A stretch of 64,000 nt of DNA from an uncultured Bacteroidaceae bacterium (GCA_964454295.1 CAYVTV010000001.1:1111-65110); one strand, 5' to 3'. Numbered from the stretch's first letter, positions 1 through 64,000 are shown. Translations and numbers: made by a program. Notes: generated by a model from the letters alone, not told the origin.

Positions 1-763
1 TCCCATTGTTATAGGGAAAATGTTTTCAATAGGCGATGTTGGATTTTTTAACAGGGCAAAAGGATTACAGGATCTACCTGTCATGTTTTTTACCGGAATA
101 GTGCAACAGGTTACTTTACCAACGTTTTCCTTAATACAGGATGAAGAAGAAAGATTTATAAATACTTATAGAAAAGCAATTAAAGCCACATTGTTTATGG
201 TATTGTTACCACTGGTTATCATAGTTATAACAGCATATCCATTAATTGAGATTTTACTAACCGACAAGTGGCTTCCTGCGGCTCCTATGCTACAAATATT
301 AGCACTGGGAGGAATTTTTTATCCGGTAAGCGCTTTAAATGTGAATATCATAGGAATAAAAGGGCGGTCAGACTATGTCATGATTTTACAGTTTATTAAA
401 GATGGGATGGCGATACTTGGTGTAATAATCGGAAGTTTTTTCGGGATCCATGGATTGGTTTGGAGTTTTGCTATTACTAGCAATATAAGTTTTCTGCTGA
501 ATATTCATTTTACTTCAAAAGTAGTGAGTTATTCTATGCATACTCAATTAAAAGATATATTTTCAATACTACTATTAGGCTTTTCTATTGGTTTTTTTGT
601 GTATTATATTACATCCTTTATGAATACTGATAAGTACATGTTGCTTTTAATACAGTTCATATTTGTGTCTTTTTTATATATAACAATATCCTGGGGTTTG
701 AAAATGCATGTTTTAAAAGACACATTAAGCATGTTTAGCCATTTGATTCATCAAAAAAAATGA
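1..763 (+). CDS. Polysaccharide flippase (Wzx / MOP superfamily), C-terminal part; the 5' end lies upstream of the window
   Basis: The frame is open from position 2 with no upstream stop. The product is multi-TM and hydrophobic, with the pattern typical of polysaccharide biosynthesis (Wzx) proteins (TLPTFSLIQDEEERF..., LQILALGGIFYP). Its stop overlaps the next gene start (ATGA at 760). Confidence 0.7.
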   Translation, partial: PIVIGKMFSIGDVGFFNRAKGLQDLPVMFFTGIVQQVTLPTFSLIQDEEERFINTYRKAIKATLFMVLLPLVIIVITAYPLIEILLTDKWLPAAPMLQILALGGIFYPVSALNVNIIGIKGRSDYVMILQFIKDGMAILGVIIGSFFGIHGLVWSFAITSNISFLLNIHFTSKVVSYSMHTQLKDIFSILLLGFSIGFFVYYITSFMNTDKYMLLLIQFIFVSFLYITISWGLKMHVLKDTLSMFSHLIHQKK

Positions 764-1872
764 AAGAAAAACCTATTTACGTTACTCAACCTACTTTACC
801 TGATTTACAGGAATTTATTCCTTATCTCGAAAAGATATGGAACAGTAAAATTCTTACCAACAACGGTCCATTCCACCAACAATTTGAAAAAGAACTGGCA
901 AAATTTCTGGGAGTACCATATATTTCACTTTTTGTAAATGGAACACTTGCATTAATTACAGCTCTTCAGGTTTTAAAAATTACCGGTGAGGTTATTACCA
1001 CTCCTTTCAGTTTTGTTGCTACATCACATGCTCTTTGGTGGAATAATATCAAACCAGTGTTCGCTGATATAGAAAAAGAGACATTTACACTTGATCCAAA
1101 AAGAATTGAAGCTGCTGTTACCCCAAAAACTACAGCTATTCTGTCAGTACATGTTTATGGGAATCCTTGTAGAATAGAAGAAATCCAAAATATTGCCGAT
1201 ACTTATGGTTTGAAAGTAATTTATGATGCGGCACATGCATTCGGTGTAAAGTACAAAGGAAACTCAGTTCTGAATTTTGGCGATATGAGTGTACTAAGTT
1301 TTCATGCAACCAAAGTATTTAACACCTTTGAGGGAGGAGCTATCGTATGCCATGATGAAAAAACCAAACAGAATATTGACGACTTGAAAAACTTTGGTTT
1401 CCGTGGAGAAACGACCGTTGTGGCACCCGGTATCAATGCCAAAATGAATGAAGTGCAAGCCGCAATGGGCTTACTCCAATTGAAGTACATTAAACAGGTC
1501 ATCGCAAAAAGAAAAGAGATTACCCGGCAATATCGAGAACAACTACGTATAATTCCAGGCATTTCTTTAATGGAAGACCAACCCGGAGTTGAGCATTGTT
1601 ACGCTTATTTCCCCATTTTTGTTAATGAAAAGGAATACGGGATAAGCCGCGACCACTTGTACAATACTCTGAAAGAACACGGTATTCATGGCCGCCGTTA
1701 TTTCTATCCACTTATCAGCCAGTTTCCCACATACAGAGGACTTGAATCGGCCCGGGCGGGCAAAATGCCAGTGGCAGAAAAGATTACAGAAGAGGTGATT
1801 TGTTTGCCGATTTATCCGGATCTGGAAATGGGAAAAATTCATTTGATTTGCCAACTTGTTAAAAATTTATAA
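760..1872 (+). CDS. DegT/DnrJ/EryC1/StrS-family PLP-dependent sugar aminotransferase
   Basis: 370-aa ORF. The N-terminus (PYLEKIWNSKILTNNGPFHQQFEKELAKFLG) and the SFHATK lysine motif are typical of this family. It is translationally coupled to the flippase gene. Confidence 0.9.
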   Translation: MKEKPIYVTQPTLPDLQEFIPYLEKIWNSKILTNNGPFHQQFEKELAKFLGVPYISLFVNGTLALITALQVLKITGEVITTPFSFVATSHALWWNNIKPVFADIEKETFTLDPKRIEAAVTPKTTAILSVHVYGNPCRIEEIQNIADTYGLKVIYDAAHAFGVKYKGNSVLNFGDMSVLSFHATKVFNTFEGGAIVCHDEKTKQNIDDLKNFGFRGETTVVAPGINAKMNEVQAAMGLLQLKYIKQVIAKRKEITRQYREQLRIIPGISLMEDQPGVEHCYAYFPIFVNEKEYGISRDHLYNTLKEHGIHGRRYFYPLISQFPTYRGLESARAGKMPVAEKITEEVICLPIYPDLEMGKIHLICQLVKNL

Positions 1873-1875
1873 TTT

Positions 1876-2346
1876 ATGGAGGCATCAAAACTTGGTAATT
1901 ATTTTGAAGATTTTTTAGTTGGAGAGTTTATTGAACATTCACTTTCCAAAACTATTTTTGAGTCTGACAATAACCTATTTTCTCTTCTAACGATGAACCA
2001 TCACCCAGTTCACACAAATATTGAGTATGCGGAAAAGAATCAACATGGGAAAATTTTAGTGGTGGGCACCTTGGTTTTTTCTCTTGTTGTTGGCATTACA
2101 GTGCCAGATATTAGCGGGAAAGCAATAGCAAATTTAAACTACGAGGAAATAATTCATTTAGCACCTGTTTTCATAGGTGACACAATTTATGCGCGGTCTA
2201 AAATATTAAGCAAGAAAAGATCAAGTAAAAAGAAAGACCGGGGAATAATTAATGTTGAAACTACTGGTTATAATCAAAATAAAATTGTTGTTATAAAGTT
2301 TCGAAGAAAAGTATTAATAAAAACATCCCCGAATGGAAAGGACTAA
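1876..2346 (+). CDS. MaoC-like (hotdog-fold) acyl dehydratase/hydratase
   Basis: 156-aa ORF with a MaoC-like pattern (NLFSLLTMNHHPVHTNIEYA..., GDTIYARSKIL). It overlaps the next ORF. Confidence 0.7.
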   Translation: MEASKLGNYFEDFLVGEFIEHSLSKTIFESDNNLFSLLTMNHHPVHTNIEYAEKNQHGKILVVGTLVFSLVVGITVPDISGKAIANLNYEEIIHLAPVFIGDTIYARSKILSKKRSSKKKDRGIINVETTGYNQNKIVVIKFRRKVLIKTSPNGKD

Positions 2347-3232
2347 TGATTACTTGATGAGGAGCTTAATGTTCGTCCCTGCGCATAATGAGCGATTAAT
2401 GAACAGTGCGGCCCGTTCTGAGGCAGATGTGCTATTGCTTGATGTTGAAGACTCCGTGCAACCTGTTTCGAATAAAGTTTTTGCAAGAAAGAACATCGTG
2501 GATTATGTAAAAAATGAGAAATTTAAAAATTATAGCGTTTTCCCCAGGATAAACGACAGAGAAAGTGGTCAATTACTTAAAGACTTGGTTGAATTGACAA
2601 TACCAGGTGTTGACGGATTTATGTACCCAAAATCATATACCGGACAAGATGTTTACTTTATTGATAAGTTGCTTGATACTATTGAGTATGAAAAGGGTAT
2701 CCCTGTTGGTACATTTAAACTTATCCCATTAATTGAGACGGCTGCCGCTGTTCTAAATGCACAGGATATCTGCAGGGCATCTAACAGGGTAATTGCCATT
2801 GCCTTCGGTTGTGAAGATTTTATCACTGACCTGGAAGGAGTTCACGATGATGAGCACGATAGTTTATTCACTCCCCGGGCCTTGATTGCAATGGCTGCGA
2901 GGGCCAGCAATGTCATTCCCATTGATACAGTCCATATTAATGTTCATGATCTGGACGATTTAGAGAAGAATTTAATTGTGGCAAAAAAATTAGGTTTTGA
3001 AGGTATGTTAGCCTTAAATCCCAAAGAGATTAAATTAATTCATCGATACTTTTCTCCAAGTAAAAGTGAAGTTAATGAGGCAAAGGAAATGATTCAATTG
3101 GCAAGTGAAGCAGAAAAAGAAGGAAGAGGAGTAGCTGTAATCAACAATAAGTTTATTGGACCACCTATAGTACTGGCAGCAAAAAAAACCATTGAAAAAC
3201 TCCATTTAATTAATAAGAAACACAAAGAATGA
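2333..3232 (+). CDS. HpcH/HpaI aldolase / citrate lyase beta (CitE)-like acyl-CoA lyase
   Basis: CitE-like motifs are present: RSLMFVPAHNERLMNSA, DVLLLDVEDSV, IPLIETAAAVLNA, FGCEDFITDL. The true start may be the internal Met at 2357. Confidence 0.8.
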   Translation: MERTNDYLMRSLMFVPAHNERLMNSAARSEADVLLLDVEDSVQPVSNKVFARKNIVDYVKNEKFKNYSVFPRINDRESGQLLKDLVELTIPGVDGFMYPKSYTGQDVYFIDKLLDTIEYEKGIPVGTFKLIPLIETAAAVLNAQDICRASNRVIAIAFGCEDFITDLEGVHDDEHDSLFTPRALIAMAARASNVIPIDTVHINVHDLDDLEKNLIVAKKLGFEGMLALNPKEIKLIHRYFSPSKSEVNEAKEMIQLASEAEKEGRGVAVINNKFIGPPIVLAAKKTIEKLHLINKKHKE

Positions 3233-3882
3233 AGAAACTGATAATATTAGGAGGTAGAGGAATAGGGATGATAGCAGCTTCTGTTGCTAACGACCTCGGA
3301 GATTATGAAGTTTTAGGGTTTTTAAACGATTTTGTCCCCATTGGAGATAAGATTGGGAAATTCAAAGGATATAATGTTATAGGTCATTCCTCCGATGTCA
3401 CCAAATATCTTGAAGATGAAAATGTATGCTTTTTCATTGGTTATGTTGGGATAAAAAGCGAGAAAGAAGTTTTTGAAAAAATCTTAAATTTAGGTATACC
3501 AAGCAATAGATTTGCAACTCTCATACACCCAACTGCAATTATTCCTAAAGGGTTTTGCCAAATAGGAAATGGTGTGCTAATGGCCCCTTTATCGCAGCTT
3601 TCACCCGATACGACAATTGAAGATAATTGTATACTATTGCCCAACTCCTTTCTGGGGCATGATAGCACAATGAAACGCTTTTCGCATATCACATCCAATA
3701 GTGTTGTAGGAGGGAATGTAATTATAGGTAAGGCTGCACATATTGGGACCAATGCTACTATTAGAGAAAATGTAGTAATCGGGGATTTTTCTTTAGTTGG
3801 CTCAGGATCTGTGGTGCTAAACAATGTGCCTGAAAATACAATCGTTGCAGGTAATCCAGCAAGAATCATAAGGACTAAATAG
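3229..3882 (+). CDS. NeuD/PglD/VioB-type sugar acyltransferase (left-handed beta-helix)
   Basis: The N-terminus is Rossmann-like (KKLIILGGRGIG). The C-terminus has hexapeptide repeats (IGKAAHIGTNATIRENVVIGDFSLVGSGSVV). ATGA overlap with the upstream gene. Confidence 0.8.
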   Translation: MKKLIILGGRGIGMIAASVANDLGDYEVLGFLNDFVPIGDKIGKFKGYNVIGHSSDVTKYLEDENVCFFIGYVGIKSEKEVFEKILNLGIPSNRFATLIHPTAIIPKGFCQIGNGVLMAPLSQLSPDTTIEDNCILLPNSFLGHDSTMKRFSHITSNSVVGGNVIIGKAAHIGTNATIRENVVIGDFSLVGSGSVVLNNVPENTIVAGNPARIIRTK

Positions 3883-3884
3883 TT

Positions 3885-4844
3885 TTGGACAATCTTTTAG
3901 TATCAATATGTTGTTTAACCTATAACCACAAAAATTATATTATCCAGGCATTAGATAGTTTTTTACAACAAAAAACCAATTTTGAATTCGAAATATTAAT
4001 ACATGATGATGCCTCTAAAGATGGTACTATGGATATAATACGTGAATACGAGGTTAAATACCTTAATATTATAAAACCACTTTACGAAAAAGAAAACCAA
4101 TGGGTAAAAGGTCGAAGAGGCTCAGCAGTTTTTAACTTCCCTCGTGCCCGCGGCAAATACATCGCTCTCTGCGAAGGCGACGACCACTGGACAGATCCGT
4201 TGAAGTTGCAAAAGCAGGTGGATTTTTTGGAATCAAATCGTGATTACGCTATGGTTGCAACAGACATAATTCTTGTTGATAAAGAGAATAAACTGATACC
4301 GCAAAATAATATTGTGTTAACGCAAAGAGCGTTACGCAAACCTGATGTGAATTTTTTCGATCTTCTTCAGACAAATCTGATAAACACATTGACCGTTTGT
4401 GTAAGAACGGATATAATTCAGGAATTAGCGAATGAAGTTGTGAACAGGGACCTATGGTTTGTGATAGACAAATGGTTCTGGCTGAATATTGCAATGAAAT
4501 ATAAAATCAGGTTATTTGATGAGAAAACCGCTGCATACAGGATTCATCAAGATGGCATAAGTCATAATGATGTATATATGTCTAAACGCATTCCCTTAAT
4601 TCGTTATGATGTGGTGAGAAAGTTCTTTCGTTCCGGGAGTATATCAGGATTAGATCATCAAAAACTCTCCATTCTTGCAGACAATTATTTTATTCTCATA
4701 TTATCAAAATACCTGGGACTTGGCAAAAAAATGTTACTGATAGGAAATTTTGTGATGTGTCCCAAGCTTTTTCTGATGTTTATTAAGATTACTATTAAAC
4801 GGGCCTTGAATAAGTTAAAACCTAAGTTTCAAGTCTATTTATAA
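3885..4844 (+). CDS. Glycosyltransferase family 2
   Basis: Apparent TTG start. GT2 signature: VSICCLTYNH...IHDDASKDGT...CEGDDHW. Confidence 0.85.
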   Translation: MDNLLVSICCLTYNHKNYIIQALDSFLQQKTNFEFEILIHDDASKDGTMDIIREYEVKYLNIIKPLYEKENQWVKGRRGSAVFNFPRARGKYIALCEGDDHWTDPLKLQKQVDFLESNRDYAMVATDIILVDKENKLIPQNNIVLTQRALRKPDVNFFDLLQTNLINTLTVCVRTDIIQELANEVVNRDLWFVIDKWFWLNIAMKYKIRLFDEKTAAYRIHQDGISHNDVYMSKRIPLIRYDVVRKFFRSGSISGLDHQKLSILADNYFILILSKYLGLGKKMLLIGNFVMCPKLFLMFIKITIKRALNKLKPKFQVYL

Positions 4845-4845
4845 T

Positions 4846-5778
4846 ATGGTTGCAGTAATTACAATTAACTACCATTTACATAATCACACCATACCTTGCG
4901 TACATTCCGTATTAAATTCCGATTTCCCTGATCTGAAGGTCTTCTTAATTGATAATGGTTCTGCAGAGGAAGATATTAATGCAATAATAAGAGAATTTTC
5001 AGTTCACCTAAAGGTTACTCTTTTAAGGCTTGAAAAAAACAAGGGGTATGTAGGAGGGGTTAATTATGGACTGGAAATGGCGGGTAAAGAGAACCCTGAT
5101 TATTATATGATCATGAATAACGATACAATAATTGATAAATCGGCAATTACGATGCTTGTAGATACGGCAAAAAAGCATAATGATCATGCTATTGTATCAG
5201 GGAAAGTATACTATTATGATCAGCCTGATATATTGCAACATACCGGTGTAATTTTTTCTGACCACAGGTACCTGAAAACAACTTATCCTGGTAAAAATGA
5301 AAAAGATATCGGACAATGTGATGTAGAAAAAGAAAGAGATTCCCTGGATGATGTTTTCTGGCTGATACCGGCACAAATTGTGAAAGATGTAGGATCATAC
5401 AGCAATTATTTTTATTTGTATGCAGAACAGGGTGATTATGCACAGAGGGCGCGACGCATGGGGTATAAACTTATATACACACCTAATGCAAAACTCTGGC
5501 ATAAAGAGAGCATGACGGCCGGAGGAGGCAATACCAGGGCGCTTCCTATTTGTTATTGGCGCGGCCAGGGAATGTTTATTTTTCAATATCGTAATCTTGA
5601 AAGGAAATACTTTTATCGGTTTATGATCATTAATTTTATGAAATATATAATCAAATCACTTTTTTATAGAGGGAATGAACGTAAGTGCACATTTGCTACT
5701 CTACGTGGCTATTTTTACGGTTTTACATGGATGTTCCATAAAAAACCGAATAATGGGTATAACCCGTATCTGAAATAA
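4846..5778 (+). CDS. Glycosyltransferase family 2
   Basis: GT2-like N-terminus: VAVITINYH...FLIDNGS...MNNDT. Confidence 0.8.
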   Translation: MVAVITINYHLHNHTIPCVHSVLNSDFPDLKVFLIDNGSAEEDINAIIREFSVHLKVTLLRLEKNKGYVGGVNYGLEMAGKENPDYYMIMNNDTIIDKSAITMLVDTAKKHNDHAIVSGKVYYYDQPDILQHTGVIFSDHRYLKTTYPGKNEKDIGQCDVEKERDSLDDVFWLIPAQIVKDVGSYSNYFYLYAEQGDYAQRARRMGYKLIYTPNAKLWHKESMTAGGGNTRALPICYWRGQGMFIFQYRNLERKYFYRFMIINFMKYIIKSLFYRGNERKCTFATLRGYFYGFTWMFHKKPNNGYNPYLK

Positions 5779-5894
5779 ATGCGATTAAACATACTTATTT
5801 TTTCTAGCAAGAATGAAAAACAAATAAGCCCAGTTGATTTTAAGATACAAATCTCTATATTAAACAAAATTGCTGAATACTTTCAATTATTTTA

Positions 5895-7385
5895 ATGCTC
5901 CCTTTTCATTATAATAGTTCTTCATACAAAAGATACATATTCGTGTCCCTTTTTCGGATTGTTGGTATAATCCTCCTGGGGTCAGTTATGGTATATGGTT
6001 TGAATACCCAGCTTTCAAGGTCTGCATTTTATGTTTTTATACTTCTTTTCTTTTATTATACAAAAGATAATATTACAGGTATTGCTGTTTTATTTATTTT
6101 AGCATTACATCCCTGGGGCCTTTTTTATTACAAGCCTTATGATTGGATATTTTCACTTACTAATACTGTGGGAGTAAGTTTTAAAAGTATGATCGGCGTG
6201 GTGATTTTATTAAAGTTTTTTATTTATAAATCATGGAAGAAAAATTTTATAAGGGATGCATTCCTTACATATTACAAGATCTTTGGTTTTTATGTGGGTT
6301 TTCTGATATTATGGGGACTAATTTTCGGATATTCTGCGGCTTCATTTTTTAGTTTAATTCATAGTTTACCTGCCCTGGTTTTATTCTTAGTTATATCCCG
6401 GGTATTTGATCCAAAAGCTCTATATTTATTTAACAGAATTATTTTTATTTTTACCTTAATTCATACATTTATTTCCATAGTGGATATTATTTCCGCAGGA
6501 AAAATAACCGAACTATTATTTTTTAACAGGCTGGCTTCAACAGGTGCTGTATGGGATGAAGAATTAATCCGTTTGCTAGGAGGAATAACTTTTGCTTTAT
6601 ATTCTTTTATTACAGGGCTCTATTATCTTGCAAGCAGGAAAGCACAATTTTCAACTTGGTTTTTATGGCTGGTTGTTTTAACCTCCTGGTTTTATATTCT
6701 GAATAGCGCAACAAGGGGATGGATGATTGCTTCAATTATTATGACAGGTTTTTTCATCCTTTACTATTCCAGAAGATTATTATTTGGAAAGAAAAACTTA
6801 ATAATTGCGTTTATAATTATAGCGTTGGGTATTTATTTTACGCCAGGGTTAATAAAAAAAAATGTTAATGTTGCTTTCGATCGTTTTGAAACTGTTGAAT
6901 TTATTCTGGAAGGGGATATGACTGCTGGAGAAACAGCCAGACGCTGGGATGAGAGGGGGCCGCGGGTATTAACCAGGTTTATGGAAAGTCCTGTATTTGG
7001 TTTTGGATATAGTAAAGTTTCAATGGAATACTATGACGGGCATGTAGGCAATCATCTTCTGCTATTAATGGGTGGAGTGGTAGGACTAGCTATTGTTTGG
7101 CTGATTGTTTTATCCCTCATTATTAAGATTTTTTTACTGGAAATAAAAAATAAAGGATATACCGGAATTTTTGTTTTTGGAATGGGATTAATTGCCATTA
7201 TGATCATTCACTCTACAAGCAGAGTTATGATTTCATTCATAATGCCATTTGATTCCGCATTTCTTCTGGCTTTAATATTTAACCAAATTAATGCTCATAT
7301 ACAGGAAGTGAATTATAATAACTTCTATGAGATTAACAATAATTTAAATGAAATTAAAGAAAATCCTTCGTTACATACTTCCTAA
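5895..7385 (+). CDS. O-antigen polymerase (Wzy) / O-antigen ligase-like membrane protein
   Basis: 496-aa protein with more than 10 predicted TM segments and one larger loop (RRWDERGPRV), located in a polysaccharide locus. Confidence 0.65.
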   Translation: MLPFHYNSSSYKRYIFVSLFRIVGIILLGSVMVYGLNTQLSRSAFYVFILLFFYYTKDNITGIAVLFILALHPWGLFYYKPYDWIFSLTNTVGVSFKSMIGVVILLKFFIYKSWKKNFIRDAFLTYYKIFGFYVGFLILWGLIFGYSAASFFSLIHSLPALVLFLVISRVFDPKALYLFNRIIFIFTLIHTFISIVDIISAGKITELLFFNRLASTGAVWDEELIRLLGGITFALYSFITGLYYLASRKAQFSTWFLWLVVLTSWFYILNSATRGWMIASIIMTGFFILYYSRRLLFGKKNLIIAFIIIALGIYFTPGLIKKNVNVAFDRFETVEFILEGDMTAGETARRWDERGPRVLTRFMESPVFGFGYSKVSMEYYDGHVGNHLLLLMGGVVGLAIVWLIVLSLIIKIFLLEIKNKGYTGIFVFGMGLIAIMIIHSTSRVMISFIMPFDSAFLLALIFNQINAHIQEVNYNNFYEINNNLNEIKENPSLHTS

Positions 7386-7998
7386 AAAAGCGAGAACTTT
7401 TCTATCGCACATAATTCCCAGATTTTATATAGTAAATACATACCTGTTGTCAAATCCCGGGCTAATTGAAAATTTACATCTGATAAATAAAAAATATAGA
7501 ATAAAAACAGTCAGTTGGCAGGATGAAGAGAAGCTTAAAAAAGCACATTTATTTCGTGGTCCGGATTCTTATAAAAGCAAAATTCCTGCCAGATTGAATT
7601 CGGAAGAATGGACAGGATTGGCTATATTCGATAAAACCAATGGAGACATAGCTTACCTTGCCTGGATTATTAATAAGAGTATTCCTTATTTTGAGGAGTT
7701 TGGAATATATCTTAAAGACGGTCAGTTTTTATTAAAGGATGGTTACTGTATTCCTGCTTATCGTCATAAGGGACTGCATACCCGGATGGAACAGGAAAGA
7801 ATAAATTATTGTGTCAGACAGGGAGCTAAAGATATATTTATCCAGATTCATAATTCCAATATTAAAGGCGTGGCTTCTGTATTGGCAAACGAATATTTAT
7901 TATACAGCAAAAATTATGTACTGCAGTGGCATGTATTTAATGTGTACAGGAATTTGTCTTCTTTTTTAAAAAATCCTTTTAAAAAAATTGTAAAATAA
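7348..7998 (+). CDS. Hypothetical protein, possibly a GNAT-like acetyltransferase
   Basis: 216-aa ORF. It has a weak GNAT-like segment (IPAYRHKGLHTRMEQERINY). It overlaps the Wzy-like gene end by 38 nt. Confidence 0.4.
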   Translation: MKLKKILRYILPKKARTFLSHIIPRFYIVNTYLLSNPGLIENLHLINKKYRIKTVSWQDEEKLKKAHLFRGPDSYKSKIPARLNSEEWTGLAIFDKTNGDIAYLAWIINKSIPYFEEFGIYLKDGQFLLKDGYCIPAYRHKGLHTRMEQERINYCVRQGAKDIFIQIHNSNIKGVASVLANEYLLYSKNYVLQWHVFNVYRNLSSFLKNPFKKIVK

Positions 7999-8028
7999 GG
8001 TTCATTGTTTTGTTAAGTTGAGTAATAA

Positions 8029-9084
8029 ATGATATCAAATATCAAGTATATTGAATTATCAGGACAAGATGAAGAAAGATGGAATAGATTATTGGTCAGG
8101 TCTTTAAATGCTTCCTACAGGGCAAGCATGAGGTATGAATATTCGAAAGAACTTAATAACAGAGATCTTACTTCTTTCATTTTTATTAAAAATGGGAAAG
8201 ATTTTGCCGGTGTACATTATTCTATAAAAAAGTCTATTTATGATTTAATTAAAATTGGAGATGTTCTATCTGGAATAATATTTACTGAAAAACCGGATTC
8301 TGACCTGTTATCATATATCCTGGATCACTTCATTTCCTGGGGTAAAAAAAATAAAGTATCATATTTGCGTTTTTCTCCGTGGCTTCCTGCTTTTATTGGA
8401 GATAATGTTACTTATTATCAGGAATTATTTAACAAGATATTTTATAATAATGGGTTTCACGAAATTAAACCTGGCAGTAATACATACTGGATAAATCTGG
8501 AATTAAGTGAAGCTGAACTACTGAAAAATATGAAACGACAAACCAGGTATGATATACGACAAGGGATAAAATCAAAAATAAAAATTGAATCTATTGATAG
8601 CCCTGATAAAAATGTAATTAATCAATTCTGGAAATTATATAATGCATTAGGAGAAAAGAAACGATTTAATATTTTAACAGAAAAAATATTTAAATCCCAG
8701 GTATATTATTTATTAAAAAATGGTTTTGCCAGCTTATTTGTTGCATTCTATGAAAATGAAATTATCAACATGGCAATGACAAGTAAAATTGGGATTGCTT
8801 CCTATATGTATGGTGCTATAAACCCTGATTTTAAAAGAATAGAGGGATGTCCTGCCCCTGGTCATCTTACTCAATGGGAGATGATGGTACACATGAAAAA
8901 TATTGGATTAAAAACATATGATCTTGGCTTTTGTCCCGGCCCTATTCCTGTCAATGAACATCCGGAATATAAAATTTGGAGATTTAAATATGGTTTTGGA
9001 GGAAAACATGTTCAGTACTTACCTACCTATGGAAAAATATTACATCCTGTAATAGGAAGATTATTTCAATGTTGGAAATATTAA
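8029..9084 (+). CDS. FemAB-family / Acetyltransf_6-like (double-GNAT) aminoacyl or acyl transferase
   Basis: 351-aa ORF. The central motif MKRQTRYDIRQGIKS and the overall length match FemX/FemAB-like transferases. Confidence 0.6.
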   Translation: MISNIKYIELSGQDEERWNRLLVRSLNASYRASMRYEYSKELNNRDLTSFIFIKNGKDFAGVHYSIKKSIYDLIKIGDVLSGIIFTEKPDSDLLSYILDHFISWGKKNKVSYLRFSPWLPAFIGDNVTYYQELFNKIFYNNGFHEIKPGSNTYWINLELSEAELLKNMKRQTRYDIRQGIKSKIKIESIDSPDKNVINQFWKLYNALGEKKRFNILTEKIFKSQVYYLLKNGFASLFVAFYENEIINMAMTSKIGIASYMYGAINPDFKRIEGCPAPGHLTQWEMMVHMKNIGLKTYDLGFCPGPIPVNEHPEYKIWRFKYGFGGKHVQYLPTYGKILHPVIGRLFQCWKY

Positions 9085-9142
9085 AATATTAATTTCAGCA
9101 ATCAGATCTGACATTTAGAGACTGGAGGAATTACAATAAAAA

Positions 9143-9958
9143 ATGAATATTTATATAAGAATATATTTTAAGCTGTATTATTTACTTGCCAATTTTATTT
9201 TGACTAAAGAATCAGTGATTTTACCTCCTGGTTATCTTGATAAGAAAAACATTTTCATTTATTTTGATTATGAAAGAGAATTTGGCGGCAATAATATCTT
9301 TATTTCAGATAAAGATATTATTTACATACTGGATATACTCGACCAATACAATATTAAAACCACCTGGTTTACTATAGGTAAAATATTTGAACATTATCCT
9401 GAAACTATAAAAGAAATAATTAAGCGGGGTCATGAGGTTGGTTCACATAGTTATATGCATCGTGCTCCTGTAAAAACATTAAATTACCAGGTAAGAAGAG
9501 ACTTTGAAGATTTTAAAAAAGTATCTGAAAAATACGTTAATGTAAAAGGATTTCATTCACCTAACGGAAAGTGGGACCTCTCCATGTTAAAACACTTAAA
9601 GAGACAAGGTTTTCTTTATGACGTTATATATCAACGTAATGATGAAAATGAGAATATTTCTTTTATTGGATTATGGTGTAAGAAATGGTTGTTAAGGTTC
9701 TATACACTGGGTGATGATTGGGCACTATTATATAGGGATAATTTGAATAAAGAAGAAGCATTCGATCATTTTTTAAGTTTATACAGTAAGTTAAAACCTG
9801 GTAAATTACGCGGTATTGGGTTTCATCCCTGGGTACTTTTTACAAATGACAGTATTTTAGAGGGATTCAAAATGTTCCTGCAATATTTAAGCCAGCAAAA
9901 TAGTATAAACATACATAGAGCTGAATTTTATGCAATTATGTGTTTAAAGGAAAGGTAA
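9143..9958 (+). CDS. Polysaccharide deacetylase (NodB-homology / CE4) family protein
   Basis: TWFTIGKIFEHYPETIKEIIKRGHEVGSHSYMH resembles the NodB motifs. Confidence 0.7.
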   Translation: MNIYIRIYFKLYYLLANFILTKESVILPPGYLDKKNIFIYFDYEREFGGNNIFISDKDIIYILDILDQYNIKTTWFTIGKIFEHYPETIKEIIKRGHEVGSHSYMHRAPVKTLNYQVRRDFEDFKKVSEKYVNVKGFHSPNGKWDLSMLKHLKRQGFLYDVIYQRNDENENISFIGLWCKKWLLRFYTLGDDWALLYRDNLNKEEAFDHFLSLYSKLKPGKLRGIGFHPWVLFTNDSILEGFKMFLQYLSQQNSINIHRAEFYAIMCLKER

Positions 9959-9981
9959 CTGCTAATTCCTTAACTTAATAA

Positions 9982-10941
9982 ATGATTTCATTTATAATAA
10001 TAGGCTTAAATGAAGGATGGAAGCTGGAGTTATGCTTTAATAGTGTACAAAAGACCATAAAACAAAATTCATATATTAAGTCAGAAGTAATTTATGTTGA
10101 TTCAAATTCAACGGACAATAGTATTGAAATCGCAAAAAAATTTAGTTCAATAAAAATATATAAATTAACTGGAGATTGTAATGCTGCCATTGCAAGAAAT
10201 TTAGGTGCAAGTAAAGCAACCGGAGATATATTATTTTTTATTGATGGTGATATGGAGATTGAAACCGATTTTCTCAAAAATGTTATTAATCAAAATGGCA
10301 AGCTGTGTTATGAGTTTATAGGTGGATATTACATAGGGAATTATTATAATGATTATTGGGAAATAACTTATTCCAGACAATTCCCTCCTGCAACGAGAAT
10401 GAAAGCAGATTTTTTTGAAGCATTTACCGGAGGATTATTTATTGTTTCAAAAGAAAAATGGGACTTGGTGGGGGGTATGAAGAACTACATGTATGGGGGA
10501 GAAGATCCAGATTTTGCATTAAGACTTGCAGATGAGGGTATTTACAAATTGTGGATTAACAAGCTTATGGCTGTTCATCATACTTTAAAAGATATCCATA
10601 ATTCCAGTTATACATATTTTATTAAAAAAAGAAGCTTAAGTGGAAGAATTTTGCTATACCGTGAGAATTTCTTTTCAAAGCATGGTTTCAGACGGATGAT
10701 ACGAAATGAATATATGTCATTATTTTTGTTCATAACCATTATATTAGCAGGGTATGATTGCTTAATATTTTTATTTGCATTAGGTGTATATTTTTTTGGA
10801 TTATTAATGAGAACAATAAGAAAATATAGACAAATTATCAGGATCCCTCTTATGATTTTTAAAGATATTGTTTTTATATCAGGTTTTTTTACTTATTGGC
10901 CTAATAAAAAACTTGAAATCACTTATGAAGAAATAGAATAA
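9982..10941 (+). CDS. Glycosyltransferase family 2 with a C-terminal TM region
   Basis: ISFIIIGLNEG...YVDSNSTDNS...FFIDGDM. The C-terminal segments are hydrophobic. Confidence 0.8.
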   Translation: MISFIIIGLNEGWKLELCFNSVQKTIKQNSYIKSEVIYVDSNSTDNSIEIAKKFSSIKIYKLTGDCNAAIARNLGASKATGDILFFIDGDMEIETDFLKNVINQNGKLCYEFIGGYYIGNYYNDYWEITYSRQFPPATRMKADFFEAFTGGLFIVSKEKWDLVGGMKNYMYGGEDPDFALRLADEGIYKLWINKLMAVHHTLKDIHNSSYTYFIKKRSLSGRILLYRENFFSKHGFRRMIRNEYMSLFLFITIILAGYDCLIFLFALGVYFFGLLMRTIRKYRQIIRIPLMIFKDIVFISGFFTYWPNKKLEITYEEIE

Positions 10942-11025
10942 TGATTAACCTAATAATTCATGATTCATGAATTGAAAAAATAAAATTTATCTATTAATTC
11001 AAGATGCTTTAAGTTAAAAAAACAA

Positions 11026-12102
11026 ATGTCAAAAATATATTTACTTGGAGATGTAGCATTTAATGGGCTATTTTCTGATGATCCTGATAATAACTCAAAG
11101 CGCTTTTTTCAAATAATGAATTTTTTTAAGGATTCAGATCTGATATTTGCAAACCTTGAGTTTCCTGTAAAAGAAGGATTTGAACAAAATGAATATAAAA
11201 AATTTATTCATTACGCAGAACATGAACAAACCTATAACTTATTAAAATTATTAAATATAGGGTGTGTTTCACTTGCAAATAATCATATTTATGATTATAA
11301 ATTACTAGGCTTAAAAGCAACCATTAACATTCTTGATGAATTAGGTATTTATCATACAGGAGCAGGGTGGAGAGAGGAACACATAAAACCTGTAATAATT
11401 GATAAAAATGGATGTAAAATAGGCTTTATAGCCTACGTTGACAAAAGCACTAATCCTAAGACAGAAAATTTTCAGGAATTTTATATTAATGATCTGGAAT
11501 CTAAAAAGATTGTTAATGATATCAAATATCTAAGTAAAAAAGTTGATAAGATAATCTGCAGCTTGCATTGGGGAAATGATTATTCAAATTATCATACCAG
11601 GAATCAGCAAAAAGTAGCATATGAAATTATAGATGCAGGTGCAGATGTAATAATGGGGCATCATCCTCACACAATACAGAGTCTGGAGAAGTATAAACAG
11701 GGAATCATTTTTTACAGCTTGGGGCAGCTTTGTTTTGGTGATTTTTACTGGGAGGGAAAATTAAGAGCCTTAAAAAGGAAAACAAAGAAAGGAATGATAG
11801 TTCAGTTTAATGATCCTGAATTAAAAATTTTTAACCTGATACCCACACATGAGAAAAAAGGTAATTTCATTAGCATTCCTCAAACAGATTTATCCAGGAA
11901 AATTAAGTGCTTAAGCAAGATCAACAAATTATCGCTAAAAAACAGTTTCTGCCTGTTTTTGGTAAATATTAAAGAAAATGTTTTCGATCGTTTATATGAA
12001 TATTTCTTTGGCTATTACAGGAACCCCTTGAGACAATTTATTAATGTAAAAAATTATACTAAAGCAACTTACATTATAAGGGATGTTAAAAAGGGAATAT
12101 GA
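11026..12102 (+). CDS. CapA-family (PGA_cap, metallophosphatase-like) protein
   Basis: FANLEFPV, SLANNHIYDY...GLKATINILDELGIYHTGAG and MGHHPH are typical of CapA/YwtB-type proteins. Confidence 0.75.
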   Translation: MSKIYLLGDVAFNGLFSDDPDNNSKRFFQIMNFFKDSDLIFANLEFPVKEGFEQNEYKKFIHYAEHEQTYNLLKLLNIGCVSLANNHIYDYKLLGLKATINILDELGIYHTGAGWREEHIKPVIIDKNGCKIGFIAYVDKSTNPKTENFQEFYINDLESKKIVNDIKYLSKKVDKIICSLHWGNDYSNYHTRNQQKVAYEIIDAGADVIMGHHPHTIQSLEKYKQGIIFYSLGQLCFGDFYWEGKLRALKRKTKKGMIVQFNDPELKIFNLIPTHEKKGNFISIPQTDLSRKIKCLSKINKLSLKNSFCLFLVNIKENVFDRLYEYFFGYYRNPLRQFINVKNYTKATYIIRDVKKGI

Positions 12103-13847
12103 AACATCTTTCACAAAACAAAAAATGGTATATTTCGAATATTCATGGTCTTTTTAATCATGGTGTAAATTCATTCGGGTTTTTTTCAAATCTCGAATCT
12201 AAATCTAAAGAAAAGATCGGTGTATTTATTGATGGATATGTAATTCCACGCTTATCTGTTCATGAAAAATATACCGGCAAAACACAATATGAATTAATTC
12301 GGGAACTTTATGCAAGTTACAAAAGCAACATGATTGATTATATCAAAGGCTCATTTATAATCATTATTTTCTTTGAAAACCAGGTTGAGATTTTTAGTGA
12401 CCGACATAATACAAAAAAGTACTTCATTTACAGGCAAAATAATTCTTTCTTAATTTCTAATTCAGTTAAATTAATCTCAGAAAAAATCAGTCTTGAGTTT
12501 TCTCCTGAAAATGCTGCACTTTATTGTCTTATGGATCACTTTACTGGTGAACAGACTCTTTTTAGTAATCTAAATCAAAGTTTACCGGCAACTTATTTGG
12601 TATTCAATGAGGAAATTAAATGTAGTCAATATTGGTTGCCTAAAGACCTTTTTAACCGCAATCAGAAAAAAATAAGAACAAGTGAATTTGCAATTAACTG
12701 GAGTTCAATAATCAAAGCTTACATTGATTTTCTTAAACCCGTTGAAACAGGAATAACATTAACGGGTGGAAATGATAGCAGAATGGTACTTGCCGCCTTG
12801 TTGAGAAATGGAATAAAACCAAAAATTTTTACTTTTGGTAATCCCTGTTCGGCTGATGGATATATTGCTAGAAAAGTTGCCAACGCTCTTGAAATAGATA
12901 ATAATATTCATTTTGTTTCTACTCCTACAAAAGATTGGTTTAGTGAAAAATCAAAAAGAATCATCAGGGAGGGAAATTTGTTGGTAAATATTCATCGTGC
13001 ACACAGGCTTGATGCTATTGAATGCGAAAAAAAACTAAATCCTGATCTAAATATGGTTTTTACAGGCTTGGTTGGAGGTGAATATATTAAAGGATCTGGC
13101 AATAATGGTCAGGTTATACCTGAGATTTTGCATAAATTCAAAAAATGTAAAAATAAAAATAGACAAATCAAACTGATTTCCAGGGAATTGGAAAATTCAG
13201 GTATTAAACAAGACTCATTAAATATTAACGTAATCTATGATCATTTTAAAAAAATTGATGAAGCCGGAAAAAATTTTTCAGAAAAACAAAGACAATTTAT
13301 TTATACATACTATTATTATGCAGTAGCTCACCATACACAAGATCCAATTATGTTTTCCCTTTACATTCCATATACGGTCAATCCGTTTATGGATATTGAT
13401 TTTCTTGATATGCTTGCCTGTACAAAGTTTTGGTTTGTAAATAATAAATATTCTTTTTTTAAAAGGCTATGGCATTCTTATCTCCCTGTTAAAGTAACAG
13501 ATTTACTATTCAATAAATTGTCTGATATTCCTTATGCTAAAAAAGGTTCTTATACAGGAAAGGATATGTTGTACAATCCTTTGTTATATTTAATAAAGAG
13601 GTTAACATATTTAATAAATCCAAAACATTCCATCTTCCCTCAAAATTTTCCTATGCAAGATTGGATATATCAATTTACTCAAGAAGAAATTAAAGCGATT
13701 CATCCACACCTAAAAGAATTATTTAATATTGAAATTCTTAATAATCGTTTGAACGAAATAAAATCTCAAACCACGGAAGATGCATGGCATGTTATTACAA
13801 ATCCAATAAACCTTTCTTTAAATCTAAAATATTATTTAGAAGAATAA
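12099..13847 (+). CDS. Asparagine synthase-like PP-loop amidoligase (no N-terminal Cys nucleophile)
   Basis: PP-loop motif LTGGNDSRMVLAAL. The N-terminus MKHLSQ... lacks the Cys2 of glutamine-hydrolysing AsnB. ATGA overlap with capA. Confidence 0.7.
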   Translation: MKHLSQNKKWYISNIHGLFNHGVNSFGFFSNLESKSKEKIGVFIDGYVIPRLSVHEKYTGKTQYELIRELYASYKSNMIDYIKGSFIIIIFFENQVEIFSDRHNTKKYFIYRQNNSFLISNSVKLISEKISLEFSPENAALYCLMDHFTGEQTLFSNLNQSLPATYLVFNEEIKCSQYWLPKDLFNRNQKKIRTSEFAINWSSIIKAYIDFLKPVETGITLTGGNDSRMVLAALLRNGIKPKIFTFGNPCSADGYIARKVANALEIDNNIHFVSTPTKDWFSEKSKRIIREGNLLVNIHRAHRLDAIECEKKLNPDLNMVFTGLVGGEYIKGSGNNGQVIPEILHKFKKCKNKNRQIKLISRELENSGIKQDSLNINVIYDHFKKIDEAGKNFSEKQRQFIYTYYYYAVAHHTQDPIMFSLYIPYTVNPFMDIDFLDMLACTKFWFVNNKYSFFKRLWHSYLPVKVTDLLFNKLSDIPYAKKGSYTGKDMLYNPLLYLIKRLTYLINPKHSIFPQNFPMQDWIYQFTQEEIKAIHPHLKELFNIEILNNRLNEIKSQTTEDAWHVITNPINLSLNLKYYLEE

Positions 13848-13916
13848 ATCTAGGGGTTGGCAATAACTGATGATTATGTAAAATTTCTATCCTTTTCTTT
13901 CCTGATAAATTACTAA

Positions 13917-14999
13917 GTGAAAAAAATTAAAGCCATCATACTTTCCAATGAACTTCCTAATGATCATTTACTTTGGGTAAAAGCATGCGAAAAATTTAAA
14001 GAACAGTTGGAATACCATATTGTCAATCTGACTCAAAACAACTGGCTTGATGAAATCCAAAGCTTTCCTTTTGAAATCTTCCTTGCGAAACCTCCCGGCC
14101 TTACCGCCCTTTTCAAACAGCTTTACGACGAACGTATCTACATCCTTGGCAAAGTGCTGAATTATGAGATATTTCCCTCTCCGGAAGAAATATTTATTTA
14201 CGAAAACAAACGCCTTCTCTCTTTCTGGTGTAAGGCCAACGGTATACCCCATCCCTCCACGCATGTGTTTTATAGTCGTGAAGAAGCAGAATCATTCATA
14301 AACACTTCCAACATACCCCTTGTTGCCAAAACCAATATCGGGGCTTCAGGCAGTGGGGTAAAAATCCTTCATGACATCAAAGAAATAACTATATATATAC
14401 AAAAATCCTTTTCACAGAGAGGCGCACCCAAACGCATTGGACCTAATCTGGACAAAGGAGGCTTATTGAAAAGAGGGTTTCACTATGTCTTCCACCCAAC
14501 AGATATCCCAAAGAAACTCAGTATTTACAAATCAAAGTGCTTAGATCGCCAGGCAGGGTTTGTTATTTTACAGGAATACATTCCCCACAGTTTTGAATGG
14601 AGGGTGGTGCGTATCGGTGATTCCTTCTTCGCGCATAAAAAATTAAAGTTGGGTGAAAAAGCCAGCGGTTCTCTTAAAAAAGGCTACGATAAGCCACCTC
14701 TTGCCCTGTTAGATTTTGTGAAAAATATTACAGATAGACACCAGTTCTTCAGTCAGGCAATAGACATTTTCGAAACAGGACAAGGCTACCTGGTCAATGA
14801 AATGCAGTGCATCTTCGGACAAAGCGAATCTTATCAGATGCTGGTGAATGGTAAACCGGGAAGATACAGGTTCATAGAGGGAAAGTGGACATTCGAGGAA
14901 GGAGATTTTGCGAGGAATCAATGCTACGATCTCAGGATAGAATTCCTGATTGAAAAATGCAGTAAATCAACCCTTTATACATCTCTGAAAAATTCATAA
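13917..14999 (+). CDS. ATP-grasp domain protein (RimK-like carboxylate-amine ligase)
   Basis: Apparent GTG start. IPLVAKTNIGASGSGVKIL and ILQEYIPHSFEWRVVRIGDSFFAHKK match the ATP-grasp pattern. Confidence 0.7.
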   Translation: MKKIKAIILSNELPNDHLLWVKACEKFKEQLEYHIVNLTQNNWLDEIQSFPFEIFLAKPPGLTALFKQLYDERIYILGKVLNYEIFPSPEEIFIYENKRLLSFWCKANGIPHPSTHVFYSREEAESFINTSNIPLVAKTNIGASGSGVKILHDIKEITIYIQKSFSQRGAPKRIGPNLDKGGLLKRGFHYVFHPTDIPKKLSIYKSKCLDRQAGFVILQEYIPHSFEWRVVRIGDSFFAHKKLKLGEKASGSLKKGYDKPPLALLDFVKNITDRHQFFSQAIDIFETGQGYLVNEMQCIFGQSESYQMLVNGKPGRYRFIEGKWTFEEGDFARNQCYDLRIEFLIEKCSKSTLYTSLKNS

Positions 15000-15017
15000 C
15001 CAAGGAATAAATAAGGA

Positions 15018-15923
15018 ATGAAAGTGCTCTATATTTCAAGCGGAAACTCAGTAAAGGGGATTAGTCCGATCATTCTTAATCAGGGCGAATCTCTTAGAAA
15101 AGCTTGCGTGGATGTAAAATATTTTTCAATAAAGGGAAAGGGAGCAGTAGCATATATACAGCATATATTTTTATTACGAAAATACATTCGAAAAGGTCAT
15201 TTTGACATATATCATGCACATTATTCACTATCTGCAATAACTGCCACATTGGCTGGGTGTAACCCTTTGGTTGTTTCACTGATGGGAAGCGATTCCAAAA
15301 CCAGTTTCATCTTGAAAACCCTGATAAGGCTTTTATCCACCTTATGGTGGAAGTCGGTAATTGTAAAATCCGAGTCTATGCGAAAGGACATTCGTATAAA
15401 TAAGTCAGTTGTGATTCCCAATGGGGTTGATTTATTTAAAGTAAAACCTGTTGGGGTCCATTCCTCTTCCTCGAAAAAAAAAATATTATTCGCGGCAAAT
15501 CCGCAAAGGTATGAGAAGAACTTTACATTGGCTAAAAGTGCATTTTCTTTGGTGAATGATCCCAAATTAGAATTATGTGTTGTGCATTCGATATCTCATG
15601 ATGAAATTTTGAGTGAGATTAACACATCAGATATAGTACTATTAACCTCCCGTTGGGAAGGTTCTCCTAACATTATTAAAGAAGCTATGGCCTGTAACTG
15701 CCCAATTGTGGCAACGGATGTAGGAGATGTAAAATGGATTCTTGGTAATACGAAAGGTTGTTTTATTACCTCACTTGATCCGGAGGATGTGGCAAAGAAA
15801 ATAAAAGCAGCTCTTAATTTTGGTAAAAGAACAAACGGACGGAAAAGGATAATTGAATTGGAATTAGATTCGGAAATAATAGCTGGAAGAATAATTCAAA
15901 TCTACAAAGAACTTTTAAACTAA
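15018..15923 (+). CDS. Glycosyltransferase family 4 (GT-B, GT1 clan)
   Basis: C-terminal EGSPNIIKEAMACNCPIVATDVGD motif. Confidence 0.8.
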   Translation: MKVLYISSGNSVKGISPIILNQGESLRKACVDVKYFSIKGKGAVAYIQHIFLLRKYIRKGHFDIYHAHYSLSAITATLAGCNPLVVSLMGSDSKTSFILKTLIRLLSTLWWKSVIVKSESMRKDIRINKSVVIPNGVDLFKVKPVGVHSSSSKKKILFAANPQRYEKNFTLAKSAFSLVNDPKLELCVVHSISHDEILSEINTSDIVLLTSRWEGSPNIIKEAMACNCPIVATDVGDVKWILGNTKGCFITSLDPEDVAKKIKAALNFGKRTNGRKRIIELELDSEIIAGRIIQIYKELLN

Positions 15924-16032
15924 ATATTTTTCTGATTCTGAGCTATTTTACGTGTTATTCTATAGTAAAAATTGTACCCACATAAAAACAGATTGGTTTC
16001 ACGGATTGTTACAGAATTTATGACCGGGTGAG

Positions 16033-17034
16033 ATGAAAACTCTTATTAATAAAGACATTCCAATAGATGGATGGAAAGAATTTCTAGTTAATAATCCTCA
16101 TGGCAATCCATTTCAGTCATTTGAATTCTATGAGTTTTCTAACTCTGTTTTTGGTTTCTCAGCTCATGCAATTTCTGTAGTTCAACAGAAAAAAATTATT
16201 GCCCTAACAGTTATTACAATTCAGAAAGAACCCGGACTGAAAGGCTTTTTCTCACGCAGGGGGATTATCTATGGAGGGCCGTTAATTGATGAAAAATATC
16301 CCGAATCATCTAATCTTCTGCTTAAAGAAATCCATTCAGCCTTAGGCAAAAAAGTCATATATATTGAATCACGTAATTTTTCTGATTATTCAGGATTTGA
16401 TGATATATTCTCTCTTAATGGCTGGAAGTTTATTCCATATCTTAATATCACAATAAATCTTCAGAATAAAAGTCTGTCGGAGGTTATTTCAGGAATGAAG
16501 TATAACCGCCGGAGGGAGATCCGAATATCCCTCGAAATGAAAGCTAAATACAGTGAATGTAAAACCGAAGAGAATTTAGCATCATTGTTTCAAATACTCA
16601 GAGATCTTTATAAAGATCAGGTTAAACTTCCTTTACCAGGTTATGACTTTTTCAAAGCATTATGGCTGTCATGTACTGGGAAGGTATTTATTGTCAAACA
16701 CAATGATAAAATTATTGGAGGAAGTTTTTGCCTTGTATTACAGGGAAAGGCTATATATACTATGTATTATTGTGGACTTCGTAATTATGACAAGAAAATC
16801 TACCCTGCTCATCTAGCTGTGCTGGCTGCTATAGAACACGGTATAAAGAATGGCTTACAATATCTCGATTTTATGGGTGCAGGCAAAAAAGGAGAAGAGT
16901 ATGGAGTAAGGAAATATAAGCAGGAATTTGGCGGGCAGCTGAACGAATACGGGAGGTATATAAAAATACAGAATCGGTTTTTATATATATTGGGAAAGTT
17001 TATATTAAAGATGAGAAAAAGTCTCCAAAGCTAA
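16033..17034 (+). CDS. FemAB-family / Acetyltransf_6-like transferase (second copy in the locus)
   Basis: MKYNRRREIRISLE motif and C-terminal YLDFMGAG...YKQEFGG. The length and architecture resemble 8029..9084. Confidence 0.6.
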   Translation: MKTLINKDIPIDGWKEFLVNNPHGNPFQSFEFYEFSNSVFGFSAHAISVVQQKKIIALTVITIQKEPGLKGFFSRRGIIYGGPLIDEKYPESSNLLLKEIHSALGKKVIYIESRNFSDYSGFDDIFSLNGWKFIPYLNITINLQNKSLSEVISGMKYNRRREIRISLEMKAKYSECKTEENLASLFQILRDLYKDQVKLPLPGYDFFKALWLSCTGKVFIVKHNDKIIGGSFCLVLQGKAIYTMYYCGLRNYDKKIYPAHLAVLAAIEHGIKNGLQYLDFMGAGKKGEEYGVRKYKQEFGGQLNEYGRYIKIQNRFLYILGKFILKMRKSLQS

Positions 17035-17164
17035 TATTACATGATCTGTGAAAATCTGTGGTCTATGATAGCTCTGTTTTGTAATGCTGTTGTTTATTTT
17101 AATTGTCAAAATTTCCATAGAGACCTTTGCATGATCCTTCGAAATATTTTGTTGTAAAAATTAT

Positions 17165-17242
17165 AACCACGAAGGCGCACTGCCCCTATGCTGAATCCTT
17201 GGCGCAAGAATAAAGGAATTCACGAAGGTTCCACAAAAGGAA
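17165..17242. repeat. Degenerate copy of the family-1 brick repeat
   Basis: aaccacgaaggcgcac...ccttggcgcaag...ttcacgaaggttccacaaaagg lies upstream of the DUF354 gene. Confidence 0.5.
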
Positions 17243-17318
17243 GACTTTCTCCAGCAATTTTAACTACCAACAATGTTTTAAACAGATTGTCTATGATCCA
17301 TGGTATAATGTTTAACAA

Positions 17319-18410
17319 ATGAACATCCTCATCGACATAGGGCACCCCGCTCACGTCCACTACTACCGCAACCTTGCCAACGAGCTGGTTCAACGCGGCC
17401 ATGAAGTAATATGGACAGTTAAAGAAATTCATGTGGCTAAAAAATTACTGGATCATTACGGATTCGCCTATACCGTTTTCCCGAAAAAGTCGGATAAAAT
17501 TTTTGGGAAAGCATGGAGGCAACTCCAATATAATATTAAACTTTATCGGATCTGTCGGAAAGAAAAAATCAACTTAGCCATTGGCACTTCAGTCAGCGCA
17601 GTGCATGTATCATTAATCTCTACCGTTAAATCCATTGTTTTTGATGATGATGACGATGCTGTACAGCCATTTATCACTAAATACGTTAATCCATTTGCTG
17701 ATGCCCTCGTATCACCGGAAGCTTTGAAAGGTAAACGAAAAAGAAAAGACACCATTTATTATCCGGGTTACCATGAACTGGCATATCTGCATCCGAAACG
17801 CTTTTCTCCCGACCCCGCTGTATTAAAAGATGCCGGCCTTACGCCCGGCGATACTTTCTTCATCATGCGTTTCAATGCCTTTAAGGCACACCACGATGTG
17901 GGTATCAACGGCCTTTCCATTAAACAAAAACTGGAACTTATTAAATTGCTGAAACCTCACGGAAAAATTTTCATCACTACCGAACGGGATATCGAACCGG
18001 AATTAAAAGAATTCCAACTGAAAATAAATCCCGAAAAAATCCACTCTTTAATGGCTTTTACCACACTTTTTCTCGGCGATAGCCAGACAATGACCTCCGA
18101 AGCCGCCGTACTTGGAATCCCTTCCCTCAGATGTAACTCATTTGCAGGCCGTATTTCATACCTGGAAGAAGAAGAACATACTTACGGCTTAACATTTGGA
18201 TTTAAACCGGAAGATTTTCTAAAAATGCTTGCTAAATTAAAGGAACTGCTCTCTATGCCTGACTTACAAGTGGAATTTCAAAAACGCAGGCAGAATATGT
18301 TGAATGACAAAATTGATGTAACAGCTTTTTGGCTGTGGTTTATTGAAAATTATTATGAATATCGATCAATAAATCTTGATAATCATGATTTTTGGGCTCA
18401 ATTCAAGTAA
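17319..18410 (+). CDS. DUF354-family protein (GT-B-like, commonly paired with wecB)
   Basis: 363-aa ORF with N-terminus MNILIDIGHPAHVHYYRNLANEL. A degraded paralog lies at 22349..23094. Confidence 0.7.
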   Translation: MNILIDIGHPAHVHYYRNLANELVQRGHEVIWTVKEIHVAKKLLDHYGFAYTVFPKKSDKIFGKAWRQLQYNIKLYRICRKEKINLAIGTSVSAVHVSLISTVKSIVFDDDDDAVQPFITKYVNPFADALVSPEALKGKRKRKDTIYYPGYHELAYLHPKRFSPDPAVLKDAGLTPGDTFFIMRFNAFKAHHDVGINGLSIKQKLELIKLLKPHGKIFITTERDIEPELKEFQLKINPEKIHSLMAFTTLFLGDSQTMTSEAAVLGIPSLRCNSFAGRISYLEEEEHTYGLTFGFKPEDFLKMLAKLKELLSMPDLQVEFQKRRQNMLNDKIDVTAFWLWFIENYYEYRSINLDNHDFWAQFK

Positions 18411-18544
18411 AGCAGGAAATTATGAGGGTTTTAAATTACAGTCATTTATAATAATTATTCTCTTTAATTTAGTTGAGTAATTTTATTATTTTTTTGAACA
18501 AATTTGAAAAAAAATTGTAAGTAATGGTATAAATTTTAGATATT

Positions 18545-19759
18545 ATGAATAAAATAATTATTGTGTTGATATTAGTTGCTATTAATTATTCCTTGGCAGC
18601 TCAAAAAAATCGTTCTATACTTAAGGAAAATAATTGTGAAGAATATTCACAAATGGTTGATTCAGTTTATGTTTATGATTGGAATAAAACAATTAATAAA
18701 TGGATACTTAACACAATCTGGCAATATAATAATACCGATGGGAAACAAGATCGTCTTTTATTTATTCGTGCAAACAATAGAGAACCCATAAGAGCATGGG
18801 ATTATTATTATGACGCTAATGGAAACAGAAATTATGAAGTTTCAACCTATTGGAGAAATAATAATTGGGTACTAAATCAAAAAATAGAATCAGAATTTAG
18901 TGAAGACAACAAAAAAATAAATCAATTGAATAGTTTATGGCGAAATGAATCTTGGGTTTTCAGTAGTTATTACTATACTGAATACTCGGAAGATGGCAAG
19001 CTTATTAGGATTAATTATCAATCAATGGATATGGACGGATCTCTTTATGATCGGTCATATTCATTGTATGCATATGAAAATGAACGATTAATTGAAGTAA
19101 AAGGTTTCAGCGCTTTAGACGGATCAATGACAGGAATTAATAAATATTTTTATGACCATAATGATTTACTTTCTGAATTCCTGATTATAATTCCTAAAAT
19201 ATCTGATACAAACAGTATCGACTTTGTTCCATCCAAGAGGAGATTATATTATTACGATAATTTTTCTCTTTTAAGAGAAGTTTTGTTTCAGGGTTGGAAT
19301 GAATCAGAGTGGCAAACAACCTCCAAATATGTTTACTATAGAAAAATAGATAATGCCCGGAAAGTTAGTGTCTGTCATAATGGTCAAACACTTTGTATAT
19401 CAGTTAATGCATTACCAGCACACCTGGCACACGGAGACAAATTAGGTAAATGCAGTGTTGAAAATCAACCCGGTAAAAGGAAATCAGCCAAAGTAGAAAG
19501 TGAAATAAATAAGAGTAATTCACTTAGTTTTTATCCCAATCCTGCAATTGATAGAATTGAAATAAAGTTTCCGGATAATTTATCTCATGAAATTACAAGA
19601 ATTGATGTAGTAGATTTTTATGGAAAAATGTTAAGAACATATAATGTAAGAGGAATAAATGAATTTACAGTTTATCGGGAGGATTTAAAGAGTGGCAATT
19701 ATTTTATAAGATTAACATCTGCGAAAGAGACCTTTAGCGGGATTGTAATATTTGAATAA
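18545..19759 (+). CDS. Secreted protein with a T9SS (Por) C-terminal sorting domain
   Basis: It has a signal peptide (MNKIIIVLILVAINYSLAAQ) and a VCHNGQTLCISVNALPAHLAHGDKLGKC motif. The C-terminal ~80 aa (FYPNPAIDRIEIKF...GNYFIRL...GIVIFE) match the T9SS CTD pattern. The gene is very AT-rich. Confidence 0.7.
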   Translation: MNKIIIVLILVAINYSLAAQKNRSILKENNCEEYSQMVDSVYVYDWNKTINKWILNTIWQYNNTDGKQDRLLFIRANNREPIRAWDYYYDANGNRNYEVSTYWRNNNWVLNQKIESEFSEDNKKINQLNSLWRNESWVFSSYYYTEYSEDGKLIRINYQSMDMDGSLYDRSYSLYAYENERLIEVKGFSALDGSMTGINKYFYDHNDLLSEFLIIIPKISDTNSIDFVPSKRRLYYYDNFSLLREVLFQGWNESEWQTTSKYVYYRKIDNARKVSVCHNGQTLCISVNALPAHLAHGDKLGKCSVENQPGKRKSAKVESEINKSNSLSFYPNPAIDRIEIKFPDNLSHEITRIDVVDFYGKMLRTYNVRGINEFTVYREDLKSGNYFIRLTSAKETFSGIVIFE

Positions 19760-19764
19760 GCTTA

Positions 19765-20913
19765 ATGAAAATCCTCTCCGTCGTCGGCGCCCGTCCCAAC
19801 TTCATGAAAATTGCCCCTTTTATACGGGCAATTTCCGTTTATAATGAAAAAGCTGATAAAAGGCAGGCTGTTGAACATATCCTGGTTCATACCGACCAGC
19901 ACTATGATGATAATATGTCGCGGGTATTTTTCAAAGACCTTTCCATACCAAAACCAGATATTAACCTAAGTATTGGTTCAGGAAGTCATGCAGAACAGGT
20001 GGGTAATACCATGATAGCCTTTGAAAAAGTATTGCGGGAACTAAAACCCGACTGGGTGGTAGTAGTGGGAGACGTAAATGCCACACTGGCCTGTTCAGTT
20101 ACCGCGAAAAAAGAACTGGTAAAATGTGCACATATCGAAGCCGGCTTGCGGAGCAGGGATATGAGCATGCCGGAAGAAATAAACCGGCTTGTTACCGACA
20201 ACCTGTGCGACCTGCTTTTTACTCCCGACCGCCTGTCAACACAAAACCTGCGCACTGAAGGTGTGCCGGAAGAAAAAATTAAGTTCGTTGGGAATATCAT
20301 GATCGATACCCTCGAATTGTACAGAGAAAAAGCAGGAATGAAAGACCTTAAGGAAATTGTCGGGAAAAGTATCAATACTAAAATCAACCCTCTTGAAATA
20401 AAAGATGAAAATTTTATGGTTACCACTCTTCACCGGCCTTCCAATGTAGATGTACCCGAAGTTCTCTCTGCCCTGGTTCATTTTTTCACCCAAACGGTCT
20501 CCGGTGATCTCCCACTGATCTGGCCTGTCCACCCCCGTACACGAAAACAACTGGAACTATTCGGGTTATGGGATACATTGTTCAGCTGTAAAAATATAAT
20601 CATTACCGAACCTCTTGGCTATCTTGATATGCTCCGCCTTAATATGGGGGCTAAAGCCATTCTCACCGACAGCGGCGGACTCCAGGAAGAATGCACCATC
20701 CTGGGTACCCCCTGCCTTACCCTCCGTTGGAATACCGAACGCCCGGTTACCCTTACCACCCACGGAGGGGCAAGCGTGCTTACCGGTAATGATATTAACC
20801 GGATAAAGGAGGAATTCCAAATAGCCCTAAATAAACAGCGTAAACCGGTGAGGCCGGAATTGTGGGACGGGAAGACGGCAGAAAGATGCCTTGAAGAAAT
20901 TGTCTCAAATTAA
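19765..20913 (+). CDS. wecB: UDP-N-acetylglucosamine 2-epimerase (non-hydrolysing)
   Basis: MKILSVVGARPNFMKIAPF..., HTDQHYD, GSGSHAEQ, VGDVNATLA and TDSGGLQEE are hallmark WecB motifs. Confidence 0.9.
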   Translation: MKILSVVGARPNFMKIAPFIRAISVYNEKADKRQAVEHILVHTDQHYDDNMSRVFFKDLSIPKPDINLSIGSGSHAEQVGNTMIAFEKVLRELKPDWVVVVGDVNATLACSVTAKKELVKCAHIEAGLRSRDMSMPEEINRLVTDNLCDLLFTPDRLSTQNLRTEGVPEEKIKFVGNIMIDTLELYREKAGMKDLKEIVGKSINTKINPLEIKDENFMVTTLHRPSNVDVPEVLSALVHFFTQTVSGDLPLIWPVHPRTRKQLELFGLWDTLFSCKNIIITEPLGYLDMLRLNMGAKAILTDSGGLQEECTILGTPCLTLRWNTERPVTLTTHGGASVLTGNDINRIKEEFQIALNKQRKPVRPELWDGKTAERCLEEIVSN

Positions 20914-20933
20914 ACCCGCATACTATCTTTGAA

Positions 20934-20964
20934 TTACGTAAACTACGTTACGTAAATTACGTAA
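20934..20964. repeat. Three copies of the palindromic octamer TTACGTAA immediately upstream of ORF 20966
   Basis: TTACGTAA occurs at 20934-41, 20948-55 and 20957-64. Confidence 0.8.
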
Positions 20965-20965
20965 T

Positions 20966-21154
20966 ATGAAAAACAGACTTAAGAATTCTTTTATTACAAC
21001 CGGATATATCAGCCCGGAGTATTTTTGTAACCGGCATAGTGAAACATCACGTCTGCTTTTTTATCTTAACTGGTTAATTATTCCTGTGTTGAATGAAGTA
21101 AACATTGAAATTACTACATTTGTTTCAAATGAACTCTACTATGATTTCCTTTAA
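20966..21154 (+). pseudogene. N-terminal remnant (~30 codons) of an ATPase-type gene, followed by unrelated sequence
   Basis: MKNRLKNSFITTGYISPEYFCNRHSETSRL resembles the N-termini of PF01637-like ATPases (F-x-N/D-R-x-x-E-x-x-x-L). The similarity is lost after about codon 30. Confidence 0.3.
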
Positions 21155-22175
21155 AACCGGGAATATTATTGAATCAAAGGCTGATATGCTGGTTAATACC
21201 GTGAACTCCAAAGGAGTCATGGGAAAAGGAATTGCGTTACAATTCAAAGAACATTACCCGGAAAATTTCAAATTATATAAAAGAGCCGTTGAAGAAGGAG
21301 TTGTAAAACCGGGAAAGGTATTTATAGCTAAAATTAACACCCCCCGGGGAGTAAAATACATCGCAAATTTTGCCACTAAAAACCATTGGCGCAATCCTTC
21401 AAGGGTAGAATGGATAAAATCAGGACTTGATGATCTTAAAAAGCAATTGCTTGAACTTCCTGTGAAATCAATAGCTATACCACCGCTGGGTTGCGGGCAC
21501 GGAGGCTTAAAGTGGGAAGTTGTTAAACCACTTATCGTTGATTCCCTGAAGGAAATGAATTTGGAAGTGATCATTCATGAACCCTCAACAATTAGTAAAG
21601 ACACTGCAAAACAAACAACAGTATCTGTTAAACCGAAACTGACTCCCGCACGGGCTATGCTTTTGTTCCTGCTTTATAAATACAGGGCGCTGGGAGAAGA
21701 CATTACTGAGTTTGCCGCTGAAAAACTGTGTTATTTTCTTTACAGGGCTGGGGAAACACAACTGAAACTTGATTTCCGGCCGGGTTACTATGGCCCTTAT
21801 TCAGGCAAAGTAAGGCATGTGCTTTATGCAATGAATGGATATTATTTAAAAGGATTTGAACAAAAAGATGCTAAACCCTTTGATCCGCTCGAGCTGATGG
21901 TTGATAAAAAAAATGAAGTTGATACGTATGTGCAGGAAAACCTCTCCCTTTTTGAAAAAGACAGACTCAATAAAGTGGCATCCCTCATAAATGGTTTTGA
22001 AACCCCTTACGGACTTGAATTACTGGCTACTGTGGATTACATTACGGCAAATAACAATACCAGGGATATCACATCTATTAAGAATACAATAAATGAATGG
22101 TCTGAACGCAAAAAAAATATGTTCACCGAAGACCATATTAAACTTGCATTGGATACGCTGTCCGGATTCTGTTAA
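21141..22175 (+). CDS. darG: DarG-like protein: N-terminal macrodomain (ADP-ribosyl glycohydrolase) plus a C-terminal antitoxin-type domain
   Basis: Macrodomain motifs are present: DMLVNTVNSKGVMGKGIALQFK, ATKNHWRNPS, IPPLGCGHGGL. The C-terminal half (KLCYFLYRAG...YYGPYSGKVRHVLY) resembles antitoxin adaptor domains. The likely start is the Met at 21141 within ORF 21105..22175. Confidence 0.7.
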   Translation: MISFKTGNIIESKADMLVNTVNSKGVMGKGIALQFKEHYPENFKLYKRAVEEGVVKPGKVFIAKINTPRGVKYIANFATKNHWRNPSRVEWIKSGLDDLKKQLLELPVKSIAIPPLGCGHGGLKWEVVKPLIVDSLKEMNLEVIIHEPSTISKDTAKQTTVSVKPKLTPARAMLLFLLYKYRALGEDITEFAAEKLCYFLYRAGETQLKLDFRPGYYGPYSGKVRHVLYAMNGYYLKGFEQKDAKPFDPLELMVDKKNEVDTYVQENLSLFEKDRLNKVASLINGFETPYGLELLATVDYITANNNTRDITSIKNTINEWSERKKNMFTEDHIKLALDTLSGFC

Positions 22176-22204
22176 TTCCCACGGGAAAACATACTGAGAA
22201 GTGA

Positions 22205-22348
22205 GTAGTTAGTTGAAAGTCGAAAGTTGAAAGTTGAAAGTGGGGCTAACTTTTAACTTTATAAACTTTCTACTTTTACTGATTCTACTGATCCACTCAA
22301 CCACTCAACCACCTCCATGGTCTATGGTCCATGGTCTATAGTCCACCA
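22205..22348. repeat. Composite short-tandem-repeat block: (AGTTGAAA)n, its inverted counterpart, (CCACTCAA)n and (CCATGGTCTAT)n
   Basis: agttgaaagtcgaaagttgaaagttgaaagt ... aacttttaactttataaactttc ... ccactcaaccactcaaccac ... catggtctatggtccatggtctatagtcc. Confidence 0.85.
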
Positions 22349-23094
22349 ATGAACCTCCTCATCGACATCGGCCACCCCGCCCACATTCATTATTACCGCA
22401 ATCTTGCCGCTGAACTGGAATTAAAAGGCCATAAAATGAGCTGGACAGTCAAGGATATACCGGTCGCCAAACATTTGCCTGACCATTATGGATTTTCCTA
22501 CACTGTTTTTCCTCAAAAGGTATTTTACCCTGTGAACCCTATTTTATCATGCGTTTCAATGCCTTTAAGGCACATAACGATACAGGAGTGAAAGGCCTGT
22601 CTCTCTCCAACAAAATACAACTCATTGATTTACTCAAACCATACGGGAAAATATTCATCACTACCGAAAGGAACATTGAAGCTGAATTAGAAGAATACCG
22701 GCTAAAAATAAGTCCCGAAAAAATCCACTCATTAATGGCCTTTGCCACCCTGTTTCTCGGCGACAGCCAGACCATGTCCTCCGAAGCCGCCGTACTGGGG
22801 ATTCCTTCCCTGAGATGCAACTCCTTTGCCGGACGTATTTCTTACCTGGAAGAGGAAGAACATAAATACGGATTAACATTCGGATTTAAACCCGAACAAT
22901 TCCCTGAAATGGTCATAAAGCTGAAAGAATTACTCTCCATGCCCAATCTGAAGGAAGAATTTCAGCAAAGGCGGCAAAACATGCTGGCGGATAAGATCGA
23001 TGTCACCTCATTCTGGCTGTGGTTTATTGAAAACTACCCTGAAAGCATATCCATGATTAAAGATGAAAATTCATTCTGGGAGAAATTCAGATAA
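22349..23094 (+). pseudogene. DUF354 paralog with an internal deletion of roughly 115 codons and a frameshift
   Basis: Codons 1-56 (MNLLIDIGHPAHIHYYRNLAAEL...TVFPQK) are in frame 2. They join at about 22520 to the C-terminal half (frame 1, 22525..23094), which is homologous to residues from about 172 onward of 17319..18410. Confidence 0.8.
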
Positions 23095-23290
23095 AACCCT
23101 CATGAACTTCCCCCGATCCCGTTTTCATCCGCCGTCCACGTGCTTTACTACGCTGAAGCTTCTCCTTCGTAGGTTTACTCCGGAGAGGGAGCTACGCGAG
23201 AGCGCAGTCGCTGAAGCTTTAGCGCCGCGTCTTCGGCAAGCCTTCGGCGGCCGAAGGGAGGCACAAACTTTAGCGTAGGTGGAGATAGTA

Positions 23291-23379
23291 TGATCCCTCT
23301 ACCTCCACTCGATCCCGTGATCCCGTGATAGCGTGATCCCTCTATTCACCCAACCACTCACCCACGTAACCACTCAATC
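23291..23379. repeat. Octamer brick block: (GATCCCGT/GATCCCTC)n followed by (CACCCAAC/CACTCACC/CACGTAAC/CACTCAAT)
   Basis: gatcccgtgatcccgtgatagcgtgatccctc ... cacccaaccactcacccacgtaaccactcaat, ending 1 nt before the wecB-fragment ATG. Confidence 0.8.
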
Positions 23380-23466
23380 ATGAAAATCCTCTCAGTCGTC
23401 GGCGCCCGTCCCAACTTCATGAAAATTGCCCCCTTTATCCGGGCAATTTCCGGTTATAATGAATAA
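23380..23466 (+). pseudogene. 5' fragment of wecB (28 codons then a stop)
   Basis: atgaaaatcctctcagtcgtcggcgcccgtcccaacttcatgaaaattgcc... is nearly identical to the first ~80 nt of wecB at 19765, then ends at a TAA. Confidence 0.85.
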
Positions 23467-23549
23467 AAAACACTAATTATGTTCATTATAAATATCAAAA
23501 TTAATCCAAAAAATCCCCACCCAAATCGCATTATGTTGCTATAAATTTA

Positions 23550-23557
23550 TATCTTTG
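23550..23557 (+). promoter_or_regulatory. Bacteroidota -7 promoter motif (TAnnTTTG)
   Basis: TATCTTTG lies 44 nt upstream of the ATG at 23601. Confidence 0.35.
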
Positions 23558-23600
23558 CTTTAAATGATCAGGATATTTAAAAGCAACACTTTAAATTATC

Positions 23601-24466
23601 ATGTATATCAGAAAACAAATATTGCAGGATGCCGGTAAAGAAAGTCTTTTTTTATGGGGCGCCCGGCAGACCGGTAAAAGCACTTTGTTAAAAAAAATGT
23701 TTTCTGATTCACTATGGTTTGATCTTTTGAACTTTTACGTGCGTTAACTCATGGCCTGATACCAAGGCATTATATTTCCAATCACCCGGAAAAATTGATT
23801 TCAGCATATATTGGTAATTATCTGCAGGAAGAGATCATCGCGGAAGCCAGAATAAGAAATATAAGTTCTTTTTCCCGTTTTCTTGAAATGGCTGCTTTTT
23901 CCAACGGAGAAATTGTAAACTACTCAAATATTGCCACTGACTGTGGCGTTAGTGCTCCTACTGTTAAAGAATATTTTCAGATACTCGAAGATACCCTTAT
24001 CGGAAGATTTCTTCCTTCTTTTCAAAAACAACCCAAACGCAGAGTAATTTTGGCGCCAAAGTTTTATTATTTTGATGTGGGGATAGCAAATTATCTGCTA
24101 AAAAGAAAAGTTGTTGAACCCGGCAACGAAGTTTTTGGGAAGGCTTTTGAACATTTTATTTTTCATGAGTTATATGCACATAGCAGCTATTCAGGACTCA
24201 ATTATCCGGTTAAGTTTTGGCGTACTGCATCCGGCATGGAGGTGGATTTCATCCTGGGGGATCATGAGGTTGCCATTGAAGTCAAAGCTACTGATAACGC
24301 AAATTTCCGTCACTTCAGGGGATTAAAAGCTTTTTCCGGTGAATACACAGTTAAAAAACAGATACTGGTAAGCAATGATCCTATGCCGCGTTTTACTGAG
24401 AATATTCTTATTCTTCCATGGAAGGAGTTTCTTGACAGATTGTGGGATGGGGAGATAATCGGATAG
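23601..24466 (+). pseudogene. AAA-ATPase (DUF4143-type) gene with an internal deletion and frameshift
   Basis: The N-terminal 45 codons carry the Walker A motif (GARQTGKSTLLKK) and end at a stop near 23745. The C-terminal part (frame 2, RALTHGLIPRHY...YIGNYLQEEI...EVDFIL) is ORF 23795..24466. The central ATPase core is missing. Confidence 0.75.
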
Positions 24467-24492
24467 GTCGGTGAGGGGAGGAAGTGATTACG

Positions 24493-24610
24493 TGGTTGAA
24501 AGACAAAGTTTGAAAGTTGAAAGTTACGTGGTTGAGTAATTGAGTAATTGAGTAATTGAGTAATTGAGTAATTGAGTAATTGAGTAATTTTACTCAGTAT
24601 ATTGAGTAAA
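24493..24610. repeat. Brick block containing (TTGAGTAA)x7 as a perfect tandem array
   Basis: gtggttgaaag...tttgaaagttgaaagttacgtgg, then TTGAGTAA x7 at 24532-24587, then the inverted unit ttactcag and one more ttgagtaa. Confidence 0.9.
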
Positions 24611-24619
24611 TTGTAAAGC

Positions 24620-25206
24620 ATGTTTGAACGTCAGGAAATAAAACTATTACATCAAAGGGTGAATGAACCCCGGAAATTTATACAGGTACTGATGGGGCCC
24701 CGACAGGTTGGGAAAACTACCCTGGTAACCTGACTACCTTGTCCCATTACCTTCACCTGCTTAATACGGCAGGTTTATTGGGAGGCCTGGAAAAATTTTC
24801 ACTTCACCCTGTCCGTAAGCGTTCATCCAGTCCCAAATTTCAGTTGCATAATACCGCCCTGCTGAGCGCCCAGAGAAGCACCCTGTTTAAAACTATACTG
24901 ACTGACCCGGCAGAATGGGGAAGAATTGTCGAGTCCTCCATCGGGGCATACCTCATTAACCAATCTGTCCGCTCCGGTTTTTCCCTTTATTATTACAGGG
25001 AAAGAAATGACGAGGTGGACTTTATCCTGCAATATGACCATAAAATTATCGCGCTGGAAGTAAAAAGTAACTATTCAGCTAATTATAATAAAGGTCTTGA
25101 AGCATTCAAACAAAAATTCCACCCCGTAAAAACATACCTCGTGGATAATAAAAACCTGCCCTGGAGCGAAGTCTTAAAAATTGATCCGATGGAATTGTTT
25201 TTGTAG
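24620..25206 (+). pseudogene. Second AAA-ATPase (DUF4143-type) gene with an internal deletion
   Basis: The N-terminal 37 codons (MFERQEIKLLHQRV...GPRQVGKTTLVT) end at a stop near 24731. ORF 24739..25206 encodes only the C-terminal DUF4143-like part (YYYRERNDEVDFIL...ALEVKS). Confidence 0.75.
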
Positions 25207-25208
25207 GG

Positions 25209-25358
25209 GGCTGTTTCATAAGTCAAAATATGTTCAACCACGAAGGACACAAAGGATAACACGAAGGTCGCAAAGTATTATATATCAGGCATGTATGCTT
25301 TGTGTCCTTGGTGTTATCCTTAGTGTCCTTTGTGGTTAAAGACACTTATGAGACAGCC
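25209..25358. repeat. Family-1 hairpin repeat, copy A (outward orientation, extended ~150-nt inverted repeat)
   Basis: ggctgtttcataagt...aaccacgaaggacacaaaggataacacgaagg pairs with ccttagtgtcctttgtggtt...acttatgagacagcc. Confidence 0.85.
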
Positions 25359-25495
25359 TCTGCAAGAAAACCCCTGGAATGACGATATGATAATCCGCCG
25401 AACAGAAACCGGCTCGTAATATCGATTGTTTTATTGAGGCGGAAAAGATAAAACTGATTTAAATAAATATACTTGATATATATACAAAAAAGATA

Positions 25496-25503
25496 TACCT
25501 TTG
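25496..25503 (+). promoter_or_regulatory. Bacteroidota -7 promoter motif (TAnnTTTG) for the antitoxin-toxin pair
   Basis: TACCTTTG lies 20 nt upstream of the ATG at 25523, in an AT-rich context. Confidence 0.45.
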
Positions 25504-25522
25504 TAATATAAAAATCTGGCTA

Positions 25523-25753
25523 ATGAAAACAGTTTCATTAAAAATAAACGATTCTATTTTCGGAGAGACAGAAAAAATTCTTTCCCGCATTAAAAAACCC
25601 CGTAACCGTTATATCAACGAGGCAATAGAGTACTATAATAAACTTCAGCGAAAACTGATCCTTGAAAAAAAGCTGAGAACAGAATCAGATATTGTAAGGA
25701 CTGATTCAATGTCTGTACTAAAAGATTTCGAGGAGATTGATTATGCAGGTTAA
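25523..25753 (+). CDS. Ribbon-helix-helix (CopG-like) antitoxin
   Basis: 76-aa ORF (KTVSLKINDSIF...RNRYINEAIEYYN) that overlaps the downstream PemK/MazF gene. Confidence 0.7.
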   Translation: MKTVSLKINDSIFGETEKILSRIKKPRNRYINEAIEYYNKLQRKLILEKKLRTESDIVRTDSMSVLKDFEEIDYAG

Positions 25754-26090
25754 ACAATTTGAGATCTGGATAGCAGATTTAAATCCACAGATTGGTACCG
25801 AACCTGGTAAATCCCGACCTGTTTTAACAATACAGACAAATTTGCTTAATAAGATCCCACACCCGTCGACAATAATTTGTCCGATTACAACAAATGTTAA
25901 AAAGGATACTGAAATTTTAAGAGTACATATTAAAAAAGGCATTGCAGGTCTTAATCAGGCCTGCGATATTATGATCGACCAGATCAGGGCAATAGATAAT
26001 AACCGGTTGACAAAACGCCTTGGTGTACTCCCTGATGAGTTAATCGAAAAAGTTAAGGAGAATATTCAAATTGTTCTTGATATTATATAA
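25737..26090 (+). CDS. mazF: PemK/MazF-family type II toxin (mRNA interferase)
   Basis: FEIWIADLNPQIGTEPGKSRPVLTIQTN...ICPITT...IMIDQIRAID matches the MazF/PemK pattern. Confidence 0.85.
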   Translation: MIMQVKQFEIWIADLNPQIGTEPGKSRPVLTIQTNLLNKIPHPSTIICPITTNVKKDTEILRVHIKKGIAGLNQACDIMIDQIRAIDNNRLTKRLGVLPDELIEKVKENIQIVLDII

Positions 26091-26872
26091 TGCCCGACTT
26101 CACCCTCAACACCTACCACACCCTCCTCACCGTCCTCCGCGCACAGGACTATTCCTTCCACCCCATGGAAGAGCTACCCTTTACCCTTCCCGGAAAGATC
26201 ATCGTCCTCCGTCATGATGTAGACCTCCGCCCGCACCGCGCCCTGCAGACCGCCCTCCTGGAAAACCGCCTCGGCATCAGCGGAACATACTACTTCCGCA
26301 TGGTGCCGCGATGTTTCAATACCGACATCGTGAAGCAAATCCGCGACCTCGGCCATGAAATAGGATACCACTACGAAGACCTTACCCTTACCAGGGGGAA
26401 TATCGATGCGGCTTACACATCTTTCTGCACCCATCTCAATACCCTGCGGCAGTACTACCCGGTAAAAACCGCCGCCATGCACGGCAGTCCCGCCAGCCGC
26501 CACGACAGCCGCGATATATGGACATCATACAGCTACCGCGATCAGGGCATCATCTGCGAACCCTACTTCGATACCGACTTCAGCAAGGTACTCTACCTTA
26601 CCGACACCGGCCGCCGCTGGGACGGATGGAAAGTGAACGTGCGCGATAAAATCACTGGAAAAGAATATGGCCGCGACAACAATATATCCTTCCGCTCCAC
26701 CCGCCATATCATCGCCGCCGCCAACGCCCTCACCCTCCCCGATAAGATCATGTTCAACATCCACCCCCAACGCTGGACCGGCAAACCCCTGCCGTGGATG
26801 AAAGAACTGATCCTGCAGAATGCAAAGAATATAATAAAAAGAGTAATCATCTCCCTTCGTGTTCCTTCGTGA
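26090..26872 (+). CDS. Polysaccharide deacetylase-like protein (CE4-superfamily-like)
   Basis: IVLRHDVDLRP...GISGTYYFR...GHEIGYHYEDL resembles deacetylase-fold proteins found in capsule loci. Its start ATG overlaps the mazF stop (TAATG). Its last codons run into hairpin repeat B. Confidence 0.5.
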   Translation: MPDFTLNTYHTLLTVLRAQDYSFHPMEELPFTLPGKIIVLRHDVDLRPHRALQTALLENRLGISGTYYFRMVPRCFNTDIVKQIRDLGHEIGYHYEDLTLTRGNIDAAYTSFCTHLNTLRQYYPVKTAAMHGSPASRHDSRDIWTSYSYRDQGIICEPYFDTDFSKVLYLTDTGRRWDGWKVNVRDKITGKEYGRDNNISFRSTRHIIAAANALTLPDKIMFNIHPQRWTGKPLPWMKELILQNAKNIIKRVIISLRVPS

Positions 26873-26934
26873 ATACCTTTGTGTACCTTCGTGGTTAAAC
26901 ACGTAATGAGGTTAACCACGAAGGAACACGAAGG
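26854..26934. repeat. Family-1 hairpin repeat, copy B
   Basis: ccttcgtgttccttcgtg...accttcgtggttaa / acacgtaatgag / gttaaccacgaaggaacacgaagg. Confidence 0.85.
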
Positions 26935-26943
26935 ATTTTTTTA

Positions 26944-26951
26944 TATCTTTG
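26944..26951 (+). promoter_or_regulatory. Bacteroidota -7 promoter motif (TAnnTTTG) upstream of the sugar transferase gene
   Basis: TATCTTTG lies 26 nt upstream of the ATG at 26977. Confidence 0.4.
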
Positions 26952-26976
26952 TTCTAATTAACCCTTAACCACCACC

Positions 26977-27342
26977 ATGAACCGCCGCCAGCTCATCATA
27001 TACACCCTGGACATAATCATACTCTCAGCATCCTACCTGCTGATGGCGGCATACAAGCCTTCCTCTATCCACTACCTCACCGACGAGTACCTCATAGCCT
27101 TCGTTTTCCTGCTGGTGGCATGGACCACCTCTTCCCTCTACTTCAACAAATACAGGATAAAGAAGAAACACGCCTTCACCCGGGTGTTGAAAAATATCCT
27201 GCTCCCGAATTTCATCTCTTCGGAACTATCGGCATCGCCACGCTCGCGGAACTATTCCTGGGAAACCTTTACTACCTGCTCATTAAATCCACCGGAAACG
27301 GCTTCCATCTTATCAACCCCCCTCCCAGCAACGCAGAGATAA
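26977..27342 (+). pseudogene. N-terminal TM segment of the initiating sugar transferase, in a different frame from the catalytic part
   Basis: The frame-1 ORF encodes two TM helices (LIIYTLDIIILSASYLLMAAY, YLIAFVFLLVAWTTSSLYF). Meaningful sequence ends near 27215, where frame 3 continues with a third TM helix. Confidence 0.55.
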
Positions 27343-28430
27343 AAAGAGCACGGCAAACCAAAAGCTACAGGGATTTCAACCTTTCCCCCGAGGTGATTGA
27401 GAGAGCCGTGGAAGAACAATGCGGGGAAGGAGCATTTCGGGTTATTGAGGAATATATCGAACCCATAGATAACCAAACCCTGTTTATCTCCACCTCCACC
27501 CGGTTTAATATCGAATTCCAGCCGGATAACTTCTACCGGAATATCGTTAACCTGAAGAGGGTGAACGATATACAATATATAAACAAGTTCTTTGAGTCGG
27601 TAAACAGGAAGCTGCCGGTAAACGGACTTTTCCTGGGATGTGCCGAGACCAAGGATGCCCGCAAGCGGCGTATCCTGGCCAAGTTTCCCCCGGTACTTAA
27701 CTGGATGTTCTATATGGTGGATTTCGTTTTCAAACGTATATTTCCGAAATTTCTGCTTACCAAAAAAATATACTTCCTCTTCACCCGCGGAATGAACAGG
27801 GTGCTGTCGAAGGCCGAGGTTCTCGGGCGACTCTATTCATGCGGATTTGAGGTTGTTGATGAAAGGATGACAGGGAACCTGCTCTTCTTCATCGCGAAGA
27901 AAGATAAGGTCCCGGCGTATGATTTCGACCCTTCCTACGGCCCGTTTGTGAAACTGCGCCGTATAGGTATGGGGGGAAAGATGATCAGGGTGTACAAGTT
28001 CCGCACCATGCACCCTTTTGCCGAATACCTGCAGGATTATGTGTATAAAAAGAACCATCTCGACTGCGGGGGAAAATTCAAAAACGACTTCCGCATCACC
28101 ACCTTGGGAAGGCTCATGCGGAGGCTGTGGATAGATGAGTTTCCCATGGTCATCAATGTGTTAAAGGGGGAAATGAAAATCGTGGGAGTGCGGCCGTTGA
28201 GTCAGCATTACTATGACCTTTACAGTAAGGAATTGCAGGAGAAGCGCATCCTGTACAAGCCGGGACTCATTCCGCCGTTCTATGCCGACCTGCCCGTTAC
28301 GCTGGAAGAGATACAGGCGTCGGAGATGAGATACCTGGAAGCCTATGAGAAGAAGCCGTGGAAGACAGACTGGAATTACTTCTGGAAGGCGATGAGGAAT
28401 ATTTTGTTTAAGAAAGTGAGGAGCAGGTAG
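27120..28430 (+). CDS. Bacterial sugar transferase (polyprenyl-phosphate glycosyl-1-phosphate transferase, WbaP/WcaJ-like), catalytic part
   Basis: The C-terminal domain matches PF02397: KFRTMHP...DFRITTLGRLMRRLWIDEFPMVINVLKGEMKIVGVRPL. Confidence 0.85.
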   Translation: MDHLFPLLQQIQDKEETRLHPGVEKYPAPEFHLFGTIGIATLAELFLGNLYYLLIKSTGNGFHLINPPPSNAEIKRARQTKSYRDFNLSPEVIERAVEEQCGEGAFRVIEEYIEPIDNQTLFISTSTRFNIEFQPDNFYRNIVNLKRVNDIQYINKFFESVNRKLPVNGLFLGCAETKDARKRRILAKFPPVLNWMFYMVDFVFKRIFPKFLLTKKIYFLFTRGMNRVLSKAEVLGRLYSCGFEVVDERMTGNLLFFIAKKDKVPAYDFDPSYGPFVKLRRIGMGGKMIRVYKFRTMHPFAEYLQDYVYKKNHLDCGGKFKNDFRITTLGRLMRRLWIDEFPMVINVLKGEMKIVGVRPLSQHYYDLYSKELQEKRILYKPGLIPPFYADLPVTLEEIQASEMRYLEAYEKKPWKTDWNYFWKAMRNILFKKVRSR

Positions 28431-28467
28431 CTGATTTTTGAGGGATTGTGTCATTAAACAATGTAAA

Positions 28468-28488
28468 TTAACCACAAAGGACACAAAG
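28468..28488. repeat. Family-1 half-site, copy C (right-arm type), just upstream of the GxxExxY gene
   Basis: ttaaccacaaaggacacaaag. Confidence 0.75.
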
Positions 28489-28503
28489 TAAAATCGGTTA
28501 TCT

Positions 28504-28875
28504 ATGGATAGGGAGAAAATATTTAAGATAATACTGGATTGTGCATATAAAGTGCATTCGGCTTTGGGGCCGGGATTGTTTGAAAGTGCATATGAAGAAT
28601 GTTTGTGTTATGAACTTCAGCAAAGCGGTTTAAACTTTAAAAAGCAAGTCCCTTTACCGTTAGTTTACAGGGATATTAAACTTGAAGCAGGTTATCGGTT
28701 GGATTTAATGGTAGAAAATAAAATTGTCGTTGAAATCAAATCCATTGAATCTTTCACCGATATTCACATGGCTCAAATTTTAACCTACCTGAAGCTTTCG
28801 GGCTGCAGGTTAGGATTATTGGTAAATTTTAATGTCGCACACCTACAAAATGGCATCAAACGTATTATACTCTAA
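28504..28875 (+). CDS. GxxExxY protein (PD-(D/E)XK-like, PDDEXK_3 family)
   Basis: GPGLFESAYEECLCYEL contains the GxxExxY motif. The rest of the family pattern is also present (YRLDLMVENKIVVEIKS...HMAQILTYLKLSG...GLLVNFN). Confidence 0.85.
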   Translation: MDREKIFKIILDCAYKVHSALGPGLFESAYEECLCYELQQSGLNFKKQVPLPLVYRDIKLEAGYRLDLMVENKIVVEIKSIESFTDIHMAQILTYLKLSGCRLGLLVNFNVAHLQNGIKRIIL

Positions 28876-30523
28876 ACCTTTGTGTTCCTTTGTGCTTACC
28901 TTTCCGCGGGCGCTGAAGCTACCCTGCGGAGGCGCCGTGTCCTTTGTGGTTAACCTTCGCATACCTTTGTGGTTAACCTTCGTGTCCTTTGTGGTTAACG
29001 TCTCCACCCTCTCTGCCCAGCCCACCATCCACTCCCTCCTCGATGAACTGAATGCAGACTACAACACCTCCGTCAAACCCCTGACACGTCCACACATACT
29101 TTCCCTTCTCGAATCCATCGACACCACCACTCTCAACCCCCGCCAGAAACACGAACTCACATTCTACCTCAAAGACTACAACAAAGAAAAATATCCTCAC
29201 AAGAATTTCCCCCGCAGAAAAGATGTATTGTACCTCCGCGACAACCTCTTCTCCCTCACCATCAACCCCATCGCCGGAGGCGAAGTCTTCCTCACCGCCA
29301 ACGGCAACGCCTGGCACTGGTGGAACGGACTCTATGCCCATGCCACCGCCGGTAACTGGTCCTTCTACGCCAGCCTCACCGACAACCACGAAAGCGAAAA
29401 ACTCATGTCCCCCTCCTTCCTCACCCAACGCCAGGGAGGGGCGAACATCAAAAGGTTCAGCGACGGAAAACAGGACTACTGGGATTCACGGGGAGGGGTC
29501 ACGTACGACTGGGGCAAAGGACATATAGGACTGGTAAAAGACAACTTCACCTGGGGATCGGGGTATAACGGCTCCATCATCTTCTCCGGCCGCACCCCCT
29601 CCTTCGCACACCTCAGCCTGCAGATACGGCCTGTGAATTGGTTCGAGTTCAACTATGTACACGGCTGGCTGGCGTCGGAAGTCGTCGACAGCGCCCGGTC
29701 GTTCTACTATTCCACCCCTTCAGGCCCGGCTTACCGCAAGATGTACCACCGGAAGTTTATGGCGGCAAACATGTTTACCTTCAAACCACTGAAGGAACTG
29801 CAGATATCGGCAGGGAATGCCATCATCTACGACTACGACAATGCGCATCCGGCATACTTCATCCCTGTGCTCTTCTTTAAGGCGGTGGACCACCACCTGC
29901 AGTCGGGAATGGACAACATGAACTCCATGATGTTCATGGACATCTCGGTAAAACCCCTTCCGAATACACACCTCTATGCCACTGTATTCGTGGATGAGCT
30001 GGCGGTGAAGAGGATCTTCGATCCGGATGAATTTAACTACCTGAGCATAAAGGGAGGCCTCAGACTGAATAACCTGATCGAAAACACATGGTTCGGAGCG
30101 GAATATACATGGACCAACGTGTATCCCTTCCGCCATTATGTGCCTACCCTTAGCTATGAGTCAAACCGGTACAACCTGGGCCATTACCTCACCGACAATG
30201 CGCAGGAATTTTTTGCCACTGCCGGATACAGGCCTTTCCCTCTTACCGCGTTTGAAATAAGCTATACCCGTTGCCTGAAAGGCCCTGATCATACAGTGCT
30301 GGGATCACCACGACTAGGTATCATCCCTTTTACCCCCATAGTGTGGGAGTCGGATGCCGTGGCACTGAAAGCCAGCTGGCAGGTGATAAATGATGTGTGG
30401 GTGTATGGCGGATATACGTGGCAGCATGTGAGAGGCGAACAGGGCTACCTCGATCTGTATACCCCGGCATTCATGCAGGGGAAGAAGGGAATAGTTAACC
30501 TGGGCGTGAGAATAAGCAGATAA
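28832..30523 (+). CDS. Capsule assembly Wzi-like outer-membrane protein
   Basis: The mature part (LDELNADYNTSVKPLTRPHILSLLESI...LNPRQKHELTFYLKDY) resembles Wzi-family proteins and the rest is beta-rich. The ATG at 28832 overlaps the GxxExxY gene by 44 nt. A more plausible start is the GTG at 28937 inside repeat D. Confidence 0.6.
   Translation: MSHTYKMASNVLYSKPLCSFVLTFPRALKLPCGGAVSFVVNLRIPLWLTFVSFVVNVSTLSAQPTIHSLLDELNADYNTSVKPLTRPHILSLLESIDTTTLNPRQKHELTFYLKDYNKEKYPHKNFPRRKDVLYLRDNLFSLTINPIAGGEVFLTANGNAWHWWNGLYAHATAGNWSFYASLTDNHESEKLMSPSFLTQRQGGANIKRFSDGKQDYWDSRGGVTYDWGKGHIGLVKDNFTWGSGYNGSIIFSGRTPSFAHLSLQIRPVNWFEFNYVHGWLASEVVDSARSFYYSTPSGPAYRKMYHRKFMAANMFTFKPLKELQISAGNAIIYDYDNAHPAYFIPVLFFKAVDHHLQSGMDNMNSMMFMDISVKPLPNTHLYATVFVDELAVKRIFDPDEFNYLSIKGGLRLNNLIENTWFGAEYTWTNVYPFRHYVPTLSYESNRYNLGHYLTDNAQEFFATAGYRPFPLTAFEISYTRCLKGPDHTVLGSPRLGIIPFTPIVWESDAVALKASWQVINDVWVYGGYTWQHVRGEQGYLDLYTPAFMQGKKGIVNLGVRISR
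28877..28999. repeat. Family-1 left-arm bricks, copy D (three GTGGTTAAC cores), just downstream of the GxxExxY gene
   Basis: cctttgtgttcctttgtg ... gtgtcctttgtggttaacc ... cctttgtggttaaccttcgtgtcctttgtggttaac. Confidence 0.8.
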
Positions 30524-30528
30524 CGCCC

Positions 30529-30628
30529 CCTTCGTGTACCTTAGTGACATCCTTCGTGTCCTTTGTGGTTAAATACGTACGGAGATTAACCACGAAGGAC
30601 ACAAAGGGTTACACCAAGGTACACGAAG
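30529..30628. repeat. Family-1 hairpin repeat, copy E
   Basis: ccttcgtgtaccttagtgacatccttcgtgtcctttgtggttaa / atacgtacggag / attaaccacgaaggacacaaagg... Confidence 0.85.
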
Positions 30629-31631
30629 TATCTTTAAGAAAAATCCTTCCGGTTTCCCTTATCACCGCTTCCATCCTTTCAAACTCAATCCCCACCGCCC
30701 CCTTCACCTTCTCATTCGAAAAATACACCTGCCTTATTCCTGCGCGTGCCGTCTCCGGGGTGATAACACGTGTTCCGGTGAATAGCGACCTTACCCCATC
30801 CAGCCGTGCAGCAGTCATGGCCATGAAAGGAGTAGCTTCTATGGCAGGAGGGCGGACATTCAGGCTGGCGGCGATCATCTCAAAGACCTCCTTATAGGAG
30901 AAGTTCTCCGCGGAGATGATGAACCTTTCCCCCGAGATATCACTGTTCATGAGGCGTATCATGCAGTCCGACACATCCTTTACCGACACGAAGCCCGTCA
31001 CACCACAGGTATAATACCTGAGTCCCTTGTAAATGGTGGTGAACATGGAAGAGGAACCCTTGTCCCAGAAGCCGGGACCAAAGATGATGGAAGGGTTCAC
31101 TATCACCGCATTAAGGCCCTCTTCCATACCCCGCCATACTTCCATTTCCGATTTGAACTTGCTGATGGCATACCCTGTGTTTTTCTTGTCGGGCCGCCAG
31201 ATCATATTCTCGGTAACAGCTTCTCCCCGGGCGGCTTCACCCAGGGCTGAGGTGGAACTCACATGACACAACTTTTCAATGCCCAGGTCGAGACATGCAT
31301 TGACAATGTTGGCCGTTCCTGTCACGTTATTAACGATCATCCGGTTGCGGTCGCGCGGGTTGAACGACACAAACGCGGCGGCATGGTAAAGCCGGGAAGT
31401 TCCCTCCAGCGCATCGGCAACAGAATCGTAATCCAGGATATCAACATCCACCCATTCAATACGTTCAAAAAGAGAATCAGGATCAGAGGTGTAGCAGGAA
31501 AATACATGCCGTATGGCTTCGGTATTGCTGGTTTCCCTCTTTAACGCCCGTATATTTTCCGTTGAAGAAGAAAGAAGATCAAACAATACCCTGGATCCAA
31601 GCAGGCCTGTGGCGCCGGTGATGGTGATCAT
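30609..31631 (-). CDS. NAD-dependent epimerase/dehydratase family (SDR) protein
   Basis: MITITGATGLLGSRV glycine-rich NAD motif and a YAISK catalytic motif. The last codons lie in hairpin repeat E. Confidence 0.8.
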   Translation of the reverse strand: MITITGATGLLGSRVLFDLLSSSTENIRALKRETSNTEAIRHVFSCYTSDPDSLFERIEWVDVDILDYDSVADALEGTSRLYHAAAFVSFNPRDRNRMIVNNVTGTANIVNACLDLGIEKLCHVSSTSALGEAARGEAVTENMIWRPDKKNTGYAISKFKSEMEVWRGMEEGLNAVIVNPSIIFGPGFWDKGSSSMFTTIYKGLRYYTCGVTGFVSVKDVSDCMIRLMNSDISGERFIISAENFSYKEVFEMIAASLNVRPPAIEATPFMAMTAARLDGVRSLFTGTRVITPETARAGIRQVYFSNEKVKGAVGIEFERMEAVIRETGRIFLKDTSCTLV

Positions 31632-31664
31632 GGTTTTTCAGCAAAAATAATGAATTTAGCCGAA

Positions 31665-31764
31665 CTTCGTGTTCCTTTGTGAAATCCTTCGTGTACCTTC
31701 GTGGTTAAATACGTATTGAGATTAACCACAAAGGACACGAAGGATTTCACGAAGGACACGAAGG
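31665..31764. repeat. Family-1 hairpin repeat, copy F (arms of ~43 nt, near-perfect)
   Basis: cttcgtgttcctttgtgaaatccttcgtgtaccttcgtggttaa / atacgtattgag / attaaccacaaaggacacgaaggatttcacgaaggacacgaag. Confidence 0.9.
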
Positions 31765-31779
31765 GAAGTCTATTTTTTC

Positions 31780-31787
31780 TATCTTTG
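31780..31787 (+). promoter_or_regulatory. Bacteroidota -7 promoter motif (TAnnTTTG) upstream of gmd
   Basis: TATCTTTG lies 20 nt upstream of the gmd ATG (31807). Confidence 0.45.
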
Positions 31788-31806
31788 TTATTTAAACAAC
31801 AATCAA

Positions 31807-32910
31807 ATGTCAAAAACAGCACTCATCACCGGCATTACCGGGCAGGACGGAGCGTACCTCGCAGAATATCTGCTGGAAAAAGGGTACAAAGTTCATGGTA
31901 TCAAGCGGCGCAGCTCCATGTTCAACACGGGAAGGATTGATCATCTGTACCAGGATCCGCATGAGGAGGAGAAGAAGTTCATCCTTCATTACGGTGACCT
32001 TACCGACTCAACCAACCTGATACGTATCGTGCAGGAGGTTCAGCCGGATGAAATATATAATCTGGGAGCACAGAGTCACGTCCAGGTGTCGTTCGAAACT
32101 CCCGAATATACGGCTAATTCTGATGGTCTGGGTACCCTTCGGATGCTCGAAGCCATACGCCTGTTAGGCCTCGAAAAGAAAACAAAATTTTACCAGGCCT
32201 CCACCAGTGAGCTTTTTGGGAAGGTGCAGGAAGTGCCGCAAACCGAAACAACCCCGTTTTATCCGAGAAGCCCGTATGGTGTGGCAAAACTCTACGGCTA
32301 CTGGATAACGGTGAACTACAGGGAGGCATATAATATTTTTGCCTGCAACGGCATATTGTTCAACCACGAGTCGCCCATACGCGGCGAGACATTTGTCACC
32401 CGCAAGATCACCCGCGCCGTAGCACAGATAGTGCTGGGTATGAAAGATAAGCTGTATATGGGTAACCTCTCGGCCCGACGCGACTGGGGACATGCAAAGG
32501 ACTATGTGAAAGCCATGCATATGATCATGCAACAGGATGTAGCTGAGGATTTTGTCATCGCCACAGGCATCATGACCGAAGTGAGGGAGTTTATACGTAT
32601 GGCCTTCCTTGAAGCAGGAGTGGAAGTTGAATTCCGCGGGAAGGGCACGGACGAAAAGGGATATATTGCCGGAATACATCAGTTACCGGACAACAGCACA
32701 CTGGGTAAAGATGCGGTGGGCAGGTGCGTGGTGGAAGTCGACACCGACTACTTCCGTCCCGCCGAAGTGGACATGCTTGTGGGTAACGCGGAAAAGGCAC
32801 GACAGAAGCTGGGATGGAAACCGCAATATACCCTGCACGACCTGGTGAAGGAGATGGTAAAAGGCGACCTGCGGCTTATAGGCAGGGAGAAGATAATGCA
32901 AGGCAAATAA
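31807..32910 (+). CDS. gmd: GDP-mannose 4,6-dehydratase
   Basis: [41 protein letters not shown] and the full-length pattern are typical of Gmd. Confidence 0.95.
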
Positions 32911-32914
32911 AACT

Positions 32915-33014
32915 CCTTAGTGTCCTTTGTGTCAGCCTTCGTGTCCTTCGTGGTTAACCTCATTACGTATTTAACCACAATGGACACAAAGGTATATCAC
33001 AAAGGACACGAAGG
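32915..33014. repeat. Family-1 hairpin repeat, copy G (loop in inverted orientation)
   Basis: ccttagtgtcctttgtgtcagccttcgtgtccttcgtggttaa / cctcattacgtat / ttaaccacaatggacacaaagg...cacgaagg. Confidence 0.85.
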
Positions 33015-33031
33015 AATACAATTATTACACT

Positions 33032-34147
33032 ATGATATCAAAAAATGAAAAAATCTACCTCGCCGGCCATACCGGCCTCGTTGGCTCCGCCCTCATGCGC
33101 AAGCTTACCGACAAGGGGTATGCCGGTATCGTCAGCAGCACTATTGACGAGCTCGACCTCAAAGATAATGTCAGGGTCGATGAGTTCTTCAGGAAAGAGA
33201 AGCCGGCATATGTCTTTCTTGCCGCTGCCAAAGTGGGAGGTATTGTCGCCAACAACACCTACAGGGCCGACTTTATCTATGAGAACATTCAGATACAGAA
33301 CAATGTGATCATCAACGCATGGAAGCATGGGGTGAAGAAGCTCATCTTCCTGGGCAGCTCCTGTATATACCCTAAGAATGCACCCCAGCCGCTGAAAGAG
33401 GAATACCTCCTTACCTCTGAACTGGAATATACGAACGAGCCGTATGCCATAGCCAAGATCGCCGGCATAAAGATGTGCGAAGCTTTCAACCTGCAGTATG
33501 GTACCAACTTCCTCTGCGTGATGCCTACCAACCTTTTCGGCCCCAACGATAATTTCGACCTGGAAAGATCGCATGTCATGCCCGCCATCATACGCAAGCT
33601 CCACCTGGGGAAATGCCTTATGAATAACGATGTGCCCGCACTGCGAAGAGACTTCAGCAGGTACCCGGTGGAAGGTATCGACGGCAGCGCAGAGGAAGAG
33701 GAGATAATGAAAAAACTGTCAAAATACGGGATTTCCCGCGACAATAACGGAGTGGTTGTACAATTCTGGGGAACGGGAACACCCCGCCGCGAGTTCCTTC
33801 ATTCTGACGATGTGGCCGATGCCATTGTGTTTATCTTTGAAAACCTGGATTTTAACGACCTTATAGAAGATCCTTCCATGCTGAAGGCAGAGGTGAAAAA
33901 TATACGCAATACCCATATCAATATCGGAAGGGGAGAGGATATAGCCATAAAAGACCTGGCAACCCTCATTGCAGAGATCACCGGGTTCAAAGGCAGAGTT
34001 GAATGGGATACTTCCCGTCCCGACGGAACCATGCAGAAGCTTATGGATGTTTCAAAATTAACCCGGCTGGGATGGAAACCCAAACTGAGCCTGAAAGAAG
34101 GAATAGAGAAGGTTTATGAATTCTATTCTCCTTCGTGTCCTTCGTGA
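33032..34147 (+). CDS. fcl: GDP-L-fucose synthase (GDP-4-keto-6-deoxymannose 3,5-epimerase/4-reductase)
   Basis: IYLAGHTGLVGSAL, AAAKVGGI, SSCIYPK and YAIAK motifs. It sits directly downstream of gmd. The last ~6 codons lie in hairpin repeat H. Confidence 0.9.
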   Translation: MISKNEKIYLAGHTGLVGSALMRKLTDKGYAGIVSSTIDELDLKDNVRVDEFFRKEKPAYVFLAAAKVGGIVANNTYRADFIYENIQIQNNVIINAWKHGVKKLIFLGSSCIYPKNAPQPLKEEYLLTSELEYTNEPYAIAKIAGIKMCEAFNLQYGTNFLCVMPTNLFGPNDNFDLERSHVMPAIIRKLHLGKCLMNNDVPALRRDFSRYPVEGIDGSAEEEEIMKKLSKYGISRDNNGVVVQFWGTGTPRREFLHSDDVADAIVFIFENLDFNDLIEDPSMLKAEVKNIRNTHINIGRGEDIAIKDLATLIAEITGFKGRVEWDTSRPDGTMQKLMDVSKLTRLGWKPKLSLKEGIEKVYEFYSPSCPS

Positions 34148-34244
34148 AACCCTTAGTGTCCTTTGTGGTTAAATACGTATTGAGGTTAACCACAAAGGAC
34201 ACGAAGTACAACACAAAGGTACACAAAGGTTAATACGTAACCAC
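34130..34244. repeat. Family-1 hairpin repeat, copy H
   Basis: ccttcgtgtccttcgtgaaacccttagtgtcctttgtggttaa / atacgtattgag / gttaaccacaaaggacacgaag... Confidence 0.85.
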
Positions 34245-34260
34245 TTAAACTACTTCCCCC

Positions 34261-35340
34261 ATGTCCACCTCCTCCCTCCTTCGCGACCTCATCCCCGGCC
34301 TGCTCCCCCTCCTGGCCTTCATCATCGCCGATGAGATATGGAGTACGGCAACAGCCTTGTATATAGCTATTGTATTGGGCTTTGCGGAGCTTATCATCGT
34401 CTTTATCCGCTCCGGCAGGTTCGAAAAATTCATCCTCATGGATATCGGCATACTCACTGTCCTGGCGCTGGTGTCGGTATTTATGGACAATGACGTTTTC
34501 TTTAAACTCAAACCGGTGGTAATTGAAGGGATACTGCTTGTAATGCTTGGCTTTTCCGGTTATGGGAAAAAGAATTATATCATGGAAATGTCGGGACGCT
34601 ATTTTAAAAACATAAAACTTTATCCTTCTGCAGCGGTAAAACTCACAAGAAGCCTCCGTGTGTTATTCTGGCTGATACTCGCCCACACCCTGCTCGTCCT
34701 GGCAAGCGTATTTTTTATGTCTACACGGGCATGGGGATTTATCAGCGGCGTAATGTTTTACCTGCTTATACTGGTATACTTCGCTTACGAGATGCTGAGC
34801 AAACGCTGGCAAAACCGGAAATACACGGGAAAAGAGGTAGTACCACTTGTGGATGAGAACGGAGCCGTCATTGGAAAAGCTCTGCGCACTGAACTGCATT
34901 ACAATCCGGAAAAGAAACTTCTGCACCCTGTTGTGCACCTGCACGTTTTTAACACGAAAGGGGAAATTTACCTGCAGAAACGGCCGGATAACAAGTTGAT
35001 ACAACCCGGTAAATGGGACACTGCCGTGGGGGGCCATATTTCATGGGGAGAAACACTCGAAGAAAGCCTGAGACGGGAGACAGCCGAAGAAATAGGACTG
35101 AAGGAATTTAAACCCGTGTTTGTGAGGAAGTATATCTGGGAAACAGACGCTGAAAAGGAACTGGTGTATATGTTCGTTACGGTGACAGATGTTCAGCCGG
35201 TATTTAACCCTGAAGAAGTAGCTGAAGGTAAATTCTGGTCGGTCGGAACCATCGAACATAACCTGAACAAGGGCATATTCTCTTCCAACCTGGAGAAGGA
35301 AATAGGAGTATTAAAAAAATCCGGGTTTTTAAATAAATAG
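34261..35340 (+). CDS. Membrane-domain / NUDIX hydrolase fusion protein
   Basis: The N-terminal ~185 aa contain about 5 TM helices. The C-terminal part has a Nudix box (GGHISWGETLEESLRRETAEEIGL). Confidence 0.7.
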   Translation: MSTSSLLRDLIPGLLPLLAFIIADEIWSTATALYIAIVLGFAELIIVFIRSGRFEKFILMDIGILTVLALVSVFMDNDVFFKLKPVVIEGILLVMLGFSGYGKKNYIMEMSGRYFKNIKLYPSAAVKLTRSLRVLFWLILAHTLLVLASVFFMSTRAWGFISGVMFYLLILVYFAYEMLSKRWQNRKYTGKEVVPLVDENGAVIGKALRTELHYNPEKKLLHPVVHLHVFNTKGEIYLQKRPDNKLIQPGKWDTAVGGHISWGETLEESLRRETAEEIGLKEFKPVFVRKYIWETDAEKELVYMFVTVTDVQPVFNPEEVAEGKFWSVGTIEHNLNKGIFSSNLEKEIGVLKKSGFLNK

Positions 35341-35352
35341 TAATATATCAAT

Positions 35353-35461
35353 CCTTTGTGTACCTTTGTGAATCCCTTCGTGTCCTTCGTGGTTATTCTC
35401 ATTACGTATTTAACCACGAAGGACACGAAGGGATTCACAAAGGTACACAAAGACACAAAGG
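35353..35461. repeat. Family-1 hairpin repeat, copy I (loop inverted)
   Basis: cctttgtgtacctttgtgaatcccttcgtgtccttcgtggtta / ttctcattacgtat / ttaaccacgaaggacacgaagggattcacaaaggtacacaaag. Confidence 0.85.
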
Positions 35462-35462
35462 T

Positions 35463-37646
35463 ATGGCCAGAAAAGGAAAAAACAGAAAACAGAATTTATT
35501 CAACAAGGATACACTCACCGGTAAGGTGGTTGGCATCTTTTCGAACAATCCTGCCAAAACATATAATTACAAGCAGCTTTCAAAATTCCTGGGGATAAAA
35601 GACCAGAATATTCGCCAGCTGGTAATCCAGGTACTCGATGAACTAAAGGCCAGTGAACAGCTGGAGGAGATTGAAACCGGCAGGTATAAGTTCAAGCCAC
35701 GGGCAGGATATATTACGGGTAAGATTGACATGACCCAGCATGGGTATGCCTTTGTGGTAACGGAAGAGATTGAGGATGATGTGTTCATTGCGCGTAACCT
35801 GCTGCATTCAGCACTGGATGGCGACCTGGTGAAGGTGTATGTTTACCCCCGTCGCAGCAGGGAAACAAGGTACGAGGGAGAGGTTATACAGGTCATTGAA
35901 AGAGCGCGGGATACTTTTGTGGGCACGGTGGAGATATCGAAACATTTTGCGTTTCTTGTTTCCGACAATAAGAAGATGCCCTACGATCTGTTTATTTCGC
36001 TCGACAGGCTGAAAGGCGCGAAGAACGGGCAGAAAGCCATAGCCAGGGTCATTGAATGGCCGGCGGGAATGAAAAATCCGGTGGCAGAAATTGTCGAAGT
36101 CCTCGGTAATCCCGGTGAGAATGATGTGGAGATGCACGCTATCCTCGCGGAGTTTGACCTGCCTTTCCGGTTTAAACCTGAATTAAATTCAGAGGCAGAA
36201 AAGATCAGTGAACGGATAACTGACAAGGACATTGCAGAGAGGAGAGATTTCAGGAATATTCCTGCATTTACCATTGACCCTGAAGATGCGAAGGACTTTG
36301 ATGATGCATTGTCGCTGAGGAAACTCGATAACGGCCATTTCGAAGTGGGTGTGCATATCGCCGACGTTTCCCACTATGTGAGGCCAAAGACCGTTATCGA
36401 TGATGAAGCTTATGAGCGGGCGACTTCGGTATACCTGGTGGACAGGACCATTTCCATGCTGCCGGAAAAGATATCCAATAACATATGTTCCCTGCGTCCG
36501 GATGAGGATAAACTGTGTTTCTCGGCTGTCTTCGAGTTGAACGTGAATGCTGAGGTCATCAGGGAATGGTTCGGCAGGACGGTCATTCGTTCCCGCAAAC
36601 GCTTTAATTACGAGGAGGCCCAGGATATCATCATGGGAAAAGACGGTCCGGTGAAGGAAGAGGTACTCGAACTGCACAGGCTGGCACAGATAATGAAAAA
36701 GCGGAGGTCCGACCAGGGATCCATTGGTTTCGACAAGGTGGAGGTTAAATTCCATCTCGATGAGAAAGGATTTCCCACGGGAGTATTCTTCAGCGAACAG
36801 AAGGAATCAAACCAGCTGATAGAGGAATTTATGCTCCTGGCCAACAAACGCGTTGCCGAATTTGTCCATAATGGCTGTGTGTATATACAGGATAAAAAGA
36901 ATAAAAATGTAACGGGGAAGACAACAGAGAAGGGAAAGACCTTTGTGTACCGTATACACGACAACCCCGATCCGCAGAAGCTGGAATCATTCTCTAAGTT
37001 TGTGAAGAAGTTCGGGTATAATCTGGAACTGGGTCCGGGGAGAAAGTCCGCCCTGTCGTTCAATAAACTCCTCGAAGATGTGGAAGGCAAAAAAGAGCAG
37101 AACCTTATCGAAACCCTGGCGCTGAGATCAATGGCCAAGGCAAGATATTCAACTGGCAATATAGGGCATTACGGACTTGCCTTTCCGTTCTATACCCATT
37201 TTACCTCACCGATACGGAGATATCCCGACCTTATGGTGCACCGGCTCCTGCATCATTATATGAACGGCGGGGAACAAAAGAGTAAGATCAGATACGAGAA
37301 GAGATGCGATCATGCCTCAGAAATGGAAAGAAGAGCCATGGATGCGGAAAGGGCTTCGATCAAATATAAACAGGTCGAGTTTATGAGGGATAAAGTGGGA
37401 CAGGCCTTCAGGGGCATCATCTCAGGCCTTACCAACTGGGGAATATATGTGGAGATCATCGAAAATAAGTGCGAGGGAATGGTGAGCCTGCAAAGCCTGA
37501 CAGATGATTTTTATGAGTTCGATGAGGAAAATTATACCCTAAAGGGGAGGTATAGCAAAAAATCCTTCCAGCTGGGTGATGAAATAGAAATTGAAGTGAA
37601 GAATGTGAATATGGCAAAACGTCAGCTTGATTTCGGGTTTGTGTAA
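35463..37646 (+). CDS. rnr: Ribonuclease R
   Basis: RNB domain (FTIDPEDAKDFDDALS, HYGLAFPFYTHFTSPIRRYPDL) plus a C-terminal S1 domain. ORF 35358 begins inside repeat I, so the first credible ATG is 35463 (MARKGKNRKQ). Confidence 0.93.
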   Translation: MARKGKNRKQNLFNKDTLTGKVVGIFSNNPAKTYNYKQLSKFLGIKDQNIRQLVIQVLDELKASEQLEEIETGRYKFKPRAGYITGKIDMTQHGYAFVVTEEIEDDVFIARNLLHSALDGDLVKVYVYPRRSRETRYEGEVIQVIERARDTFVGTVEISKHFAFLVSDNKKMPYDLFISLDRLKGAKNGQKAIARVIEWPAGMKNPVAEIVEVLGNPGENDVEMHAILAEFDLPFRFKPELNSEAEKISERITDKDIAERRDFRNIPAFTIDPEDAKDFDDALSLRKLDNGHFEVGVHIADVSHYVRPKTVIDDEAYERATSVYLVDRTISMLPEKISNNICSLRPDEDKLCFSAVFELNVNAEVIREWFGRTVIRSRKRFNYEEAQDIIMGKDGPVKEEVLELHRLAQIMKKRRSDQGSIGFDKVEVKFHLDEKGFPTGVFFSEQKESNQLIEEFMLLANKRVAEFVHNGCVYIQDKKNKNVTGKTTEKGKTFVYRIHDNPDPQKLESFSKFVKKFGYNLELGPGRKSALSFNKLLEDVEGKKEQNLIETLALRSMAKARYSTGNIGHYGLAFPFYTHFTSPIRRYPDLMVHRLLHHYMNGGEQKSKIRYEKRCDHASEMERRAMDAERASIKYKQVEFMRDKVGQAFRGIISGLTNWGIYVEIIENKCEGMVSLQSLTDDFYEFDEENYTLKGRYSKKSFQLGDEIEIEVKNVNMAKRQLDFGFV

Positions 37647-37657
37647 ATATTCTAGGG

Positions 37658-37780
37658 AACCACAAAGGAACACAAAGGATATCACGAAGGACACAAAGGG
37701 CAATCATTCAGCAATATGGACTTCGTGTCCTTCGTGAAAAACCTTCGTGTCCTTCGTGGTTAAATACGTAATGCTGTTAA
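37658..37780. repeat. Family-1 repeat, copy J (outward orientation)
   Basis: aaccacaaaggaacacaaaggatatcacgaaggacacaaagg ... cttcgtgtccttcgtgaaaaaccttcgtgtccttcgtggttaaatacgtaatg. Confidence 0.8.
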
Positions 37781-37804
37781 AGAAACTTTAATCCTCAAAA
37801 CAAA

Positions 37805-38188
37805 ATGCACAAAACATTCATCTTTATATCACTGATACTCACACTTACCAGTTGTTCGGAAGAATTTTCACGATTCAGCCACCGGCGTACTATCCCTAAG
37901 AACAAATTCGTATCTATCCTTGCAGAGATACATATTATGGAAGCTATTACCGGCAAGTCGGAATACTACAGGAAATATTCCTCAAAAGACACCCTCGATA
38001 TTTACGGGCCTATAATACAGAAGTATGGTTATAGCAGGGAACAATTCGACTCCACCGTAGCTTCTTATGTGAGGAAGCCGGAGATATATGAGAAAATATA
38101 TAATGAAGTGCTGATGAAACTCAACTATATGCTGGACACGCTCCGAAAAAATGATCCTATGTTTGAAAGGTTGTCGCCATACGAATAA
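37805..38188 (+). CDS. DUF4296-like lipoprotein
   Basis: Lipobox (LILTLTSC). FVSILAEIHIMEAI...YGYSREQFDSTVASY matches the DUF4296 pattern. Confidence 0.65.
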   Translation: MHKTFIFISLILTLTSCSEEFSRFSHRRTIPKNKFVSILAEIHIMEAITGKSEYYRKYSSKDTLDIYGPIIQKYGYSREQFDSTVASYVRKPEIYEKIYNEVLMKLNYMLDTLRKNDPMFERLSPYE

Positions 38189-38192
38189 TATC

Positions 38193-38726
38193 ATGGAAAC
38201 CAGGAGAATATCGGCTCATTATATAATTCCGGGACACACCGCATCCCTGAAGTATGGCATTGTGGAATTCAGCAGTGACGGCACCATACTACAGTTGACA
38301 GATACAGGGGGAGAATTCAGGGAGACAGCAGGGCTTGAATTTTACAGCGGCATAATCACACCGGGGTTTATTATATCCCCGTTTTTAAAAGACCTGGCGG
38401 AAATGAGCAATGAGACACCTGAATTCCCCTATTTAGATGAATTTTTAAGCTGGGTGGGAAGTATAATGAAGGTGAGGATTGCAGATGACCCTGCTGAATC
38501 CTTAAAGATACTGAAATATATGTTGATAATCCAGGAACGGAATCCTTCTATGAGTCTTTCTGAACTCATCTCCAGGCTTACCTGGCTGGCTGCCTGTAGT
38601 TTGGGTATACAAAATGAACTTGGTTCACTGCAACCCGGACGTAAACCGGGAATAAACCTCCTGACGCATTTGGATATGCATAATATGAAGCTAACGGAGG
38701 AAACGAAAATAATGGTTATAATGTAG
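38193..38726 (+). CDS. Short amidohydrolase-like protein lacking the metal-binding barrel (possibly a collapsed gene)
   Basis: The N-terminus (ISAHYIIPG...GIVEFSSDGTILQL...GIITPGF) and C-terminus (AACSLGIQNELGSLQPGRKPGINLL) resemble the two ends of amidohydrolases. There is no HxH motif, and the ~250-aa core is absent. Confidence 0.45.
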   Translation: METRRISAHYIIPGHTASLKYGIVEFSSDGTILQLTDTGGEFRETAGLEFYSGIITPGFIISPFLKDLAEMSNETPEFPYLDEFLSWVGSIMKVRIADDPAESLKILKYMLIIQERNPSMSLSELISRLTWLAACSLGIQNELGSLQPGRKPGINLLTHLDMHNMKLTEETKIMVIM

Positions 38727-38739
38727 AGACGTGCCTCGT

Positions 38740-38769
38740 GTAGAGACGTGCCATGAGGCACGTCTCTAC
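38740..38769 (+). terminator. Candidate intrinsic-terminator hairpin (13-bp stem, 4-nt loop)
   Basis: gtagagacgtgcc-atga-ggcacgtctctac lies 14 nt after the stop of 38193..38726. There is no clear U-tract. An extra direct copy of the left arm sits at 38723-38735. Confidence 0.5.
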
Positions 38770-38827
38770 TAAGGCATAATTAATTATATTCAGACAAATC
38801 AGATTTATCCTGTATAACCAGTAACCT

Positions 38828-38897
38828 ACTTTACAAACTTTCAATTTTCAACTTTCAAACTTTACAAACTTTACAAACTTTACAAACTTTCAACTTT
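38828..38897. repeat. Tandem (CTTTACAAA)n / (ACTTTCAA)n block upstream of the histidine kinase gene
   Basis: actttacaaactttcaattttcaactttcaaactttacaaactttacaaactttacaaactttcaacttt. ACTTTCAA is the reverse complement of the TTGAAAGT brick at 22.2 and 24.5 kb. Confidence 0.85.
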
Positions 38898-38909
38898 ATA
38901 TACTGATCC

Positions 38910-39950
38910 ATGAAATCCTCATCACCCAAAGAACTTGCTGCATTCATCGCTCTGCTAATAACTTCCATATTTGCAGGGACTTTATTTATATCCGGACTGG
39001 TTAATCCCGGAAAATTATGGCTGGCAATAGTCATAGCAGCATCTGCATTTTTTATAATAACTTATGTTATTGTGTATTACACCCTTACCAGTTTTATCTT
39101 TGAAAAGATACAGCCTATTTATAAAACCATTCATGAGTATGCCATATCGCAAAAGGAATTAAAGAAGCAGATGGATAAGGATATCATATCGCATGTCAAT
39201 AAGGAGGTGGAAGACTGGGCAGATAAAAAAACCAGAGAAATAAAAAAGTTAAAACAGCTTGAGAAATACCGGAAGGATTTTATGGGGAATGTGATGCATG
39301 AGTTAAAGACTCCTGTGTTTAATATTCAGGGATATATTCTGACATTGCTGGACGGTGGTCTTGAGGATCCTTCCATCAACAGGCTGTACCTTGAGAGGAC
39401 GGAGAAAAGCATCAATCGTATGATATCCATTGTAGAGGACCTGGAGTCGATATCGAGGCTGGAGTCAGGAGAGTTGAAACTGGTTATGGAAGAGTTTGAT
39501 ATAGTGAAACTTGTGGATGAGGTGTTCGAGATGCTTGAGATCAGGGCAAAACAGAAGGACATAAAACTTCATTTTGCAGCAAACTACAATAAACCGATCA
39601 GGGTTATCGCCGACAGGAGAAGGATTCAGGAAGTGATGAATAACCTGCTGATCAATTCAATCAGTTATGGTAAGAAACAGGGAAAGACTACAGTATCCTT
39701 TATGGATATGGGAGAAATAATTCTGGTGGATGTAAGCGATAACGGCATTGGCATTCCGGAGAAAGATATGCCAAGGATCTTTGAGAGGTTTTACCGTACC
39801 GACAGATCCCGGTCGCGTGACCAGGGAGGTACAGGATTGGGATTGTCCATTGTGAAGCATATCATCGAAGCCCATAATCAAACCATCAATGTAAGAAGTG
39901 TGCCGGATAAGGGAAGCTCGTTCGCGTTTACTATGAAAAAGCATAAATGA
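38910..39950 (+). CDS. Sensor histidine kinase (HisKA + HATPase_c); no adjacent response regulator
   Basis: Two N-terminal TM helices, an H-box (MHELKTPV), an N-box (NLLINSISY) and G-boxes (DNGIGI, GGTGLGLSIV). Confidence 0.9.
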   Translation: MKSSSPKELAAFIALLITSIFAGTLFISGLVNPGKLWLAIVIAASAFFIITYVIVYYTLTSFIFEKIQPIYKTIHEYAISQKELKKQMDKDIISHVNKEVEDWADKKTREIKKLKQLEKYRKDFMGNVMHELKTPVFNIQGYILTLLDGGLEDPSINRLYLERTEKSINRMISIVEDLESISRLESGELKLVMEEFDIVKLVDEVFEMLEIRAKQKDIKLHFAANYNKPIRVIADRRRIQEVMNNLLINSISYGKKQGKTTVSFMDMGEIILVDVSDNGIGIPEKDMPRIFERFYRTDRSRSRDQGGTGLGLSIVKHIIEAHNQTINVRSVPDKGSSFAFTMKKHK

Positions 39951-39965
39951 ATTTTCGGGGGGGGG

Positions 39966-40054
39966 TAACCACGAAGGACACAAAGGTTAACCACGAAGGA
40001 CACGAAGTTTAAATACAGAAGGACACGAAGGTTAACACAAAGGAATACGAAGGG
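39966..40054. repeat. Family-1 bricks, copy K (tandem right-arm units only, no opposing arm)
   Basis: taaccacgaaggacacaaagg ttaaccacgaaggacacgaag ... ggacacgaagg ttaacacaaaggaatacgaagg. Confidence 0.8.
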
Positions 40055-40261
40055 TTACAAATTTTTTATTAATACTATATTTTTTTTCTCAATCAACTGT
40101 ATCTTTTCCGTCTCAATGAACAGGTCGATATAAAGAGCTAATTTCTGTTCGGCGGATTTTCATTTCGTCATTTTTCCAGGAGTTGCCACCCCTGGCTATT
40201 AAATTGATGCCCCGGGGCAGGGCGAGACGTGTTGAAACGTGTATCTACAACGTCGTTCTTC

Positions 40262-40470
40262 CCCTCTGTGTCCCTCTGTGTCCCTTTGCCCCGCGATCCC
40301 GCGATCCCTCGATCCCCTGATCCCCTGATCCCCTGATCCCCTGATCCCTCGATCCCCTGATCCCCTGATCCCCTGATCCCTCGATCCCCTGATCCCCTGA
40401 TCCCTCGATCCCCTGATCCCTCGATCCCGTGATCCCTTCCCCCGTCACTCGTCACTCGTCACTCGTCACT
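40262..40470. repeat. Tandem arrays: (CCCTCTGTGT)x2, (GATCCCNN)x18 and (CGTCACT)x4
   Basis: 18 consecutive 8-bp units (GATCCCCT/GATCCCTC/GATCCCGC/GATCCCGT) span 40295-40438. The 7-bp units span 40443-40470, and the last one contains the cysS stop codon. Confidence 0.9.
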
Positions 40471-41932
40471 TCCCCCACTTCCACTCCGTCCCCTCCTTCA
40501 CATCCCTGATCTCAATCCCTATTTTCTGCAACTCCTCACGTATCTGGTCGGAGAGAGTGAAATCCTTTTTTTCTTTGGCGCCCTGCCGTATTTTCAGGAT
40601 GGCATCCACCAGCAGGTTTGTCTTTTCCGTATCATGATCTGCATCGTCTTTCGCAAGTCCCAATACATCGAAAATGAAGGTATTAAAAAACGAGGAAAGG
40701 TCTGAAAGGTCGGCTTCAGAGATCTGTTGTTTTCCTTCCCTGAGGATATTGATCATTTTAACAGCTTCGAAGAGAGAAGCTATGGCCGCGGGGCTGTTCA
40801 GGTCATCGTCCATGGCCTCAATACAGGCTTTTTTGATACGTGTTATGTCAACGGTAGATTTGCCGGCAGGTGTTATCCTGGTGAGATTTTCAATGGCTTC
40901 CGTAAGTCGCTGCAATCCCTTTTCTGCTGCCAGCAGGGCATCATTGGAGAAGTCGAGCGTTCCCCTGTAATGTGCCTGAAGAATGAAAAAGCGTACGGTC
41001 ATAGGCGAATAAGCCTTATCCAGCAGCTTATGCGAGCCGGAGAACAGCTCATCGAGGGTGATAAAGTTACCCAGCGACTTACCCATTTTTTGTCCGCCGA
41101 TGGTTATCATGTTATTATGCATCCAGTAACGCACCGACTCTTTACCGTTGGCGGCCACTGTCTGTGCTATCTCGCATTCATGATGGGGGAAGAGAAGGTC
41201 CATGCCGCCACCGTGAATATCAAAGACCTTACCCAGGTATTTTTCCGACATCGCGGAGCATTCGACATGCCAGCCGGGAAACCCTTCTCCCCAGGGCGAA
41301 GGCCACCGCATTACATGAGAGGGACCCGCTTTTTTCCATATGGCAAAATCCAGCGGACTGCGTTTCTCGGAGCTGCCTTCCAGCTCCCTGGTGTTGGCAA
41401 GCAGCTCATCCGTTTTTCTTCCCGATAATTTACCATAGGCATGATCACGGCTGAACTTCTGTACGTCAAAATATACCGATCCGTTTACCTCATAAGCATA
41501 TCCGGCATCCAGTATTTTCTTTATCATCTCCTGCTGTTCAATAATATGGCCTGAGGCCTGGGGTTCTATCGATGGCGGCAGAACATTCAGCAGCCGCATA
41601 TTATCATGGTAACGGTTAATATAGTATTGTACAACCTCCATAGGTTCCAGTTGCTCCAGCCTGGCTTTCTTCCCCACTTTATCCTCACCCTCATCCGCAT
41701 CATTCTCCAGATGCCCTACATCAGTGATGTTACGCACATACCTTACTTTATAGCCCAGGTATGTCAGATACCTGAACAGCAGATCGAAAGTTATCGCAGG
41801 CCTGGCATGACCCAGATGAGCATCACCATAAACTGTCGGCCCGCAGACATACAGGCCTGCATGAGGGGGATTTAAAGGGATGAATTCTTCCTTCCTGCGG
41901 GTGAGGGTGTTATAGATCCAGAGTTTTTCCAT
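40466..41932 (-). CDS. cysS: Cysteine--tRNA ligase
   Basis: [17 protein letters not shown] (HIGH) and KMGKSLGN (KMSKS) motifs. 488 aa. Confidence 0.96.
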
Positions 41933-41955
41933 TAAAAAATGATATTTTTATAACC

Positions 41956-42056
41956 CCTTCGTGTCCCTTCGTGAAAACCTTTGTGTCCTTTGTGGTTAAC
42001 CTTAAAACGTATTTAACCACGAAGGACACGAAGGATGGCACAAAGGGACACGAAGG
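41956..42056. repeat. Family-1 hairpin repeat, copy L
   Basis: ccttcgtgtcccttcgtgaaaacctttgtgtcctttgtggttaa / ccttaaaacgtat / ttaaccacgaaggacacgaaggatggcacaaagggacacgaagg. Confidence 0.85.
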
Positions 42057-42065
42057 GAGACGTTA

Positions 42066-42671
42066 TTATTTTTTTGCTGCCATCTGCTGTTTCAATATCC
42101 TTGCAATATACTTCCCGATAATGTCAAATTCAATGTTTACCACTGTCCCTTCCCTGAAGGTATGAAAGTTGGTAACATTATACGTATAAGGGATAATAGC
42201 CACTTCAAATGAATTTTCCCGTGAATTTACAACCGTAAGGCTCACACCGTTGACAGACACGGACCCTTTTTCCACAGTCAGATATTCATCATTAACTGCA
42301 TCGTACCTGAAGCTGTAATACCAGCTTCCTTCAGATTCACGAACAACGGTGCAGACAGCAGTGGTGTCAACATGACCCTGCACCATATGACCGTCGAGGC
42401 GCCCATCCATCTTCATGCTCCTTTCCAGGTTCACCTCATCCCCCGGCTGTAATAAACCCAGATTCGATTTAATGAGCGTTTCCTTTATGGCGGTCACTGT
42501 ATAGGTATTTCCCTCTATGGCCACAACCGTGAGGCATACCCCGTTATGCGAGACACTCTGATCGATCTTCAGCTCATCAACAAATGAACAGGTCATGGTG
42601 ATGTGCACGTTCTCTTTTTCTTTTTCAATTTTAACAACCGTAGCTGTTTCTTCAACAATTCCAGAAAACAT
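42066..42671 (-). CDS. ribE: Riboflavin synthase
   Basis: MFSGIVEE...SVSHNGVCLTVV and the internal repeat GSVSVNGVSLTV are typical of this enzyme. Confidence 0.93.
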   Translation of the reverse strand: MFSGIVEETATVVKIEKEKENVHITMTCSFVDELKIDQSVSHNGVCLTVVAIEGNTYTVTAIKETLIKSNLGLLQPGDEVNLERSMKMDGRLDGHMVQGHVDTTAVCTVVRESEGSWYYSFRYDAVNDEYLTVEKGSVSVNGVSLTVVNSRENSFEVAIIPYTYNVTNFHTFREGTVVNIEFDIIGKYIARILKQQMAAKK

Positions 42672-42686
42672 AATATTATTATTTTT

Positions 42687-42779
42687 CCTTTGTGCCCTTT
42701 GTGAAACCCTTAGTGTCCTTCGTGGTTAATTTTTTTTACCACAAAGGACACAAAGGATGCACAAAGTACACGCGAAGGG
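42687..42779. repeat. Family-1 hairpin repeat, copy M (T-rich loop)
   Basis: cctttgtgccctttgtgaaacccttagtgtccttcgtggttaa / ttttttt / taccacaaaggacacaaaggatgcacaaag... Confidence 0.8.
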
Positions 42780-42840
42780 GTTAAATGACACCTCAAAAAT
42801 ACAAATTAAACCTTAAAAACGGTTTAAACTATTTTTTTTC

Positions 42841-42848
42841 TAACTTTG
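42841..42848 (+). promoter_or_regulatory. Bacteroidota -7 promoter motif (TAnnTTTG) upstream of ileS
   Basis: TAACTTTG lies 41 nt upstream of the ileS ATG (42889). Confidence 0.4.
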
Positions 42849-42888
42849 TGCGATTTTTATTAAACTGTATTATTTAAGGAGTTTAAGG

Positions 42889-45800
42889 ATGGAAAGAAAG
42901 TTCCGTGAGTATAAGAACTTTGATCTTGCCGTTATCAACAGGGACATGCTGAAGGTATGGAAGGAGGAAAATACATTTCACCAGAGTCTGGCTATCCGTG
43001 AAGAGGCTCCGGATTTTGTTTTTTATGAAGGGCCGCCTTCTGCCAACGGTAAACCGGGTATTCACCATGTCATTTCCCGTACCATAAAGGATATTATTTG
43101 TCGCTTTAAGACGCTGGAGGGTTACCGGGTAAACAGGAAAGCCGGCTGGGATACTCACGGCCTTCCGGTAGAGCTGGCCGTTGAGCAGATGCTGGGCATT
43201 ACAAGGGAAGATATAGGCAAAAAGATTTCCATTGCTGAATACAATAACGCCTGCAAAAAGGAGGTGATGAAATACACCCGTGAGTGGGAGGATCTTACAG
43301 ACAAGATGGGTTACTGGATAGACATGAGTGATCCTTACATCACGTATGATAACAGGTATATTGAAACCTTATGGTGGTTACTTAAGGAGATGTTCAAAAA
43401 AGATCTTCTGTATAAGGGATATACCATTCAGCCGTATTCACCTGCGGCCGGTACCGGGCTCAGCACGCATGAACTGAATCAGCCCGGATGTTACCGCGAT
43501 GTTAAGGATACCACCTGTACGGCCATGTTCGGCGTTATAAGGAACAGCATTTCGGAGTTCCTGTTTGAGAAGACTGATACGCCGGTATATATTCTTGCCT
43601 GGACCACCACTCCATGGACGCTTCCTTCCAATACAGCCCTGGCTGTTGGTTCAGATATCACATACCTGAGGATTAAAACTTTCAATCCTTATAGCGGCAG
43701 TCCGGCAACGATTATTCTGGCAAAGGACCTGCTTACGGTATATTTTCCCGATAAAAATGCCAGCCTGCAGCCGGAGGAATATGTTCCGGGAGATAAGAAT
43801 GTTCCCTACAGGATACTGGGTGAGTTTCAGGGAAGTAAACTCATGGGCGTACAGTATGAACAGCTTCTGAAATGGGTGAATCCAGGGGAAAATGCTTTCA
43901 GGGTTGTTACAGGCGATTTTGTCACAACGGAAGACGGTACCGGCATTGTTCATATCGCTCCTACCTTTGGTGCGGACGACCTTCGTGTGGCAAGGGAAAA
44001 TGACATAAATGCGCTGATGGTGAAAGATAAGGACGGCATGATGTGTCCCCTGGTAGACAGGAAGGGAAGGTTTTACCGCATGGACGACATGGATACGGAA
44101 TTCATCAGCACAAATGTAAATACTGAAAATTATCGTGAATTTGCCGGAAGGTATGTTAAGAATGAATACGATGAAAGTATTCCGAAAGATGCAGTACCTG
44201 TGGATGTTGACATAGCCGTTCATCTGAAGCTTAACGACAGGGCTTTCAGGATTGAAAAACATATTCACAATTATCCGCATTGCTGGCGTACCGACAAACC
44301 GGTATTATACTATCCGCTGGACTCCTGGTTTATACGCACTACAGCAATGAAAGACCGGATGATGGAACTGAATAACACCATCAACTGGAAACCGGAATCA
44401 ACAGGTACAGGCAGATTTGGCAAGTGGCTGGAAAATCTGGTCGACTGGAACCTGTCGCGTTCCAGGTTCTGGGGAACACCACTCCCGATATGGATGTCGG
44501 AAGATAAAAAGGAGATAACCTGTATAGGCTCGGTGGCGGAGCTGAAAGCCGAAATCGAAAAATCGGTTAAAGCCGGGTTTATGAGTAAAAATATTCTTGC
44601 GGAGTATGAGGAAGGGGATTTTTCCACCGAAAATTACAATCGCTTTGATCTGCACCGGCCATTCGTCGACGACATTATCCTGGTAAGTCCCACCGGCAAT
44701 AAAATGTTCCGCGAGCCGGATCTTATCGATGTATGGTTTGACTCCGGAGCTATGCCCTACGCTCAGGTGCACTATCCCTTCGAGAACAGCAAAAACTTCA
44801 ACCACTTCTTTCCTTCAGATTTTATCGCCGAAGGTGTCGATCAGACCCGGGGATGGTTTTTCACCCTGCACGCCATCGCCGTGTTGCTCTTCGATAGCGT
44901 TTCATTCAGAAATATCATTTCCAACGGACTTGTGCTGGATAAAAACGGGAATAAGATGTCGAAAAGACTGGGTAATGCCGTTGATCCTTTCGTAATCATT
45001 GAAAAGTACGGTTCTGACCCCCTGCGCTGGTATATGATGACAAATTCCCAGCCCTGGGATAACCTGAAGTTTGACGAGAGCGGACTGGATGAGGTGAAAC
45101 GGAAGTTCTTCGGCACCTTGTATAACACCTATTCCTTCTTTGCATTATATGCAAATGTAGATGGATTTACCTGTAGTGAAGAGGAAATCCCGATGAGCGA
45201 ACGCCCTGAAATAGACCGCTGGATCATCTCCCTGCTTCACTCACTCGTTAAAGAAGTAAGGAAAAACTATGCTGAGTATGAAATTACGAAGGCCGGAAGA
45301 CTTATTCAGGATTTTGTTATCGATAACCTCAGCAACTGGTACGTGCGGCTGAACAGAAAGCGTTACTGGGGAGGAGAATATACAAAAGACAAGATTGCTG
45401 CCTATCAGACACTATATACCTGCCTGGAAACGGTTGCTGTGTTGGCATCACCAATTGCCCCGTTTTATATGGATAAGATTTTCAGAGATTTAAATATAGT
45501 TACACGGAAGCATAAGCTCGATTCTGTCCACCTTAACGAATTCCCGGAATTTGATAATAAGCTTATAAATAAGTCATTGGAAGAAAGAATGGAGATTGCA
45601 CAGGTGGTTTCTTCCATGGTACTGAGTCTGAGGCGACGCGTAAACATTAAAGTTCGTCAGCCCCTGAATCGTATGATGATACCCGTTCCCGGGAAGAATT
45701 TTGTTGAGAAGTTTGAATCTGTTAAAACCCTTATCCTTTCAGAAGTGAATGTTAAAGAGGTTAAATTCATTGAGGATACGGAAGGTATACTGGTGAAGAA

Positions 45801-46320
45801 AGTCAAACCCGATTTTAAAAAGCTGGGACCAAAATTCGGCAGCAGGATGAAGGCAGTATCAGCCAGGATAGCAGGCATGACCGGCAGCGAAATACGGCGT
45901 TTTGAAGAGAAAGGAAGCTGTATTATGGACCTGGGAGAGGAAAAGATTGAACTGCAGCTTGATGACGTGGAGATCATCTCAGAAGATATACCCGGATGGC
46001 TGGTGGCTAATGAAGGTAAACTTACAGTGGCCCTGGATATTACAATTACGGATGAGCTCAGGCATGAAGGCATTGCCAGGGAATTTATTAACCGTATTCA
46101 GAATATACGTAAGGAAAGCGGTTTTGATGTTACGGATAAAATAAAAATTGAGATCCGCAGACATGATGCTATTAATGAAGCAGTGACGCGATTCAGTGAT
46201 TATATAGGATCACAGACACTGGCAGGGAAAATAGACCTTGTTGACAATCTGAACGGAGATTCCAGGGAGATTGAAATAGATGATGATATCAGGACAACGA
46301 TAAAAATAGTAAGGATATAA
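42889..46320 (+). CDS. ileS: Isoleucine--tRNA ligase
   Basis: 1143 aa. PPSANGKPGIHH (HIGH-like) and KMSKRLGN (KMSKS) motifs. Confidence 0.97.
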   Translation: MERKFREYKNFDLAVINRDMLKVWKEENTFHQSLAIREEAPDFVFYEGPPSANGKPGIHHVISRTIKDIICRFKTLEGYRVNRKAGWDTHGLPVELAVEQMLGITREDIGKKISIAEYNNACKKEVMKYTREWEDLTDKMGYWIDMSDPYITYDNRYIETLWWLLKEMFKKDLLYKGYTIQPYSPAAGTGLSTHELNQPGCYRDVKDTTCTAMFGVIRNSISEFLFEKTDTPVYILAWTTTPWTLPSNTALAVGSDITYLRIKTFNPYSGSPATIILAKDLLTVYFPDKNASLQPEEYVPGDKNVPYRILGEFQGSKLMGVQYEQLLKWVNPGENAFRVVTGDFVTTEDGTGIVHIAPTFGADDLRVARENDINALMVKDKDGMMCPLVDRKGRFYRMDDMDTEFISTNVNTENYREFAGRYVKNEYDESIPKDAVPVDVDIAVHLKLNDRAFRIEKHIHNYPHCWRTDKPVLYYPLDSWFIRTTAMKDRMMELNNTINWKPESTGTGRFGKWLENLVDWNLSRSRFWGTPLPIWMSEDKKEITCIGSVAELKAEIEKSVKAGFMSKNILAEYEEGDFSTENYNRFDLHRPFVDDIILVSPTGNKMFREPDLIDVWFDSGAMPYAQVHYPFENSKNFNHFFPSDFIAEGVDQTRGWFFTLHAIAVLLFDSVSFRNIISNGLVLDKNGNKMSKRLGNAVDPFVIIEKYGSDPLRWYMMTNSQPWDNLKFDESGLDEVKRKFFGTLYNTYSFFALYANVDGFTCSEEEIPMSERPEIDRWIISLLHSLVKEVRKNYAEYEITKAGRLIQDFVIDNLSNWYVRLNRKRYWGGEYTKDKIAAYQTLYTCLETVAVLASPIAPFYMDKIFRDLNIVTRKHKLDSVHLNEFPEFDNKLINKSLEERMEIAQVVSSMVLSLRRRVNIKVRQPLNRMMIPVPGKNFVEKFESVKTLILSEVNVKEVKFIEDTEGILVKKVKPDFKKLGPKFGSRMKAVSARIAGMTGSEIRRFEEKGSCIMDLGEEKIELQLDDVEIISEDIPGWLVANEGKLTVALDITITDELRHEGIAREFINRIQNIRKESGFDVTDKIKIEIRRHDAINEAVTRFSDYIGSQTLAGKIDLVDNLNGDSREIEIDDDIRTTIKIVRI

Positions 46321-46326
46321 TAATAA

Positions 46327-46463
46327 TAACAGTTCGTTAAATTAGAATAAAACCCAAGGGCGCAATGGTGCGAAGTGCTGATTATCAGCAGAAAGCAAAA
46401 TACCGGAATGAATTAACAAAACGCTCATTATCGGCATGGTTCAAAAACATAACGAACTATTAT
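46327..46463. mobile_element. MITE-like element, family 2, copy X (~137 bp)
   Basis: Terminal inverted repeats taacagttcgtta ... taacgaactatta(t), flanked by TAATAA on both sides. It is collinear with copy Y over its full length. Confidence 0.7.
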
Positions 46464-46523
46464 TAATAACGTAAGCATATATTAAAAAAATGCGTATTTT
46501 TAGGAAAATTAATTTTTTATGCC

Positions 46524-46904
46524 ATGGCTGAAAAGACGAGATACTCAGATGAGGAACTGAATGAGTTCAGGCAGATCATCCTTCAGAAGCTTGATAAAGC
46601 CAAGCAGGACTATGAGTTATTGAAGAGTTCAATAACCATGAGTGATAATAACGACACCCAGGATACTTCGCCGACCTTTAAGGTGCTGGAAGAAGGAGCC
46701 GCAACACTTTCCAAGGAGGAAGCAGGTAAGCTGGCACAACGTCAGCAAAAGTTTATTCAGCATCTGCAGGCTGCGCTCATAAGAATTGAGAATAAGACCT
46801 ATGGCATTTGCCGTGAATCAGGTATGCTGATACCGAAAGAAAGACTCCGTGCAGTGCCCCATGCGACTTTAAGCATAGGTGCAAAAGAAAAAGGTGTTCG
46901 TTAA
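46524..46904 (+). CDS. TraR/DksA-family regulator
   Basis: 126 aa, with a coiled-coil N-terminus and C-terminal YGICRESGMLIPKERLRAVPHATL. It lies in the conserved ileS-dksA-lspA arrangement. Confidence 0.75.
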   Translation: MAEKTRYSDEELNEFRQIILQKLDKAKQDYELLKSSITMSDNNDTQDTSPTFKVLEEGAATLSKEEAGKLAQRQQKFIQHLQAALIRIENKTYGICRESGMLIPKERLRAVPHATLSIGAKEKGVR

Positions 46905-46934
46905 TACATCATCCTCATTTAAATCAAAGACTCC

Positions 46935-47026
46935 CCTTTGTGTTCCTTCGTGAAACCCTTCGTGTCCTTTGTGGTAAAAAAATAAACCACGAAGGACACA
47001 AAGGATAGCACAAAGGAACACGAAGG
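46935..47026. repeat. Family-1 hairpin repeat, copy N (A-rich loop)
   Basis: cctttgtgttccttcgtgaaacccttcgtgtcctttgtggt / aaaaaaat / aaaccacgaaggacacaaaggatagcacaaaggaacacgaagg. Confidence 0.85.
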
Positions 47027-47073
47027 AAGATATTATTTGCGTTTTTTTTGTAACAGATCACTTCAAATATACC

Positions 47074-47733
47074 ATGACTTTAGGACGTAAGGCTATCATA
47101 ACCATTGCACTGATCCTTATACTGGATCAGGTGGTAAAGTTCATTGTTAAAACCAATATGTATCTGTACCAGGATATCCATGTAATGGGAAACTGGTTTA
47201 TTTTCAAGTTTATAGAAAATAACGGAATGGCGTTTGGTATTAATCTCCCTGGTGATTACGGGAAAATGATCCTCAGTATTTTCAGAATCATTGCTGTAAT
47301 TGGAATAGGATTTTATCTGAAGCACCTTATAAGGATAAAATCGCCAACCGGATTGATTATTTCTGTTTCCATGATCATGGCCGGTGCTTTTGGAAATATT
47401 ATTGACAGCCTGTTCTATGGGATGATATTTTCAGAATCCACACCGTATTCGCTGGCAGTTATGTTTCCCGAAGGCGGAGGCTATTCATCCTTCCTGCATG
47501 GCAAGGTGGTGGATATTTTCTACTTTCCCATAATAAGAGGGTTTTATCCCGACTGGTTCCCCGTACTGGGCGGCCAGTCATTCGAATTTTTCCGCCCGGT
47601 CTTCAATATTGCAGATTCCTCCATTACCCTGGGAGTAACCGCTATCCTCATCTTTCAGAAAAGATTTTTTCCTCATGATTTTGAAAAGGAAACTTCCGCT
47701 GATGAGGATAACACGGACGATGATACAGAATAA
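47074..47733 (+). CDS. lspA: Lipoprotein signal peptidase (signal peptidase II)
   Basis: GNIIDSLFYG and VVDIFYF...FNIADSSITLG motifs. Four TM segments. Confidence 0.9.
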   Translation: MTLGRKAIITIALILILDQVVKFIVKTNMYLYQDIHVMGNWFIFKFIENNGMAFGINLPGDYGKMILSIFRIIAVIGIGFYLKHLIRIKSPTGLIISVSMIMAGAFGNIIDSLFYGMIFSESTPYSLAVMFPEGGGYSSFLHGKVVDIFYFPIIRGFYPDWFPVLGGQSFEFFRPVFNIADSSITLGVTAILIFQKRFFPHDFEKETSADEDNTDDDTE

Positions 47734-48101
47734 CAGGGAATGTTTCCGGTATTTTGCCCCCTTTCATCATCCGGGCTTTCTATCATTTCCTTTAGTACTT
47801 TTACCTTCTCATGCAGGAGTATAATATCCCTGCCGAAATTATGCTCACCTGCCATGATGATATATGTCTCAAGGATGGAAGTAAGACTGAGTACCGGGTT
47901 TATATCATTGCAGATATGCAATCCCGGATCTTTAACGCCTGCCGAATCAATTGCAATACTGAGCGAAACAGCTGTTTTACGTATCCGTTGACTTAAAGTA
48001 TCAGACTCTCCCCAGGGAAAACTTTTCGTAAGGTCATATACATCGGAAACAAAAGTTATTGCCTGAGTCCAGGATGGAATAGTACTTTTCTCCATAACCA
48101 A
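47673..48101 (-). CDS. Hypothetical protein, weakly four-helix-bundle (23S rRNA IVS protein)-like
   Basis: 142-aa ORF. AITFVSDVYDLTKSFPWGESDTLSQRIRKTAVSLSIAIDSA loosely resembles the TIGR02436 pattern. It overlaps the 3' end of lspA by 61 nt (convergent). Confidence 0.4.
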   Translation of the reverse strand: MVMEKSTIPSWTQAITFVSDVYDLTKSFPWGESDTLSQRIRKTAVSLSIAIDSAGVKDPGLHICNDINPVLSLTSILETYIIMAGEHNFGRDIILLHEKVKVLKEMIESPDDERGQNTGNIPCYSVSSSVLSSSAEVSFSKS

Positions 48102-48170
48102 TGATATATAAAGTTATACAATGGTTAATGGCAAAAAAGTAAGAAAAACAGCGTCGGGAGAGAATTATTA

Positions 48171-48755
48171 TTACCTTTTTACTAAACCGTAGAAAAGAAA
48201 GCTGATAAGATTGTCCAGCCTGTCTTCAATATTTCCGTGTTCCTTTCTGATAAACAGCGGAACTTCAAGGCCTTTCAGTGCAGTGGCAATGGCAACGGCA
48301 GCAAGCTCAGGATCTTCAACACTGAACTTCCCCTGATCAATACCGGTTTGTAAAATACTTTTTAATATACGGATCTCATTTTTGTCGTATTCCTTTCTTA
48401 TCTTTTCAATAAATTCAAGGTGCCCCAGGTGTTCACTTTTTAAAGCAGCATAAAAATTGGTGAGCGTACTCAGCTTGTCCATCCTGAAAAGGACAAAGGT
48501 TCTCAGCTTTTCGGCAGGATCATCAACCCCGGAAATAGCATCCTGCAGGTCATTCTTAAGTTCTTCTGCCTCCTTCTCCACAACAGCCTTAAAAATGTCT
48601 TCCTTGCTCTTAAAGTAATAGTAAATGGAACTTTTGCCTTTCTTTGAAGCCATACCGATCTCTTCCATCGTGGTCTTCCTGAAGCCAAACCTGGTGAAAA
48701 TCTTACTCGCCACGGATACAATATGCGACCTTATTTGATCCTTCTGAACAACCAT
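48171..48755 (-). CDS. TetR/AcrR-family transcriptional regulator
   Basis: N-terminal HTH: IVSVASKIFTRFGFRKTTMEEIGMASKKGKSSIYYYFKSKEDIF. Confidence 0.9.
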   Translation of the reverse strand: MVVQKDQIRSHIVSVASKIFTRFGFRKTTMEEIGMASKKGKSSIYYYFKSKEDIFKAVVEKEAEELKNDLQDAISGVDDPAEKLRTFVLFRMDKLSTLTNFYAALKSEHLGHLEFIEKIRKEYDKNEIRILKSILQTGIDQGKFSVEDPELAAVAIATALKGLEVPLFIRKEHGNIEDRLDNLISFLFYGLVKR

Positions 48756-48831
48756 AAACTATTAGTTATCTTTTTTCAAAAATATAAACCTGAAATACAG
48801 AATCCAAATATTTTCGAAAATAACTTTAACT

Positions 48832-48932
48832 CCTTCGTGTCCATTGTGAAACCCTTTGTGTCCATTTGTGGTTAAAAACGTAATGAGGTTAACCACAAAG
48901 GACACTAAGTACACACGAAGGAGCACAAAGGG
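48832..48932. repeat. Family-1 hairpin repeat, copy O
   Basis: ccttcgtgtccattgtgaaaccctttgtgtccatttgtggttaa / aaacgtaatgag / gttaaccacaaaggacactaag...cacaaagg. Confidence 0.85.
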
Positions 48933-48934
48933 GG

Positions 48935-49828
48935 TTACTTAATTTCGTTGAATTTATATGCGATCATGAGTTCATGCGTTCCGGCGTTGAATTTCCGTAT
49001 TCCTGAAACGCCAATGTCATAAGCATAGCCGAAATAAAATTTCTCTTCATGGACATATCCCAGGAGTATGGATAATGCGTCTTTCGACCGGAATGAAAGG
49101 CCTCCCCAGACGAAGTCCTTGTAAACCACCCGGGTGGTAAGGTCAAACTGGAACACTTTAGGAGCTGTGCCTTTTATGATAATGGAAGGTTCGAGTTTGA
49201 ATTCGCGGTTAATTTCGTATATGTATCCACCGGTAATATAGAAGTGACTTTTGAGTTTATTCAGTCCGTTTTTTTCTTCGAATATTCTCAGTGAGTTATT
49301 GAAGAGTTGTGTTACGGAGAATCCGCCGTAGAATTCTTCGGCATATACATAGGCGCCTATGGTTGCGTCAGGCACATAGGTGGAAAAAACAACCGGCTGT
49401 ATCGCTATATCCGCAGGATCCTTTGAAGTAAGCTGTGATCCGTCGATCTTGAATTGCATAATACCCAGTGAGAGGCCCATGGATAAACGGATATCACGGT
49501 CCAGTGCAATATTGTAGGCATAGGTGCCGGAAAGCCCGGTACGGCTGGAAGGGCCCGTCACGTCATTATAGAAATATCCTCCATACCCCATATCCAGCGT
49601 TGCATGAGGGCCATAGACACTAAGTGTGTTTGTCATCGGCGGATCAACCAGTCCTACCCACTGAAAACGGTGATTGGAGCGTATCTGGTAATAGTTCTTC
49701 GTTCCTGCAACTGCCGGATTAATGATGAAATCATTAAACATATACTGGGTATAATGGGGATTCTGCTGAGCCAGCATACCTGTTGTACTCAGTATGATCA
49801 TTAAGCTTATGTACACCAGTCTCTGCAT
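48935..49828 (-). CDS. PorP/SprF-family type IX secretion system membrane protein
   Basis: AQQNPHYTQYMFNDFIINPAVAG...RFQWVGL..PPMT is the family signature. It lies directly downstream of the giant adhesin gene. Confidence 0.88.
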   Translation of the reverse strand: MQRLVYISLMIILSTTGMLAQQNPHYTQYMFNDFIINPAVAGTKNYYQIRSNHRFQWVGLVDPPMTNTLSVYGPHATLDMGYGGYFYNDVTGPSSRTGLSGTYAYNIALDRDIRLSMGLSLGIMQFKIDGSQLTSKDPADIAIQPVVFSTYVPDATIGAYVYAEEFYGGFSVTQLFNNSLRIFEEKNGLNKLKSHFYITGGYIYEINREFKLEPSIIIKGTAPKVFQFDLTTRVVYKDFVWGGLSFRSKDALSILLGYVHEEKFYFGYAYDIGVSGIRKFNAGTHELMIAYKFNEIK

Positions 49829-49831
49829 GGC

Positions 49832-52800
49832 TTATCTGATTATGGTCAAAGGACCGGTTAATGCGCTGGCACCTTTATAGGGTATTACAACATAGTAATA
49901 CGTTCCGATGGGTACTTTCTTCCCTTTATGATATCCGTCCCAACGCTTACCGGCAGTATATCCTTTTGAGCTGAATAACTTTTCTCCCCAGCGGTTGAAT
50001 ACTTCCACTAAAATATCAGGATAATATTCAGCATTGTCAATATCCCAGAAATCGTTTATTCCGTCATCATTAGGGGAGAATGAACTATAGATGACAATGT
50101 TTTCTATGATGGTAATGGTAACCGTGTCGTTTTCAACACAGCCGTGTTCATCCACTGCTGTTACCACATAGGTCTGGCTTGCAGGCGGCGCTGCCACCGG
50201 GTCGGGGGTTATAGTATTATCAAGACCTGTTGCAGGATTCCATTGATAGCTTACATACGGACCGCCTGTGGCATTCAGGTTTACAGGGTTGTTTTTAATA
50301 ACGGTGGTGTCATTACCTGCAGAAAGTCCCAGCTTGGGGTATATTCCAATAGTTATGGTGTCGGTATCATAGCAATCGTTCGTTCCCACTGCTGTGAGAA
50401 TATAACTTACTTCGCTTGTTACTGTGACTGCCGGATTGGGTATGCCCGGGTTGCTGAGTCCTTCTGCGGGCGACCATGAGAAGATACTTCCGCCCTGTCC
50501 GTCGAGTATTATTGTACTGCCTTCACAAACAATGGTATCGGCACCGGCAGATGCCGTTACGTTCGTTTTGGCCGGCATAGTTATTATCTCAGTGGTTTCG
50601 CAGCCGTTCTGGTCGGTAACTGTCAGTGTGTAGCTGCCGGCATCCAGGCCGGAACGATCTTTTGTGACAGGTCCGTCAGCCCACTGGTATGACATGGTCC
50701 CCGTTCCCCCGGTTACAGTTATTATTACCTCTCCGTCAGGACTATATCTGTTGCAGGTTGCAGAAGTAATATCACTTAAAATATCAAGAGGTAATGGCTC
50801 ATATACGCTTACTATATCTGTGAAATATCTGCCCGATTCTTCTTTCACTGCAATATAATATGTCCCCGGAGCCAGGCCGGCAAACTCATTATTGGCATGC
50901 CAGGTGAGGCTGTCATCAATGGAATATTCAACAGGACCTGTGGCATCGTTTACGGTGATGAGGATCACCGCGTCGTCATATCCGTTACATGTGGACGCGG
51001 TTATCGATAGGGTTACATCAAGGGAGGGAACAGAGCTTATGGTGACAGGCTGTATATAGGTGCAGTTGTTGCCATCTCTCACTATCACGTCATAAATGCC
51101 GGCTTCGAGTCCTGTATAGCTGGTCTGGGAGGTAAACGGACCAGCCATGCCGTTGATGGAAAATTCGTAACTGCCTGTTCCGCCGGCAACATTGGAAATA
51201 GTTATGCTTCCCTGTTTAAATTCATTATACCAGGGAGTGCCTGTTATGGTGGCCGTGATCTGGTCAGGCTGGTTAATAGTCACTTCACCGGAGTTCAGGG
51301 TACAGTTATTTGCATCCTTCGCTGTTACTATATAGGTTCCGCCTCCCATGCCCGTAAATATTCCGTCGGCCTGCCAGCTGATGCCATCGTATGAATACTG
51401 TATGGCTCCGGTTCCGCCGCTGACTTCATATGCCAGGGATCCGTTCAGGTTCCCAAAGCAGTCGGTGACATCAGTTGAGGCCTCGGCAACCGGCGTCAGC
51501 GGAGCCGGGTCTGTCAGCACTACCGGGGCATCAACTGCCTCACATGCGCTGTTGTCTTTTACAAGGGGGGTATAAGTGCCGGGACCGATGTTGCTGAAAT
51601 CAGAACCGGGCAGGAAACTTACTCCGTTGTCAATGCTGTATGTAAATGTTGGGGTACCGCCTGATGCATAAATGCTTATGGTTCCGTTTGCATCTCCGGT
51701 GCAGCTTATATCTGTCCATCTGACAGAATCAATACTTAGCAGAGCGGGTTCATTTATGGTAACGGGGCTGCTTTCAACAGGACCGCAGCCTTCATTGTCC
51801 GTTATGCTGACTGTATATGTTCCCTGGGCCAACGCAGTGAATAATCCGTCGTTATTAAACTCTGCCGAAGGATTAAGTGTAAAGGTATATGGGGATGTGC
51901 CTCCTGCTGCAATTACCGTTATGGTCCCGTTATCATCGCCGCTGCAGCTTATATCTTCTTTGGTAAGGGAAGAGATGACCAGGGGATCGGGTTCAGAGAT
52001 ATTGAAGATGCTGTCTTTTATGCAGTTGTTATCATCCATGATGGTAAGGGTGTGGTTACCTGCGGCCAGGCCGGTAAAGGTGCTGTCAGCCTGGAATGTT
52101 CCCCCGTTAATACGGTAAACAATACTGCCGGTACCACCGCTTGCTACAGCACTGACTGCACCGGTTGAATCTCCTGTACAGCCGGTAACATCAGTGACAG
52201 TGAAAGAGGTGAAGATCAAGGGGGCAGGGTGGTTAATATACACTACTGTATCATTTATACAGTTGTTTTCGTCCGAAATGGTTATGGTATGGTTTCCTCC
52301 GCTGACTCCTGTAAATATTCCGGTGGTATTTGGTATTCCTTCGTCAAGGCTGTAGCTTTTACTTCCTGTTCCTCCTGAGGCTTCAATGACTATTTGTCCG
52401 TTAAGGCTTGTATAACATACTGTTACGTCGGTCTGTGCGTAATCGTCTATGCGTATGGGTGAAGGCTGACTTATATTATTCAGGTTTCCGGTTGCCATAC
52501 ATTCATTAAAATCCTTAACGACTGTCTGGTAGGAACCCGCCGGAAGGTTATTGAAAATGGGAGAAGAAGACCAGGTTAGCCCCCCGTCAATGGAATACTG
52601 ATATGGGGTAACACCGCCGTTCACATTAAGTATCCGTATTTCTCCCATGGTATCGCCATGGCATAGGTTACCGTCGATACGTATTTCGGAGGTTATCAGC
52701 AGTTTATCAGGTTCATCGATGGTGATCACGTCTGTTTTAATGCAGGAGTTATTATCTCTGACATATACAGTATATGTGTTTTTAGATAAGTTGTTGAAAA

Positions 52801-55495
52801 TATTGGAAGCCTGGTAAGTTATTCCGTTTCTGGAATACTGGTAAGGAGGTGTGCCACCTGAAGCGGTTACCGTTATAGTTCCGTTACCCTGACCATTGCA
52901 AACCACATCTGTTTTGGCGAGTGACATTTGTAACGGATCGGGTTCAGTTATTGTTGCCATCGGGGTATATGAGGCGATGCAGGAGTTGGCGTCGGTAATG
53001 GAGAGGTTATACTCTCCCGGTGCCAGGCCGGTGATATCTTTGTCCGGGGAGGTGAATCCGTCCGGTCCTGTCCATGAATAGGTATAAGGTGTGGTTCCAC
53101 CGGTAACATTTATATATACAGAGCCGTTTTTATCGCCATAGCAGGAAACGGACAGTTTTGAAGAGCCGTCAGTTGATGCTTCCAGCGGGTCGGGCTGGGT
53201 GATGGTGAGCGTTCCGGTGGTTTTCTGGGGGCAGGTGTTATCGTCGGTGACACTTACGGTATAGTCGCCCGGACCCCTTCCGGTAAATGTTCCCGAGGTA
53301 TTTGTAATGGCTGTGGGGTTTAGGGTATAGTGCAGGGTTCCTGTTCCCCCGTTTGCGGTAACACTGATTATCCCGTTGGCAGCTCCGTTGCAGGTGATAT
53401 GGGTCAGCGCGGGCGGGTTAAGGGTAATGTCGGGCGGGTTAACGATATTGATAGCCGGGGTGACAGCCGGTGCACATCCTTTGGTGTCGGTGACGGTAAT
53501 GGTATAGGAGCCTTCCGACAGCCCGGTAAAGTCGCCATCGGGCCTGGAGTCGGCACCCGGGTTGAGGGTATATGTCAGGGGAGCATTACCGCCGGAGGCG
53601 GTGACATGAATTTCACCGTTATTGAAATTGAAGCAGGTGATATCCGAGAAAGTGGTGCCGGTAATGGTTATGGGACCGGGCTGGGTGATGTTGAACGGAA
53701 TGCTTGCTACGGGTCCGCAGGAGTTGGCATCGGTAAGGCTAATGGTATAATTGCCGGGAGCGAGTCCGGTGAATAGTCCGTCGTCGTTGAACGTTCCCCC
53801 GGGGCTAAGGGTAAAGCGGTAAGGTGTTGTTCCCCCGGAAGCGGCAACGGTGATGGTTCCGTCGTTCACGCCAGAACAAGAGGCGTTGGTGGAAGTCTGC
53901 AGGGTATACTGGAGCGGGTCGGGCTGGGTGATGGTGAGCGTTCCGGTGGTTTTCTGGGGGCAGGTGTTATCGTCGGTGACACTTACGGTATAGTCGCCCG
54001 GACCCCTTCCGGTAAATGTTCCCGAGGTATTTGTAATGGCTGTGGGGTTTAGGGTATAGTGCAGGGTTCCTGTTCCCCCGTTTGCGGTAACACTGATTAT
54101 CCCGTTGGCAGCTCCGTTGCAGGTGATATGGGTCAGCGCGGGCGGGTTAAGGGTAATGTCGGGCGGGTTAACGATATTGATAGCCGGGGTGACAGCCGGT
54201 GCACATCCTTTGGTGTCGGTGACGGTAATGGTATAGGAGCCTTCCGACAGCCCGGTAAAGTCGCCATCGGGCCTGGAGTCGGCACCCGGGTTGAGGGTAT
54301 ATGTCAGGGGAGCATTACCGCCGGAGGCGGTGACATGAATTTCACCGTTATTGAAATTGAAGCAGGTGATATCCGAGAAAGTGGTGCCGGTAATGGTTAT
54401 GGGACCGGGCTGGGTGATGTTGAACGGAATGCTTGCTACGGGTCCGCAGGAGTTGGCATCGGTAAGGCTAATGGTATAATTGCCGGGAGCGAGTCCGGTG
54501 AATAGTCCGTCGTCGTTGAACGTTCCCCCGGGGCTAAGGGTAAAGCGGTAAGGTGTTGTTCCCCCGGAAGCGGCAACGGTGATGGTTCCGTCGTTCACGC
54601 CAGAACAAGAGGCGTTGGTGGAAGTCTGCAGCGTATACTGGAGCGGGTCGGGTTGTGTGATGGTCAGGGGAATGCTGGTAGCAGAAGGGCAGGTATTACC
54701 GTCGGTGACTTCAACCGTGTAGGTGTTGGGGCCAAGATCTGTAAAGTGACCGGTTTGATTGGATGTTCCACCCGGAGATATTATATATGTATAAGTGCCT
54801 GTCCCTCCTGATGCCCCGATAGTTATCGTTCCGTTATTCGCCCCGTTACAGGTGATATTGGTTTTGTTCTCCGAAGTAATACTTATCGGATCAGGATCAG
54901 TGAAAGTAAGTATATCGGTTGAGTCTTTACTCAGACAGCCTGTTGCATCTGAAACCACAACACGGTAGTTTCCCGGGCTGCGATCTTCAAATGATCCGGT
55001 AATAGTTGAAAGGCCGTCAGGTTTAAGCAGGAAATTATAACTACCGGACTCTCCTGATGCTGTAACATTAATTTTTCCGTCGGCAAAACCTGTACAACTT
55101 ATGGGGGTTAGAATAACAGATGTGATTTGAATGGGTGGCGGCTGACTAACCGTTCTGTTCCTGAAGTCATTCATTGAGTTATTATCCTCCACAATACATA
55201 AATATGTGCCGGCGGATACATCCGTGAACGTATAGACTGTATCACTTGTTTGCGGGGATGAACGAGGCACTCCTCCTTTAATAATATAATAATAATAAGG
55301 TTTTGCCCCTCCGGTGATTGAAAAGGTAACAGTTCCCGTTGCACTACCGTTACAATCGGCAGGAGTAGTAGTGACGTCGATAATTACAGGTTGAGAGAAC
55401 AGGGATGTACTAACCGGCGCAAGACTTATTACTAAGATCAGTTGAAAAAGCAGTTTCATTTTCAGTTTTTCAGATACAGAGGTGCTGTTAATCAA
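49832..55495 (-). CDS. Giant cell-surface protein with more than 20 SprB-type repeats and a gliding-motility-associated (T9SS type B) C-terminal domain
   Basis: 1887 aa with a signal peptide. It has reiterated C-x-G-x-x-(D/N)G-x-I-x-V-x-A-S-GG-T-x-P-Y modules. The C-terminal FSPNDDGINDFWDI...FNRWGEKLF...GTYYYV is the CHU_C/type B sorting domain. Confidence 0.9.
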   Translation of the reverse strand: MINSTSVSEKLKMKLLFQLILVISLAPVSTSLFSQPVIIDVTTTPADCNGSATGTVTFSITGGAKPYYYYIIKGGVPRSSPQTSDTVYTFTDVSAGTYLCIVEDNNSMNDFRNRTVSQPPPIQITSVILTPISCTGFADGKINVTASGESGSYNFLLKPDGLSTITGSFEDRSPGNYRVVVSDATGCLSKDSTDILTFTDPDPISITSENKTNITCNGANNGTITIGASGGTGTYTYIISPGGTSNQTGHFTDLGPNTYTVEVTDGNTCPSATSIPLTITQPDPLQYTLQTSTNASCSGVNDGTITVAASGGTTPYRFTLSPGGTFNDDGLFTGLAPGNYTISLTDANSCGPVASIPFNITQPGPITITGTTFSDITCFNFNNGEIHVTASGGNAPLTYTLNPGADSRPDGDFTGLSEGSYTITVTDTKGCAPAVTPAINIVNPPDITLNPPALTHITCNGAANGIISVTANGGTGTLHYTLNPTAITNTSGTFTGRGPGDYTVSVTDDNTCPQKTTGTLTITQPDPLQYTLQTSTNASCSGVNDGTITVAASGGTTPYRFTLSPGGTFNDDGLFTGLAPGNYTISLTDANSCGPVASIPFNITQPGPITITGTTFSDITCFNFNNGEIHVTASGGNAPLTYTLNPGADSRPDGDFTGLSEGSYTITVTDTKGCAPAVTPAINIVNPPDITLNPPALTHITCNGAANGIISVTANGGTGTLHYTLNPTAITNTSGTFTGRGPGDYTVSVTDDNTCPQKTTGTLTITQPDPLEASTDGSSKLSVSCYGDKNGSVYINVTGGTTPYTYSWTGPDGFTSPDKDITGLAPGEYNLSITDANSCIASYTPMATITEPDPLQMSLAKTDVVCNGQGNGTITVTASGGTPPYQYSRNGITYQASNIFNNLSKNTYTVYVRDNNSCIKTDVITIDEPDKLLITSEIRIDGNLCHGDTMGEIRILNVNGGVTPYQYSIDGGLTWSSSPIFNNLPAGSYQTVVKDFNECMATGNLNNISQPSPIRIDDYAQTDVTVCYTSLNGQIVIEASGGTGSKSYSLDEGIPNTTGIFTGVSGGNHTITISDENNCINDTVVYINHPAPLIFTSFTVTDVTGCTGDSTGAVSAVASGGTGSIVYRINGGTFQADSTFTGLAAGNHTLTIMDDNNCIKDSIFNISEPDPLVISSLTKEDISCSGDDNGTITVIAAGGTSPYTFTLNPSAEFNNDGLFTALAQGTYTVSITDNEGCGPVESSPVTINEPALLSIDSVRWTDISCTGDANGTISIYASGGTPTFTYSIDNGVSFLPGSDFSNIGPGTYTPLVKDNSACEAVDAPVVLTDPAPLTPVAEASTDVTDCFGNLNGSLAYEVSGGTGAIQYSYDGISWQADGIFTGMGGGTYIVTAKDANNCTLNSGEVTINQPDQITATITGTPWYNEFKQGSITISNVAGGTGSYEFSINGMAGPFTSQTSYTGLEAGIYDVIVRDGNNCTYIQPVTISSVPSLDVTLSITASTCNGYDDAVILITVNDATGPVEYSIDDSLTWHANNEFAGLAPGTYYIAVKEESGRYFTDIVSVYEPLPLDILSDITSATCNRYSPDGEVIITVTGGTGTMSYQWADGPVTKDRSGLDAGSYTLTVTDQNGCETTEIITMPAKTNVTASAGADTIVCEGSTIILDGQGGSIFSWSPAEGLSNPGIPNPAVTVTSEVSYILTAVGTNDCYDTDTITIGIYPKLGLSAGNDTTVIKNNPVNLNATGGPYVSYQWNPATGLDNTITPDPVAAPPASQTYVVTAVDEHGCVENDTVTITIIENIVIYSSFSPNDDGINDFWDIDNAEYYPDILVEVFNRWGEKLFSSKGYTAGKRWDGYHKGKKVPIGTYYYVVIPYKGASALTGPLTIIR
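53184..54641. repeat. Near-perfect 729-bp tandem duplication (2 x 243 codons) inside the giant adhesin gene
   Basis: The sequence from 53184 recurs at 53913 (offset 729). I saw one difference, near 54633 (agggtatac vs agcgtatac). The protein segment TITQPDPLQYTLQTST...TGTLTITQPDPL occurs twice in the ORF translation. Confidence 0.9.
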
Positions 55496-55660
55496 ATAAA
55501 TATACGGGTTAAAATAAAAATAGGTTGCATAGTTTGTAAAATCTTTGACGAAAAATCACACACTACATTATGTAATATTATTACATCTTCAAGAAAATCA
55601 AAGGAATAAAGGTATTTTGAAATGTTATTAAAAAAAACAGGTAAATGATGATTTCCGGCA

Positions 55661-56872
55661 CTATTTATTAACAATTATGCGTTTTACCGGGTAATAAGCA
55701 GTCAGGAAACCGATAGCCAGTACTGTCAGCCAGATAAGAAAGATGTCGGGTAAGTGGATATCTACGGGGTAAGCGTCAATAACAAAAGATCCGCTTCCTC
55801 CCAGTTTAACGGGTTCAAATTTTTCCTGGATAAAGCAGATTATCAGGCCCAGGATGAGTCCTGTTGTGGAGCCGGTAATGGAGATAAGCCATCCTTCCAC
55901 CAGGAATATTTTTCTGATAAGAGAGTTATTGGCCCCAAGGTTACGAAGTGTGGTGATATCGTTTTTCTTGTCGATGATAAGCATTGACAGGGAAGCTATT
56001 ATGTTGAAGGATGCTATTAGCAGAATGAGAATGAGGATAAAGAATATAGCCCATTTTTCAGATTTCATGATACGGTAAAACAGTTCATTCTGCTGATAGC
56101 GGGTAAGCACATTGAAGTTTTCGCCGGTAATACTACTGATGGTTGTCTGCAGTGATTTTTTATCCATTCTGTTATCCAGTTTAACTTCCAGGGCTGTGAC
56201 TTCAGCAGGGTATTCCATCAGGTTTCTGAGTACCTCCAGGGGAAGAATTATATATTTTGAATCGTAATCCTGTTCTATGCCAAAAATACCTGAAGGCCAG
56301 ATCAGGTAGCGATTGAAGGAGGCCAGTGGGTTTGCCGGGTTTACCCGGCCTGTTCTTTTGGGCATATGGATTATCAGAGGACTAGTTAATGTAAGTCCTA
56401 CTTTCAGAAACCATGCCACTCCCTGTCCTAATACTGCCATGGCAACATTTTCCTTATAGAGAAGGAAATTTCCGTCAACGATCATAGTATCGATACCGTT
56501 CACATAAACATATGCTGAATCAACTCCTTTTAGGGTAGCGATATATTGTCGTTCATCATAGCGTATAAGGGCATTTTCTTCGAGGACTTCGGATATGGCA
56601 ACTACTCCGGGGATTTCAAGAATTTTATCTTTCCCTGCATCGGCAGGGTGGAACACCTTTCCTTCCTTAACAGTAATTTTAATATCGGGATCGAAAGAAC
56701 TGATAAGGGATTTGATCAGTCCGTCGAAACCATTGAAGACAGAGAGCACGACTACTAGCGCCATGGTTCCGGTAGCCACACCCAATATGGATACCAGTGA
56801 GATGATATTTATAGCATTCCGGCTTTTTCTGGATGCCAGGTATCGTTTGGCTATATAAAAGGGGAAGTGCAT
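55661..56872 (-). CDS. FtsX-like ABC transporter permease (LolC/E-type)
   Basis: 403 aa. Begins FPFYIAKRYLASRKSRNAINIIS, followed by a large periplasmic loop and C-terminal FtsX TM helices. Confidence 0.85.
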   Translation of the reverse strand: MHFPFYIAKRYLASRKSRNAINIISLVSILGVATGTMALVVVLSVFNGFDGLIKSLISSFDPDIKITVKEGKVFHPADAGKDKILEIPGVVAISEVLEENALIRYDERQYIATLKGVDSAYVYVNGIDTMIVDGNFLLYKENVAMAVLGQGVAWFLKVGLTLTSPLIIHMPKRTGRVNPANPLASFNRYLIWPSGIFGIEQDYDSKYIILPLEVLRNLMEYPAEVTALEVKLDNRMDKKSLQTTISSITGENFNVLTRYQQNELFYRIMKSEKWAIFFILILILLIASFNIIASLSMLIIDKKNDITTLRNLGANNSLIRKIFLVEGWLISITGSTTGLILGLIICFIQEKFEPVKLGGSGSFVIDAYPVDIHLPDIFLIWLTVLAIGFLTAYYPVKRIIVNK

Positions 56873-56877
56873 TTGCC

Positions 56878-57687
56878 TTATTTTATGGCTTTTACAATAA
56901 GTCCTGTTCCTGATCTATGAGTTATCAGTACATCTGCCAGATTCAACAAAAGGCAGAACGGAAATACAAATATATAGTAAAAGGGAAGAACAAGGTAAAA
57001 GAAAGGTGAGATGTTCAGCATAGTAACCGGATATTTCATTGAGAGTTTCCAGGATAAGTTTCCCGGTTTTCCATAGGTAAAGCGGGATTGGATATTCTGA
57101 AAACCTGCTTCGGCAAGTTTATTTTCCATATCATTCATATTATACCCGTTCCTAACATGTTCTTCAATGAAAGACAGGTCTCCCTCCTCATGTACATCGG
57201 ATCCTCCCTGGTCAGAAGGAGTAGAGATAAGCAATATCCCTCCTTCTTTTAATGAGTTGCAGAAATTATGAAATACGGCATGGTCGTCTTCAATATGTTC
57301 CATCACGTCAACGGATAAGATCAGGTTAAATCTGCCGGGATCCTGAAAACGGGTAAGATCGGCTTTCATGAACGACATTTTACCCGATAATCCGCTGGCT
57401 ATGGCAAATGCGTTACAGTCATCCACCTGTTCTTCCTTGATGTCAACACCTGTAACGGTTCCATTTCTGAACTTACGGGCCATGTACCAGGAATATTGTC
57501 CAAAACCTGATCCGGCATCGAGGATTTCCGGTGAGGAGGATAATACAGATATCATGGAACGTATTTCTTTCCTGATATGCCAGCTTCTTAACAACAGTAC
57601 ATTCAGCAGGTTATAAAACAATATACGCAACAAAGGATGAGTGTTGAATATTTTTCCCAGGCGTTGTTTTATCGGATCATAATGCAT
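56878..57687 (-). CDS. Class I SAM-dependent methyltransferase with a C-terminal TM tail
   Basis: Motif I (ILDAGSGFGQYS) and motif II (LILSVDVMEH). Confidence 0.8.
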   Translation of the reverse strand: MHYDPIKQRLGKIFNTHPLLRILFYNLLNVLLLRSWHIRKEIRSMISVLSSSPEILDAGSGFGQYSWYMARKFRNGTVTGVDIKEEQVDDCNAFAIASGLSGKMSFMKADLTRFQDPGRFNLILSVDVMEHIEDDHAVFHNFCNSLKEGGILLISTPSDQGGSDVHEEGDLSFIEEHVRNGYNMNDMENKLAEAGFQNIQSRFTYGKPGNLSWKLSMKYPVTMLNISPFFYLVLPFYYIFVFPFCLLLNLADVLITHRSGTGLIVKAIK

Positions 57688-57693
57688 ACAACA

Positions 57694-58035
57694 CTATTTC
57701 AGCAGGTTATCAATTTTTTCGATATAATCGAGGCTGTCGTCGATGAAGAAAGATAATTCGGGTATAATTCTAAGCTGGTTTTTAACCTGTGAACCCAAAG
57801 AGTGCCTGATGGTGCCTGAATGTTCCTTAATGATCTGCAGTATGTTTTCACCGGGTTTAACGGGAAAGATGCTGAGGTAGATCTTTGCCACACTCAGATC
57901 GGGACTTATTCTTACCACGGTAACCGTGATGATCTTGTTGCCGAAAAGAGTGCTGTTCCTTTGAAAATAGCTTCCCAGTTCTTTCTGCAGGAGTCTTGAT
58001 ACTTTACGTTGTCTTGTTGTTTCAGTAAAATCCAT
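57694..58035 (-). CDS. rbfA: Ribosome-binding factor A
   Basis: 113 aa. RQRKVSRLLQKELGSYF...TVTVVRISPDLSVAKIYLS matches the RbfA pattern. Confidence 0.88.
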   Translation of the reverse strand: MDFTETTRQRKVSRLLQKELGSYFQRNSTLFGNKIITVTVVRISPDLSVAKIYLSIFPVKPGENILQIIKEHSGTIRHSLGSQVKNQLRIIPELSFFIDDSLDYIEKIDNLLK

Positions 58036-58055
58036 TGTGATATATTAAAATAAAT

Positions 58056-58180
58056 GCACCTCGAAAAACCTCCAACTTCTGGGTTATACAAAATTTGTAA
58101 AGTCCTCATTCCGACGAAAATTGTCGGAACTCCGGCTTTACAAATTTTGCAAGCCTTGAATTTGGAGTTTTTAGAGGTGC
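58056..58180. repeat. 125-nt imperfect inverted repeat with a nested central hairpin
   Basis: gcacctcgaaaaacctccaacttc...caaaatttgtaaag pairs with ctttacaaattttg...gaatttggagtttttagaggtgc. The central hairpin is ttccgac-gaaaatt-gtcggaa. Confidence 0.7.
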
Positions 58181-58242
58181 CCTTAATAAGGAAAGATGTA
58201 AAATTAAGATTTTTACGGAACATTTTATAGTTTTGTACTTTG

Positions 58243-58331
58243 CATCCGGAAGTTCGTATAAATAAAAATTAAACGCAAAGGCAAATCTGCGCCTTTGCAC
58301 CTTTGCGTTTTTTTAATTTAACGAACTATTA
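58243..58331. mobile_element. Family-2 element, copy Z (internally shortened, reverse orientation)
   Basis: The reverse complement reads taatagttcgttaaattaaaaaaacgcaaaggtgcaaaggcgca..., matching the first ~45 nt of copy Y. The remainder folds as aaacgcaaagg...cctttgcgttt. Confidence 0.65.
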
Positions 58332-58532
58332 GTAACTACTCAGGTATTTAGGCTATAGGTATTTAGGCTTTAGGAATATAGTTGCATGTAATAAATGGCT
58401 TGTTTAAACTTCCGAAGAGACATACTTGATAAGAAAATATTGAACAAGAAAAAGTGTCAGGCGTCTGGACCAGATTTTGTAACGGCATTCTAAAAGCCTT
58501 CAGTCTTCAGTCTAAATAACCTGAATAGTTAC
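58332..58532. mobile_element. MITE-like element W (~200 bp) with ~23-bp terminal inverted repeats
   Basis: The left end gtaactactcaggtatttaggct (58332-54) pairs with the right end agtctaaataacctgaatagttac (58509-32), with 21 of 24 positions complementary. It directly abuts copy Z. Confidence 0.55.
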
Positions 58533-58558
58533 AACAATTAAAATAAAATATATTATAC

Positions 58559-59551
58559 ATGGAAACAGTTTTAAGCGGGATACGATCGACAGGGAACCTT
58601 CACCTGGGTAATTATTTTGGTGCCGTAAGGAATTTTGTGAAGATGCAGGAAGAATACAACTGCTTTTTTTTCATTGCGGATTTTCATTCACTGACAACAC
58701 ATCCAAAGCCGGGGGATCTGCATACCAATGTAAGGCAGGTTCTTGCTGAATATCTTGCTGCCGGGCTTGATCCGGAGAAAGCTACCATTTATATTCAGAG
58801 TGATGTGCCTGAGATACCCGAATTATACCTGCTTCTTAATATGAATGCTTATGTGGGGGAGTTGGAGCGCACAACCACATTTAAGGAGAAGATAAGATCG
58901 CAGCCGGACAATGTTAATGCCGGGCTTCTGACTTACCCTGTGTTAATGGCTGCTGATATAATTATTCATAATTCACATAAAGTACCGGTGGGTAAGGACC
59001 AGGAGCAGAATCTCGAAATGGCGAGGCGTTTTGCGCGGCGGTTCAATACCATTTACGGGACAGAATATTTCAATCTGCCTGAACCTTTTAACTTCGGTAA
59101 GGAGCTGGTTAAGGTTCCGGGGCTTGACGGTACCGGTAAGATGGGCAAATCGGAGGGGAATGGTATTTACCTTGTGGACAGTCCTGCCGATATAAGGAAG
59201 AAAGTGATGAGAGCCGTAACAGATGCGGGACCTGAAAAGCCAAAGCAGAAAATGTCGGAGCCGGTGCGTAATCTTTTTTATATCATGGAACTGATGTCGG
59301 ATGAATCCACATACCGGCATTTCCGTGAACTTTACAATAACTGCCAGATACGTTACGGCGACATGAAGAAGCAGTTGGCAGAGGATATTATTAAATTTAC
59401 CACTCCGCTACGGGAAAATATCCTGGATATTGTCAATAATGAGGAATATCTGTCAAAAGTGGCAAAAATGGGTGCGGAAAAAGCGCGTGCCAGTGCAGGG
59501 AAGACACTAAGGGAGGTGAGGGAGATCATTGGGTTCAGGCGTTTTTTCTGA
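58559..59551 (+). CDS. trpS: Tryptophan--tRNA ligase
   Basis: SGIRSTGNLHLGNYFGA (HIGH-like), GKDQEQNLE and KMGKS motifs. Confidence 0.95.
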   Translation: METVLSGIRSTGNLHLGNYFGAVRNFVKMQEEYNCFFFIADFHSLTTHPKPGDLHTNVRQVLAEYLAAGLDPEKATIYIQSDVPEIPELYLLLNMNAYVGELERTTTFKEKIRSQPDNVNAGLLTYPVLMAADIIIHNSHKVPVGKDQEQNLEMARRFARRFNTIYGTEYFNLPEPFNFGKELVKVPGLDGTGKMGKSEGNGIYLVDSPADIRKKVMRAVTDAGPEKPKQKMSEPVRNLFYIMELMSDESTYRHFRELYNNCQIRYGDMKKQLAEDIIKFTTPLRENILDIVNNEEYLSKVAKMGAEKARASAGKTLREVREIIGFRRFF

Positions 59552-59953
59552 TCACTTCATATAATCAGACACCCTTTGTTCACCCATGTACTGCCTGAAT
59601 TCTTCTGTCATCCTGTTCAATAAGTTATTCATGATGCATTTATCGAAAGGACATATCTGCTTATCCATGGGACAGGAGGGGATATTTATGGTCCCTTCAA
59701 TGGCTTCATAGATATTCAGAAAACTGATTTTTTCAGGCGGTTTGTGGAGGGAAAATCCACCTGCAGGCCCCCGCAGTGAATTTATATATCCTTCCTTGAC
59801 AAGTCTTTGCATAACTTTAGCCGTATGATGCCTCGAAGTTCCTGTCAACTCAGAGATCTGCACTACACTGAGAGGCTTCTGTGACCTGGCGATGAGAATA
59901 ATCCCATGAATGGCAATGGATGCTGCTTCGGAGAGGGAGATTATTTTTGACAT
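59552..59953 (-). CDS. Rrf2-family transcriptional regulator
   Basis: The N-terminal wHTH (AASIAIHGIILIARSQKPLSVVQISELTGTSRHHTAKVMQRLVKEGYI) and a C-terminal Cys pair fit Rrf2. Confidence 0.88.
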   Translation of the reverse strand: MSKIISLSEAASIAIHGIILIARSQKPLSVVQISELTGTSRHHTAKVMQRLVKEGYINSLRGPAGGFSLHKPPEKISFLNIYEAIEGTINIPSCPMDKQICPFDKCIMNNLLNRMTEEFRQYMGEQRVSDYMK

Positions 59954-59954
59954 T

Positions 59955-60074
59955 GATTGAGTGGTTGAGTGGTTGAGTGAATGAGTAAATGAGTAAATGA
60001 GTAATTGAGTAAATGAGTAAATGAGTAAATGAGTAAATGAGTAAATGAGTATATGAGTAAATGATTACGTAAAT
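59955..60074. repeat. 15-unit octamer tandem array (GGTTGAGT -> AAATGAGT -> ACGTAAAT) abutting the Rrf2 start codon
   Basis: gattgagt ggttgagt ggttgagt gaatgagt (aaatgagt)n aattgagt ... atatgagt aaatgatt acgtaaat. The array begins 2 nt upstream of the Rrf2 ATG (minus strand). Confidence 0.9.
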
Positions 60075-60081
60075 ATAGGGA

Positions 60082-60288
60082 TTAAATTTTTTGTACCCAT
60101 CTTTCAGTCAATATTTTTCCTGAAATGGAGATAACGATTTCTTTTACAGGGAGGTTGACAGTGGAATTTTGCTGAGCAAGTCTTACCATCTGCAGGAGAC
60201 CGCCACAGCAGGGGACTTCCATGCGTATAACGGTGAGGGTGTTAATTCTTGTTTCTTCGATGAGTTTCTTTTTGCATCCCATTATCAT
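60082..60288 (-). CDS. Small Cys-containing hypothetical protein (possibly the C-terminal remnant of an Fe-S protein)
   Basis: 68-aa ORF with MEVPCCGGL. Its start overlaps the ung stop (ATGA). I cannot assign a family with confidence. Confidence 0.3.
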
Positions 60289-60965
60289 TCAACATTCCAC
60301 TCAACCGGATCCAATCCGTTTTCTTCCAGGTATTTATTTGCAAGAGAGAAGTGTTTACACCCGAAAAATCCGTTAAAGGCGGAAAGTGGTGAAGGGTGGG
60401 CGGCCTGAAGAATGAGATGTTTAGATTGATCTATCAGATTTTTTTTAGCCCTGGCGAAATTTCCCCAGAGGAGGAAGACCACGTTTTTTTTCTGTTCTGA
60501 GATTTTTCTTATCACTGCATCGGTGAACTGTTCCCATCCCTTACCCTGGTGTGAGCCGGCCTGGTTTGCCCTTACAGTCAGGGTGGCATTAAGGAGGAAC
60601 ACTCCCTGTTCCGTCCATTTTTCGAGGTTCCCGTGATTTGGTATGGCGATACTCAGGTCGTTATTCAGTTCCTTAAAAATATTTACAAGCGAAGGTGGGG
60701 GGGTAATGCCTGCTGGAACAGAAAAACATAAGCCATGGGCTTGTCCGGGACCGTGATAAGGATCCTGGCCGAGGATTACTACTTTAACATTATCAAAAGG
60801 TGTTTTGTCGAATGCATTAAATATAAGGTTTCCCGGAGGATATATGATATGTTGTTTTTTTTCCTTTACAAGGAATTCTTTAAGTGATGTAAAGTAGGGA
60901 GCATCAAATTCTTCAATAAGAATTTCTTTCCACGAAGGGTGGATTTTAGGATCAACTTTCTGCAT
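60285..60965 (-). CDS. ung: Uracil-DNA glycosylase (family 1)
   Basis: [22 protein letters not shown] and HPSPLSA motifs. Confidence 0.95.
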
Positions 60966-61032
60966 CTGATTATATTCGGGGTTAAGTTTATAAAAATCAG
61001 TGAAATAAAATTTCCAGGTAGTACATGTAAAG

Positions 61033-63228
61033 TTACTCCTGGGTTAGTTTATCAGGTTCCTGTAAAATAATTCTTGCCACATTGGTTGCGTGGGAGTAAA
61101 TAGTAGCCAGTAATGTCATCAATTCAAGGTGTGTTTTGCTCGTTTTTACGGAACTTTCTATCAATCCGGCCAGCCGTTTATAGTGGCTGCGCTGGAATTC
61201 CAGTGCCACCTGTTTATATTTCTGATGTTTCTTTTCCATGAGGAGTGCCTTTTCCAGGTTATATTCCCTGAAAACAGCTATAGCTCTGGAGATTTGTTTT
61301 TCAACCTGGAGATGGAATTCAGATAGTTCTTTTTTCCCTTCCTCGCTGAATTCGAGGTCGGAATTAACCCATCTTCCCGCTTTTTCGAGATATAAAGCAC
61401 TTACAATATCGGCGATCTGTTCAAATTCTTTAACAGTATAGAGCATTTCGAAAGCTTCATTTATCCGTTCTTTTTTTGTATGGCTTGAAGCCGTTTTCAG
61501 TACGAAGTTATTAATACTGTCGGTAAGGAAATCCACCTCCTCTTCTTTTTGCATCATCCAGGCGACATCGGGGTGTTCTTTTACCACAAAAGGGCTAAGG
61601 AAGTTATTCACCATATCCTGCACAATATGGGCAAGGTGGACAATTTCTTCCTTAACGAGACTGAGTGCGAGGGATGGTGGCATATCCGGTTCATCCCTGA
61701 GGTATTTTGTTTTCAGCAGTGTTTTCTCTTCTGTTTTAACGGGGATGATCCTCTCGATAAGTTTTGCGAAGGTATTCAGGAATGGCAGGAGGATCAGGGT
61801 TATGAGCACGTTGAAGAGAGTATGTGCATTGGCAATTTGTCTTGGCAGTTCCGCTGCAACCAGATTCATCTGGTCTGAGTGACCTGCTGCAGGGGATATG
61901 GCTTTGATCAGCCTGATAAAGTCGGGGATCCACCATACGATAATTAGAACTCCCATAATTTTAAACAGGGTATGAGCGAGGGCAACTCTTTTGGCTTCTC
62001 TGGAGATATTGATTGAAGCGAGGATAGCTGTCACTGCAGTCCCTATGTTGGCACCGAGGAGGAGGGGCACACTTGCTTCGAGACTTAGGAGTCCCTGGGT
62101 TGCCAGCACTATCATTATTCCGATAAATGCTCCGCTGCTTTGAATAAGTGCAGTAAACAGTGCACCGGTGATAATTCCGGTAACCGGATTTTCAAGTTTT
62201 AAAATAAATTGAATAAAGGGTTCGTAGGTTCTCAGGGGATACATTGCTTCCGACATGATATGCATGCCGAAGAACAGGATCCCGAAGCCCAGAATAGCTT
62301 CACCGGTGTATTTTATTTTTTCTTTTTTAGGGAAAGTCTGCACCGCAAATCCCAGGGCTATCATCAGCAGTGCATAGTCGGTAAGTTTAAAGGCAATTAG
62401 CTGGGCTGTGATGGTTGTACCTATGTCGGCTCCCAGGATTATTCCCAGCGACTGTGCAAATTTTATAAGCCCGGCATTAACAAAGCTGATAAGCATTACT
62501 GTTGTTGCGCTGCTGCTCTGGATAACCATTGTCACGAATGTGCCCAGTCCCAGTGCATAGATACGATTGCGTGTAAGGCTGCTGAGAATACTCCGCATCT
62601 TATCTCCGGCAGACTTTTGCATTCCGGTACTCATCATGTTCATTCCCAGGAGAAAAAGACCCAGTCCGCCCAGCAGTCCGAATATCAGCATTATCAACCA
62701 GTTGTTTGCCAGGGCGCTGAAACGGAATATAACGAAGCCGTTGTCGGCAGAACCTTTGATTCTGGCCAGCAGCGTATATTCCCCTTTTTTGGTTCCCAGG
62801 GTAACCTGTGTCACAGCTATTCCGGCGCTGTCGGTAGCAGATATCTTCGGGTCAATTATTAGTCCGGCAGAACCTTGTGGTCCGCTTAGTTCCTCAAATA
62901 CTACAGGGATATTTGCGAGCGGATGGCCGTTCTCATCAGTAACTTTAACCCGGAGGGGATTAGTGAGTATCCTGCCTGTCCTGGCCTGCTGGTTATCGCC
63001 TGTATAGCTGGTAATACCGGGGTTAACCTGTTTGTCGATATGAAGGGTGTCGGCGGCGTTCGCTTCCGGGGAGAGAGAAAGAAGGAGGAAAAGGAGTAAG
63101 AGAGTTTGTAATACTTTGTATGTATTTCTTCCTTTTAGTATTAAATAATAGTTCGTTAAATTAAAATAAAACGCAAAGGCGCAAAGGCGCAATATGTTGA
63201 TTATTAACAATATGAGTAATTTAAGCAT
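61033..63228 (-). CDS. Na/Pi cotransporter family protein with a PhoU-like C-terminal region and an extra N-terminal Ig-like periplasmic domain
   Basis: The Na/Pi-cotransporter TM core ([13 protein letters not shown]..., [11 protein letters not shown]) is followed by PhoU-like helices. The first 28 codons of the annotated ORF are encoded by MITE-like copy Y (see findings). Confidence 0.85.
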
Positions 63229-63281
63229 GAATTGTTAAAGTATTCATTAACAGCGGGATATGAAAATATAACAAACTATTG
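63146..63281. mobile_element. MITE-like element, family 2, copy Y (136 bp), inserted in the 5' codons of the Na/Pi transporter gene
   Basis: TIRs taatagttcgtta ... taacaaactattg, flanked by the direct repeat ATTAAA (63140-45 and 63282-87). Confidence 0.75.
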
Positions 63282-63320
63282 ATTAAAGACATACGAAATT
63301 TAATATAAGCCTGAATCTCT

Positions 63321-64000
63321 TTAATAGATCAAAGGAATATCAAACTTCTGTTCTTTTTTTCCTGGTTTTTTGCATCCGAACATCAGGTTCAGTCCGAGGC
63401 GGAAATTTACAAAACGAGCTTCATAGGGCCAGAATGCTGCTGACGGGCCTGTATCAGTGATAAGGTAAAGGTTGAAAGGCCCGGGTTTAAATGAAAGACC
63501 TATTCCCAGGTTTTTATAATACCCGTCGATTATTGAATAGGAGAAAGCAGTGCTGAGCATCCGTATGGGGTAAAAGTTAGCTGAGAGGGTAAACTGCTGG
63601 CGGATATCTCCATCAAGAATTTCAGTACGTGACAGGGCGCCGAAACTGATTCTTGGGTGAGGGTATAGTGCGACACCGGCATACACTTTTGCGGGAAGGG
63701 AGGTTGAATAGGGATTTTCAGCTGCAGAAAATTTGAATACCTGTTCAAGGGAATCAGCCAGATCCTGCATGAAGTCTTCTGAGTCCATATTGACTTCCAC
63801 ACCCATAAAATCATATTCAGCATTATTTTCGAGGTTATACACGTAATCATTCCAGTTGATCCATCCGAAGTCAACCAGGCTGGCTGAAACCTGCAGCCAT
63901 TGCAAAGGCCTGAAGTCGACACCTATATCCATGGCAAGTCCTGAGTTTTTTGGGTTAAGGATAACAGAGGGAAGGTCGCCGGGAATTTCCAGGTCCCGTG
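63321..64000 (-). CDS. Hypothetical beta-rich (outer-membrane-like) protein; the 5' end lies beyond the window
   Basis: The frame stays open upstream of the Met at 63932 to the window edge. The sequence alternates hydrophobic residues and is aromatic-rich, and it ends ...FDIPLIY. Confidence 0.5.
   Translation of the reverse strand, partial: RDLEIPGDLPSVILNPKNSGLAMDIGVDFRPLQWLQVSASLVDFGWINWNDYVYNLENNAEYDFMGVEVNMDSEDFMQDLADSLEQVFKFSAAENPYSTSLPAKVYAGVALYPHPRISFGALSRTEILDGDIRQQFTLSANFYPIRMLSTAFSYSIIDGYYKNLGIGLSFKPGPFNLYLITDTGPSAAFWPYEARFVNFRLGLNLMFGCKKPGKKEQKFDIPLIY

What the first reader, a model, noticed from the sequence alone, without database searches (positions are those of the whole stretch)
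63140..63292. A MITE-like insertion sits inside codons 3-4 of the Na/Pi cotransporter gene, and precise excision restores an ATG and a signal peptide
Copy Y (63146-63281) has TIRs TAATAGTTCGTTA / TAACAAACTATTG and is flanked by a 6-bp direct repeat, ATTAAA.
- Excision test: deleting the element plus one ATTAAA copy (142 bp) joins a minus-strand ATG at 63292-63290 in frame to the transporter ORF. The result is [32 protein letters not shown]..., a textbook signal peptide.
- Present sequence: that ATG now opens only a short dead-end ORF.
- Replacement start: the transporter ORF instead starts at an ATG inside the element (63228), which adds 28 element-encoded residues ([28 protein letters not shown]).
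- No alternative: there is no ATG, GTG or TTG start codon between the element and the signal peptide.
The element has therefore either inactivated the gene or given it a new N-terminus.
Basis: seen in the sequence. Interest (0 to 1): 0.75.

Follow-up and report, generated by a model that had tools for sequence, protein, structure and literature searches.

The report
MITE replaced a transporter gene's start
A 136-bp mobile DNA element landed in the fourth codon of a phosphate-transporter gene in an uncultured Bacteroidales bacterium, yet the gene still looks alive, apparently using a start codon supplied by the element; this is a tidy but not unprecedented example of such gene remodelling.

Summary
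A 136-bp element lies at 63146-63281. It has 13-bp terminal inverted repeats and a perfect 6-bp target duplication (ATTAAA). Removing 142 bp joins the ATG at 63292 in frame to give [32 protein letters not shown]|A.... The element belongs to a real repeat family: X and Z in the window, and A, B and C in a sister strain. The region around Z differs between strains that are 99.3% identical.

Independent JGI assemblies from two samples carry the same insertion, so it is not a chimera. No empty site was found anywhere.

The closest orthologs (72% identity or less) lack the element. Each has an ordinary 22-26-residue signal peptide starting 31-55 nt after the upstream DUF5723 gene.

The gene is not decaying:
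- Between the two insertion-bearing strains there are 9 synonymous and 4 non-synonymous changes (pN/pS 0.13; neighbours 0.15).
- All 75 residues invariant across orthologs are kept.

Best reading: the start was replaced by the element's ATG at 63228. The ancestral ATG now opens a 23-codon leader ORF whose stop overlaps that ATG (ATGCTTAA). The original signal-peptide cleavage site should still give the same mature protein.

This is a new member of a known kind, of moderate interest.

The parts
63146..63281 (+). Element Y, a 136-bp non-coding MITE-like element. The family's 'left' end is at 63146. The transporter gene reads through it from the right end to the left end.
   Evidence: nhmmer family profile E = 2.7e-39.
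63146..63158 (+). Left terminal inverted repeat, TAATAGTTCGTTA (CAATAGTTCGTTA in the sister strain).
63269..63281 (+). Right terminal inverted repeat, TAACAAACTATTG.
63140..63145 (.). Target-site duplication copy 1 (ATTAAA).
   Evidence: Chance about 0.0005-0.004.
63282..63287 (.). Target-site duplication copy 2 (ATTAAA). It spans the last base of ancestral codon 2, codon 3 and two bases of codon 4.
63290..63292 (-). Inferred ancestral ATG of the transporter, 28 nt after the DUF5723 stop codon.
   Evidence: The spacing is comparable to orthologs (31-55 nt).
63221..63292 (-). 23-codon leader ORF now opened by the ancestral ATG ([23 protein letters not shown]). Its TAA (63223-63221) overlaps the new start in ATGCTTAA.
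   Evidence: It is intact in the sister strain, with one I>V change.
63226..63228 (-). Element-borne ATG. It is the first canonical start of the present 731-codon ORF and the start used by the public gene calls (P0001, P0121).
63055..63144 (-). Retained ancestral signal-peptide coding region: [10 protein letters not shown] (basic n-region), [15 protein letters not shown] (h-region), PEANA (c-region, A-x-A).
   Evidence: hydropathy and charges.
61033..63228 (-). Na+/Pi cotransporter gene (Big_1 + 2x Na_Pi_cotrans + PhoU) as it now reads.
   Evidence: pN/pS 0.13. 75/75 invariant positions kept.
63321..64000 (-). 3' part of the upstream DUF5723 gene. The order DUF5723 > Na/Pi > UDG is conserved in orthologous loci.
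46327..46463 (+). Copy X of the same family (about 71% identical to Y). It is intergenic, 6 nt after the IleRS stop and 60 nt before a DksA/TraR-type gene. It is present in all 6 contigs recovered from 5 samples.
58247..58331 (-). Copy Z, a short form made of two family ends facing each other. The sister strain has a full copy (A) plus an inverted truncated copy (B) at this locus.

Best explanation
A non-autonomous transposable element (MITE) of a lineage-specific family inserted into codon 4 of a Na+/Pi cotransporter gene and duplicated ATTAAA. This happened before the sampled strains diverged. The 142 extra bases cut the ancestral ATG (63292) off from the gene, but the gene was not killed.

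Shown:
- The only frame of the element that stays open to its exit is in register with the gene, and it begins with an ATG (63228).
- The gene has stayed under purifying selection since the insertion.

Inferred:
- Translation now starts at the element's ATG. It may be helped by termination-reinitiation, because the 23-codon leader ORF that begins at the ancestral ATG stops within the sequence ATGCTTAA that contains the new start.
- The new protein has a two-part leader. First comes an element-encoded hydrophobic segment ([22 protein letters not shown]). Then comes the original basic region (KGRNTYK), hydrophobic core and A-N-A cleavage site.
- The basic loop should stay cytoplasmic, and signal peptidase should still cut after ANA. 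The mature transporter (ADTLHIDK...) would then be unchanged, which would explain why the insertion was tolerated.
For: Insertion anatomy:
- TIRs, the 6/6 TSD and the exact in-frame restoration are confirmed.

The family is real:
- Five full-length copies, 71-86% identical, share their termini. There are also two partial copies.
- No Rfam family matches.
- The Z locus is rearranged between strains that are 99.3% identical.

Not an artefact, and older than the strain split:
- The same insertion is in an NCBI MAG contig and in JGI contigs from two samples, with 2 SNPs inside the element.

The gene is alive:
- The ORF is 731 codons and intact in both alleles.
- There are 9 synonymous and 4 non-synonymous differences, pN/pS 0.13, against 0.15 for pooled neighbours.
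- The binomial P against neutrality is 5.6e-4, or 0.004-0.03 under harsher assumptions.
- 75/75 invariant and 211/220 highly conserved ortholog positions are kept.

Orthologs:
- They have plain 22-26-aa signal peptides right after DUF5723, and no element.

Translation context:
- The leader-ORF stop overlaps the new ATG.
- Both ATG contexts are weakly structured: -4.7 and -3.6 kcal/mol, against a background of -10.2 +/- 4.8. In SD-less Bacteroidota this is what tunes initiation (PMC6847099 abstract).
- There is no terminator-like site in the element.
Against: - No empty site was recovered, so the ancestral state is inferred only from the TSD and the frame logic.
- The selection test rests on 13 substitutions between two lineages.
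- Nothing shows which start is used. Two in-frame TTGs (63210, 63192) are alternatives. Neither ATG has the favourable A at -3.
- Export and cleavage of the two-part leader is a positive-inside-rule argument, not a prediction from a trained tool or an experiment.
- If the first hydrophobic segment inserted N-in, the topology would be inverted.
- The open frame is not a family property. The equivalent frames of copies A and C contain stops (read). The rescue is therefore a lucky or selected accident, not a design.
Confidence: 0.62

Rival explanations
1. The insertion inactivated or silenced the transporter. The 731-codon ORF would be a recent pseudogene that has not yet picked up disabling mutations.
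For: - The ancestral start is disconnected, and the ancestral ATG's frame ends after 23 codons.
- At only about 0.6% divergence between the strains, an intact ORF is weak evidence on its own.
- The new leader has an extra hydrophobic segment that could misroute the protein.
Against: - pN/pS is 0.13, equal to neighbouring housekeeping genes, and differs from neutrality (P = 5.6e-4).
- All 75 ortholog-invariant residues are retained.
- The insertion is present in all three assemblies that cover the site.
Confidence: 0.13
2. The gene is functional, but translation starts somewhere other than ATG 63228. Candidates are an in-element TTG (63210 or 63192) or a rare non-canonical codon (ATA/CTA) just past the element. 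The leader would then be shorter than annotated.
For: - Two in-frame TTG codons follow the ATG inside the element.
- Bacteroidota lack SD guidance, so start choice depends on local context (PMC6847099).
- The three closest orthologs appear to use GTG starts.
Against: - ATG is the first and strongest canonical start in the ORF.
- It sits in a weakly structured context and directly at the stop of the upstream leader ORF.
- There is no ATG/GTG/TTG between the element and the h-region.
Confidence: 0.2
3. There was no insertion into a gene. On this view the extended N-terminus is ancestral and the flanking ATTAAA repeat and in-frame ATG are coincidence.
For: No empty site was found in any collection.
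Against: - The 136 bp between the repeats is a member of a repeat family found at six other loci.
- Orthologs lack it and lack any comparable extension.
- The TSD chance is 0.0005-0.004.
- The restored start sits where ortholog starts sit.
Confidence: 0.02

Closest known systems
Bacterial MITEs in general (e.g. Correia elements of Neisseria; MITEs of Porphyromonas gingivalis within Bacteroidota)
   Same: Small (136 bp) and non-coding, with terminal inverted repeats, a short AT-rich target duplication and many diverged copies. Most copies sit in the short AT-rich spacers just upstream of genes: X is 60 nt, C 36 nt and A 23 nt before a start codon.
   Different: There is no sequence relation to any described family that I could test: no Rfam hit and no plasmid hit. 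The TIR 18-mer gave only chance hits in 185,579 species genomes and in viral contigs. No parent IS was identified. Comparison with P. gingivalis MITEs rests on the literature title only (PMC4596501), not on an alignment.
Neisseria REP2 repeats and Borrelia IR sequences (small repeats that bring a promoter, RBS and ATG fused to downstream ORFs; Delihas 2011, PMC3184786)
   Same: A small repeat supplies the initiation codon, and the first codons, of a host gene.
   Different: In REP2/IR the ATG-to-ORF fusion is a recurrent property of the repeat family. Here only copy Y is fused to a gene. The equivalent frame is closed by stops in copies A and C. No promoter was demonstrated: only one weak sigma-70-like match was found, at chance level.
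Rickettsia palindromic elements and Coxiella QMITEs (MITEs translated as part of host proteins; PMC10969869, PMC5896051)
   Same: MITE-derived sequence becomes part of a protein that stays functional.
   Different: RPEs are in-frame internal insertions that are read through entirely, and QMITE2 extends a 3' end. Y is 142 bp with its TSD, which is not a multiple of 3. It breaks the ancestral frame and replaces the start. Its peptide lies in a leader that is probably cleaved off.
Extended (two-part n1-h1-n2-h2-c) signal peptides of autotransporters
   Same: The present 58-residue leader has the same layout: a short charged N-terminus, a first hydrophobic stretch, a second basic region, a second hydrophobic core and a cleavage site.
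   Different: The resemblance is recalled from general knowledge and was not tested. There is no sequence similarity. The first segment here is much more hydrophobic, and it arose by accident from a transposon.

Membership tests
MITE (miniature inverted-repeat transposable element) | Small size (tens to a few hundred bp) with no transposase gene | tested here: met
   136 bp. The only ORFs are the 23-codon leader and the read-out frame.
MITE (miniature inverted-repeat transposable element) | Terminal inverted repeats conserved among copies | tested here: met
   13-bp TIRs, 11/13 complementary (12/13 in L020). The same termini occur in five aligned copies.
MITE (miniature inverted-repeat transposable element) | Target-site duplication of fixed length flanking the copies | tested here: inconclusive
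   Y: perfect 6/6 ATTAAA (chance 0.0005-0.004). X: TAATAA on both sides, but offset by 1 nt on the right. C: 4/6 (GTATAA vs GTAATA). A abuts B, so it has no readable TSD.
MITE (miniature inverted-repeat transposable element) | Multiple dispersed copies in one genome | tested here: met
   Seven loci in about 73 kb across two strains. nhmmer gives E from 1e-9 to 1e-39.
MITE (miniature inverted-repeat transposable element) | Evidence of mobility: presence/absence polymorphism with a clean empty site | tested here: inconclusive
   The Z locus differs between strains (A+B in L020, Z in the window). That looks like a deletion or rearrangement rather than a clean empty site. Y and X are filled in every contig recovered.
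MITE (miniature inverted-repeat transposable element) | A parent IS or transposase with matching TIRs | not testable with these tools
   No further TIR pair in the window: the 5912/6518 pair lies inside a 496-aa ORF. The rest of this genome is not in the searchable collections.
RPE-type in-frame coding insertion | The element is read through in frame from the host start to the host remainder | tested here: not met
   142 bp shifts the frame by +1. The ancestral frame stops after 23 codons, and the gene frame has stops upstream of ATG 63228.
REP2/Borrelia-IR-type start-codon cassette | An ATG and an open exit frame are conserved in the repeat family and recurrently fused to genes | tested here: not met
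   Only Y is fused. The corresponding frames of copies A and C are closed by single-base indels, and X, A and C are intergenic.
Insertion-inactivated pseudogene | Relaxed selection or disabling mutations after the insertion | tested here: not met
   pN/pS 0.13 (neighbours 0.15). No stop or frameshift in either allele. 75/75 invariant residues kept.
Sec-type signal peptide (restored N-terminus) | Basic n-region, hydrophobic h-region of about 10-15 residues, small residues at -3/-1 | tested here: met
   K6, R8 and K12; the h-region is [15 protein letters not shown], with Kyte-Doolittle (11-residue window) up to 2.9; the c-region is PEANA|A. This was judged by rule of thumb only. SignalP or an equivalent was not available.

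The most novel reading that the evidence does not exclude
The element may have been co-opted as a working 5' module in an SD-less bacterium. Ribosomes would load at the ancestral ATG, translate the 23-codon leader ORF and re-initiate at the overlapping element-borne ATG (ATGCTTAA). The element-encoded hydrophobic segment plus the old signal peptide would act as a two-part cleavable leader, so a transposon insertion inside a coding sequence would be phenotypically silent because it lies upstream of a signal-peptidase site.

A far more exotic variant is also not excluded. Because the TSD duplicates codon 3, a ribosome could in principle 'hop' from TTA (63286-63284) to the identical TTA (63144-63142) across the TIR-paired element, which would recreate the ancestral protein. 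I put that variant below 1%.
Probability: 0.3. Interest if true: 0.5.

Novelty: new member of a known kind. Interest (0 to 1): 0.3.

Why it matters
This is a clean natural example of how a transposon hit inside a coding sequence can be survived. The insertion lies upstream of a signal-peptide cleavage site and happens to bring an in-frame ATG, so the mature protein need not change. That suggests the extreme 5' ends of secreted and membrane protein genes are unusually tolerant landing sites. It also suggests that N-terminal 'extensions' in automatic annotations of MAGs may sometimes be MITE scars.

It also offers a natural test case for start-site choice and translational coupling in Bacteroidota, which lack Shine-Dalgarno guidance. 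The phenomenon itself, a small repeat donating coding sequence or a start codon, is already documented in Neisseria, Borrelia, Rickettsia and Coxiella.

Tried and rejected
1. Empty-site search. One metagenome scan used a 22-mer that is present in both the filled and the empty allele. It returned a single contig, and the site was filled. Exact look-ups of P0001, the UDG protein and the Rrf2 protein gave either no record or contigs too short to reach the site. The JGI allele P0121 is filled in both samples.

2. Homology searches for same-species fragments. A 162-aa N-terminal query returned nothing, not even the self-hit. A 270-aa query found nothing above 58% identity. All three searches are now used.

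3. Element search in 185,579 species genomes, viral contigs and plasmids. The 18-mer TIR gave 12 + 2 seed hits, none extending into the element. Plasmid blastn found nothing. L034, an IMG/VR contig, has two sites sharing the 16-mer. They are SD-led phage intergenic motifs with unrelated interiors, so I rejected them.

4. A TIR-like inverted pair at 5912/6518 as a longer relative or parent IS. It lies inside a 496-aa ORF and is a chance match.

5. Known RNA family: none at Rfam gathering thresholds in the whole window.

6. Integron attC-like site. I considered this because of the GTTAAAT/…TAAC ends. I rejected it because the right-end core does not fit RYYYAAC and the genomic contexts are not cassettes (reading).

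7. Element-borne promoter or terminator. The sigma-70 scan was at chance level and found no terminator. By eye I saw no exact Bacteroidota-type TAnnTTTG motif. This was not tested rigorously.

8. Kozak-like A at -3. Neither ATG has it, so it does not discriminate between them.

Full report
**1. What is in the sequence**

- A 136-bp segment (63146-63281) ends in TAATAGTTCGTTA and TAACAAACTATTG, 11/13 complementary. It is flanked by ATTAAA on both sides (63140-45 and 63282-87).
- An identical hexamer at this spacing occurs at 0.05% of window positions, and at 0.4% if both hexamers are AT-rich.
- Removing the element plus one ATTAAA (142 bp) places the ATG at 63292 in frame with the long ORF. This gives a 705-aa protein beginning [32 protein letters not shown]|ADTL.
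- That N-terminus has a basic n-region (K6, R8, K12), a 15-residue hydrophobic core and an A-N-A cleavage motif.
- The ATG is the only canonical start in the restored ORF. It lies 28 nt after the stop of the upstream DUF5723 gene.
- In the present sequence the same ATG opens a 23-codon dead-end ORF. The long ORF (61033-63228, 731 aa) begins at an ATG inside the element.
- The gene encodes Big_1 + Na_Pi_cotrans + PhoU.

**2. The element is a member of a real repeat family**

- BLAST and a profile built from aligned copies find Y, X (46327-46463) and a short two-ended form Z (58247-58331) in the window.
- A sister-strain contig (L020) carries Y', A (14693-14827), B (14840-14947, inverted and truncated) and C (about 1050-1182).
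- Full-length copies are 71-86% identical and share the termini C/TAAYAGTTCGTTA ... TAACRAAYTATWG. The family is therefore old rather than a recent burst.
- All copies other than Y are intergenic, mostly in the last few tens of nucleotides before a start codon.
- Target duplications are perfect for Y only. They are near-perfect or offset for X and 4/6 for C.
- No Rfam family matches anywhere in the window.
- The TIR 18-mer gives only chance seeds in 185,579 species-representative genomes and in viral contigs. The whole 136-bp element found nothing in plasmids.
- I could not identify a parent IS.

**3. Comparison with other assemblies**

- A metagenome scan with a flank 22-mer that would match either allele returned one JGI contig. 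Exact-protein look-up then gave about 19 kb of it, and an identical contig from a second sample.
- These contigs are 99.3% identical to the window. They carry the same element at the same position, with two SNPs inside it (63259 and 63146). The second SNP makes the TIRs 12/13 complementary.
- So the insertion is not an assembly chimera, and it predates the split of these strains.
- No empty site could be found. The other samples that contain this organism have only short contigs that miss the site. Two further homology searches surfaced no same-species fragments.
- The closest orthologs (72% identity or less) keep the gene order DUF5723 > Na/Pi > UDG and contain no family member.
- Their annotated starts look truncated. 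An in-frame upstream GTG in each gives a normal 22-26-residue signal peptide starting 31-55 nt after the DUF5723 stop: MRPQSLLSYLVAFLLFYSLESEA, MQNRKSLPLLLVFLLFLCMKGEA and MRKFQIILILLGFLMILPASGWA.
- More distant orthologs look the same, and typical lengths are 680-705 aa.
- The restored N-terminus therefore fits the family architecture and position. Its sequence is too divergent to be confirmed residue by residue.

**4. Is the gene dead?**

Both strains carry the insertion, so the differences between them arose after it.
- The transporter shows 9 synonymous and 4 non-synonymous differences (pN/pS 0.13). Seven neighbouring genes pooled give 0.15.
- Under neutrality about 77% of changes should be non-synonymous. 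The binomial probability of 4 or fewer out of 13 is 5.6e-4, and it stays at 0.03 or below even if the neutral fraction is set as low as 0.6.
- Two of the four replacements lie in the leader: Y28C in the element-encoded part and E55G in the c-region.
- Both alleles are intact over 731 codons.
- Against 116 orthologs, the window protein keeps 75/75 invariant and 211/220 columns conserved at 90% or more. That places it mid-range among the orthologs themselves.

These results favour a gene that still works. The counts are small, and this is the weakest quantitative link in the argument.

**5. How it most likely works**

Shown:
- Of the three frames leaving the element toward the gene, only one is open. 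It starts with ATG 63228 and is in register with the transporter.
- The leader ORF from the ancestral ATG ends at TAA 63223-63221, inside ATGCTTAA, so its stop overlaps the new start.
- Both ATGs sit in weakly structured RNA: -4.7 and -3.6 kcal/mol, against -10.2 +/- 4.8 for random 63-mers.
- No terminator-like hairpin is present in the element.

Inferred:
- In Bacteroidota, which lack Shine-Dalgarno guidance and tune initiation through local structure and nearby nucleotides (PMC6847099), ribosomes can start at 63228. They would do so either directly or by termination-reinitiation after the leader ORF.
- The resulting 58-residue leader has two hydrophobic stretches separated by the original basic region KGRNTYK.
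- By the positive-inside rule the basic loop stays cytoplasmic. The second stretch then exports the Big_1 domain as before, and signal peptidase cuts after ANA. The mature protein would be unchanged, which would explain why the insertion is tolerated.
- The open frame is not a family feature. Copies A and C have stops in the equivalent frame. This looks like a lucky insertion that selection let through, not a designed cassette.

**6. Rivals**

- Inactivation (0.13) is disfavoured by the selection and conservation data.
- Use of another start (0.2) is a variant of the main model that I cannot exclude. Candidates are the in-element TTG codons at 63210 and 63192, or a non-canonical codon.
- 'No insertion at all' (0.02) is contradicted by family membership, the TSD and the orthologs.

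**7. Relation to what is known**

- The element meets the structural criteria of a bacterial MITE. A clean empty site and a parent IS are missing.
- Small repeats that donate an ATG (Neisseria REP2, Borrelia IR; PMC3184786) or are translated within host proteins (Rickettsia RPEs, Coxiella QMITEs) are documented.
- This case differs in three ways. It replaces a start rather than being read through. It is a one-off within its family. Its peptide lies in a probably cleaved leader.
- I therefore rate it a new member of a known kind, interest about 0.3.

**8. Seen in passing**

The intergenic region at 58.05-58.55 kb holds three different small TIR elements. Two of them are absent from the 99.3%-identical strain, so small elements have been turning over recently in this lineage.

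Noticed in passing
window 58050-58178: A palindromic insert of about 129 bp (TIR GCACCTCGAAAAACCTCCAA / TTGGAGTTTTTAGAGGTGC, 75% self-complementary). It is from a different family and is a single copy in the window. The 99.3%-identical sister strain cleanly lacks it (L020 reads TATATTAAA|TTAATAAGG). There is no obvious TSD.
   Followed up: partly
window 58332-58532: A third small element (201 bp) with TIRs of about 21 bp, GTAACTAYTCAGGT(T)ATTTAG (2 matches against 0.01 expected). It directly abuts copy Z and lies about 27 nt upstream of the tRNA-synt_1b gene start (58559). It is absent in L020.
   Followed up: partly
window 58247-58331 vs L020 14693-14947: Copy Z looks like a deletion derivative of a head-to-head pair (full copy A plus inverted truncated copy B) that the sister strain has at the same locus. 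In L020, copy A ends 23 nt upstream of the aminoacyl-tRNA synthetase ATG, so that essential gene's promoter must lie within or beyond the element.
   Followed up: partly
L001 2971, L002 1596, L005 2459: The three closest orthologs of the transporter appear to be annotated with truncated N-termini. An upstream in-frame GTG in each gives a proper signal peptide, which suggests GTG starts are common for this gene.
   Followed up: partly
window 60082-60295: The small ORF overlapping the UDG 3' end (Pfam AF_0155 in the JGI call) differs from the sister strain by a 1-bp indel, with 68 aa in the window ORF list against a 70-aa call in L020. This may be a frameshift or a non-gene.
   Followed up: no
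window 46321-46469; L022-L027: Copy X sits 6 nt after the IleRS stop and 60 nt before a DksA/TraR-type zinc-finger gene. It is present in all six contigs recovered from five samples. Its flanking TAATAA repeats are offset by one base on the right side.
   Followed up: yes
L020 vs L021 (JGI 3300027051 and 3300005144): Contigs from two different JGI samples are 100% identical over 18,575 bp, so they count as one strain and not as two independent observations of the insertion.
   Followed up: yes
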